Shown piece after piece: positions 1 through 41,822 of a stretch of DNA of 41,822 nucleotides (the first letter of the stretch is position 1; each line of letters begins with the position of its first letter). Where the stretch lies: IMG/VR virus record IMGVR_UViG_3300037313_001383, positions 1-41,822 of that record. One strand, written 5' to 3'. A program made the position numbers and the translations under genes. The stretch is from a virus (taxonomy: Duplodnaviria; Caudoviricetes). Below the pieces are notes generated by a model. That model was given only the letters and a program-made list of their open reading frames with translations, was not told where the DNA came from and did not search any database.

Positions 1-33
1 GGTCGGGCCATAGCGTGCCCGGCTCCGCGGTTA

Positions 34-111
34 GTCCCCATCGTCTAGCCCGGTCTAGGACACCACCCTTTCACGGTGAGAACCGGGGTTCGAATCCCCG
101 TGGGGACGCCA
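34..111 (+). tRNA. tRNA-Glu (anticodon TTC), host gene
   Basis: Acceptor stem GTCCCCA/TGGGGAC, anticodon loop CTTTCAC (TTC at 70-72), T-loop GGTTCGAATCC, encoded 3' CCA at 109-111. Confidence 0.95.
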
Positions 112-126
112 CGAGAAAGCCCGCCC

Positions 127-174
127 TGTAGCGCGCCGCCGGCTTTGAGAAGCCGTGCCAAAGGTTTGAGAAAG
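127..174 (+). repeat. Left end: terminal TG plus two putative transposase-binding sites
   Basis: GCCGGCTTTGAGAAG (138-152) and TGCCAAAGGTTTGAGAAAG (156-174); TTTGAGAA cores 21 bp apart; inverted copies occur at the right end. Confidence 0.75.
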
Positions 175-205
175 AACCACCCCGCCGGGGTCGCCGTGCG
201 GGGTG
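170..205 (-). terminator. Intrinsic terminator at the end of the late operon
   Basis: Stem CACCCCGC (178-185)/GCGGGGTG (198-205), followed on the minus strand by GTTCTTTCT. Confidence 0.55.
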
Positions 206-250
206 CATGCAAGGGGGCGGAATGGCCCTTTCCGGGCCGTTGCAGGGCGC

Positions 251-496
251 CTAGCTGGTCTGAACGGGCGTAATAGTGACCTCGAAGGTCTGCCCTTCCG
301 GCAGGTCGGCGGCCAAGGCCGGGGAGAGGTTCTGAATGTCGAGGACCGACATCCCGACCCCGCCGGCGAAGATCGCCGCGTTTGGGTTGGAGTTGGCGTC
401 CGGCGCCGGCACGGCGGTCAGGCGGACGTTTTTCGAAGAGACGCCGGGCTTGGCCGCGACGCCCGAGTTGGTTTGGACGAACATGACGAGTTTCAT
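251..496 (-). CDS. Small hypothetical protein, last late gene
   Basis: ATG 11 bp after the tail tip stop, same strand, 81 aa; no motif recognised. Confidence 0.65.
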   Translation of the reverse strand: MKLVMFVQTNSGVAAKPGVSSKNVRLTAVPAPDANSNPNAAIFAGGVGMSVLDIQNLSPALAADLPEGQTFEVTITPVQTS

Positions 497-507
497 GGGT
501 GGAAAAA

Positions 508-3500
508 TCAGCTAACGGTGGCGAGGTGCACGACGTTCCCGCTGGAATCCAGCACGTCGATGTAGCCGGTGACGGTGAACAGGCCGATTGCCTGCACTGC
601 CTTGTTGAGCTTTAGCTCCTCGGTGAGGGCGACGGCGCCGTTTCGCACGACGAGCTTCTCCACGCCGCCGACCACGAAGCCCATTGAACCGTCGCCGCGG
701 TCGCGGATGCCGGAGTTGGTGTGGTTCGCAAACGCGTAGGCCGGCGAGCTGGTCGAGCCGTTTGGGGCACGGAAACCCGACGCCGATTCGATCAGGCCGT
801 CCGCATACATCCCGTAGTCCCAATCAAGGGTGCCGCCGTTCGTGACGCGTCCTCGGAAGTTGCCGTCGGTGCGGAAATGAATCTCGGCCGTGGCGACGTC
901 GCCGGACGAAAGCACAAGAACGCCCGCCGCCGCGGTGCCGAGCAGGTTGCCGGCAAGGTCGATTTGTGCGCCGTGGTTGGCGCCGTTGTCCGACCCGCCC
1001 GTAATCGTGAACACGCCGGCGTCGCTGGCGTAACGCAGCCCGATAGGTGACGTGATGATCAGGCCGTCGCCTTCGATCCGGGGCGAATTTACCGTGAGGT
1101 TGCCGCCGTCCCACTGCATGTGGGCGCCGGCCGGGTTGCCGATTCGAAACTTCGGCGTCGTGCCGTCGTAGCCCAACCAGAACCCCGTGCCCACGCCGAA
1201 GGCGCTGGCGCCCGCACTGCGGATCAAACCCGCGTCCGCCGTGAGCCCGTCGCCCATGACGAGAGTCCGCAGGATCGTGGCGTCCTCGGCGAGCAGCAGA
1301 GCCGTCGCGACAAACCGGTAACTCGCATACGGGCCGTCCCAGTCGGTGCTGACGCCGGGCGTGCCCCACGTGCTGAGTCCGTTCTTGGCCGCGTTGTTCG
1401 TGACGTAGAAGTTCCCGCCATACTTCACCACGTCGCGCCGCGTGCTGGTCTGGTAGTAGACGGCGCCGGCGACGTAGTCGCCCATCGACACGATGCCGGG
1501 GCCGATTGGACCGGTGGCGCCGTCGACGCCATTGGTCCCATTCGTGCCGTTTGTGCCATTCGTCCCATTGGTGCCCGCCTTCGCCTTGGTGAGCGTGAAG
1601 ATTTTCCGAACGGTGAACGCGCCGGCGACCAGCACATCGATAGCGAGCGTTCCCGTGTCCGCCGTGAGGGTGTCCGCACGAAACGTGTCCGGGTCTTCCT
1701 TCGTTCCCGTGGCACTCGTGGCCGCCGCGATGCTCGCGCTGAATTGGTCACTGTTCGGGCCGGCATTGACCGCCGTCAGGGCCGTGCCGCCCCGCAGCAC
1801 CTTGACGTCGGTCCGCGCGACGCCGCCCGCGCCGAGCTGGCCCGCGTTGACGGTGCCGGCCGAGTCGCATGCGACGGTGTGCGCCTCGTTCGTCAGGACA
1901 ATGGTGTAACCGGCCGTCTCGTCGGCCGAGAGGTCCGGCAGCTGCAGCGCAATGCCCGGATCGTCGGGCTTCGCGAGCCCGGCCTCGTCGAGCGTGAACA
2001 GCTGCAGCTTGAAGCGCTTCGTCGCCGTCGCCGCGTCGTAGGTGTTCGAGCCGTCGCGCACCCGGTAGAATTCCGCGTGCTCGACCGGCATCATCTCGTC
2101 GCGGTAAAACAGGAAACCGACCGCTGCATCGGCGTGCACAACCGCCGCGGTGCCCTTGCGCGCGCGCAGGATGCCGAGGTCATAGGTGTTCGCGGCTACG
2201 ACCGTGATCGTGCTCACGCTCAACACTTCGTTGTCGACCAGGAGCAGCAGCGTGTCGTCGGTCTGGTTGACGCTGCTTTGCGCGGCCATGCGCGCGAAAT
2301 CGACGCTGGTGGATGTGACGCGCACCGTCGCCGCCACGCCGTTGATGCCTCCGTTCGTGACAGCGACCTTCGCCGCGAAGAACCGGCTGTCGAGGATGTC
2401 CTCCCACGGCGCCGCGCCCGACGGGCTCAGATGCAGGTCGACGCGGTAGATGCCGCGGTGCGCGCGGTTCACGAGCGGCACGATTTGCCGCAGCGATCCA
2501 AAGCCACTCGGTAGCAGCCACAGGCGCACGTCGGCGACGTTGATCACGCCCGGCGCTGCGTTCGTCGGCAGCACGCGAGCGTCGACCGGAGCCACGTAGG
2601 GCAGCGGGAATTGTCCGCGCTCCGGAATGACTTCGAGGAGGTCGCTCGTCTGGCCGCTGCGCATGCGGCGCGCAACCACCCGCACGATGAGATCGAGCGA
2701 GTGCGGGCCGTAGTCCCACGCGAACAGATCGCCCGGCATCAGTGGCGTGCCGTCGCCCTTTACGGCGCGCGATTTCTTCACCGTCAGCGTGGTCGTGCTT
2801 TCGGCGCTGGCACGCGCGGCGGAAATCTCGGCGGCGATCTTCGCCGCTTGGCTCGCGACGTGAACCTGCGGGCGCTCAGCGCGGACCGGCGTCGACGTGA
2901 TGCCCGACTCGCTATTCGCCGGCGCCGGCGAGAGCGCGGGGCTGTCGCCGTAGTTGCGGTCGAAGTCGCGGAACACGACGGTCACCGAGCTGGGGCCGCG
3001 GTTCCAGTCGGGCGTGTTGCCGTCGGGCACGGCTTCGAGGTCGGCCTCGGTGATCTCAGGCAGACCGCCGCCCGGCGCCTGTGACGGGAACCAGCCAATG
3101 CGGAACTTTCCGCCGTCGACGAAGAGAAAGCCGTCGACGTTCGCCAGCACTGAACTCAGCAGCGCGTCGGCCGCCTGCGCCGCCTTAAACACCGGATTGC
3201 AAAACGTGTCCTCGGCCGTGCGGTCGGCGACGCCCACAGTTTCGAGCGCGGCGCACTGCGCGGCCCAATCCGCCGCATCGAAGTAAGACGGATCGATGCC
3301 GAAGCCGGTCTCGTTCGTGAGCAGCCCGTAGATCGCCGCGAACGTGTTCACGCCCCACTGGCCAAATCCGCTCGCACCGAAAGCGCCGATGGCCGGCGTC
3401 TTCTTTCCCATCTCGACCTGAAGGTCGGGCAGCGCGGTCGTGCCTTGGCCGAGGTCGATGTCGATCCACTCGATCCACGCGTGCCGGCGCATGGGCGGAT

Positions 3501-3921
3501 GATTCTGGCCCGTTTTCGCGTTCAGGTTCGCGACGACAGAGAGCGGCGCGTCGACCGTGCCGCGATGCACGACCGCCTTCGCGGCCGGTCCGAGCGCGGG
3601 AATGGCGAACTCCTGCGACTCCGGATCGCCGTGCTCGGAGAATGTGAAGTCGAGGTTGTCGATCAGCTTTCCGTCGCGCCACACCTTGCCGACGAAATCA
3701 ATCGGGCCTTCGCGATAGCCCGCGGCGACGCTGCAAATCTCCATGGCCTGCTGGCCCATCGGCCGCGTCTTCCGGTCGTAGGGCTGGCACAGCCAGTGCG
3801 ACACGAACCGGTCGCGCCCGTAGCCGTTCGGCACGGCCTCCGCCTCGCGATACGTGGAGACCTGCGAGCCCTCTTGCGACGCGCTCTGCGGGATCTTCGG
3901 CGCTTTGACGAGAAAGCTCAT
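508..3921 (-). CDS. Tail tip / central tail fibre protein (GTA megatron / gpJ-like), about 1137 aa
   Basis: Start MSFLVKAP overlaps the NlpC stop (ATGA). Follows hub and NlpC/P60 genes; tail-tip-like region (VTVVFRDFDRNY), collagen-like GTN repeats, Gly-rich C-terminus. Confidence 0.8.
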   Translation of the reverse strand: MSFLVKAPKIPQSASQEGSQVSTYREAEAVPNGYGRDRFVSHWLCQPYDRKTRPMGQQAMEICSVAAGYREGPIDFVGKVWRDGKLIDNLDFTFSEHGDPESQEFAIPALGPAAKAVVHRGTVDAPLSVVANLNAKTGQNHPPMRRHAWIEWIDIDLGQGTTALPDLQVEMGKKTPAIGAFGASGFGQWGVNTFAAIYGLLTNETGFGIDPSYFDAADWAAQCAALETVGVADRTAEDTFCNPVFKAAQAADALLSSVLANVDGFLFVDGGKFRIGWFPSQAPGGGLPEITEADLEAVPDGNTPDWNRGPSSVTVVFRDFDRNYGDSPALSPAPANSESGITSTPVRAERPQVHVASQAAKIAAEISAARASAESTTTLTVKKSRAVKGDGTPLMPGDLFAWDYGPHSLDLIVRVVARRMRSGQTSDLLEVIPERGQFPLPYVAPVDARVLPTNAAPGVINVADVRLWLLPSGFGSLRQIVPLVNRAHRGIYRVDLHLSPSGAAPWEDILDSRFFAAKVAVTNGGINGVAATVRVTSTSVDFARMAAQSSVNQTDDTLLLLVDNEVLSVSTITVVAANTYDLGILRARKGTAAVVHADAAVGFLFYRDEMMPVEHAEFYRVRDGSNTYDAATATKRFKLQLFTLDEAGLAKPDDPGIALQLPDLSADETAGYTIVLTNEAHTVACDSAGTVNAGQLGAGGVARTDVKVLRGGTALTAVNAGPNSDQFSASIAAATSATGTKEDPDTFRADTLTADTGTLAIDVLVAGAFTVRKIFTLTKAKAGTNGTNGTNGTNGTNGVDGATGPIGPGIVSMGDYVAGAVYYQTSTRRDVVKYGGNFYVTNNAAKNGLSTWGTPGVSTDWDGPYASYRFVATALLLAEDATILRTLVMGDGLTADAGLIRSAGASAFGVGTGFWLGYDGTTPKFRIGNPAGAHMQWDGGNLTVNSPRIEGDGLIITSPIGLRYASDAGVFTITGGSDNGANHGAQIDLAGNLLGTAAAGVLVLSSGDVATAEIHFRTDGNFRGRVTNGGTLDWDYGMYADGLIESASGFRAPNGSTSSPAYAFANHTNSGIRDRGDGSMGFVVGGVEKLVVRNGAVALTEELKLNKAVQAIGLFTVTGYIDVLDSSGNVVHLATVS
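1495..1576 (-). repeat. Collagen-like (Gly-X-Y)n repeat within the tail tip protein
   Basis: GTNGTNGTNGTNGTNGVDGATGPIGPG; 9-bp periodic DNA with synonymous variation. Confidence 0.85.
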
Positions 3922-4385
3922 GCGGTGAGGCGGTAGCGGCTCGCGGCGAGCTTCAGTTGCGACGTCGTCATCGTGCACACGCCGGCCGGCCGCGCGACGT
4001 GCCACACGAGGCCGCCGATCTGGATTCCGAGGTGATGCTCACAGCGGCCGACCACCGGAAACACCATGTCGCCGGCGAGCGGCGCTTCGTCCTCGTCGAC
4101 GCGGCGCACGCGTTTGCGGACCGGCTTCGACTCGAACCACGAACGCAGCAGGCTTTCGTCGCTGTGCTCCGCGTGGTTCACCGCGTAGGGTGGCACGCTC
4201 ACGGCCGATGCAATGGCGCCGATCTCGTGAAACACCGCGCCGACAAAGCCCGCGCAATCGACGCCGCCCGCCGCGCCCTTCACGCACGAGCGCGCGCGGA
4301 ACGGCGTGCCGCGCCAGCTCTCGCACGCTGCGACCAGGGCGAACACCCGCGACGGATCGAGGAAGTAATCGGTGCGCTTCTTCAT
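3918..4385 (-). CDS. Tail-associated NlpC/P60 peptidase
   Basis: W-x-GTPF, GVDC catalytic Cys, GDMVF, HHLGI, VWH; typical position between hub and tip genes. Confidence 0.9.
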   Translation of the reverse strand: MKKRTDYFLDPSRVFALVAACESWRGTPFRARSCVKGAAGGVDCAGFVGAVFHEIGAIASAVSVPPYAVNHAEHSDESLLRSWFESKPVRKRVRRVDEDEAPLAGDMVFPVVGRCEHHLGIQIGGLVWHVARPAGVCTMTTSQLKLAASRYRLTA

Positions 4386-6184
4386 TTCTTCGGCGTCTTG
4401 GGCGCGGAGGGCGCCGCCTGTTCGATGTAGTCCGGCACGAACTCGAACCCCTGAAAATTGATCTGGTTGCCGAACTTGTCGCCGCAGTCGGCCTCATACT
4501 GCCGGCCGCAGCCCGGCACGAGCTGCACGAGCTGGCCGCCGCCGGCGATCATGTCGGCGTAGATCGGGCGCGCCAACTTCACGACGAGGTTGCCCGAGTC
4601 CATCGCACTGGAGACGACCGTGACGACAACCCGCAGCCGCCCGGCGCCGGTGCGAATGAGGCCGCGCGCGAACCAATTGTCGACGTAGGCCGGCCCGCCC
4701 CAACCCGTGACGCCGTGAATCGTGAGCGTCTTGCCGTCGGCCGAAAGGTCCGCCGGCGCGCTCGTGCCCTCGCTGCGCTTTGGCGCTTCAGCGAGGCCGC
4801 AACGCGCGGAGAAAACGAACGTGTTGCACTGGCGGCCGTAGGTGTCGCCCGGCGCGCGCTCTTTGAGCAACCGGCCGAAGAGCGTCGCCTCCAGCGTGAG
4901 ATTGTTTCCGTTCGGCCGGACGTCGGAGACAAAGCCCGTGTAGATCGGCGCGCCGCGCGTGCCGGCCGCGTCGTCGGGGTCGCACTTCCAGACCGTGAGC
5001 AGCACCCAGCCAAACAAACGACCGCGCAGCCAATCGTCGGCGAGCGAGCCGGCTTTATACGCGAGCGAGACCGACGCCTTGTCGTCCTGTGGCTTCAGCG
5101 AGCGGCGGATTTCCTGATGCGCAACCTGCCGCGGATCGTAGCTGCCCTCGGGCAACGCGAGCGGCTCGTCGCAATTGGTGAACAGCTCCGGGTTAGCGGC
5201 GTCGTGCTGATACTTCAGCTGGTAGAGGTAAAACTCACCGGGCTGCTTTTGATCGACGCTCGGCGTGTCGATTTCCTGAATGAAGCCGATGGTCGAGCGT
5301 GCGACGTGGCCGGCGAGGAACGAGAGCTTTAGCGTGTCGCTCGCGAACCGCGCGGTGTAGTCGTCGGGCGTGGCCTCGGTGTCGGCGCCCGGTTGAAACC
5401 ACGCGGGCACCGGCGACCACGAGGTCAGCGCGCCCTGCATCGCCTCGAAGTGCGTGAGCGCCTGACGAATCGCGAGCCGGTCGGCGAACTTGAACGGCGC
5501 CTCCTGCTTCCAGCGCGCGGCGGCGTTCGTGCGGTCGAGGCCGGGTTCGCGCGCGGCGGCCAGCTCGATCAGCTCGAGCGGAAATTCGCTCACGTCTTTC
5601 AGCGACGGCTCGTATTCAGGGAACGCGTCCCAGCCCACGCCGTAGGTGTGTGGTCGGATGCGGCATTCCCACGGCGACGCTTCGTTGATGGTCACGGGCA
5701 CGTAACCGAACTTGCTCGTGCGTGCCTCGGCCGCCGGGCGCTCGCGCCAACGGCCGATCAACAGCGGTGCATACAGCGGGAACGTCACGGCGCCCGGCAA
5801 AGCGGGGCCGTCGTAAATCTCGAAGTCGCCGCTCTCGGGATCGAAGCCGACGATCTTCTTCGCGTCGTAGATGCGGTCAGCCCACTGGCCCGGCGCGAGC
5901 GCATCGACCCAAAGCGGCACGGCCACAGGGCGCGCGCCGAGCGCGGCCACGCCCTTGCGCCAATCGTCGGCCGCGGTGCCGTTGAGACAGAGCGTGCACG
6001 TCTGCGACAACAGCATTGCACGGCGGCCGGGGCGGCGCTCCTCAATGCTCGTGCGGCCCTCGCCGATCATCGTGTCGAAACGGTGCGAGATTTCGATGGG
6101 GCGGCCTTGGTCCGGCTGGAAATCCGGGCGGATCAGCAGCAGGCGAAACTGCAGGTCGCCAATGTTCGTGAGCGGGAAGAGCAT
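4382..6184 (-). CDS. Baseplate hub protein (DUF2163/BR0599-like C-terminus, probably fused to a distal-tail domain)
   Basis: YGRQCNTFVFSARCG and PGCGRQYEADCGDKFGNQINFQGFEFVP four-Cys pattern; immediately after the tape measure gene. Confidence 0.8.
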   Translation of the reverse strand: MLFPLTNIGDLQFRLLLIRPDFQPDQGRPIEISHRFDTMIGEGRTSIEERRPGRRAMLLSQTCTLCLNGTAADDWRKGVAALGARPVAVPLWVDALAPGQWADRIYDAKKIVGFDPESGDFEIYDGPALPGAVTFPLYAPLLIGRWRERPAAEARTSKFGYVPVTINEASPWECRIRPHTYGVGWDAFPEYEPSLKDVSEFPLELIELAAAREPGLDRTNAAARWKQEAPFKFADRLAIRQALTHFEAMQGALTSWSPVPAWFQPGADTEATPDDYTARFASDTLKLSFLAGHVARSTIGFIQEIDTPSVDQKQPGEFYLYQLKYQHDAANPELFTNCDEPLALPEGSYDPRQVAHQEIRRSLKPQDDKASVSLAYKAGSLADDWLRGRLFGWVLLTVWKCDPDDAAGTRGAPIYTGFVSDVRPNGNNLTLEATLFGRLLKERAPGDTYGRQCNTFVFSARCGLAEAPKRSEGTSAPADLSADGKTLTIHGVTGWGGPAYVDNWFARGLIRTGAGRLRVVVTVVSSAMDSGNLVVKLARPIYADMIAGGGQLVQLVPGCGRQYEADCGDKFGNQINFQGFEFVPDYIEQAAPSAPKTPKK

Positions 6185-6187
6185 GGA

Positions 6188-8728
6188 TCAGCCCCCGAGA
6201 ATGTCGCCGAGGCGGTTCTGCACGGTGACCACCACCGCGTCTTCCCAGCCCGGCTGCCGCTTGAGGCGGCGGATGTCGGTGTAGTTTTCGGCGAACGCGA
6301 TCACCGGCCGCGGTTGCTGCTGCGGCGCCGCCATCACGTTCGAAAGCGCAGCGGAAGCGCCGACCGGCGCGCCGGCGTTGACCGGGCGAGCGCGGGCCGC
6401 CGCGGGCACGGGCACGTTGTCGAGGCTCGGAATGATCGTGCCGTTTTCATCGGGCACGAACACCTCGGGCCGCTTCTCGCCGACCACGTAGGCGCGGCCG
6501 GCGCGCACGTCGCCGCCGCTCTCACGAAAACCGCCGAAGGCCGCCATCACCGCGAGTAGCGCGGCAATGCCCATCACGGCGGCGAGACCGAACGACGACA
6601 CCGATGCGCTCGCCGCGTTGGTCTGCAACGCGGGCGCCTTCGCCGTTTCGTTCGCAATCACGTCGGCCGTCTCCGCTTTGCGCAGGCCGGCCGCGACGAG
6701 GAACGTCGAGATCAGCGAGCCCTTCGCGAGCGCGGAGTTGATCACCCATTGCACGCCCATTTGCACGATAGTATCGAGGAAGGTCTGCAGCAGGTTTTGC
6801 CCGAGGCCGCGTAGCGTGTCGGCCCAGCTCTGCGTGCCGGTGACCCAGCCGTAGATTCCCTCGCTGATGCTGTGCACCGTCGCCCCAATGGAGTTTTGCA
6901 GCGCATTCGCGACCTGTTGGCCTTGGCTGCCAAGCGAAGTCACCCACTGCATCGCGCCGGCCTGCAGCGCCGTGAATTGAACGCCGCCTTCGCCGCCGGC
7001 CGCGCCACCGGTTCCGCCGTCGGCGGAGCGACCTCCCGTCAAGCGCGTCGCGCCGGTGCGCGTGAAGACAGGCAATCCCGGCGCGGTTAGAAAATCGCCG
7101 TAGGCCTTCAGGACTCTCGCAAGATCACTGGCCGGCATGATCACCGCGGACTTCTTCGCCTCCAGTTCGTTGACGGCGGCGCGCAGCTTCGCAATTTCTG
7201 CGGCCCGTTGCTCCGGCGTGTCGCCGACTTTAAGCGGCAGTTTTTCCTTTATCTCGATCAGCTTTTTATACGCGGCGAGTTCCTGCTCGATGATATACAG
7301 ACGGCGGCGACGCACCTCGGCATCGGTTGCCGCGCGGGCCTCGTCCGCGATATCGAACACACGTCCCGTCGCTTCGGCGTCCGCCAGTTTGGCCTCAGCC
7401 TTCGCGAGCTCGGCGACGATGTTCACGACTGCGCCGTTCTTTGCGACGAACTCCCCACCGCGCGCGGCCGCGAAATCATAAATGCGCGACAGGCCTTCTA
7501 GCGCCTGCGTTAGAATCTCGATCCGCTCGTGCTGCTCGTCGTTGAGGAATGGGGTCTGGATGAGCCCACGCCGCTCTTTGTTGATCGCGTCGAAGCGCGC
7601 CTTCATGTCGGCCATGGTCCGCTGCAATTCGTCCTGCGACGAAGCACCGGTGATCCTCTGCCGAAAGTCCGTTAGCTCGCGCTTGGTGCCTTCGTCGAGA
7701 GAGTTGATTCTCTCCGTGGCCTCGAGCGCGCGGCGCTCCAGTTCCTTGATGATAAAACCGCCGAGCGCGGTCGCGAGGCCCACACCGATCGGTCCGGCGA
7801 GCGTCTTGCCGAGATTCTTCAACGCGGCCTCAAGCCCGCCGCTTTTTTCCACACGTTCCAGCGCCTTCTCGATTCCGGCCGCCAACGACCCGGCGAACGA
7901 CGCTTCGACCGCGCTCTGGATCGTGCCGGCGTTTCGCGCGATCAGACTGACAAGCTGCGTCTTTGCCTCGATCAACTTTAGGTTGAGCGGGGCGACCGCA
8001 ACACCGAGCCGCTTCTGAGCTTCTTCGAGTTTCGTGTTTGCGCGGTTAATTGCCTCGGCCGTGCCATCGCCGAGAACCGTGTTCGCCTCCTGTGCGCTCT
8101 GGCGCAGCCGGTCGTAGCCGTCGGTCCGGAGCTTTTCGAGCAGTGGCGCCATCGCTGCGGCGCCGCGGCCGAAAAGCTCCTGCTGTAAACGCGCACGAAC
8201 GTTCGTGTCGGTGACCTTGCCGAGCGCCACGGCGATTTGCTCGAGCTGGCGTTCAAGCGGAGTGCTCGCAAGCAGCTGCGCGTCCAGACCGAGCTGCCGC
8301 AGCGCCGACCCGCGCGTTGGATCGAGCAGCGTGTCGCCCAGCTGAGCGCGGAATTGCGCCATGCTGCCCATGATCTCGCTGAACTCAGTTCCGGCCGCGC
8401 GCGCTTCCGACGCGAGCGTCTGGTAGGCCTCGCCCGACAGGCCGAGGCGGCCGTGCGCGCGTTCTACCTCAGCGGCGAGCTGCGACGAAACACGCACCGC
8501 CTCCGTGAAGGACGAGCGGAACAACTCCACGGCGCGGCGTGCCATCTCCATGCCGCTTCCGATGCCGAGCCCCGTCGCGAACAGGCTGCCCAGTTCGGAG
8601 GCCGACTGGTGCGCGTCGGCGGCGTCCTGGGCAATGGCACGGAGTCCCGCCTGCGTCTTCTCCACGGCCTCGAGGCGGGCGCGGATATCGATCAGGATTT
8701 CAAGGACGGATGGAGCGGCGTCGGCCAT
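6188..8728 (-). CDS. Tail tape measure protein
   Basis: 846 aa, Ala/Leu-rich and helical; QELFGRGAAAMAPLL; C-terminal GGDVRAGRAYVVGEKRPEVFVP motif. Confidence 0.92.
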   Translation of the reverse strand: MADAAPSVLEILIDIRARLEAVEKTQAGLRAIAQDAADAHQSASELGSLFATGLGIGSGMEMARRAVELFRSSFTEAVRVSSQLAAEVERAHGRLGLSGEAYQTLASEARAAGTEFSEIMGSMAQFRAQLGDTLLDPTRGSALRQLGLDAQLLASTPLERQLEQIAVALGKVTDTNVRARLQQELFGRGAAAMAPLLEKLRTDGYDRLRQSAQEANTVLGDGTAEAINRANTKLEEAQKRLGVAVAPLNLKLIEAKTQLVSLIARNAGTIQSAVEASFAGSLAAGIEKALERVEKSGGLEAALKNLGKTLAGPIGVGLATALGGFIIKELERRALEATERINSLDEGTKRELTDFRQRITGASSQDELQRTMADMKARFDAINKERRGLIQTPFLNDEQHERIEILTQALEGLSRIYDFAAARGGEFVAKNGAVVNIVAELAKAEAKLADAEATGRVFDIADEARAATDAEVRRRRLYIIEQELAAYKKLIEIKEKLPLKVGDTPEQRAAEIAKLRAAVNELEAKKSAVIMPASDLARVLKAYGDFLTAPGLPVFTRTGATRLTGGRSADGGTGGAAGGEGGVQFTALQAGAMQWVTSLGSQGQQVANALQNSIGATVHSISEGIYGWVTGTQSWADTLRGLGQNLLQTFLDTIVQMGVQWVINSALAKGSLISTFLVAAGLRKAETADVIANETAKAPALQTNAASASVSSFGLAAVMGIAALLAVMAAFGGFRESGGDVRAGRAYVVGEKRPEVFVPDENGTIIPSLDNVPVPAAARARPVNAGAPVGASAALSNVMAAPQQQPRPVIAFAENYTDIRRLKRQPGWEDAVVVTVQNRLGDILGG

Positions 8729-9145
8729 TTATTTTTTCTGCCGTTTGCTGGCGGTGTAGCGGCGCTTCTTTGGCGCCGGCGGCGTGCCGTTCGCTTTCGC
8801 GATCAGCTCGCTCTCGTATTTTTGGAACGCGTCCTTCGTATCGTCGCTGTCGTCGAGCGAGGCCGGGATGGCTTGGCGCAACGATTGCAGGAACGAGAGG
8901 GCGCGGCGGGCTTCGGCGCGCTCCTCGTCGTCTCGCAACGCGAGGAGCTGCTGCAGCGTGAAGCCGTCTAGGACTTCGTCGAACGTCCGGCCGGTGATTC
9001 GGACGACCGCAACGACGAGATCAGCAAGTGCGCCATTTTCTCCACGACCGGGCTCAGCATCTCGTCGGCCTTCAGCAGTAGCGGCGCCTGAAACTGCTTC
9101 GCCTCGATCTGCCGGTGCCCCCAGTTCGCGGCGCGGGAAAAATTT
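8729..9145 (-). CDS. -1 frameshift extension of the tail assembly chaperone (gpGT-like)
   Basis: The -1 frame is open from about 9193 to 8729 and reads LADLVVAVVRITGRTFDEVLDGFTLQQLLALRDD...; only weak GTG/TTG-type starts; abuts the tape measure ATG. Confidence 0.6.
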   Translation of the reverse strand, partial: KFFPRRELGAPADRGEAVSGAATAEGRRDAEPGRGENGALADLVVAVVRITGRTFDEVLDGFTLQQLLALRDDEERAEARRALSFLQSLRQAIPASLDDSDDTKDAFQKYESELIAKANGTPPAPKKRRYTASKRQKK

Positions 9146-9468
9146 AGGCGCTTCGCTGCCTCGACGAGCCGCACGTGGCAGGACTCTTGAAGGTTATCGA
9201 TGAAGGTCGCGTCGACGGGCACCCAGTCGATGACCTCGCCGGTCTTGTCGTCTTTCAGCGCGACCGTGCATGTGAGCTCCAAGAGCTTTGCTTCGTCCGT
9301 GCACGCTTCGAGCACCCGGCCGAGATGGCGCGCGGGCATGGCCCGAACACGCACGTCGTGCGAGGCGTCGTTCAAGTCGAGCACCTTGCCGTGGTCGGTG
9401 TCGCGGCCGTCGAAGATTTCGCCGGCGAAGATCATCGCCGTTTTGGTGGCGGGGGTGGAAGTCGTCAT
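8968..9468 (-). CDS. Tail assembly chaperone (gpG-like), 166 aa
   Basis: ATG at 9468 (MTTSTP), 4 bp after the upstream stop; upstream of the tape measure gene with an overlapping -1 ORF. Confidence 0.7.
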   Translation of the reverse strand: MTTSTPATKTAMIFAGEIFDGRDTDHGKVLDLNDASHDVRVRAMPARHLGRVLEACTDEAKLLELTCTVALKDDKTGEVIDWVPVDATFIDNLQESCHVRLVEAAKRLNFSRAANWGHRQIEAKQFQAPLLLKADEMLSPVVEKMAHLLISSLRSSESPAGRSTKS

Positions 9469-9472
9469 GGGA

Positions 9473-12295
9473 TTAGAACGGCGCCGCCACGAATCCCCAG
9501 CGCAGGTTCGTGTTGGCCGCCAGAAGTGTAATGGAGACATTGCCGCTGCTCTCGGCCGCCGCGGAAATCGGGTCAGCCGAGATGATTGTTTTTGCCGGCG
9601 TGCCGATCACCAAGGTTCCGCCGTTTTTGGTGTATTGTATAACCCATGTGGACTTACCGATGCCGCCTTGTGTGCTGACCAGAATGAGTTGGCCGCCCGT
9701 ATTGTCCGGGACGGTGATCGTCACAGGGCCCGCCGTGTTGTAGTTCAGGTCAGTTGCTACGGCGTGGACGCCGTTGACTTGGAACTTCTGGTCCTTGGTA
9801 GCCGCAGCGAAATCACCTGTGACGAGTGCCTTCAGTCTGGCGTCGGCTTCGCTCGAACGCTGCGCGTTGTCGATTATGAGCTTATTGCTGCCCGTCTCGT
9901 AGTAGCCGGCACGAGCGCCCACAAAGACGTTGCTGCTCCCTGTGCCGTTGGTGCCGGCATAGGCGCCAATGTAGGTGTTGTCGTTGGTCGTTGTGTTGAC
10001 GGAAAGAGCGGCATCAGCGCCGATGAACGTGTTGCGCTGGCCGCCGCCGCCGTTGCCGACGTTCTGCCCGAGATACGTGTTATACGCGCCGGTGCTCACG
10101 GACGGGCCGGCGATGGCGAGGGAGAGATTATTCAGCCCTTGGTCGAATTTGAGATTGCTGCCGGTGACTTTGCCGGCCGCCAGAATATCCTCCCCGGTCT
10201 GCCACCGGCCTCCGTGGTAGGACGGTTGCGATCCGGCGGAATAGATCGAGTAATTCGACGCACCGCGTGAGAGCTGGTTGATGTAGATCGCCGCGTTGAA
10301 CGTGATCGGCCCGGTGCCGAGGGCATCCGAGAAGTAGGCGCCGACATTCTCGGCGACGGTTCCGGTGCCCGAGTGCGTCAACTGGTAGGTCAGGCCGCGG
10401 ATGGCAGTAATGCTAGTTGATCCGGCGAATTGGGGCCGCGCCTGAAAGTTGTGGAGGTGGTTGTAGGCCGCGGAGCCGTTGAAGGTCGGAATGGCGTCGA
10501 AGGACGCATAGGCGTAAAGGCCGCCGCCCGATGCGTTGAACGTGCTTTCGTCGCGCACCGCGTGCGAGCCCGACACATACGACCCGAGAAGATTGCGGCC
10601 GATCAGGATCGCGGAGTCATCGCCGCTGTTCGCGTTCGTGCCGTAGAATAATCTCGGCGCGCTGCTCGTAAGGCCACCGTGCGCGGCTCCCGTCTCCAAC
10701 GTGCCGGCGAGCGTCCCCGTTGGCGTGCGCCATTCGAGAAAGTCGCTGCGGAGTGTCGTGGTGATCGCGCTCGTCGTCGGGTCCGAGCTGGCCGTGTAGA
10801 CGTCGCGCAGGGTGTTGCCGGACACCAACCCAAGTGCCGCTTTCGCGTCGTTGCTGCCGCTTGCGTGGTCGTTCTGCGAGTAGGTCCATTTTACCTGATC
10901 CTGCAGGACGTTCCCGGAGTTGCGGGCCTGATAAGTCACCGTCGCGATTGTCTTTGAGGGTGCTGCGGCGCTGCTATCCGACACAGTGACTGCAGGGGTG
11001 CCCGTCGAGATCGCGACGTTACCGACGCCGCTGATGTTACCCGAGTCGTCGATAACAACGGGGCTGTTTTGCGTTAGCCCGGTCGTGCCGTCGAAACGCG
11101 CAACCGCATTGTCAGTTGTGGTCGTGGCAAGACCTAGCACCGCGCGGCCCTGAGCGGGCGTGAGGTCTTCGACCGCGCCCGATCCAGCGGAGACGCGACC
11201 TTTGATCGTGTTCTGCGCAACACCAGCGAGCTTGTCGTTCGCCAGCGACCGGTTCGGCACGGTGACACTGGCGCCAAAAGAGTCCGCGTAGGCTTTCGCG
11301 AAATCGTATGCGGCACGGTGATAAGTCTGCCCGTAGCCGGTATCGTTTGGATGGTTCGTCCAACCGGAAATGCCCAAAGCGTCTTGGCCCAGCCGCGCCC
11401 GTGCGTCGCGGTCATACATCTCAACGTCGATCAGTGCGGCGCCAAGGTCTTGAGCCGTGATGCGCATTGCCTCGTTCACCAGCCCGTGTCGCTTCGAGAT
11501 AGGAATCGTCGTTCCGCGCCAGCTTATATTCAAAACGGAACCCGAGACTGGCGGCCACACCGCGCTGTCGGACACCGGCGCCGCAATAACCGACGGCCAC
11601 GTCTCGGAGATCCCGGACTGCATCGACCAAGCGGTGTTAGCAGTGTGCGGGTGCACGCTTGTCATGACGATCACGTCCATGTTCAGCGTCTCCTGCAGGC
11701 GGCGCACCAGCGCCGGGAAACTCGTTGTGACTCCCGGCCCGCCACCGAAGGTTTGGCCGGCGTTGAAGTTGGCGGTCTGGCCGTCGTTCATCCCGTAGAC
11801 CAGAATTGCGACCGTTGCAGTTATCCCTTCCGCGACCCACTTGTCGACGTCCCCGGTCAGAAGCGGGTCGGCATCATATTTCACCGCATCGTAGATCACG
11901 CCGCCGTTGTGGCTGCGGTTATACACGACGAAATTATAAGCGCCGTGGCGGTTGAGAAACGCATTGAGCTGCGAAACCAAATACGGGCCGGGCGCGTATT
12001 GTGACGGGTCGAGGCTGACAAGGCCGCCGCCATTTCCGATGGACGAGCCGAAGCACACGAACCGAATTGTCACTGGCGTGTTAGGCGTGGCGATTGCTGC
12101 TCGCAGAGCCGAGGTCAGCCGCGGCAACGCAACGGTGGTCGGTGCAGGAGTGCCGAGGGCTTGAGCGTCGGTAATTCCGTAGCCGCCGACAGTCGTCGGC
12201 TTCGTCGTGATATTGCGCCACGGAATCGACGGCTCGGCAGCGTAGGACAGAACCGCTGCCGCGAAGGCGAGAATGACGGGAAATAGTTTTTTCAT
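9473..12295 (-). CDS. Tail fibre/spike-like protein with SGNH/GDSL esterase domain and N-terminal signal peptide, about 940 aa
   Basis: MKKLFPVILAFAAAVLSYA-AE leader; WRNITTKPTTVGGYGITDA fibre motif; SGNH blocks FGSSI, NRSHNG, YGMND, NHPNDTGY; IKGRVSAGSGAVEDLT and DNAVARFDGTTG fibre repeats; C-terminal NTxIG repeats. Confidence 0.75.
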   Translation of the reverse strand: MKKLFPVILAFAAAVLSYAAEPSIPWRNITTKPTTVGGYGITDAQALGTPAPTTVALPRLTSALRAAIATPNTPVTIRFVCFGSSIGNGGGLVSLDPSQYAPGPYLVSQLNAFLNRHGAYNFVVYNRSHNGGVIYDAVKYDADPLLTGDVDKWVAEGITATVAILVYGMNDGQTANFNAGQTFGGGPGVTTSFPALVRRLQETLNMDVIVMTSVHPHTANTAWSMQSGISETWPSVIAAPVSDSAVWPPVSGSVLNISWRGTTIPISKRHGLVNEAMRITAQDLGAALIDVEMYDRDARARLGQDALGISGWTNHPNDTGYGQTYHRAAYDFAKAYADSFGASVTVPNRSLANDKLAGVAQNTIKGRVSAGSGAVEDLTPAQGRAVLGLATTTTDNAVARFDGTTGLTQNSPVVIDDSGNISGVGNVAISTGTPAVTVSDSSAAAPSKTIATVTYQARNSGNVLQDQVKWTYSQNDHASGSNDAKAALGLVSGNTLRDVYTASSDPTTSAITTTLRSDFLEWRTPTGTLAGTLETGAAHGGLTSSAPRLFYGTNANSGDDSAILIGRNLLGSYVSGSHAVRDESTFNASGGGLYAYASFDAIPTFNGSAAYNHLHNFQARPQFAGSTSITAIRGLTYQLTHSGTGTVAENVGAYFSDALGTGPITFNAAIYINQLSRGASNYSIYSAGSQPSYHGGRWQTGEDILAAGKVTGSNLKFDQGLNNLSLAIAGPSVSTGAYNTYLGQNVGNGGGGQRNTFIGADAALSVNTTTNDNTYIGAYAGTNGTGSSNVFVGARAGYYETGSNKLIIDNAQRSSEADARLKALVTGDFAAATKDQKFQVNGVHAVATDLNYNTAGPVTITVPDNTGGQLILVSTQGGIGKSTWVIQYTKNGGTLVIGTPAKTIISADPISAAAESSGNVSITLLAANTNLRWGFVAAPF

Positions 12296-12332
12296 GGTCT
12301 GTGCAGTGATGTTGCTGGATGCGTGCACGCGC

Positions 12333-13163
12333 TCAGGAGCTGAGCCGCGTAAAGAGAGTGACGACGCCGAAGCCGCCGGGATCATTGCCGCCGGGCGTGG
12401 CGGTGCATTTGGCCCGCACGTTCGCGCCGGCGAGGAGCGCGACGGGCGCACCGGGAACCGTCTCGCCGAAATTTTCGCCGGCGTTGACGGTGACAGCGAC
12501 GCCGTAGCTGACGCCGGCGGCGTCGACCAGGGTGATGGTCGCGGGGCCGCCGACGGGCGCGGACTCCAACGCGATCTGCACGCGGTCGAGGACGGACGGA
12601 CTCGGGACGCGGGTCTGGCCGTAGATGTTATTGAGGGCGAGGACGCCCTCGATCTTGAGGATGGGAGTGTTCACAGTTTCGTCGGTGGCGGTTGCGGGTA
12701 TGGGCGTGTAGCCGATGGCGCGGGGCGCTTCGTTGAGGTTCGGTGCGCTGCCGTTCGGCACGCTGGCGGGAGCGCCGTTGACCGGTGCCGTGCTCGCGAG
12801 CGCCACCGCGGCCGGCGGTGTATTGTCGAGCGCGTTGGCCGCAACAGGCACCGCGGCCGGCGCACCGTTGTTCCCCGCCATCGACGGGAAAGCGACGGCG
12901 GCCGGCGCGGAGTTGTTTGCAACATAGCTCAACGGCACGGCGGCGGCCGGCGTGTTGTCCGGCACGTTCGCCGGAACGGTGAGCGCGACGGGCGCGCCGT
13001 TGTTCGGCGATTGCGACGGAAACGCGACGGCTGCCGCGTTGTTGCCCGTGCCCGCCATCGACGGCAGCGGCACGGCGCCCGGAGCGCCGTTGTTCGGCGC
13101 CTGCGAGGCGGACGGCACGCCGGTCGGCGGCGTGTTGCTGAACGCGTAGTTGACGGTGGGCAT
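12333..13163 (-). CDS. Pro/Ala/Asn-rich repeat protein, probable virion accessory protein
   Basis: About 9 degenerate 14-15 aa repeats (NNGAPAAVxxPSxAx) followed by a beta-rich C-terminal domain; lies between tail tube and fibre genes. Confidence 0.7.
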   Translation of the reverse strand: MPTVNYAFSNTPPTGVPSASQAPNNGAPGAVPLPSMAGTGNNAAAVAFPSQSPNNGAPVALTVPANVPDNTPAAAVPLSYVANNSAPAAVAFPSMAGNNGAPAAVPVAANALDNTPPAAVALASTAPVNGAPASVPNGSAPNLNEAPRAIGYTPIPATATDETVNTPILKIEGVLALNNIYGQTRVPSPSVLDRVQIALESAPVGGPATITLVDAAGVSYGVAVTVNAGENFGETVPGAPVALLAGANVRAKCTATPGGNDPGGFGVVTLFTRLSS

Positions 13164-13192
13164 GGGCGTTTTGGAAGCGGCGCCGGCCTCGC

Positions 13193-13732
13193 TCAGGCGA
13201 GCGTGCCCGTGTTCAGGGTCGAGAAGAGCACCTTGGCCTCGACCTCGACGTCGACGAGTTTGTCGTCGAACGCGATGTCGCCCGGAATCTGCATCGCGAC
13301 GAACACATCCAGCGTGTTGAGGAGCGTGTTCGCCTGATTGTATTGCTGCAGCTGCAGCCAGCCGCGCACAACCGGATCGCCTTCGAGCGGGTTATATTGG
13401 CCGCCGGCGCCGGTGAGCGGAATCGTGAGGGTGCCGAGGAGCATCTGGTAAACCAGATTGCTCATCTCCATCCACTTTCCGGTGAGCGTCAGGCCCTTCT
13501 CGACCGTGATCAAATCCCACAGCACGCGGGCGCCGGGCGCGGGAGCTTTGAATTCCTCGACTTTATTGTTCGGCTTGAACTTCCAGTCGGAGACGCCGAC
13601 GTCGAACCACGCGGGGTCGGCGGCGCCGGGCTTGGCCGTGCGGCTGGTTACCCCAGCGCCGGGAACGGTGAAGGCAACACCGTCGGGAAAGAAGAATCCG
13701 TGGGCGCCGATAACTGTGCGAGCTTTGTTCAT
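13193..13732 (-). CDS. Probable major tail tube protein
   Basis: 179 aa, beta-rich; position after head-tail joining genes; no sheath gene in the window. Confidence 0.6.
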   Translation of the reverse strand: MNKARTVIGAHGFFFPDGVAFTVPGAGVTSRTAKPGAADPAWFDVGVSDWKFKPNNKVEEFKAPAPGARVLWDLITVEKGLTLTGKWMEMSNLVYQMLLGTLTIPLTGAGGQYNPLEGDPVVRGWLQLQQYNQANTLLNTLDVFVAMQIPGDIAFDDKLVDVEVEAKVLFSTLNTGTLA

Positions 13733-13769
13733 GGTGTTTTAGCAGTGAGCTGATGGTTGCAGGAAAAAT

Positions 13770-14315
13770 TCAGGCGCCGGCGGGCCACTGTCCGGTGGGC
13801 TTGATCGTGCGTTCTCCGGCCGGCGTGCTGTAAGTGATCACGAAGCATTCGCGGCCGGGTGAGTCCTTCACGTCGCTGTCGGCGATTTCGATTTGCGCGC
13901 CTTCCTCGGGAGTCAGCACGACCCACGGCAACGCGAGCTGCGGGTTCTCGACGAAATGGTCGACGACCAGGTCTTTCATCGTGAGCACCCCGACATTCTT
14001 CGCGCCGCCGAACACCGCCTCGTGCCCGCCCTTCGTCCATGCGCGGTCGGCGATCAACAAATCGAAGCGCGACGTGCGCGAGCTGCGCACCGTGCGGCCT
14101 TCCTTCGTGTTCGTGTAGGAGTCGCCGCCGGGAACGATGATCGCCACGCGCTGCTTGATGATGACGAGATCGGCCAGCGCCTCGCGCAGCTTCTTGTTTT
14201 CGTGGAAGTCGACTCGCTCGAAAAGTTTCTCGCCCGTCGTCGTGCCGGGGAGCGGCAGCGACTCGAGTGCGGTCTTCAGCTTCGCGAGAATGTCGACGGT
14301 TTTGACGAAGCTCAC
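13770..14315 (-). CDS. Probable tail terminator/completion protein (Mu gp37-like position)
   Basis: GTG start overlapping the upstream stop; 181 aa; called mainly on synteny. Confidence 0.55.
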   Translation of the reverse strand: MSFVKTVDILAKLKTALESLPLPGTTTGEKLFERVDFHENKKLREALADLVIIKQRVAIIVPGGDSYTNTKEGRTVRSSRTSRFDLLIADRAWTKGGHEAVFGGAKNVGVLTMKDLVVDHFVENPQLALPWVVLTPEEGAQIEIADSDVKDSPGRECFVITYSTPAGERTIKPTGQWPAGA

Positions 14316-14962
14316 GAGGCACCTCCCGGTTCGCCGATGCGCGCAATGCGGCGGTTCATCGCCTCGATGGCCGTGGCCTGCATGAGCGGGCCGGCCGGCA
14401 GCACGCTCGGATCGGGCTTCTGGTCGACGTGGCGGACGAGCCAGAACATCACTTCGCCGCCGCGGATTTCTCCGGGCTTGAACGTGGTTTTCACGCTGCC
14501 GTCTTTTCGTTTGCGCCGGGTGATCGTGAGCGCGGTGCTCGCGCGGCGCACCAGCGCCGGGCGCAGCGCCCCGTTTTCGTCGAGGGCAATCGCGAACTCC
14601 AAATCCGAGAACTCGCGCGCGCGTTTCCCGTAGGCTTCCGGGCTCGCGGGGATCGTGAGGAACTGGCGGGGCGCCTTCGGCGAGATCGGGCCGCCGAGCA
14701 GACGCTGGCGGAAGCCGGTCTGCGTGACGGTGACAAGCGCAAGGCCCGTGCCTCCACTGCGCGCGGTGACGCTGCGCGCCGCCTGCAAGTAGTAATGCCG
14801 GCCGAATTGGTGCCGCTCCTGGTCGAGCTGCACGAGATGGTCTTTCGTGAGCTGGGCGACCGCGCGCGCGCCGACAAGCGCGATGCCCGCGTTTTGCGCC
14901 GCGGTCTGCAGCCGGTCGAGCAACGCGCTCGCAGTGTTGAGCGTGATTGTGATGCCGCTCAC
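14312..14962 (-). CDS. Virion morphogenesis protein (Mu gpG-like)
   Basis: GGPISPKAPRQFLTIP motif typical of neck/morphogenesis proteins; follows the gpF-like gene with an overlapping start. Confidence 0.6.
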   Translation of the reverse strand: MSGITITLNTASALLDRLQTAAQNAGIALVGARAVAQLTKDHLVQLDQERHQFGRHYYLQAARSVTARSGGTGLALVTVTQTGFRQRLLGGPISPKAPRQFLTIPASPEAYGKRAREFSDLEFAIALDENGALRPALVRRASTALTITRRKRKDGSVKTTFKPGEIRGGEVMFWLVRHVDQKPDPSVLPAGPLMQATAIEAMNRRIARIGEPGGAS

Positions 14963-15759
14963 TCCGCACCTCCCGGCTTGAAGACGAAGACGCCCTTGTC
15001 GTTGAACTCGCCGACGCCGCTGTTCTCCAACGCGTCGATCAACCAGTTGCTGCGAATAGTCGGCGACGCCTGCAGGTCCGCGTTGAAGTCGCGCGACTGC
15101 GGCAACAGCACGGTCGATTCGTCCAGCAAGCCCAGCTCGACGGCGTCGGCCCGCGCGACGTCGTGGGTGTCCATCCCCGAGTTGAAATCAAAGGGAGCGT
15201 AAGGGAGGTCGAAGCGCGAGATGCGCCGCCAGATTGGATCGTTCGCCAGCGCGATCATCCGGCCGTCGAAGAACTGCCCGCCGGCCTCGGCCCAGCGTTC
15301 GGCCCAGTCGCGCGGTTTTTCCGAATGGCGAACGCGGATCAGTTCACGCGCGGGCCACTCGTCGAGCACAGCGGGGTCTTGGCCCTGCAGCCATTGGCCG
15401 TAACCGCGCGCGAGTTCGACGTTCGTCTCGATGATGAGATTCAGGCGCTCGTCCGTGCGCAGGTCTTGCAATGTGCCGGCAACGCTCGCGTCGGCGGTGT
15501 AACCTTCGCCGGCAAGGAGCTGCTTCAGCTCGAGCCGGGCCGTCGCTTGGTCGAGCTGCCCGGAAAGGATGCGCTGCACCCGACGGTCAAAGCCGTCGAG
15601 AAACTCGGCGCTGGTGACAGTCGCGGAGAAAATCGCGCGCTCACGCACCGCGGGTTCCAGCGTCGCGAGCTGGGCGGTGTTGCCGGTCGTGCGCAGGATC
15701 GAGCGGATTTCGCGCGACTGCATCGCCTCGGTGAAGGGAAGCGGAGCGGTGAAGTTCAT
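14959..15759 (-). CDS. Head morphogenesis protein (Mu gpF/SPP1 gp7-like)
   Basis: RLNLIIETNVELARGYGQW, PRDW, NDPIW and APFDFNSG motifs. Confidence 0.75.
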   Translation of the reverse strand: MNFTAPLPFTEAMQSREIRSILRTTGNTAQLATLEPAVRERAIFSATVTSAEFLDGFDRRVQRILSGQLDQATARLELKQLLAGEGYTADASVAGTLQDLRTDERLNLIIETNVELARGYGQWLQGQDPAVLDEWPARELIRVRHSEKPRDWAERWAEAGGQFFDGRMIALANDPIWRRISRFDLPYAPFDFNSGMDTHDVARADAVELGLLDESTVLLPQSRDFNADLQASPTIRSNWLIDALENSGVGEFNDKGVFVFKPGGAE

Positions 15760-16454
15760 GCGCTCTTCTCCTTTCGCCGGTGCATCTCTTCGCGGTCTTT
15801 AATGACGACGAAGTCGGCGGGGCCGCCGATCATCGGGAGATCGGGACGGAAAAGCCGCGGCACGTTGTCGATGGCCGGCTCCCACGTCGCCAGTGCCTTG
15901 TCCTGGTCGAGCGCAATCACGATGCCGCGGTCGATGTCACGCAGCACTTGGCGGAATAACCGCACGCCCATCGGCGCGAGTTCGCGAATCCAGAGCGACA
16001 ACGCGGTGTCGTCCGGTCGAATCATGCAGTGCTCCTGCGCAGCGATCGGGCCGCCGTCGACGACGTCGTCGAGCCAGTAGATCGTGCCGCCCGTCACCTT
16101 CTCGCCGAAGCGAATCGCCCACTCGATTGCCGACCGGCCGCGGTGCCGCGGCAGCACCGACGGGTGGAAGCCAATCGCGCCGAGACGGGTTTTGCGGCGC
16201 GTCACGGCGCCCACGAAATCGTGCGAGTGCGCGGCGATGATGAGGTCCGCGCCTTCCGGCATTGTATATTGCGTGAGCTTGCCGCCGGGAATCAGCGGAA
16301 CGCCGGCGTTCTGCGCCGCGATCCACAGCTTGTCCGGCTTGCCGTCCTGGTCGGCTTGCGGGCACGAAACGCCGAGCAGCTCGTCGTCGCGCTCCATCAG
16401 GAGACGCAGCACGTCGGCGCCAAAGCGTTTCTGGCCTGTGAGCACCACGCGCAT
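15756..16454 (-). CDS. Formyltransferase-fold protein (Formyl_trans_N; Fmt/10-formyl-THF hydrolase-like)
   Basis: GFHPSVLPRHRGRSAIEWAI and GGTIYWLDDVVDGGPIAAQ match the HPSLLP-x-RG and D-x-G-P-I folate-binding/catalytic motifs; N-terminal GQxxFGxxV. Confidence 0.88.
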   Translation of the reverse strand: MRVVLTGQKRFGADVLRLLMERDDELLGVSCPQADQDGKPDKLWIAAQNAGVPLIPGGKLTQYTMPEGADLIIAAHSHDFVGAVTRRKTRLGAIGFHPSVLPRHRGRSAIEWAIRFGEKVTGGTIYWLDDVVDGGPIAAQEHCMIRPDDTALSLWIRELAPMGVRLFRQVLRDIDRGIVIALDQDKALATWEPAIDNVPRLFRPDLPMIGGPADFVVIKDREEMHRRKEKSA

Positions 16455-17593
16455 CAGATCTGTTGTCCCTCCGCTGCGCCGATGTATTTGAACCCTTGCA
16501 CGGCCCTGAAATGACCGCCGTAGCCGGTGCCAACGCTGGGCCGGCCGTCACGCGCGCGCGCGGCGTCGATGCTTTGCGCGCTCTTCAGCTTGTTCCCGCC
16601 GTAGAGCACGGCCGACGTCTGGACCCACTTCGGCGAACGGCGCAGCGCGGCGGCAAGGCCGGGGTGTGACGTGTGAAACAGCGTCGGGCACTTGCGGCGC
16701 CACCGGTTCTCTCCGCGCAGCTGCATCTCGCACACGGCGTCGAGAAACCGCGTGCCGACGCCGGCGCCCTGCCACTCGGGCATGACAACAAGGCGGCACG
16801 CCCGCATGTGGCCGGTCTGGAATTTCGGCGACACCGCGACGTGACACACCGGCTCGCCGGCAACGACGCCGACGAAGCACGTGGCCGCGATCATGCGTCC
16901 GAGCTTCAAATAGTGATGCGGCTCGAACATGGGCCAAAATCGCCAATCGGTTTGATGAACCGAGAGCTCGAAGCGCGGGCGTCGCCAAAGCCCCCTTTCC
17001 GTGAATTGGCCCGTTGCGGTGTCTAACACCCAATCGGGTTCAATCCACTCCAGCACGTCGTAGTGACATGAGAGAAGCACGGCTTGGCCGCCTGTCCGGC
17101 GCCACGCCTTCGCGAACGCGTGCGCGCCGACCTTTGCGATCTGACGGTCAACGACGCTCGTGAACTCGTCGATGACGACGCGGTGCGGAAAGTCGCACAG
17201 CACACGCGCGAGACCGGCGCGGAACTGCTCGCCGTTCGACAAGACGTGAAAGGGGCGAAGCCACGCCGGCACGTCTCCGAGGCCGACTGCAGACAGCGCC
17301 GCGGTCGCGGCATCGAACGCACCACCCGGCGCGATGGCGTCGATAATCGGTTTCCGTTCGGGCCAGCCGGCGCGGAGGTCGTGAATCGGCACGCCGTCGA
17401 AAATGCGCGAGCCGCACGACGTCTTGCCGCTGCCGGACGGGCCGACGATGACGCCGATTTTCCAGTCCTGAGTGAACGGCAACTCGAACTCGCGCCGGAA
17501 CTCGTGCCCGCTCTCCACGTTGAAGAGGGACTTCACGCGCGCGGCGCGGTAGCTGGTGAAATCCGCGCAGCTATGTGCGACGCTGATTTTCAT
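16454..17593 (-). CDS. ABC-type ATPase fused to a C-terminal GNAT (Mom-like) acyltransferase
   Basis: Walker A GPSGSGKT, signature LSNGE, Walker B VVIDEF, D-loop SVVD, H-switch LSCH; GNAT motif A RLVVMPEWQGAGVG; no transmembrane partner nearby. Confidence 0.85.
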   Translation of the reverse strand: MKISVAHSCADFTSYRAARVKSLFNVESGHEFRREFELPFTQDWKIGVIVGPSGSGKTSCGSRIFDGVPIHDLRAGWPERKPIIDAIAPGGAFDAATAALSAVGLGDVPAWLRPFHVLSNGEQFRAGLARVLCDFPHRVVIDEFTSVVDRQIAKVGAHAFAKAWRRTGGQAVLLSCHYDVLEWIEPDWVLDTATGQFTERGLWRRPRFELSVHQTDWRFWPMFEPHHYLKLGRMIAATCFVGVVAGEPVCHVAVSPKFQTGHMRACRLVVMPEWQGAGVGTRFLDAVCEMQLRGENRWRRKCPTLFHTSHPGLAAALRRSPKWVQTSAVLYGGNKLKSAQSIDAARARDGRPSVGTGYGGHFRAVQGFKYIGAAEGQQI

Positions 17594-17751
17594 ACGGTGA
17601 CGACCTTCACTTTCCGGGGACCGCGGCGGAGCTTGTTATACATGCGCTCCTGATCGCGCTCGTCCTTGCAGACGACGATGACGCCGAACTGCGGCTTGTA
17701 TTTGAACGACGACTTGCGGGTCGCCGTGACGGGATTCGATGACGCGGGCAT
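17590..17751 (-). CDS. Small accessory protein coupled to the ABC-GNAT gene, 53 aa
   Basis: MPASSN...QFGVIVVCKDERDQERMYNKL...VKVVTV; ATG 2 bp after the gp36 stop; its stop overlaps the ABC-GNAT ATG. Confidence 0.7.
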   Translation of the reverse strand: MPASSNPVTATRKSSFKYKPQFGVIVVCKDERDQERMYNKLRRGPRKVKVVTV

Positions 17752-17753
17752 GG

Positions 17754-18212
17754 TTAGACGCCCTCCTGATCGGCGCGCGTGAAACGGCGGCACTTCGGGG
17801 TGATGCGCGGCGACGCGCTCGCGCCCTGCACCGGCAGCGGGTTCAGCGGAACGTCGGCTTCGTCCACTGGCCACTCGCCTTTGACCAGGGCTTTCAGGCG
17901 CGACTCGTAGGTGTCGGCGTCGCGCTCCTCGTCTTTGTCGAGCGCCTGCTGCAGGCGGCCCTTCATCACGCGCACGACTTTCTTGACGGCGATTTCCTTG
18001 AGGCCGTTGGGAATCGCGGTCGTCGTCGCGTCGAGCACGTAGCGTCCGCTGAACGCAATCGCGTTCCGGACTTCATTCGTCACCTCGGCAATGATACGCG
18101 GCATCGGGTCGGTCTGCCCGGCCGCGAGTGCTTCCTGCCGAAGCGCGTCGACGAGTTCAGCGACTTTGTGGTCGTTGAGATCGCCGGCGGAAATTGTGAA
18201 CCAGTTTGGCAT
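17754..18212 (-). CDS. Head-tail connector (Mu gp36/DUF1320-like)
   Basis: 152 aa, helical, directly after the capsid gene; pattern IIAEVTNEVRNAI...RY...IP...RLKALVKGE. Confidence 0.7.
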   Translation of the reverse strand: MPNWFTISAGDLNDHKVAELVDALRQEALAAGQTDPMPRIIAEVTNEVRNAIAFSGRYVLDATTTAIPNGLKEIAVKKVVRVMKGRLQQALDKDEERDADTYESRLKALVKGEWPVDEADVPLNPLPVQGASASPRITPKCRRFTRADQEGV

Positions 18213-18224
18213 TTCGTGGGCTTT

Positions 18225-18252
18225 AAAAAACCCCGCCGCCGTCGGCGGGGTT
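18225..18252 (-). terminator. Intrinsic terminator after the major capsid gene
   Basis: Minus strand AACCCCGCCG-ACGG-CGGCGGGGTT followed by TTTT. Confidence 0.85.
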
Positions 18253-18275
18253 CGAAAAGCACGCGTCAGGCGTGA

Positions 18276-19208
18276 TTAGTTCTGGATCGCGAGGAGCTGG
18301 CCGGCCGCGGAGTTCGTGACCTGCACGTCCTCCGACCAGTCGAGTGCGGCCACTTCAACGCGGCCGTCGTCGCGCGAGTAAACGCGCGGCGCCATCCACG
18401 CACCGCGGCGGCGGAACGTCTTCATGAACGACGGATCGCGCCGCGTCGGATTCTGCTTCCGCGCGAAGACGATCAGCTTGTCATCGAGGATGAAGTCGAT
18501 GTCGGCGGCCTTACCCTCGGGCGCCTTGTCGTAAACCATCGCCGACAAGCGCGCCTCGGGCTTGAAGATGAACAGCGACAGGATGTCTTCGACCGTCGGG
18601 TTAACGATCTCCTTTTTGCCAATCGGGAACCGGCCCTTGATGCTCGGGTGATTCTTCAGGCGACGGAAGAACGTCGGCCCGAACAACAGACCAACGCCCA
18701 TGAGGCTGCCGTATTGCGCGGCCTTCACGATGGCGATCAGACGTTGATCGAGCTGGTCGATGACGTCGGTGCCGGCCGCGAAGTCGATGTTCGCGACGCC
18801 CGGCGTGAGCGTCGTGACGGCGAGATCAACGACGGTCTTCTCGTGAGAGAGGCCGCCGACTTCGGCGCCGAGGTCGGACGCTTCCTGCAGCAGGTTTTCC
18901 CCCGCTTCGTCGGACGCGTCTTTCTCCAGCTGGTCGATGGGGACATCGAGCGCGTTCGGCTTGCAGTTGTAGGTGGCGTCGCTGGCGTCGAAGCCCAGCT
19001 CGGTGGCACGGCCACCGATGGCGCGGCGCGTGTCCGGCACGCGGAACCGCGACTTCTCGGTGTATTTCTTGAAGTAGCCCGTGTCGGACGAGACTTCGAC
19101 GGTGGGAGCGAGGAAGTCGGCAACAGGGGCCGTGGCCTCCTGAGCCGCGCCCTGCGCGTATTGACGGATGGTGGTTTTGGCCGCGAGTGCGGCGAGACGA
19201 GACGGCAT
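18276..19208 (-). CDS. Major capsid protein
   Basis: 310 aa after protease and decoration genes, followed by a strong terminator; VADFLAPTVEV...GYFKKY...DTRRAIGG pattern. Confidence 0.82.
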   Translation of the reverse strand: MPSRLAALAAKTTIRQYAQGAAQEATAPVADFLAPTVEVSSDTGYFKKYTEKSRFRVPDTRRAIGGRATELGFDASDATYNCKPNALDVPIDQLEKDASDEAGENLLQEASDLGAEVGGLSHEKTVVDLAVTTLTPGVANIDFAAGTDVIDQLDQRLIAIVKAAQYGSLMGVGLLFGPTFFRRLKNHPSIKGRFPIGKKEIVNPTVEDILSLFIFKPEARLSAMVYDKAPEGKAADIDFILDDKLIVFARKQNPTRRDPSFMKTFRRRGAWMAPRVYSRDDGRVEVAALDWSEDVQVTNSAAGQLLAIQN

Positions 19209-19254
19209 GGTGATTTAGCGGGTGATGGTTGCGGTTGAAGGGAGCGGTCGCGCG

Positions 19255-19686
19255 TTACGGGACGACCACGTCGAACGCGGGCACCGGGTCACACTTGACG
19301 TGTTGGGTGTCCACGCCGGCCTCGCGCGCGATGGCGAGGACGCGGTAGGTGCCGGCCGCCGCCGGCAGCGTGCGAAGCGCGCCGCGGTCGCCAGCGACGG
19401 CGGTGTCCGCGAGCACGAGACGCGCGCCGGGATTGCACGCGCCCTTCAGGGGCACGCGGAAATCACGGTGCGGGCCGAAGCGCTCGATGGAGACCTGCTC
19501 GGTCGCCGCGCCTTCTTCCTGCACTTGGTAGAAGGCGTCCTCACCGTTTGCCGTGGGGAGCTTGGCTTCGAGGTTCCCGCCGTTGTTGACCAGGACGACG
19601 AGGCGCGAGCGCTTGCCGGTCAGGTCGACGTTGGCGGTGACGGGGAACGGGCCGACGGCCCGGCAGTTGATTTGATCAGGATTCAC
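19255..19686 (-). CDS. Probable capsid decoration/cement protein
   Basis: 143 aa between protease and capsid genes; TANVDLTGKRSRLV...LAIAREAG pattern. Confidence 0.6.
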   Translation of the reverse strand: MNPDQINCRAVGPFPVTANVDLTGKRSRLVVLVNNGGNLEAKLPTANGEDAFYQVQEEGAATEQVSIERFGPHRDFRVPLKGACNPGARLVLADTAVAGDRGALRTLPAAAGTYRVLAIAREAGVDTQHVKCDPVPAFDVVVP

Positions 19687-19731
19687 AGTGTTCGTTTTTG
19701 GTGGTTGCGGTTGGAGGGGACGGCGCGGCGC

Positions 19732-20745
19732 TTACTCGGAGAGTTCTTCCTGAGCGGCGCGGAACGCCTGCGAGCGGGTGAGCCGCGGGTTGGCGCGGCG
19801 CAGCTCCGAGGCGCGGTTCGCGATCTTCGCGCCCTGCGCCTTTTCCTTCGCCGACTCGGTCTCCTCTTTGCTCGGCGCGCCGGCCGGCGTCTTCGCGGTG
19901 CCGCGGTTCGTGATCCGCGCCGGGTCTTCCCCGCCGCCGATCTCCTCGACCGATTCGAGCAGCTCGATGGTGCCCGCGCGGTTCGCGATCAGCTGCTTCT
20001 TCCACTGGTCGCGTTTCTCCGGCTTGAACCGGTTCTTGTATTTTTCGAGGTCGGCCTCGACTTGAGCGCCGAGGAGCGTGTCGCGCTCCGCGGTCAACGT
20101 CGTCACGGTGCCTTCGGCGGTCGTGGCGCGGTTAATGATAGCTTGGAGTGCGGCGACGGCCGATTCCTCGGAGGCGCCTTCCGCCAAACCCAACTTTTTG
20201 AGCAGTGTGTTCATGTTCTGGTTTTCTTCCCGCTCTGCGGTCGCCGCAGGGTTACGGTTCGAAATTGGTTTCCCGCCCTTGTTGTTCGGGTCGTTCGTCA
20301 GAGCTAGGCGGTCGAGCGCCAGCGGCCGGACGAGCGGATAGGCGCGGTTCTTGATCGTGCGGGTGCCGACCTTCTCCACGTCGCCGGCGCCGTAGACCGT
20401 GGAGAAGAACTTGAACCGCTTCGCCTTCACGGCCGGTTCGCCGATGTCGGTCCAGTCAATCTTACCTTCGAGCCGGCCCTCGCGGTTCCGGACGTCCATC
20501 AACCAGCCGAACGACTCGGTGGACTTTTCCGGATCGAGGCTGAAGTGGTCCTGGTCGATCAGGAGCCCGGCGAAGTTCGGCTTCGCCGCCTCGGCCTTGA
20601 AGCGGTTGACGATGGAATCGAACGCGGCAGCGTCGAGCAGCTGGACGACGCCGGCGGCGGGGTTGAGATGCTCGCCGGGCGTCTCGATTTCATACCAGCC
20701 GTCCTCAGGGAGCTGGCCGGCGCGGTTCAAAATGCGGGTGTTCAT
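19732..20745 (-). CDS. Mu gpI-like prohead protease with C-terminal scaffold
   Basis: LIDQDH, FGW, IDWTDIG, KFFSTVY, LALTNDPN motifs; possible internal start MNTLLKKLGL for the scaffold. Confidence 0.88.
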   Translation of the reverse strand: MNTRILNRAGQLPEDGWYEIETPGEHLNPAAGVVQLLDAAAFDSIVNRFKAEAAKPNFAGLLIDQDHFSLDPEKSTESFGWLMDVRNREGRLEGKIDWTDIGEPAVKAKRFKFFSTVYGAGDVEKVGTRTIKNRAYPLVRPLALDRLALTNDPNNKGGKPISNRNPAATAEREENQNMNTLLKKLGLAEGASEESAVAALQAIINRATTAEGTVTTLTAERDTLLGAQVEADLEKYKNRFKPEKRDQWKKQLIANRAGTIELLESVEEIGGGEDPARITNRGTAKTPAGAPSKEETESAKEKAQGAKIANRASELRRANPRLTRSQAFRAAQEELSE

Positions 20746-22403
20746 CGGTTGCTAGAAGGCCTTGCACGGCCCTTGCACGGGCTCGCGGCGCGTTTCGGGC
20801 GGGTATTCGCGACCCAAGGGGCCGGATTCGGGGTTTTAACGGGTTTCTCGCGGTCGGCTGCGGCGGTCCCGAAACCGTCGACCAACGCGGTGCCGATCAC
20901 GGCCTGCCACGCTGCGGCGGCCTCCGGCGCCTTCGCCATGGCGGCGGCATACATGCCGGGAAGATCGGCCTTCAGCTTCGCGACCGCGGCGGCGAAGTCG
21001 GCCTCCGGGGTCGCATCGAGCGCAGCGAGCCGCTGCAGCAACGGCCGGACTGCCGCCAGCTGCGCGCCGCTGATCGCCTTTGCGGCGTTCGCATTGAACA
21101 GCGCAGCGCGCCCGGCGGCGGCGGCCGACGCGCGGTTCGTGATCGGCTCGCCGGCGGGCGCACCCGGCAATGCCAGCGGCGCGGCGGGTTTCACCGTGAG
21201 GGTGTAGCCGGTCTTCTCGCTGAGCTGTTCGGCGTCCATCAGGAAGCCGGCCTGCGACAACTTCGCGGCGTGCTCGACGATCTGGCCGACGTCGGCCTCT
21301 TCGTTTGCCGCCAGCTCAAAATACGCGACATGCGGCTGGCCGGGGAACTTTTCGTTCAGCCAGGTCTCGACGAGCTGCTTGTTGAACGTCTCGGAAATGC
21401 GACGGGCATCGCCCTTCGCGATCTGCTCGAACACTTCCGCGTGCGCGCCGCCGGCGAGCGTGCCCGATCCGGACTCGGTGAGCATCGTCAACTTGCCGCC
21501 CGTGCCGGCGAGCACGAGCTTCTCGCTCAAGTGGTCGAGACGTTCCTTGAACGGCTGCGATCCGCGCGGCGCCACGTTCGGCTTGTAGTCGCTGCCGTTG
21601 GGGAGATAGCCGCTGCCGCCCTCCGCGATTTCCTGCGCGGCGGATTCGTAGTCCGCCTCTTTGCCCTCCGGCACGTTTGACGGGCCGATGACGACGCCGC
21701 CGGGGATGCCGTAGATTTCGTTGAAGCCGTCCCAGTCCTTGTCGCTCAAGTTCGAGCGAACGAACTTGAACAACGCGATGCGGTTGATCGGCCGGCGCAC
21801 CTGACGGAACAGGAACGCCTCGGGCTCCATTACGTTTTCCTCGGGCAGCGCGCGAAACGTCGTGTTGCGCGCCTCGGGGTTATATTTCCACGCGCCATAC
21901 ATGCCGTCGCGGATCGCGTTCCACTGGTCGACGATTTCGAGGTGCGTCAGCTCGCCGCCGGAGATCCATTTTTCGCAGTGCGCGAAGCCGCGGAACGGCG
22001 CCATGCCGAAGTGCTCGACGCCCTCGTAGAGGTTATCGATGGCGTCGAACCGGCCGCGCAGATAGTCCTGCTGCTCAGTCGCGAGCTTCTCGTCGGCGTC
22101 CTCGGCTACCTTGATGTGGTAGTCCATTTCGAGGAGGCGGCCCAAGCGGCATTCGATCAGCGCCAGCAAGTCCGGATCGGTTTGCTCGATCCAGAAGTAG
22201 GTCCACTGAAGGTCCGCCATCTCGCCGCGGAAATACGCCTCGGCCAGCTGCACCGCGCGCGAGAGCGTGAGGCCGCGCAGCGGATTGTATTGCTCGCGCC
22301 AGCGGTTCGCGGCGCGCAGACGCTGCGAGAGCGACACGCCGCCGGCGGCGCCGGTCACCGCGGGATTCTTCGCCGTGTAACGGTTGGAGGTTTTGCGGGT
22401 CAT
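20742..22403 (-). CDS. Portal protein (Mu gp29/DUF935-like)
   Basis: DWDGFNEIYGIP, KLVLAGTGGKLT, GTLAGGAHAEVF, ISETFNKQLV motifs; follows TerL. Confidence 0.9.
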   Translation of the reverse strand: MTRKTSNRYTAKNPAVTGAAGGVSLSQRLRAANRWREQYNPLRGLTLSRAVQLAEAYFRGEMADLQWTYFWIEQTDPDLLALIECRLGRLLEMDYHIKVAEDADEKLATEQQDYLRGRFDAIDNLYEGVEHFGMAPFRGFAHCEKWISGGELTHLEIVDQWNAIRDGMYGAWKYNPEARNTTFRALPEENVMEPEAFLFRQVRRPINRIALFKFVRSNLSDKDWDGFNEIYGIPGGVVIGPSNVPEGKEADYESAAQEIAEGGSGYLPNGSDYKPNVAPRGSQPFKERLDHLSEKLVLAGTGGKLTMLTESGSGTLAGGAHAEVFEQIAKGDARRISETFNKQLVETWLNEKFPGQPHVAYFELAANEEADVGQIVEHAAKLSQAGFLMDAEQLSEKTGYTLTVKPAAPLALPGAPAGEPITNRASAAAAGRAALFNANAAKAISGAQLAAVRPLLQRLAALDATPEADFAAAVAKLKADLPGMYAAAMAKAPEAAAAWQAVIGTALVDGFGTAAADREKPVKTPNPAPWVANTRPKRAASPCKGRARPSSNR

Positions 22404-23944
22404 GCTTCAACGCTCCGGTTGCGCCGTGCTGCTGCGCGGCTGCCGCTGCGGTCGCCGTAGGGCTTGGGCGGCGGTGAGAAAACGGGCATGTCGGCCGCGC
22501 GCACGGCCAGCGCAAGGGCTGTGCACCGGTCGCTGTGGCCCTCACGCGTGCGCGGCGACCAGTAGTTGTATTCGCCGTTCGTGATCACCTGCTGCATCTG
22601 GTGCAGGTCTTCCCGGATCGCCGTGCTGATCGGCACGCGGAGTTTCGTCGGCGCCTCGAACTTGCGGCGCATGCGCGGGAAAATCTCGCGCTTAAACTTC
22701 GTCGTGAACTGGCAGAGTTCGACCTTACCGAACTTGTGCGCCTCGGGTTTCCACTGGCCGTGACGCTGCACGAGATAGTCGCCGAGGCCGATACCGGGGC
22801 CGGTGTAGTCGAAGCAGACGCGGTTCGCGGCGCTGATGCGGTCGCGCAGGATTTGCTCCTGCTGCGGCGTCGCGACGCCTTCGAGCACGAGAACCTCACG
22901 CGTCCACAGGATGTCTCCCACGCGCTGCAGCGTCCAACACACGGTCGGGTCGTTCGTGCGGCCGAAGTCGATGCCGAGGAAAACCGGATTGGTGCGGCCC
23001 GCGTGCGCGACGACGTCCCAGCCTTCGGAGGCCTCCGCGCTTTCGGCGACCGCGATCAACTCGTAAGGAAGCAGCACGCTCGAACCGTCGAGCCAGCGGC
23101 AAAGGAACTCCTGCGCGAAGCCGTCGGCGTCGTCCATCGCCTCACGGATTTGCTGCACGTCGACGGGCAGACCCATCAACACCGCGTGGTAGATCGTGAC
23201 GAGGTGCCGCGACCACGCCATCTTCGCGCTGTCCTTCTTCGTCCAGATTTTGTGCGCGGCGCTGCCGGTGCCGTTCGGCGTCGTGACAAGCCGCACCTTC
23301 TTTTCGCCGCCGCGCAGCGGGTTTGTGATCGACGGGAGAATCGCGCGCCACGTGGCCGACGGCTGCTCGAAGAAATCGAACTCGGTGAGAAGCACGTTAG
23401 CGCTGCGACCGCGCACGGTGTCGGGCTTGCCGGGCACGGCGCGGATGCGCGCCTTGGTCGAAAAAATAATCTCCGCGCTCTTGAGCAGGTGCTGCGACGT
23501 GTTGCCCTCGCGCTCGACCTTGAAGTCTTCGACGTAGAGTTCCCACGCGTCCGCCCAGAGTTTGGCCTGGTCTAACGAATCGAGCGCCTGCCGCTCCGAC
23601 GGCGCGCCGACCATCCAGTCGGTTCCGGGCCGCGCTTTGCAGTCCTCAACCGCCTCGCCCTCGCTGGAAAAATCTTTGCCGGTCTGGCGCGCCTGCAGGC
23701 CGAACTTGAAGCGCGCACGGTCGTGGTAATACCGGAACTGGTATTCGAGGAGCAGCGACCGCGGGTCGTCTTTCGGATACGGGTTGACCCAGCCGCTGTA
23801 GTTCGTGCCGAGCGTGTGCTTGGCGACGAGCTTTTCGAGCTGGTCTAGTTCGAGCGACCACAGCGCGTCGGCCTTCGCCGCGGCGTTCGCGACTTCGACC
23901 TGGGCGCGCAGTTTTTCGAGCGCGTCTTTCTTGAGGTTGGCCAT
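22400..23944 (-). CDS. Terminase large subunit (Mu gp28-like), 514 aa
   Basis: LLLEYQ, ARQTGKD (Walker A-like), VRGRSANVLLTEFDF, TTPNG, LGIDFGRTND, GHSDRCTALALA; start MANLKK at 23944. Confidence 0.93.
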   Translation of the reverse strand: MANLKKDALEKLRAQVEVANAAAKADALWSLELDQLEKLVAKHTLGTNYSGWVNPYPKDDPRSLLLEYQFRYYHDRARFKFGLQARQTGKDFSSEGEAVEDCKARPGTDWMVGAPSERQALDSLDQAKLWADAWELYVEDFKVEREGNTSQHLLKSAEIIFSTKARIRAVPGKPDTVRGRSANVLLTEFDFFEQPSATWRAILPSITNPLRGGEKKVRLVTTPNGTGSAAHKIWTKKDSAKMAWSRHLVTIYHAVLMGLPVDVQQIREAMDDADGFAQEFLCRWLDGSSVLLPYELIAVAESAEASEGWDVVAHAGRTNPVFLGIDFGRTNDPTVCWTLQRVGDILWTREVLVLEGVATPQQEQILRDRISAANRVCFDYTGPGIGLGDYLVQRHGQWKPEAHKFGKVELCQFTTKFKREIFPRMRRKFEAPTKLRVPISTAIREDLHQMQQVITNGEYNYWSPRTREGHSDRCTALALAVRAADMPVFSPPPKPYGDRSGSRAAARRNRSVEA

Positions 23945-23946
23945 CG

Positions 23947-24486
23947 TCAGCCGCCCATGCCGAAGAGGGCGCGCAACTGCGCGGCCTTCTGTTCCGGTGT
24001 CAGCTCGTCGTTGTCCGAGATTCCCTTCGCCTTGTCGGCGAGCGCGGCCTTCGCCTCGAGGAGCGTCACCTTGCGCTCGTCCAGCGCCAGACGCTTCTCG
24101 GCGATCTGCTGCTTCGCCGTGTCGCCGACGATCTTCAGCAGCGTCTTCGCCGCGGATACGTTCGGCGTCTTGTCCGTGAGCATGCAGAAGGCCAGCTGCT
24201 TCGCGCGCTTGATCGTCGCCGCATCGAACTTGCCCTCCATCATTTCGCCGAACTGCTCCGCATCGCCCGTCGCGCGCGAATACTCCCACGGCACCGCAAA
24301 GGATGCATAGAAACGCCGCAGCCCAGTGACGGACGTTTTGACGCCGAACTGCTGCTCGACCAATTCGAGCGCGTCCTCGTAGGTCACGTTCTGCAGCGTG
24401 AGCCACTCCGCGAGCTGCTCCCGTTGTTCGGGTGTCAGCTTGTTGAAAAGGCCTTTGCCGCCCCGGCGTTTGTTTTCGGTGATCAT
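23947..24486 (-). CDS. Terminase small subunit (Mu gp27/DUF3486-like)
   Basis: KLTPEQREQLAEWL...TYED...GVKTSVTGLRRF HTH-like N-terminus; directly upstream of TerL. Confidence 0.75.
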   Translation of the reverse strand: MITENKRRGGKGLFNKLTPEQREQLAEWLTLQNVTYEDALELVEQQFGVKTSVTGLRRFYASFAVPWEYSRATGDAEQFGEMMEGKFDAATIKRAKQLAFCMLTDKTPNVSAAKTLLKIVGDTAKQQIAEKRLALDERKVTLLEAKAALADKAKGISDNDELTPEQKAAQLRALFGMGG

Positions 24487-24992
24487 CCACGCGCGTTGGA
24501 ATTGTCACCCGCGCTCACGGCCATCGCGGGTGTCGTGTGTTTCACAATACGCGCCGTCACACTCGACGCGTTGGCCGCATGCATCCGCATGGGTGGGTAG
24601 AAAAGCGTCCGCCGACCGGCAGCTTTGGCCTCATGGTCAAAAGCCGCATCGCTTTCCCGGTAGGACACACCGGTAGTCTCCTCGACGCCGGCCGGCGGTT
24701 GGTGCGCGGTAGCCGCAAAAAGGTTTCCACGCGCGGCGCGGTCCACGGGGCGAGCGTCCCCGAGGGGAGCAAGTGTGGTGTGCCCGGATGCCGGGCCGGC
24801 GACGTGGAAAGATTGAGAGCGGACCGACCAGCGGCCCGCGAAAAAGCAAAGCCAGACGAGCGCGACCAATGCCGCGATGATCCAGCACCAGACCGAAAGC
24901 ATCCGGCCGACGCGCGCAGAGCGCATGTCTTCCGCGATCACACAGAGCGCGATCAACGTGAGAACGCAGGGAATTGCCCACGCCCAGTTCAT
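24483..24992 (-). CDS. Hypothetical membrane protein
   Basis: Two N-terminal hydrophobic segments; start and stop both overlap neighbours by ATGA. Confidence 0.5.
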   Translation of the reverse strand: MNWAWAIPCVLTLIALCVIAEDMRSARVGRMLSVWCWIIAALVALVWLCFFAGRWSVRSQSFHVAGPASGHTTLAPLGDARPVDRAARGNLFAATAHQPPAGVEETTGVSYRESDAAFDHEAKAAGRRTLFYPPMRMHAANASSVTARIVKHTTPAMAVSAGDNSNARG

Positions 24993-25240
24993 CCGATGCC
25001 CTCCTCGGCGAGCGCGGATTTGCCTCGGCCGGTGACGCGCCAGCGCTGGCCGCTCAACTCGGAGTCGAACGGCGTCGCGAAGGATTTGTCGGCGAGGTCG
25101 CGCAGTGCTTTTTCAAGCTGCGGGAGTGACAGGCCGCGGTGCCGGCCGCGCCGCAGATCGGCGAGCAGGTTGTCGACCGGCAAACCGAAATCGGCCGCGC
25201 CGTTCAGCGCGACGAGCGTGTCGATGTGGAGGTTCGTCAT
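24989..25240 (-). CDS. Winged-helix protein (Mu gp26-like)
   Basis: LEKALRDLADKSFA...RWRVTGRGKSAL wHTH ending; synteny. Confidence 0.65.
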   Translation of the reverse strand: MTNLHIDTLVALNGAADFGLPVDNLLADLRRGRHRGLSLPQLEKALRDLADKSFATPFDSELSGQRWRVTGRGKSALAEEGIG

Positions 25241-25241
25241 T

Positions 25242-25646
25242 TCACCGAGTCAGTTTTTGGGCGTCGAGGAGCAGGTTGATCGTCCGCTCGGGAACGGCGT
25301 TCACGCGCTCGTTCACGTCGGCCAGCTGCTCTTTGATCGCGGCGAGGTCGCTGTTCTGTTGGGCGGTGGCGGTTTCGAGCCGCGCGAGTTTTTCGCCCTG
25401 CTTTTTCTGCTCTTCGTAAATTTCGGCGCGGCGCGCGGCGTGGCGCTTCAGCTCCTGCGTGGTCTCGTCGCGGAACTTATCGTGGTCCGCCTTGGTGACG
25501 TATTCCTTGTGCAGCGGCGGTTCGTGGCCGAAGACCTTTCTGACCAGGACGACGGCGGAGAGGATGAAGACGAGCACGCCGCAGACGGCGTAGAGCTGCC
25601 CGGCGGTGAAGGAGGGCGCGGCGGTTTCGGCGAGCAGCGTCGTCAT
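25242..25646 (-). CDS. N-terminal TM plus coiled-coil protein (Mu gp25/DUF2730-like position)
   Basis: Start MTTLLAE overlaps the upstream stop; one TM (LYAVCGVLVFILSAVVLV), then EYVTKAD and a coiled coil. Confidence 0.65.
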   Translation of the reverse strand: MTTLLAETAAPSFTAGQLYAVCGVLVFILSAVVLVRKVFGHEPPLHKEYVTKADHDKFRDETTQELKRHAARRAEIYEEQKKQGEKLARLETATAQQNSDLAAIKEQLADVNERVNAVPERTINLLLDAQKLTR

Positions 25647-25882
25647 TTTCTTTCGAGGTCGGATTCGAGTTGGTTGATCGTCTTCAGCGCATCGCGGCAC
25701 CATTCGGGAGCGGCCTGCGCGGCGGCCCGGAAATCGGGGCGCGCGATCAGCCGTTCGGCGTTGTTCAACTTCACAGGCGCAAATGTGGCGCAGCCGGAGC
25801 ACGCGACCGCGGCGCCGAGGCCGCACACGGCGGCGACGCGGCGACGGAGCGCGGCAACAATGCGGCGGGTGCGGCGTCTCAC
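25643..25882 (-). CDS. Small lipoprotein, o-spanin candidate
   Basis: Basic N-terminus, hydrophobic stretch, lipobox-like ACSG-C; lies in the lysis position. Confidence 0.55.
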   Translation of the reverse strand: MRRRTRRIVAALRRRVAAVCGLGAAVACSGCATFAPVKLNNAERLIARPDFRAAAQAAPEWCRDALKTINQLESDLERK

Positions 25883-26055
25883 TTTTTCTCCTGTGCGTTG
25901 GCGATGGCGTCGTCGACCCGTGCGTCTTTCTCCGCGCGGCGCCGCAGTGCCTCGCGTTCCCGTTCGGCGTCGATCTGCTTCACGACTTCGCGAAACAGAC
26001 TTTCGAGCGCGGGAACGGCGCGGGCCAATGCGAGCAGCGCGGAGAGCAACGACAC
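25879..26055 (-). CDS. 58 aa membrane-anchored coiled-coil protein, i-spanin candidate (absent from the ORF track)
   Basis: GTG at 26055 reads MSLLSALLALARAVPALESLFREVVKQIDAEREREALRRRAEKDARVDDAIANAQEKK; fills the gap and its TGA overlaps the next GTG. Confidence 0.6.
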   Translation of the reverse strand: MSLLSALLALARAVPALESLFREVVKQIDAEREREALRRRAEKDARVDDAIANAQEKK

Positions 26056-26062
26056 GGCGGAA

Positions 26063-26548
26063 TCAGCCTTGCGCGGCGGGCTGTGGCTCGGGCGCGCGCG
26101 CGGGCGCGGGCACCGGCTGCGGCTTAGCGGTGAACTGCGGGCCGATCTTGATTCGTGTGAAGAAGTCGAGGAGCCACGCGAACACCTTGAACGCCTGCGA
26201 GTGCTCCACCTTGTCGAGCAGCTCGTCGTCCGACGTGCTCGGTGACGCCCGCACGCCGGCCTCGATGGCCGACATGATCGGCTTCGTGAAAAGTCCGATG
26301 GTGCCGGCGATGCTGCCGAGCGCTACAAGCCAGCCCGCGAGTTTCGGCGGCAGCACCTTCGCGAGCACGTGCACGACGCCGGTGGCGACCTCGGCCGCGG
26401 TGTTATCGGCGGCCGGCGCGGTTGCGCTAATCGTCAGCGTGTCGCTCGCGCTCTGCGCGTGCGCGTTGGGGACGGTGACCAGGACGAGGGCGAGCAACGC
26501 GCCAAAGAGCGCGGAGAGGAGCAGGATGGAGCGGAGCGGTTTATTCAT
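26063..26548 (-). CDS. Membrane protein with signal peptide, holin-like candidate, 161 aa
   Basis: MNKPLRSILLLSALFGALLALVLVTVPNAHA leader and a further hydrophobic helix (LAGWLVALGSIAGTIGLF). Confidence 0.6.
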   Translation of the reverse strand: MNKPLRSILLLSALFGALLALVLVTVPNAHAQSASDTLTISATAPAADNTAAEVATGVVHVLAKVLPPKLAGWLVALGSIAGTIGLFTKPIMSAIEAGVRASPSTSDDELLDKVEHSQAFKVFAWLLDFFTRIKIGPQFTAKPQPVPAPARAPEPQPAAQG

Positions 26549-26556
26549 GGGACAAG

Positions 26557-26790
26557 TCAGAGGATGCGGCGCGTGCCCGGCTTCAGGCCGGGGTCGCGTG
26601 GCGATGTCGCCGCGGCGGGCACCGGCGTGTTGATGACGTGCGCGAGCGCATTGCCCGCGCGCTGCCACGTGGCAGGCGTCGCGATCAGTTCGTGCCACTC
26701 GCCCGTGCCCGTTAAAACGGGCAGCACAACCTCTCCGTCCTTGACGAACGGCGGTTTGAAACCGAGAAGCGGAGTGGAGCGGGCGGCCAC
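26557..26790 (-). CDS. Hypothetical protein, first late gene
   Basis: 77 aa, GTG start, stop 8 bp before the next ATG. Confidence 0.45.
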   Translation of the reverse strand: MAARSTPLLGFKPPFVKDGEVVLPVLTGTGEWHELIATPATWQRAGNALAHVINTPVPAAATSPRDPGLKPGTRRIL

Positions 26791-26861
26791 GATGCCGCCG
26801 AGACTATCAGCCGCTCACCGAGGGGTCACCCCGTCCGTCCCGAGCATCCCGTCTATTCCGC

Positions 26862-26883
26862 AAATTTCCACGCGTGGAAATTT
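26862..26883. promoter_or_regulatory. Perfect 22-bp palindrome upstream of the late operon
   Basis: AAATTTCCACGCGTGGAAATTT is its own reverse complement. Confidence 0.65.
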
Positions 26884-26903
26884 CGCCCGGCAGCCGGATG
26901 TGG

Positions 26904-26942
26904 AAAAGAACCGGCCCGGTGCAACGAATGCAACCGGGCCGG
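26904..26942 (-). terminator. Intrinsic terminator of the repressor-lipoprotein transcript
   Basis: Minus strand CCGGCCCGGTTGCA-TTCGT-TGCACCGGGCCGG followed by TTCTTTT. Confidence 0.8.
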
Positions 26943-26977
26943 CGCTGGGAGAAACTAAGGCGGGTCCAGACCTACCG

Positions 26978-27529
26978 TTATTGGTAATAGAAGCTGAAGG
27001 TCAGCTCTTGTTGTTCGCCTAGGACGGCACGCATATCGTCCGTCCATTGGCCGTAAGGCGCACGGTCGGTGATTGCGCTAACACAGACGCGCGTCGCGCC
27101 TTCCGAAGCTGTCCCCGAAACGTCCGCGACGCGAACAACCTTCCCGTCAGCATCAAGGACGAACTTCACCTCGACGCGGGAACCGGTCACGGGGGTTGCG
27201 GTGCTTTGGATTAACAGCCGTTCCCATTGCAACTGCACCGTCTCAATCATGCGCTGGAGATACGCGCCGTAGGACTTCCACCGAGGGTCCTGTTCGACTT
27301 TCATGTTCGCGGTGCCGACTCGATCCTCTGCGAGAACTGCCGGCCGAACTGCGGCGCCGCGACCTATTTCGGGACGAGCGGTTGAGCGCAGAGTTGGCCG
27401 GCGCGGCTCGCCTGCGAGTTTCGCGTTGGTCTCTTCGACGATGCGGGCGCTGTCGGTTGCCGGTTGGGGAGAAACGGATGAGCAGCCGGCGATGAAGGCT
27501 GTGGCAAAAAGGCAAAGCGCTGTCTTCAT
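26978..27529 (-). CDS. Lipoprotein with TonB/TolA C-terminal-like domain, 183 aa
   Basis: MKTALCLFATAFIAG-C lipobox; YGAYLQRMIETVQLQW...VEVKFVLDADGKV...AITDRAPYGQW resembles the TonB_C/TolA_C fold; starts 7 bp after the repressor stop. Confidence 0.72.
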   Translation of the reverse strand: MKTALCLFATAFIAGCSSVSPQPATDSARIVEETNAKLAGEPRRPTLRSTARPEIGRGAAVRPAVLAEDRVGTANMKVEQDPRWKSYGAYLQRMIETVQLQWERLLIQSTATPVTGSRVEVKFVLDADGKVVRVADVSGTASEGATRVCVSAITDRAPYGQWTDDMRAVLGEQQELTFSFYYQ

Positions 27530-27536
27530 TTTGTAT

Positions 27537-28217
27537 TCAGAAATCGCGGACAAGGTTCTTGACGGGGTAAATCCAAAGGAAGCCTGCCGGGTCGTGCTCG
27601 ACCGTCGGGTAAACGGGGTTGAGCGGCGCCAGCCGGATTTTGCCGTTGGGCAGCTTGTGGTAAATTCGTAGCTGAACCCCTTCGTCGACGTGCTTCGCCA
27701 CAACCGGTTTCCCGTTAGACGGCGGGCGGCTCGGCTCACACACAACGCGGTCGCCCGCGAAAACCTTGGGCTCCATTGAGTCCCCCTCTACGATCACGCC
27801 GAATGCCCGCGGGTCCGAGCTGCTCGTAGGAACTTTGCCGCGAAAATGGCGCGGCATCTCCTCGTAAACTGCCGCCTCCCCAGCGTGGCTCCAAGAGATC
27901 ACAGGCACCTCGCGCATCATGTGCCCGTGCTCGGCGACCGCAGCGTTCACCTCAGGACTATCTGAGAATTGCTGAGGTTGGCCAACTCCGTGGAAGAGCC
28001 ACTCGGGGCGAACTCCAAGCAGCTTCGCGAGGGCAGGCCGCTCCGCAGAGCGGGGAAAATTCCGGCCCTTAAACCAGTTGTTAACACGGCCGGAGTTCTT
28101 CGCGTTAATGCCGATCCGGGCGGCAATTTCCGTCTGGTTGAGGCCCGCGGCAGTGGCCGCGCGCTCCAGCCGGAACGCGAAATCTCTGAGGATTTCTGAG
28201 TTTTCTGCTTGATCCAT
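27537..28217 (-). CDS. CI-like repressor (XRE HTH + S24 autopeptidase)
   Basis: GLNQTEIAARIG...VNNWFKG HTH; VPVISWSHAG cleavage site; VEGDSMEP catalytic Ser; LAPLNPVYP. Confidence 0.93.
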   Translation of the reverse strand: MDQAENSEILRDFAFRLERAATAAGLNQTEIAARIGINAKNSGRVNNWFKGRNFPRSAERPALAKLLGVRPEWLFHGVGQPQQFSDSPEVNAAVAEHGHMMREVPVISWSHAGEAAVYEEMPRHFRGKVPTSSSDPRAFGVIVEGDSMEPKVFAGDRVVCEPSRPPSNGKPVVAKHVDEGVQLRIYHKLPNGKIRLAPLNPVYPTVEHDPAGFLWIYPVKNLVRDF

Positions 28218-28256
28218 TCTGAGGTTTTGTAGAGAACCTCTACAGAATTCCTCAGA
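28185..28256. promoter_or_regulatory. Lysis/lysogeny switch operator region
   Basis: Nested inverted repeats TCTGAGG/CCTCAGA and TGTAGAG/CTCTACA within the 44-bp gap; extra TCTGAG copies at 28185 and 28195. Confidence 0.7.
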
Positions 28257-28261
28257 CCCTC

Positions 28262-28474
28262 GTGCCTAAGTCAATTTCAATCCCCCTGCCGCGCGTCCGC
28301 GCCGCCCTCACGTTGCGGCGGGTCAGCATTCCGAAAATCGCGCGGAAGCACGGCGCGTGCTACCAGACGTGCTACGCGGCTCTCCGCGGCACGCGTCCGG
28401 GGCGCGACGTCAAAGTTCAAAACGCGGTCCGCGAAATGCAGGACATCGCGCGGGAGGTGTTGCGCGATGAATAG
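28262..28474 (+). CDS. Ner/Cro-like HTH regulator
   Basis: VRAALTLRRVSIPKIARKHG...CYAALRG; divergent from the repressor. Confidence 0.72.
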   Translation: MPKSISIPLPRVRAALTLRRVSIPKIARKHGACYQTCYAALRGTRPGRDVKVQNAVREMQDIAREVLRDE

Positions 28475-28700
28475 GCCCGCGCACGTCCTGATCGCCTTTG
28501 CGCTCGAATCGCTGCCAGCGGCGTCGCTGACGCGTCAGGCGGAAGTCTATCGCGCGATTGCCGAGATGAGCGCGCGCCGCTCCGAACGCGCCCGGTTCGA
28601 GCGCCTCGCGGCCTCGTGCGACGAGCAGATCGCGCGGCAGCAAGCCCACGCTAACGAGCACGAACAGCTCGTGCTCGATTTCAAAAAAGGAGCGCTCTGA
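28467..28700 (+). CDS. Hypothetical early protein
   Basis: Overlapping start and operon continuity; helical, 77 aa. Confidence 0.6.
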   Translation: MNRPAHVLIAFALESLPAASLTRQAEVYRAIAEMSARRSERARFERLAASCDEQIARQQAHANEHEQLVLDFKKGAL

Positions 28701-28702
28701 CC

Positions 28703-29023
28703 GTGTCGGGCGAGCAGCTCCAGTTTCCGTTTCCGTCGCTGGACTTCCCCGGCCGCACGACGCTGACCGCCGCGGAAATCGCGGGGCGTCTCGGCTATGA
28801 CGAGAAGCATGTGCGCGACCTGATCACGGAAGGGGAGCTGCCTGCCATCGACGGCAAGGGCAAGGACGCGACGCGCGGCAGCTACCGGGTGCCCATCGAG
28901 AACTACCGCGACTTCGTCACCGCGCGCATGACCGGCCCGCGCCGGATCGAGCTGCTGCGCCATCTGCCGAAACCCGTGCTGCGCGAACTCGTGCGCGAGC
29001 TGAACGAGCACCTCAAGGCCTGA
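28703..29023 (+). CDS. HTH_17/excisionase-like DNA-binding protein
   Basis: TLTAAEIAGRLGYDEKHVRDLITEGELPA...YRVP; AAGGAG RBS upstream. Confidence 0.78.
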   Translation: MSGEQLQFPFPSLDFPGRTTLTAAEIAGRLGYDEKHVRDLITEGELPAIDGKGKDATRGSYRVPIENYRDFVTARMTGPRRIELLRHLPKPVLRELVRELNEHLKA

Positions 29024-29033
29024 CCCACTCTCC

Positions 29034-29759
29034 ATGTCCAAAGGAAAACATTCCGAGAAAACCAAGGCGGCGCTGGTCGTGCTGAACGACGGCGGCGCGA
29101 TCATCACCGACAAGCACGAGCTGTCGCGATTCCAGAGCGACACCGCGAAGCAGCTGGCGCTGATCTTCAAGACGGAGCACGACAACGTGCTGCGCCGCAT
29201 CTTCGTCGGCCTCGCGCTGTGGCGCATCAAGGCGTCGCTCAAGCACGGCGAGTTCGGGCCGTGGCTGAAGAAGAACGTCGCCGCCGGTCACTCGCACATC
29301 AACCACATGATGCGCGCGGCGCAGACGTTCGTGGAACACGCGCGGCTCGATAAGCCCGACGTCCTCACGCTCACGAACGGCCAGCTCGCGGTCGAGGTCA
29401 CCGGCAAGGACGCGCCCACCCGCAAGCTGATCGCCTCCGCGGAAAAGTTCGTCGGCGAGCTGTCGTGGGGCGAGCTGCTCGACAAGCACGGCATCAAGGA
29501 CGCCGCGAAGACCGGCGGCGCGCGGACCGCCACGAAGGCCGGCGAGGCCAACGTGCCCGACGAGGAGCAGCTCTACCTTTTCGCCCGCGATGAAATCGGC
29601 GGCGTGCTGACGCAGGCCGAGACGCTCCTCGTGAAAGAGAACCGGCTGCAGTTCCTCGCGAAGCACCCGGACGAAGTTCGCGGCGTGGTCAGCTCGCTGC
29701 GCGCGCTCGCCGACAAGGTCGAGGCCGCCGCAAAGCCGCTGCTCGAAAAGAAAGCCTAA
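29034..29759 (+). CDS. DUF3102-like protein
   Basis: GLALWRIKASLKHGEFGPWL...HMMRAA; typical position before MuA. Confidence 0.7.
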   Translation: MSKGKHSEKTKAALVVLNDGGAIITDKHELSRFQSDTAKQLALIFKTEHDNVLRRIFVGLALWRIKASLKHGEFGPWLKKNVAAGHSHINHMMRAAQTFVEHARLDKPDVLTLTNGQLAVEVTGKDAPTRKLIASAEKFVGELSWGELLDKHGIKDAAKTGGARTATKAGEANVPDEEQLYLFARDEIGGVLTQAETLLVKENRLQFLAKHPDEVRGVVSSLRALADKVEAAAKPLLEKKA

Positions 29760-29774
29760 CCCCGCTCTCGCCCC

Positions 29775-31901
29775 ATGAACACCGCCGCCGTCTCCGTCAA
29801 CGCATCGCAGGCCCTTGCACTCGCCAACGGCCCGCGGTTCTCGATTCCGCTCGACGACCTCGCGGAGTTTTCCGCGTTGCCCGAGGCCCGTCGCACCGAA
29901 GTCCGTTTCACGCTGCAGCTGCTCGAACGGCTGCACGCGCTGCGCGGCGAGGGCAACGTGACCGTGGCGGCGCAGGTGATCGCGGCGAACCACAAGCACC
30001 AGATGCGCGGCTGCTCGGCGTCGTCCTTGCTGCGCAAATACTACGCGTTCCTCGGCACCATCAGCGACGAGTGCCCGGCCGGCGACTGGCGCGCCCTGGT
30101 CGCGAACTACAAGGGGCCGTCGTCGCTGCCGCCGGAGTTCGAGCAGTTCGTGAAGAAGCTCGCCGAGGACAACCACCGCAGCATGGCCGAGGCGTTCGAG
30201 CTGCTCCGCACGGAAATCTGGCCCAGCGGCCAGCCCGTGCCCGGCTACGGGTCATGGATCGAGCACTACGCGAAAACGTATCCCACGCACGCGCTGCCGA
30301 AGACGTGCCCGCGTGGGTTCTTTCCGGTCGGCTGGTCGAAGCGTAACCTCTACCGGAAAGCCCCGAACAAGGGCGCGCGCGTGCTGTTTCAGCGCGGCCT
30401 CGCGGCGGCGAAGCGTCACTTCCCGTCGATCACCCGCGACCCGTCCGGCCTCCGTCCGCTCGAGCTGATCGTGATCGACGACTTCAATCTCGATTGCCTG
30501 TGCGTGTTTCCGGGTGACGGGCGCACGGCGCCGCAGATCGCGCCGGTCGCCGGCCTCCTCGCCAAGTGCGTCGGCACGCGGCGCAATCTCGTGTGGGGCG
30601 TGGGCGCGCAAGTGCTGCGCGAGGAGAAGCAGCCCGACGGCTCGATCAAGAAGGTGCGCTGCGGCATCCGCCGCGTCGACGTGCAGACGCTGATTCACGC
30701 GCTCTTCGCGAAGTTCGGCCTGCCGGACTACCCGGTCACGATCCTCTGCGAAAACGCGACGGCGGCGATCTCCGACGATTTCGAGACGGCGTTGACGTCG
30801 ATGTTCGAGGGCCGCGTGCGCGTCGAGCGCACCGGCCTGATCAACCAGCGGCTGCTCACGAACGGGTTCTGCGAGCGCGGCGGCAAGCCGTGGGAGAAGG
30901 GTTGGATCGAGTCCGCGTTCAACGCGCTCTGGAACAAGCTCGGCAACATGCCCGGCTACAAGGGCAGCAACCAGCGCCTGAATTCGCCGGCCGGCCTCGA
31001 CGAGGCCATCAACTACACGAAGCTCCTGATCGGTCAGGGCGAGGGCGAATACAACCTGCCGCCGGAAAAGATCGCGCTGCTGCGCCTGCCGTTCCCGTCG
31101 CCGGAGGCCGTCGAGCGCGCATTCGCATGGGCGTGCGCCGCGCAGGATGCGCGCACCGATCATCGCTACCTCGGCTTTGACCAGGTCACGGAATTTCAGC
31201 TGACCGACGGCGAGGAGCCCCGCCCGTTTCACGAGCTGGCCCTCGTGCCCGTCACGCAACAGGCGAACGTAATCGTGCGCCAACGGCCCGAGGCGCCCAT
31301 CGAGCGCTGGTCGCGTCTCGCGGCCACGCATCAGTTCCGCGCGATTCCGCCGGCCGTGCTGGCGCTGCTGCTCCTCACGCCGAAGCGCGTCACATATCGC
31401 AACCACCAGATCACCTTCGCGCACGACAAGACCGGCTACACCTACGTCGACCAAGCGGGCACCGTGCTGCGCGGTGTGCCGGACGGCGCCGAGTTCCTCG
31501 GCTACTTCGACGCTGCGAACCCGGAACAGCTCCACCTCGCCGACATGCGCGGCGCCTATGCGGGTTCGCTCGTGCGCCTCGGCGGCAAACGCGGCGCCGT
31601 CGATCTGCGCGACAAGGACGCGCTGAAGGCCGCCGCCGCCGTGCAGGCGACGGTGATCAACCGCGCCGCTGCGGAGATCGCCGAACGCCACGCCGAGCAG
31701 AACGCGCAGCTAGGCCTCGACCGCGCGCACAACGACGCCGTCGTCGCCGAGCACAAAGCCAGCAACGGCGCCGCGCAGATCGTCACCGCGGTCGCCGGCA
31801 ACGCGGCCCGCGCTGAGGCGAAGGCGAAGGCCAACGCCCGCGCCGACAAAGGCGTGAGCGCCAGCGCCGCGAGCGACGCGCTCGCCGACCTGACCGAGTG
31901 A
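29775..31901 (+). CDS. MuA-like transposase, 708 aa
   Basis: RNase H-like core LELIVIDDFNLD...ILCENATAA...GKPWEKGWIESAFN; directly upstream of a MuB-like ATPase. Confidence 0.85.
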   Translation: MNTAAVSVNASQALALANGPRFSIPLDDLAEFSALPEARRTEVRFTLQLLERLHALRGEGNVTVAAQVIAANHKHQMRGCSASSLLRKYYAFLGTISDECPAGDWRALVANYKGPSSLPPEFEQFVKKLAEDNHRSMAEAFELLRTEIWPSGQPVPGYGSWIEHYAKTYPTHALPKTCPRGFFPVGWSKRNLYRKAPNKGARVLFQRGLAAAKRHFPSITRDPSGLRPLELIVIDDFNLDCLCVFPGDGRTAPQIAPVAGLLAKCVGTRRNLVWGVGAQVLREEKQPDGSIKKVRCGIRRVDVQTLIHALFAKFGLPDYPVTILCENATAAISDDFETALTSMFEGRVRVERTGLINQRLLTNGFCERGGKPWEKGWIESAFNALWNKLGNMPGYKGSNQRLNSPAGLDEAINYTKLLIGQGEGEYNLPPEKIALLRLPFPSPEAVERAFAWACAAQDARTDHRYLGFDQVTEFQLTDGEEPRPFHELALVPVTQQANVIVRQRPEAPIERWSRLAATHQFRAIPPAVLALLLLTPKRVTYRNHQITFAHDKTGYTYVDQAGTVLRGVPDGAEFLGYFDAANPEQLHLADMRGAYAGSLVRLGGKRGAVDLRDKDALKAAAAVQATVINRAAAEIAERHAEQNAQLGLDRAHNDAVVAEHKASNGAAQIVTAVAGNAARAEAKAKANARADKGVSASAASDALADLTE

Positions 31902-31947
31902 CCCGCCCCGTTTCTTCAACCGTTCAACCTCAACCAACACAGGACAC

Positions 31948-33096
31948 ATGACCGCAACCGCAACGCCCCCCGCCACCGATAACACGCCCGCCAACGGCAC
32001 GGAATGGACCGGCACGAACCTCGCCGGCGACGTCGTCGAGGCCGGCATTCGCCAACACAAGCCGGAGTTCCACGAAGACCTCCGCTGGTGGTTCCGCTAC
32101 TCCGGCGAAAAGAACATGAGCCAAGCCGACGCCGCGCGCACGCTCGGCGTTGACGCGGGCACCTACTCGAAAGTTTTCCGCGGCGAGTATCGCAACGCGA
32201 ACGGCATGATGCTGCCGCCGCCCTCGAAGATGCTCTCGCGCATTCGCGTCGTGCGGCAGCAGGAGCGCGAGAACGCCGAGGGCCGCAACAAGGGCCGCGT
32301 GATGACACCGACCGTCGCGGAGATTCACGCCGTCTGCAAAAAGGCGTGGACCGACCAAAGCATCGCGTTCGTTTTCGGCGAGTCGCACATCGGCAAAACC
32401 GAGGCGCTCGTCTGGTTCCGCGACGAGAACAACCACGGGGCGACGATCTACGTCGACCTTCAGGGGATTTGCGGCGTGCAAGACCTTTACCGGGCCTTTG
32501 CACGGGCGTTGAAAATCTCGCCCGACACGCCCATCGCGAAACTCATGCCGCGCATCTACGCGGCGATTGACCGCACGAATCTGGTGATCGTGGACGAGTT
32601 CCACCACATCACCTACGCCTACCAGAAGGGCGGCGCGGTGCGGATGATCAACGCGCTGAAGGCCATCAAGGACAAGACCGGCTGCGCGATGGTGATTTGC
32701 TCGACGAACGTCGGGCGCGACGAGTTCGACGCCGAGAAGGGCCACGAGGCGCAGCTGCTGAAGCAGCTGTGGCGCCGTGGCACGATCAAGCTGCAGCTGC
32801 CCGACGCGCTGCGCGTGGGTGACGTGCGCGCGTTCGCCGAGACCTACGGACTCGACTTCCCGGCCGCGCCGGAGAGCGGCGACGATACGTGGAAGCGGCT
32901 CAACGCGGCGCACCCGACCTTCGTCGGCCTGAGCGTCTCCGAGAACATCGCCTACAACTACGGCGTGAAGCACCTCGTATCCGTTTTTAAGGACGGAAAC
33001 ATCCGTGCCCGAAAAAAGGATCGCGAGCTGACGTGGGACGACGTCGTCGCCGTCCAGAAGAACTACGACGCACTTAGCGCGAAGAAGGTCGTTTGA
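31948..33096 (+). CDS. MuB-like AAA+ transposition ATPase with N-terminal HTH
   Basis: MSQADAARTLGVDAGTYSKVFRGEY HTH; Walker A GESHIGKT; Walker B LVIVDEFH. Confidence 0.9.
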   Translation: MTATATPPATDNTPANGTEWTGTNLAGDVVEAGIRQHKPEFHEDLRWWFRYSGEKNMSQADAARTLGVDAGTYSKVFRGEYRNANGMMLPPPSKMLSRIRVVRQQERENAEGRNKGRVMTPTVAEIHAVCKKAWTDQSIAFVFGESHIGKTEALVWFRDENNHGATIYVDLQGICGVQDLYRAFARALKISPDTPIAKLMPRIYAAIDRTNLVIVDEFHHITYAYQKGGAVRMINALKAIKDKTGCAMVICSTNVGRDEFDAEKGHEAQLLKQLWRRGTIKLQLPDALRVGDVRAFAETYGLDFPAAPESGDDTWKRLNAAHPTFVGLSVSENIAYNYGVKHLVSVFKDGNIRARKKDRELTWDDVVAVQKNYDALSAKKVV

Positions 33097-33110
33097 GGAG
33101 GACGCGCGCC

Positions 33111-33539
33111 ATGATGAACCTCACGCACCAATCGACCATCAGCGAAGCACTGGGCGCGCTCGCGCGCCTTGGAGCCGCGTCGATGAAATACTCCATCAAC
33201 GACGGCAAGGACCGCCCGCTGGCATTCGTGTTCGTAGTCCGCGGGCGGTCGGAATCGGCCGAGTGCGCCGCGGCATTGGACACCGTCGAAGCCGGCTGGA
33301 ATGACGACAATGCGCTCGGCTCTTCCGCTCTGCTTTGGAAGGACGCAGCGAAGGAGCTGCCCGACGACAACACGCGCGTCATGTTCGCGTGTCGCGACAC
33401 CGACGAGCCGGGCTGCGGATATCACGAGGACGGCCGCTGGTTCTACGATAACGACGAGGCGGTGCGCGATCCGCACCCGGTCTACGCATGGGCGCACGTG
33501 CCAGCGCTGCCGCCCGCGAAGAAGGGAGGCCGCTCGTGA
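33111..33539 (+). CDS. Hypothetical protein with DUF551-like C-terminus
   Basis: WKDAAKELPDD...GRW...VYAWAHVPALP; GAGGAGG RBS. Confidence 0.62.
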   Translation: MMNLTHQSTISEALGALARLGAASMKYSINDGKDRPLAFVFVVRGRSESAECAAALDTVEAGWNDDNALGSSALLWKDAAKELPDDNTRVMFACRDTDEPGCGYHEDGRWFYDNDEAVRDPHPVYAWAHVPALPPAKKGGRS

Positions 33540-33907
33540 AGATCGACCAGCTGAACATGACCTTCCCCGGCGAAGGCGACATGTCGCTCGTGATCGCCAC
33601 CGACGACCACGGCACGATGCTCGGCACGGTTTGCGTGAAGCGCGCGGGCGCCCACGTCGCGGAGTTCGCGCGCCTGTTCGTGCGTGAGGGAATCCGCCGT
33701 CAGGGTATCGGCCGCGCGCTGATCAACCGCGCCGTCGAGGTCGCCGAGAAGGCCGGTTGCGGCGCCATCTCGTGCGCCGTTCACCCGAACAACAAGGCCG
33801 CGTTCTGGTTCTACACGCGCCTCGGTTTCACCGCCGCGTTTCATTTCGGCGACGGCGACATCCTCATGACCCGGCCGGTCTCGGCCGCGACGCTCACTCG
33901 GTCATGA
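33536..33907 (+). CDS. GNAT N-acetyltransferase
   Basis: RLFVREGIRRQGIGRALI (motif A) and NKAAFWFYTRLGF (motif B). Confidence 0.88.
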   Translation: MKIDQLNMTFPGEGDMSLVIATDDHGTMLGTVCVKRAGAHVAEFARLFVREGIRRQGIGRALINRAVEVAEKAGCGAISCAVHPNNKAAFWFYTRLGFTAAFHFGDGDILMTRPVSAATLTRS

Positions 33908-34125
33908 CGCCGGTGTTCCTCCGTAACGGCAAGGCGGCGCACGTGACCGGTCGCGTGAACGTGGCGCCGTTTTCCCTGATTGGCCGCCAGAGCAGCGGCC
34001 AACTCGAACTCTGGAAAGAAGACGGCGAGTGGCGCGAGGACGGCGCGCCGCACCCGCTCGACATCGTGAGCATCGTCACCCCGTCCGGAATCCTCGTTTC
34101 GCTGGAAGGACAAAGCCCCGTATGA
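33904..34125 (+). CDS. Hypothetical phage protein
   Basis: ATGA coupling at both ends; LRNGKAA...WKEDGEW...HPLDIV. Confidence 0.6.
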   Translation: MTPVFLRNGKAAHVTGRVNVAPFSLIGRQSSGQLELWKEDGEWREDGAPHPLDIVSIVTPSGILVSLEGQSPV

Positions 34126-34289
34126 GACACTACCCCGCACAACGTTTTCACCCGCGGCTCGCCGCGGTGCACCACTTCCGCCGGCCGACGGTGCCGATGC
34201 GCGCGCGCCTCTTCTGGTTCGCGCTCGGCTTCTTCGCTTGCGCCAACGTGGCCGGATTTCTCGCCGGCGTTTTCCACTGGCCCAACTGA
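34122..34289 (+). CDS. Small membrane peptide, 55 aa
   Basis: ATGA coupling; C-terminal hydrophobic helix. Confidence 0.5.
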   Translation: MRHYPAQRFHPRLAAVHHFRRPTVPMRARLFWFALGFFACANVAGFLAGVFHWPN

Positions 34290-34293
34290 CGCC

Positions 34294-34500
34294 ATGACGC
34301 CGCACGCCATCAACAAGCTGCTCGACCGCGCAGCCGAAAACATCGCCTCGGCGAAGCTCGCGCGGGAGCGCGGCCGGGCCGACGTCGCGATGACGAACAT
34401 CAAATGCGCGCGCGACATCACCGCCGCGATCCTCGACGCGCACCACGCCGTCGACGCCCAGCCCGCTTCCCAAACCAAAACTCAACACGCACCAGCATGA
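34294..34500 (+). CDS. Hypothetical protein
   Basis: 68 aa; its stop overlaps the Gam-like ATG. Confidence 0.55.
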   Translation: MTPHAINKLLDRAAENIASAKLARERGRADVAMTNIKCARDITAAILDAHHAVDAQPASQTKTQHAPA

Positions 34501-35042
34501 ACGCCTCCGTCACTGAAATCACCCTCGTGGAAATCGACTCGCTCGCGAAGCAATACGCCAAAGCGCGCGCCGTCGTCTCCGAACGCGTCAACGAACTCGA
34601 AGCCGAGGTCGCTACGCTCCAACGCCGCCGGATCGGTGGCATCAAGGTCGCCGCCGCCGAGGCCGCGGACATCGCGGCGAAATTGCGCGCCCTGGTCGAA
34701 CAGGCCGCACACCTGTTCGTGAAGCCGAAGACGATGACGCTGCACGGCATCACGGTCGGTTTCCGCAAGGGCGCCGGCAAAGTCGAATGGGAGGACGACG
34801 CGAAGGTCGTGTCGCTCATTCGCAAGCACCTGCCCGAGCAGGCCGACGTCCTGATCATCACCGAGGAAAAGCCGTCCGCCGACGCGATGAAGAATCTCGA
34901 CGCGCGCGAGCTGGCGAAGATCGGCGCCCGCATGGAAGGCACCGGCGAGTTCGTCGTCGTGAAGTCGGCCGACAGCGCCGTCGACAAGCTCGTGGCCAAA
35001 ATCCTCAAGGAGGGCGCGACCGCCGCGGAGCCGAACCAATGA
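34497..35042 (+). CDS. Mu Gam-like host-nuclease inhibitor
   Basis: Coiled-coil N-terminus; LFVKPKTMTLHGITVGFRKG...EEKPSADAMK...LAKIGARME. Confidence 0.8.
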   Translation: MNASVTEITLVEIDSLAKQYAKARAVVSERVNELEAEVATLQRRRIGGIKVAAAEAADIAAKLRALVEQAAHLFVKPKTMTLHGITVGFRKGAGKVEWEDDAKVVSLIRKHLPEQADVLIITEEKPSADAMKNLDARELAKIGARMEGTGEFVVVKSADSAVDKLVAKILKEGATAAEPNQ

Positions 35043-35596
35043 GAGCGACGAGCTACGGGCCACGGTCGATCACCATTGACGGCAGCGAAGCCGAGATTCT
35101 GGCGCTGCAGCGCATGCTCGCCGGCGTCGGTTTCGTCGGTTGCGGACGTGAGGGCGTTCCGCTGTTCGCGGAGAAATTCGAGACAATCACGCCACAGCCG
35201 GACCCACACCTGATGCGGCATTTCACGCCGGCCGGTCCGACGGTTGCGAAGTTCACGCACGAACGCGGCCTGCAAACCGGCGCGGTCAAGTTCGATGAGG
35301 GCGAGGAAACGTATTGCTCGCTCTACGTCGAACACGTCTGCGGCTACGACTACACGCCCGAGAACTACGCGCGAGCCGCTGCCCGGCTGTCAGACCTCGG
35401 CCTGTCTTGCATGCGCAGCCCGCGCGGCGAAGACGGACGGTATTGGGAGCACTGGTTTCTTCCCGGCCTCTGGGCGGGGAAGGGGCAGCTCGAAGGGTGC
35501 AAGTCGCTCGAGAAGGCAATCAACGTTCTCATCCAAGCGTGCCGGCCGGGCTCGATCTCGGCCGTTCGTCAACGCGTCGCGCTCACTGTCGATTAA
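35039..35596 (+). CDS. Hypothetical protein, 185 aa
   Basis: ATGA-coupled start; CMRSPRGEDGRYWEHWFLPG segment; no family recognised. Confidence 0.6.
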   Translation: MRATSYGPRSITIDGSEAEILALQRMLAGVGFVGCGREGVPLFAEKFETITPQPDPHLMRHFTPAGPTVAKFTHERGLQTGAVKFDEGEETYCSLYVEHVCGYDYTPENYARAAARLSDLGLSCMRSPRGEDGRYWEHWFLPGLWAGKGQLEGCKSLEKAINVLIQACRPGSISAVRQRVALTVD

Positions 35597-35597
35597 C

Positions 35598-35981
35598 ATG
35601 GACGCTGCAACACTCACGCGCCTCCGGCGCGAAAAGAACCGGCTGAAGTGGGGCGAACAGAACTGGCCCGACGGCACAGGCCCCAGTGTCGAGCGCAACG
35701 CCGCCCGCTCGGCAGCGCAGGCGCGCGTCGACGCCGGAATGAAGGCCGGATCGGTGACCTACTTCGAAATTCTCCAAGAGGAGTTTCGTGAGGTCGCGTG
35801 CGAGGCCGAGGAACATGAATTGCTCGCCGAGCTGATCGACGTCGCCGCCGTCGCACAGGACTGGGCCGATTCACTCCTGCGGCGCGCACAGCGCAATCTC
35901 GACGCCCGTCGGCCGAAGGCGCGCAAGTCGCCGGGCCGTGAAAACAAGCCGGCGCCCCAACCCGGCCGCACGTTCGCCTAA
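35598..35981 (+). CDS. MazG-like (all-alpha NTP pyrophosphohydrolase) protein
   Basis: KWGEQN...ILQEEFREV...ELIDVAAVAQDW (EExxE...ExxD pattern). Confidence 0.65.
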   Translation: MDAATLTRLRREKNRLKWGEQNWPDGTGPSVERNAARSAAQARVDAGMKAGSVTYFEILQEEFREVACEAEEHELLAELIDVAAVAQDWADSLLRRAQRNLDARRPKARKSPGRENKPAPQPGRTFA

Positions 35982-35982
35982 A

Positions 35983-36471
35983 ATGAAACCAGCCGAGATC
36001 GAAGCCGTGCTGCAGCGCCGGGGCTGCACCATCGTTGAGGATGGCGGCAAGTTCGCGCTGGTGTATCCGCACGGCTACGAAGGCCGGCCGCGCACCAAGG
36101 ACCTTCTCGCAACGAAGCGCGAGTCGGCTGCGCTTGAGTCGTGGCTCTGGTTGCACCCGGACCTCGTCGATGACCGCGGCATCGACACGGTGAAAAAGAT
36201 CGTGGCGGCGGACTACCGTCTGTCAGTCGAGCAGCTCGTCGCCAAAGACCGGAGCGAACCGCTGGCCACTGCCCGCCGAATCGCGATGGCGCTGTCGCGT
36301 GAGCTGACGGGCGCAACCCTCGAAGTGATCGGCACGGCGTTCGGCGGGCGCGATCACGGCACCGTGATTCACGCGCGCGACTCGCTCGTTGCCCAGTGCG
36401 ACACCGACGCGGCGCTGGCCGCCCGTCTTGGCACGCTGCGCGTCGCGTGCGCCGCCGCTCTCCTCACATGA
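35983..36471 (+). CDS. Protein with DnaA domain IV (Bac_DnaA_C) HTH
   Basis: ARRIAMALSRELTGATLEVIGTAFGGRDHGTVIHA closely matches the DnaA signature (IG-x-x-FGGRDHTTV-x-HA); no AAA+ domain. Confidence 0.88.
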   Translation: MKPAEIEAVLQRRGCTIVEDGGKFALVYPHGYEGRPRTKDLLATKRESAALESWLWLHPDLVDDRGIDTVKKIVAADYRLSVEQLVAKDRSEPLATARRIAMALSRELTGATLEVIGTAFGGRDHGTVIHARDSLVAQCDTDAALAARLGTLRVACAAALLT

Positions 36472-36902
36472 GGGCTATCTCGTTACATCAGCCCTACGCG
36501 TCGGCCGTCGCTCTGGGACTCAAGCGGAACGAGACGCGCCACTGGTCCACGAACTACCGCGGGCCGCTGGCGATCCACGCGGCGGCGCGGAACGATCGGC
36601 AAACGCGCCGCGTGTTCGAGGACATCGTGACGACGTGCCACCGCGCCACCTACGAGCTGCTCGACGCCGCGTGCGAGTGCGATTTCGACCGACTGCCGTT
36701 CGGCGCCTACGTCTGCACCTGCGTCCTGGTCGATTGCGTGCGGGTCGAGGATTTGCGCCGCGTCCGGGCGCTCACCGCGACGGAACGCCTTTTCGGAAAC
36801 TACGCTCCCGGCCGCTTCGTGTGGCTGCTGGATAACATCAAACAACTCCCCGAGCCGATCCCCGCGAAGGGCCGGCAGGGCTTCTGGACATGGGAAAAGT
36901 AA
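36468..36902 (+). CDS. ASCH domain protein
   Basis: AISLHQPYA...GLKRNETRHWSTNYRGPLAIHA...PIPAKGRQGFW. Confidence 0.9.
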   Translation: MRAISLHQPYASAVALGLKRNETRHWSTNYRGPLAIHAAARNDRQTRRVFEDIVTTCHRATYELLDAACECDFDRLPFGAYVCTCVLVDCVRVEDLRRVRALTATERLFGNYAPGRFVWLLDNIKQLPEPIPAKGRQGFWTWEK

Positions 36903-37732
36903 CTCAAATCGGATGGACGCATCACACGTTCAACATCGTGTGGGGCTGCACAATTTGGTCGGAGGAATGCCGCAACTGCTATGCCAAGGAATGGGCTGAA
37001 CGCCTCGGCTTTGACGTGTGGGGCCAGAATGCGTCGCGCCGCGTGTTCGGCGAGGAGCACTGGCGCGAGCCGCTCGCGTGGAACAAGGCCGCGGAGAAAG
37101 CGGGCCAGCGCCGCCGCGTGTTTTGTTCGTCCATGGCCGACGTGTTCGAGGATCACCCCATGGTTCACGAGGAGCGGAAGAAGCTCTGGCCTCTGATCGC
37201 CGCGACGCCGTGGCTCGACTGGCTGCTTCTCACCAAGCGGCCGGAGAACGCCGACTGGATGACGCCGCGCAACGGTTGGGCCACGGCCGAGTGCCCTTGG
37301 TGGACGTGGCCGCGCAACGCGTGGCTGGGTTTCACCGGCGGCACGCAGGAGACCTTCGACGAGCGGTGGCAGACGGTCGAGAACGTCGGCCGCGCCCGCC
37401 ATATCCCGGTCTTATTCTGCTCGATGGAGCCGATGCTTGAGCGCATCAACATCGAGGCCGCGCTCGACCAGTTCTGCGACGACGTTGAACTTCGCACGCT
37501 CGACTGGCTGATCATCGGCGGCGAGAGCGGCAAGAAGGCGCGCCCGTTCGAGCTGAATTGGATCGGCGACATTCTCAAGCAGCTCGATGGCCTCTCCGTC
37601 CCGGTCTACGTGAAGCAGCTCGGGGCGAAGCCGACGTTGCTGGGCCACCCGTTGACGTTCGAGCACCCGAAGGGCGAAGACTCGAGCGAATGGCCGTGCG
37701 CGTATCGGCGGCAGGAGTTTCCCCGGTCATGA
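36890..37732 (+). CDS. DUF5131 (phage gp37/gp68-like, radical SAM-related) protein
   Basis: IGWTHHTFNIVWGCTIWSEECRNCYA, RVFCSSMADVF, WLLLTKRP, SMEPML, DWLIIGGESG, YVKQLG. Confidence 0.9.
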   Translation: MGKVTQIGWTHHTFNIVWGCTIWSEECRNCYAKEWAERLGFDVWGQNASRRVFGEEHWREPLAWNKAAEKAGQRRRVFCSSMADVFEDHPMVHEERKKLWPLIAATPWLDWLLLTKRPENADWMTPRNGWATAECPWWTWPRNAWLGFTGGTQETFDERWQTVENVGRARHIPVLFCSMEPMLERINIEAALDQFCDDVELRTLDWLIIGGESGKKARPFELNWIGDILKQLDGLSVPVYVKQLGAKPTLLGHPLTFEHPKGEDSSEWPCAYRRQEFPRS

Positions 37733-38067
37733 GCGCGCCGAAAGATCATCGGGCGCTGTGGCAGCCCAAATTCCCCGCGGTCGCGAAGCAGTGTGCCTCC
37801 TGCCCGTTCCGTATCGGCAACGACAAAGAGTTCGGCGAAGTGATCCGCCGGCTGCGCGTGAAATTCGGGATGCCGTCAAAGGTTCACGCGGAAGACATCC
37901 GGCACGCCCGGTTTTGTGTCCGCATGGACGCCGAGCACGGCGACTTCGTTTGTCACCACACCGCCTACGACGGCGAAATGAACAACCGGCCGGTCACGGA
38001 CTATCGGCAATGCGCCGGTGCGACGGAGGCCTTTCGGGCGCGCGTGGCAGGCGCCAACAAAAAGTGA
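37729..38067 (+). CDS. Cys/His-rich hypothetical protein (putative Zn-binding)
   Basis: QCASCPFR...FVCHHT...QCAGA. Confidence 0.65.
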   Translation: MSAPKDHRALWQPKFPAVAKQCASCPFRIGNDKEFGEVIRRLRVKFGMPSKVHAEDIRHARFCVRMDAEHGDFVCHHTAYDGEMNNRPVTDYRQCAGATEAFRARVAGANKK

Positions 38068-39332
38068 TCGCGCCGAAAGTCATCAAACTCGCCGATCTGT
38101 TTTGCGGCGCCGGCGGCACGTCGTCGGGCGCCGTCGAGGCAATCGCCGCGCTCGGCTACCGCGCCGAGCTTACCGCGATCAACCACTGGGACGTCGCCAT
38201 CGCGACGCACTCGACGAACCACCCCGACGCACGCCATCTCTGCACGGCAGTCGACGACGTAAACCCGCGCTCGCTTTATCGCGAAGGCGAACTCGACCTG
38301 CTGTGGGCCAGCCCGGAGTGCACGCACCACAGCACGGCGCGCGCGGGCCGCCCGATTAACGAGCAAAGCCGCGCGACGGCGCATTGCGTCACACGCTGGG
38401 CCGAGGCGCTCCGGCCGCCGGCGATCCTCGTCGAGAACGTCCCGGCCTTCTCGACGTGGGGACCGATTGGCACCAACAACCGCCCGCTGAAGAGCAGGAA
38501 GGGCGAAACCTTTCAGGCGTGGCTCCATCTGCTCCGCGCCCTCGGCTACACCGTAGACTATCGCGTGCTGTGCGCCGCCGACTACGGCGACCCGACGACG
38601 CGCGAGCGGCTGTTCGTCCAGGCTGTGCGCGGCCGGCGCCGGATTGTGTGGCCGGATGCGACTCACGCGGCAAACACCGAGGCCGACTTGTTCGGCCCGT
38701 CGGATCGCAAACCGTGGGTTCCGGTCCGTGACGTGATCGACTGGTCGATTCCGATTCACAGCATCAACGGGCGGAAACGTCCCCTTGCTGAAAACACGCT
38801 CCAGCGGATCGAAGAAGGTCTGCGCGAATATGGTGGCGCGGCGATCATCGCGATGGAGCACGGCGGGCGGGCGCTTCCGCTGACGGCGCCCTTGCCGACC
38901 ATCACGTGCGCGAAAGGCGGCGCGTTTGGCATCGCCTACATTTTGCCGCAGCAGAGCGGCGGAAAACTGCGTCCGGTCAGCGAACCGGCGCCCACTATCG
39001 CCACGTCCGGCGCCCTCGCGCTGATTGTCGAATACTACGGCAAGGGCGTCGTCCGGCCGGTGACGGAGCCGCTGCCCACGATCACGACCGTCGACCGGTT
39101 CGGCCTGATCGTCGCGAACGGCGGCGACGTGTTGTTCCGCATGCTGCGGCCGAAGGAGCTGGCGGCGGCAATGAGCTTCCGGCCGACCTTCAAATTCACC
39201 GGCAACTACAAGGCCGTGACGAAGCAGATCGGAAACGCCGTGCCGCGCCGGATGGCGCGCGCGTTGTGCGCCGCGGTTCTTTCGCAGCGTTCAGACGTGC
39301 GCGATCTACTCGAAGACAAGGAGGCCGCGTGA
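38064..39332 (+). CDS. DNA cytosine-5 methyltransferase (orphan)
   Basis: Motif I DLFCGAGG, IV SPECT, VI ENV, VIII PTTRERLF, X QIGNAVP; repeated PLPTIT segments. Confidence 0.93.
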   Translation: MIAPKVIKLADLFCGAGGTSSGAVEAIAALGYRAELTAINHWDVAIATHSTNHPDARHLCTAVDDVNPRSLYREGELDLLWASPECTHHSTARAGRPINEQSRATAHCVTRWAEALRPPAILVENVPAFSTWGPIGTNNRPLKSRKGETFQAWLHLLRALGYTVDYRVLCAADYGDPTTRERLFVQAVRGRRRIVWPDATHAANTEADLFGPSDRKPWVPVRDVIDWSIPIHSINGRKRPLAENTLQRIEEGLREYGGAAIIAMEHGGRALPLTAPLPTITCAKGGAFGIAYILPQQSGGKLRPVSEPAPTIATSGALALIVEYYGKGVVRPVTEPLPTITTVDRFGLIVANGGDVLFRMLRPKELAAAMSFRPTFKFTGNYKAVTKQIGNAVPRRMARALCAAVLSQRSDVRDLLEDKEAA

Positions 39333-39787
39333 ACGCGGCGCAGACCCGGAAATACTGGTGGGAGTGGAGCCGCGCCCGCGAGTTCTACCTCGGCCGCGGT
39401 CTGACGCACGAGGCCGCCGACGCGAAGCGGCACGAGTTGCACCGGAAGGCCCTTGGGCGGGACAAGTCGTCGAAGAGTTTCAGCAACGCCGATCTCGACA
39501 AGGTGATCGCGGCGTTCCGCGCCGTGTGGGACGGCGGCAACCTCGACGCCCAGCTGCGCCAGATCGAGCAGCCCGAACAACGCCTGCGCGAGCTGCACGC
39601 ACGAATTGCCCGGCTCGCTGAGGCGTGCGGCGTCGACGGCGGCGACGAAGGGCTGGCCGCATATCTGAAGAATTTCCTGAAAGGCCGGTCGTTTGCAGGC
39701 CTCGGCGAGCGGGAGCTGCAGCAGGTCGCGGGCATCCTCGAACGTCGCGCGAAGCAGCTCGCGCCGACGGAAGACCGGCCGTTCTGA
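39329..39787 (+). CDS. GemA/gp16 (DUF1018)-like protein
   Basis: LGRDKSSKSFSNADLDKVIAAF...LQQVAGILERR; late position in the early operon. Confidence 0.65.
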   Translation: MNAAQTRKYWWEWSRAREFYLGRGLTHEAADAKRHELHRKALGRDKSSKSFSNADLDKVIAAFRAVWDGGNLDAQLRQIEQPEQRLRELHARIARLAEACGVDGGDEGLAAYLKNFLKGRSFAGLGERELQQVAGILERRAKQLAPTEDRPF

Positions 39788-39789
39788 CG

Positions 39790-40110
39790 ATGGAAACGCT
39801 GGCAAAGCGCGGGGAAATCGAAATCCGGATCGGTAACGTCGATCTGACGACGAAGCTCGACGCGCTCGGCGCGGCGTTGGCGGCGGTGCGTGAGGCCCAC
39901 CGCGAGCAGATTTCACCGAAGGCGTGGGCTGCGTTGCACCGCGCTCAGGAGAACATCGCGGAGGCGATGATGTATTCCGCCGACGGCGGGCGGCGGCAAC
40001 TCAGCCAAGGAACCACCGATGCGCCGGGCCAGAAAGCCGGCTACAACCACCACACAACGCCGGCCGGGGCGCTAATCACCCCGGCCGGCACTGGTGCGGT
40101 CGACATATGA
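39790..40110 (+). CDS. Hypothetical protein
   Basis: Operon continuity; stop overlaps the next ATG. Confidence 0.55.
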   Translation: METLAKRGEIEIRIGNVDLTTKLDALGAALAAVREAHREQISPKAWAALHRAQENIAEAMMYSADGGRRQLSQGTTDAPGQKAGYNHHTTPAGALITPAGTGAVDI

Positions 40111-40448
40111 GCGAAGCCGAACAGATGCCGTTGCCGTTCGGCCGCGCGAAAGGGCGGGCGCCCGAGGTGGCCGACTTGGAGGCGTTTCTGCTCGGGAAAG
40201 GTTGGAAGGAGCGCGCGGAAATCTCCGCGGCAACCGGCTGGGATGAGCGCCGCGTGCGTCAACTGGCCGCCGCAAGCGACCAAGTCATCAGCTACCCCGG
40301 AAGCCCCGGCTACAAGCTCCTCGCCGACTGCACGCGCGAGGAATATGAGCGTTACCGGATGGCCCGGCGCAGTCAGGCGCGCGACATGATCGCAAAGGTC
40401 ATCCGCACGGACCGGATTTTCTATCGGCGCGCGCCGGTGTCGCCGTGA
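40107..40448 (+). CDS. Hypothetical winged-helix-like protein
   Basis: GWKERAEISAATGWDERRVRQLA...ISYPGSPGYKL. Confidence 0.6.
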   Translation: MSEAEQMPLPFGRAKGRAPEVADLEAFLLGKGWKERAEISAATGWDERRVRQLAAASDQVISYPGSPGYKLLADCTREEYERYRMARRSQARDMIAKVIRTDRIFYRRAPVSP

Positions 40449-41062
40449 ACGTCTTCGAGCAATTCCTGAACGACCGCGACGACTCGAGCGGCGGTAAAAA
40501 TGACGACGAGCTGCTCGTCTGGTTGAACCAAGGCAACGCGCCGGAGGTGCGGCTGCTGAAGTTCGACGCGTGGGTTGGCCGCCAGCTCGCTAACCGCCTG
40601 GACTGGACGTGGGCCGGCGCCGCAAAGGCGAAACGGATCGAGCAGTGCCGGGTTTACCTTGAACGCCTCGTGCTCGAAATGTGGCGCCGTGGCTGGATGC
40701 TCGACGGCAAAAGGCTGGCCGCCCACATCGAATCGGTTCTGGACAGCATCGGCGCTTACCAGCGCGCAGGGAAGGTCGTCGAGTTTTGGCCCTATTTCCG
40801 CGCGTGCGTCGACCGCTACGTCGGCGCCAATGCCGAGGAAATCCGGGCCGAGGCCATGCGGGTTGGCTCCCACGCCGGCCAGCTGCTCTCCGCGCTCGGC
40901 GTCAAGAAGGCCGCTGGCGGGCCGTCCTTGCCCGAATTGGTCGCCCAACGCGCCGACGAGGTGACCAAGGCCAAGGACGCCACGCTGCGCGATAAATTGG
41001 CCCGGCAGCGCGAACGGGAAGCCGCGCGCAAGGCCGATGCAACGGCCCCGCGGTTGCTGTGA
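40445..41062 (+). CDS. Hypothetical protein, last early-strand gene
   Basis: 205 aa, GTGA-coupled start; no family recognised. Confidence 0.65.
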   Translation: MNVFEQFLNDRDDSSGGKNDDELLVWLNQGNAPEVRLLKFDAWVGRQLANRLDWTWAGAAKAKRIEQCRVYLERLVLEMWRRGWMLDGKRLAAHIESVLDSIGAYQRAGKVVEFWPYFRACVDRYVGANAEEIRAEAMRVGSHAGQLLSALGVKKAAGGPSLPELVAQRADEVTKAKDATLRDKLARQREREAARKADATAPRLL

Positions 41063-41199
41063 ACGGCCCTTGCACAGGGCCGGAAAGAGGAACGGCGTCG
41101 CGACCGGCGACGGCCGCAGCCAGCGCTGATCACGACGCCGTTGTGCGGCGGAAAGGCTCTAGGAGGGGGCACCCGTCCGCCGCACGGGCGGGTGCAGCC

Positions 41200-41424
41200 T
41201 CACGTAGCGCGTCCGGGCCGCTCCGGACTCGGCACGCCATCGGCGGCCGGATTATGCGGCGGAAGTTTGAAGGACGGGTCGCAGCACTGCTTCAATTCGT
41301 CCTTGGAGATCGGCGGGGGGATGACCAGCACGCCGTCACGGTAGAAGTTCCCTTGGTGGTCAGAACTGAGCACCGGGTAGCGTTTGAGGCCAAGGCGGCG
41401 CTCCATGCGTCGGGTGTAGTTCAT
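41200..41424 (-). CDS. Small hypothetical protein
   Basis: 74 aa; ATG 3 bp after the stop of the upstream minus-strand ORF. Confidence 0.45.
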   Translation of the reverse strand: MNYTRRMERRLGLKRYPVLSSDHQGNFYRDGVLVIPPPISKDELKQCCDPSFKLPPHNPAADGVPSPERPGRAT

Positions 41425-41427
41425 GGG

Positions 41428-41580
41428 TCAGGCGGCGAGGCGACGCGGTTCGATTGCGACACCCTTCCGGGCGCGATGGAAGGCGGCGTTGCGCCGTCTG
41501 GCCAAGCGACGAAGGGTGGTGATGTGAACGATCAGCTCCGGCCCGCTGAGCAGCGGACGTTGTGGGTTCTTCGAGTTCAT
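41428..41580 (-). CDS. Small basic hypothetical protein, possibly leaderless, 50 aa
   Basis: MNSKNPQ...; TATAGT lies 6 nt upstream of the ATG on the minus strand. Confidence 0.4.
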   Translation of the reverse strand: MNSKNPQRPLLSGPELIVHITTLRRLARRRNAAFHRARKGVAIEPRRLAA

Positions 41581-41652
41581 GCCCCGACTATACGCCGGGG
41601 GGTGGGACAGAGCTTGGCCTACGGTTCGACGGCGGCGGATTTTGGGCCGGCG

Positions 41653-41805
41653 GATTATCAAACCTTTGTCATTGCCGGGGTTTGACGCCGATTTCTTCTC
41701 AAATCCGGCCGGGCGCGCGGATTTCTCCTAAGTCGTTGGTTTACCTATAAGCGCCGGATTTTTCCGCATCCTGCCGCTGATTCTCAAACCTCCCGGCAAT
41801 CCTCA
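41653..41805 (-). repeat. Right end: putative transposase-binding sites and terminal CA
   Basis: TTATCAAACCTTTGTCA (41655), CTTCTCAAATCCGGC (41695), TTCTCAAACCTCCCGGCA (41781), plus an opposite-orientation copy at 41671-41685; inverted matches to the left-end motifs. Confidence 0.75.
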
Positions 41806-41822
41806 GCGTTGTTCGCGGCGCG

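Follow-up and report, generated by a model that had tools for sequence, protein, structure and literature searches.

We propose that three overlapping minus-strand genes, part of a transposable phage's head operon, encode a late-acting enzyme system for acylating a base of phage DNA once it has been replicated, with an acyl group that is probably a formyl delivered via formyl-CoA, a tentative reading to which we give a probability of about 0.42. The genes lie in a stretch of 41,822 nucleotides (IMG/VR record IMGVR_UViG_3300037313_001383), which is here called the window, and are the following:

17590..17751, minus strand: 53-aa gene, assigned as a C-terminal domain that has become detached from a ParB-like partner, and a likely adaptor for the ATPase
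16454..17593, minus strand: 379-aa ABC ATPase (about residues 1-200) fused to a GNAT acyltransferase (about residues 205-375), from PHROG, Pfam, motifs, AF2 and fold searches
15756..16454, minus strand: 232-aa formyltransferase, with the N-terminal domain of 10-formyl-THF dehydrogenase (FDH) as nearest relative

The three-gene cassette is confirmed to be real, as first described. The cassette is conserved and its overlapping reading frames are those claimed, with 4 nt shared between the 53-aa and ABC genes, 1 nt between the ABC and formyltransferase genes and 4 nt with the following gene, and with a gap of 2 nt to the preceding gene. The proteins match PHROGs 11143, 9240 and 28816, and in comparison to locus L089 the codon changes are mostly synonymous in both the 53-aa gene (13 synonymous, 8 non-synonymous) and the formyltransferase gene (78 and 27), which indicates that the cassette genes are more than chance reading frames. 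Contigs from one sequencing run are identical to the window over 15700-17800, and a sequence from a second study matches 16739-17449, spanning the ABC/GNAT junction. The cassette was said to be wedged between gp36-like and gpF-like genes; the head operon stands, but the labels are weak, since the gpF-like gene matches a minor head PHROG at E 4e-4 and the other flanking gene gave no named family in profile scans of the window proteins. A recent insertion of foreign GC content was rejected, as the cassette has the same GC as its flanks (0.64-0.68).

The first-pass annotation described a soluble ABC ATPase with all canonical motifs, and the soluble ATPase holds, with Walker A (GPSGSGKT, residues 51-58), Walker B (DE, 142-143), D149 and the H-loop H177, but the signature is a variant (LSNGE, 118-122) and no Q-loop was identified. 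The motifs present are invariant or nearly so among 118 diverse relatives. That no permease accompanies it was borne out by profile scans of the window proteins, and the reading as an ABC transporter was discarded, as it has no permease partner and the only conserved neighbours are the three cassette genes and the terminase. The GNAT domain matches PF00583 (E 5e-5, passing the cut-off) and the whole protein matches phrog_11143 (E 4.5e-149). The AF2 model, with a pLDDT of 85 for the full protein and 89 for the GNAT alone, has ABC and GNAT folds. Matches to the full-length model were filled by ABC domains, and a fold search with the GNAT model gave acetyltransferases of a generic kind that act on proteins and small molecules (RimI, SpeG, Naa50; Z 12-14), none of them standing out. 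Atlas matches of the GNAT are all below 0.9 (NodA 0.82, a Mom-bearing cluster 0.79) and are leads only.

An ABC-coupled GNAT has already been predicted as a DNA-nucleobase acylation system (Iyer et al. 2013, as cited in a passage of PMC7824862), and the system can thus not be called new, as was first thought. From its architecture, which is the same, we place the window protein in this family; Tenacibaculum phage pT24 is named in that passage and holds a homologue (H56, E 2e-38), presumably the gene that is meant there. The passage on the ABC-coupled GNAT makes no mention of a formyltransferase, a ParB or a frameshift. We found no experimental study of the family, its formyltransferase or its frameshift in the literature, part of which may be covered by Iyer 2013 and Krishnan 2020. 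The family is predicted in that passage to acylate a DNA base. It comprises 7,779 of the 7,999 scored candidates and is estimated to be found in about 4,700 IMG/VR stretches. It is also present in cultured phages of laboratory hosts; Gordonia phage Sisko and Pseudomonas phage Komp_PAO1_1 (grown on PAO1) carry it together with the formyltransferase, Lactococcus phage P335 without.

The GNAT had been compared with Mom of phage Mu, but membership of the Mom family was rejected. None of 70 GNAT domains matches the Mom profile PF25680 at E up to 1 (Mu Mom itself gives 2e-75), and hhalign of the GNAT against Mom gives a probability of 0.2%. Neither Mom (8BV8) nor TmcA is among the 50 matches listed for the GNAT-model fold search. 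A scan of the window's own record with PF25680 gave no match, though the controls gave none either, and tblastn found no Mom, in line with the earlier statement that a stand-alone mom gene is lacking at the tail end. In Mom, which likewise has a GNAT fold, H58, Y59 and R111 matter (PMC13219725); H227, Y228 and R267 of the window protein may form a similar His-Tyr/Arg pattern, as by eye, with no significant alignment, they fall at the same topological places. Among the 118 diverse relatives R267 and Y228 are kept in all and H227 in 116. The pair is His-Tyr in the window and in the distant clade. In the near clade, which has the formyltransferase, 86% of 59 rows have Tyr-Tyr, and the NAT10-like His is thus not general there. 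Mu Mom takes Gly-tRNA as donor and works without an ATPase, whereas the window protein has an ABC domain and a canonical QGxGxG CoA loop that is present throughout the relatives and suggests an acyl-CoA rather than Gly-tRNA as donor.

The cytidine N4-acetyltransferases TmcA/NAT10 are a further parallel in that they likewise combine an NTPase with a GNAT and have an acyl-CoA loop. They may also share the His-Tyr that follows the first helix and the Arg of strand 4, again with positions equated by eye. In these enzymes the His-Tyr pair is catalytic and ATP is needed (PMC13433802). Their profile PF13718 matches 20 of 70 GNAT domains weakly (best E 0.002). TmcA itself matches both the helicase-like PF05127 and the tRNA-binding domain; both are missing from the phage-borne window protein, the NTPase of which is an ABC ATPase and the substrate of which is presumed to be DNA. 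RNA is the substrate of those characterised ATP-dependent base acyltransferases that come nearest, which could mean that tRNA, mRNA or a free nucleotide is the target here and that host translation or signalling is altered late in infection. We regard this as quite improbable, as no RNA-binding domain was detected and DNA is what the association with ParB and terminase points to.

A gene of the 53-aa type is found 5' of the ABC gene in 111/114 loci, and in 89 of 104 loci the domain is joined to an N-terminal domain of ParB-like type. Single chains of ParB domain, ABC and GNAT make up 9 of 150 library representatives. From these comparisons and its match to phrog_28816 we identify the 53-aa protein as a C-terminal domain split off a ParB-like partner, likely serving as adaptor for the ATPase. 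A Com-like role was ruled out, since the product is a ParB C-terminal domain. The ParB-like partner matches the same PHROGs as phage ParB-methyltransferases, and a phage ParB has been shown to activate a DNA-modifying dioxygenase (PMC13229309). The T-dioxygenases of that study likewise have a ParB-like partner adjoining the DNA-modifying enzyme, often near the terminase, but the enzyme is a different one and both ParB domains are needed, whereas the window keeps only the C-terminal domain.

The late, packaging-linked placement inside the head operon was read correctly from the start, and in 26 of 48 locus groups terminase is one of the two genes that follow. The cassette of phiE255, Komp_PAO1_1 and a Porphyromonas phage sits at the end of the tail operon, the slot in which Mu keeps com-mom, so that in transposable phages relatives of the window cassette occupy the place of Mom. 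DNA as the target, as first suggested, is the leading reading from the ParB partner, the mom slot and the terminase context. A protein target, where the terminase, virion proteins or a host defence protein would be acylated or formylated, draws on the position among head and terminase genes, on the protein and small-molecule N-acetyltransferases that are the top structural neighbours of the GNAT, and on an "acr candidate" label given to the small gene by one depositor, which is annotation only. We hold it to be unlikely, since acylation of nucleic acid would agree with the ParB partner, the place in the mom slot, the His-Tyr/Arg pattern and the dependence on ATP, and unrelated terminase types and host phyla share the cassette.

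The formyltransferase matches Formyl_trans_N (PF00551) at E 4e-20. Its best solved relative is the N-domain of FDH (E 1e-27; next family 2e-14), a profile comparison gives the same order (1e-49 against 2e-30), and a quick tree with 40 rows places it beside FDH (SH-aLRT 98) and away from Fmt, ArnA and PurN. The residues H97 (58/58), S99 (invariant) and D133 (57/58) are kept, but the Asn that stands two residues before the catalytic His in E. coli PurN, Fmt and ArnA is found in none of the 58 sequences, the window having Gly95. The FDH (ALDH1L1) N-terminal domain and HypX likewise have the His-Ser-Asp triad without Asn and belong to the same clade. In FDH this domain puts a formyl on the thiol of phosphopantetheine, and HypX is a proposed maker of formyl-CoA (PMC6802093). 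Only the first 200 or so residues match (FDH 1-201), the C-terminal subdomain, ACP and dehydrogenase domains are missing, and the window enzyme is instead paired with a GNAT. Longer forms of the formyltransferase number 32 by profile search and none by single-sequence search, which missed even FDH. Because of the kinship with the thiol-formylating domain, transfer to a pantetheine thiol is suggested, and a supply of formyl-CoA to the GNAT is a likelier role of the enzyme than the capping of an amine.

A path in two steps had been the first proposal, with the GNAT adding an aminoacyl group to the base and the formyltransferase capping its amine, as DpdN is proposed to do for preQ1. It has a precedent in fdPreQ1 and the predicted DpdN (10.1101/2023.04.13.536721), and optional capping would account for a clade-limited formyltransferase. 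DpdN is however co-encoded with DpdA and the FolE-to-QueF genes, none of which was found among the window proteins scanned, and the GNAT has a CoA loop and not the arrangement of Mom. Because the formyltransferase has thiol-formylating kin and lacks the Asn of amine formyltransferases, and no amine-making gene is conserved near the cassette in the neighbourhood survey, this chemistry is not supported, and we think it very doubtful.

Co-occurrence of the formyltransferase with the ABC-GNAT had been set beforehand as a test, and the outcome does not refute the first reading: it follows the ABC-GNAT in 105 of 117 near loci. It does so in 0 of 82 distant loci, and is thus confined to one clade and not part of the cassette core. 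In eight related Bacillota/Spirochaetia rows it is lost and the GNAT is little changed. These absences, the canonical CoA loop throughout the GNATs, and a cellular relative (P0278) in which the formyltransferase is joined to ACT domains, like the hydrolase PurU, are what could be expected if the GNAT of every clade used acetyl-CoA to acetylate a DNA base and the formyltransferase were an accessory folate enzyme, a 10-formyl-THF hydrolase or similar, tuning one-carbon pools or handling a side product. The tight translational coupling in the 105 near loci, one ABC-GNAT-formyltransferase single chain (P0277; one sequence from one contig) and the strongly conserved GNAT features that the formyltransferase clade has of its own speak against it, and we consider it improbable.

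The junction of ABC and GNAT holds a second layer of coding, with two features:

16988..16999, minus strand: candidate +1 frameshift site, with a weak SD-like hexamer (16999-16994), a 3-nt spacer and CTT of Leu202 (16990-16988)
16906..16986, minus strand: conserved +1 frame over the GNAT start, with 26 codons before its stop, at which a product of about 228 aa with the ATPase alone would end

The stop of the +1 frame falls at the same codon in all 63 genes, the window included (24.4 expected), and the frame is open in 62 of the 63 (31.2 expected). Both were replicated in distant genes (63/64 and 64/64), and the overlap region is the sole stop-free +1 stretch of the ABC-GNAT gene. The junction is dual-coded, and the second frame is under selection. 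The same site layout with a stronger SD is seen in 20 of 40 in-frame relatives against 6 of 13,529 background codons; the hexamer of the window scores 4/6, below the cut-off used. No RNA structure was found at the junction of the window (z -0.16). Sequencing error as the cause of the split relatives was rejected, as 19 distinct junctions have the same place and frame. It is likely, judging from these patterns, that an ATPase-only protein is made alongside the fusion by a programmed frame slip. The CUU, SD and 3-nt spacer of the in-frame members resemble the +1 recoding of prfB (RF2), and the A-run of the -1 members, with long and short ATPase subunits, the -1 recoding of dnaX, but this family uses both slip directions for the same two products.

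In the acylation machine that we propose, the formyltransferase would charge the CoA thiol with a formyl taken from 10-formyl-THF, and from the resulting formyl-CoA the GNAT would hand it on to an exocyclic amine of a DNA base, for which TmcA/NAT10 suggest cytosine N4 as a first guess. The ABC domain could use ATP to clamp, travel along or open duplex DNA, and the 53-aa protein may be a docking or activating domain left from the ParB-like partner. Slipping of the frame in the linker would give an ATPase-only subunit and an ATPase-GNAT fusion, and the ratio of the two would probably leave fewer catalytic domains per ATPase dimer or oligomer. The likely purpose would be to shield the DNA from host nucleases ahead of packaging. 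Acyl groups on adenine N6 are unstable according to PMC13219725, and an N-formyl base may be labile too, which counts against the proposal. More doubtful than the machine itself is the wider picture, in which thousands of phages would carry a TmcA/NAT10-type ATP-driven DNA base N-acyltransferase, with short and long subunits made by a frameshift whose direction switched in the course of evolution, and one clade would have recruited an ancestor-like FDH domain, making formyl-CoA and writing labile N-formyl bases (e.g. N4-formylcytosine) that would escape standard nucleoside work-ups.

The ParB origin of the small gene, the formyl-CoA reading and the dual-coded junction are corrections to the first reading, which had neither the first nor the last of these. 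The ABC-GNAT family is common and predicted in print. If our reading is true, simple N-acyl bases, acetyl or formyl, would join the list of DNA modifications, host folate pools would be linked to phage protection, and the family would offer a new source of formyl-CoA as well as a natural case of two-way recoding that sets a subunit ratio.

The window is an entire virus record, and by its predicted genes the phage is a transposable one, with a Mu-type portal and protease as well as a transposase, a transposition ATPase and Gam. The three coupled genes that the first-pass annotation had read as an ABC ATPase with GNAT domain, a formyltransferase and a small companion were borne out by the open reading frames, Pfam and PHROGs:

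Genes of the cassette
17751-17590, minus strand, small gene (53 aa; ORF call, coupled)
17593-16454, minus strand, ABC-GNAT gene (379 aa; ORF call; ABC and GNAT in Pfam and PHROGs)
16454-15756, minus strand, formyltransferase gene (232 aa; ORF call; Formyl_trans_N in Pfam and PHROGs)

Synonymous change is in excess for the small gene and the formyltransferase in a codon comparison with the nearest relative. Public contigs match the cassette stretch, and the ABC/GNAT junction is also matched in a second study. The closest relatives (91% and 85%) come from MAGs of Opitutaceae and Verrucomicrobia and carry the cassette in the identical slot with other insertions adjoining, which makes the slot a head-operon site for variable cargo. 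The extra genes flanking it on either side differ between these relatives (L089:3574-5841, L090:7838-8410). The record has a tRNA-Glu(TTC) at its extreme end (34-111, plus strand), probably host flank of the prophage. The early region holds a second, ordinary stand-alone GNAT (33488-33907, plus strand; PF00583, E 6e-17). An ASCH-domain protein (36396-36902, plus strand; PF04266) is encoded directly upstream of a DUF5131 gene (36890-37732) and a C5 cytosine methyltransferase gene (37758-39332); some ASCH proteins hydrolyse N4-acylated cytosines.

Loci fetched with the window protein (80 viral and 37 genome loci, in 48 loose groups) have the small domain upstream of ABC-GNAT in 111 of the 114 with sufficient flank; in 105 of 117 (41/48 groups) the formyltransferase follows downstream, so that the three genes do co-occur across phages, a check that had been proposed from the sequence. 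Terminase follows within two further genes in 26 of the 48 groups, two of these without any downstream gene scanned. The cassette closes the tail operon in three transposable phages, which is the position of com-mom in Mu. One subclade has, in place of the formyltransferase, a protein of 61-72 aa with no known PHROG (L023:6137-6355; also L009, L020, L024, L048, L100, L101, L106, L109 and L125). A distant search, its query an alignment built from 71 diverse representatives, gave 107 loci, of which 89 were kept (L129-L217), the others being weak or partial; two distant loci without the His-Tyr motif were dropped, both falling in the formyltransferase clade with the partner not scored. A ParB or small domain stands upstream in 74/75 distant loci, and a downstream formyltransferase in 0/82. 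In a quick tree built from 155 GNAT domains the 59 formyltransferase-linked rows all lie on the same side of a long branch with support 100; one loss, of eight rows, is seen inside that clade. The core is therefore the ParB tail with ABC-GNAT, and the formyltransferase a clade-specific add-on.

The ABC-GNAT gene is in frame in 88 of 121 loci, while GNAT lies in the -1 frame in 32 and in +1 in one. An AAAAAA(G/A) run occurs in 18 of 19 distinct -1 junctions against 12/425 background windows; 11 of the 19 have a stop immediately upstream of the run in the GNAT frame, and 12 lack a start codon downstream of it. Half of the distinct in-frame junctions (20/40) have a Shine-Dalgarno-like (SD) hexamer, three bases and CTT/CCC, as against 6 of 13,529 background codons. 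These signals presumably resemble those of prfB and dnaX. The other frame has a stop at the Leu229 codon in 63/63 non-redundant genes including the window (24.4 expected from codon usage), and is open from the linker in 62/63 (31.2 expected). Among 41 in-frame genes, no other +1 stretch is free of stops (0 stops here, 29.0 expected; 0.58-1.92 of expectation elsewhere), and none has a stronger stop excess. The distant set replicates the stop (63/64) and the open frame (64/64), with the SD motif in 34/64. Shared ancestry inflates the junction counts; even so, the control within the gene favours selection on the second frame. Either layout would give the same pair of proteins. In the window copy CTT, open frame and stop are retained but the SD is weak (4 of 6), so that a slip there is no more than likely. 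At Phe223, TTT is strongly favoured (37/41, 19.7 expected), which shows up as an excess of +2-frame stops, and the window has TTC (16924-16927); TTT would retain Leu in the +1-frame tail, a hint of selection on the tail peptide. ABC and GNAT are also in two pieces in relatives from Lactococcus P335, Oenococcus and Streptococcus phages, annotated as ABC transporters (L086; search hits H25-H28, H38-H55).

In 89 of 104 loci the small domain is fused to a ParB-like protein as its C-terminal domain. This partner matches the PHROGs to which phage ParB proteins and ParB-methyltransferases belong, and nine of 150 library representatives join ParB, small domain, ABC and GNAT in a single chain. A thymine dioxygenase is activated on dsDNA by a phage ParB of broadly this kind (PMC13229309). 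We infer that the small protein is an adaptor.

The GNAT domain is not Mom, with which the first-pass annotation had suggested comparing it (hhalign 0.2%; PF25680 matched by 0/70 GNAT domains). Its CoA loop is canonical, Arg267 is invariant, and the first helix is followed by the pair His227-Tyr228; matched by eye, Mu Mom and E. coli TmcA have His-Tyr and Arg in the same topological places. In NAT10 the His-Tyr pair is catalytic (PMC13433802), and in Mom these residues matter (PMC13219725). The TmcA/NAT10 profile is weakly matched by 20 of the 70 domains, and NAT10 is among the solved-structure matches at E 0.3. Against a TmcA/NAT10-like enzyme, fold searches return generic acetyltransferases, and 86% of the formyltransferase clade have Tyr at position 227, with an invariant His226 instead. 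One ABC-GNAT relative, P0198, has an intein-like Hint domain and a LAGLIDADG endonuclease upstream of the matched part.

Among solved proteins the formyltransferase is by far closest to 10-formyl-THF dehydrogenase (FDH), in the N-terminal domain of the latter; a quick tree (40 rows, including 20 of 58 phage sequences) unites it and FDH with support 98. The two share a His-Ser-Asp triad, whereas the Asn of E. coli PurN, Fmt and ArnA is missing. In FDH a phosphopantetheine thiol receives the formyl, and for HypX an FDH-like synthesis of formyl-CoA is proposed (PMC6802093 for both). Given this kinship, the neighbouring acyl-CoA-using GNAT and the lone sequence with ABC, GNAT and formyltransferase in one chain (P0277), the simplest reading is that the enzyme would supply formyl-CoA as donor rather than cap an amine, as had been supposed. 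A hydrolase is an alternative that we keep alive since a relative with ACT domains exists (P0278, 422 aa, 58 members), in which these are fused to a phage-clade formyltransferase in a PurU-like layout with a catalytic domain of the FDH type. DpdN, also from phages, is a formyltransferase with a predicted role in fdPreQ1 (bioRxiv 2023.04.13.536721), but no deazaguanine genes were seen among the window proteins scanned.

The cassette is a real, conserved system, although not a new one as first proposed, since an ABC-coupled GNAT adding an uncharacterised acyl group to a DNA base was already predicted in outline (PMC7824862), and the phage named there carries a homologue. Experimental work on the family was not found in the literature searched, the coverage of which excluded the primary prediction papers. 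Overall, DNA is the fairly probable target. Our best full reading, with a probability of roughly 0.4, is that ABC-GNAT would acylate a base driven by ATP, that the formyltransferase would probably feed it formyl-CoA, and that the frameshift would set two subunit forms. The advance over the earlier prediction is that the mechanism is narrowed to ATP-driven base acylation, a probable formyl-CoA feed and frameshift-set subunits.
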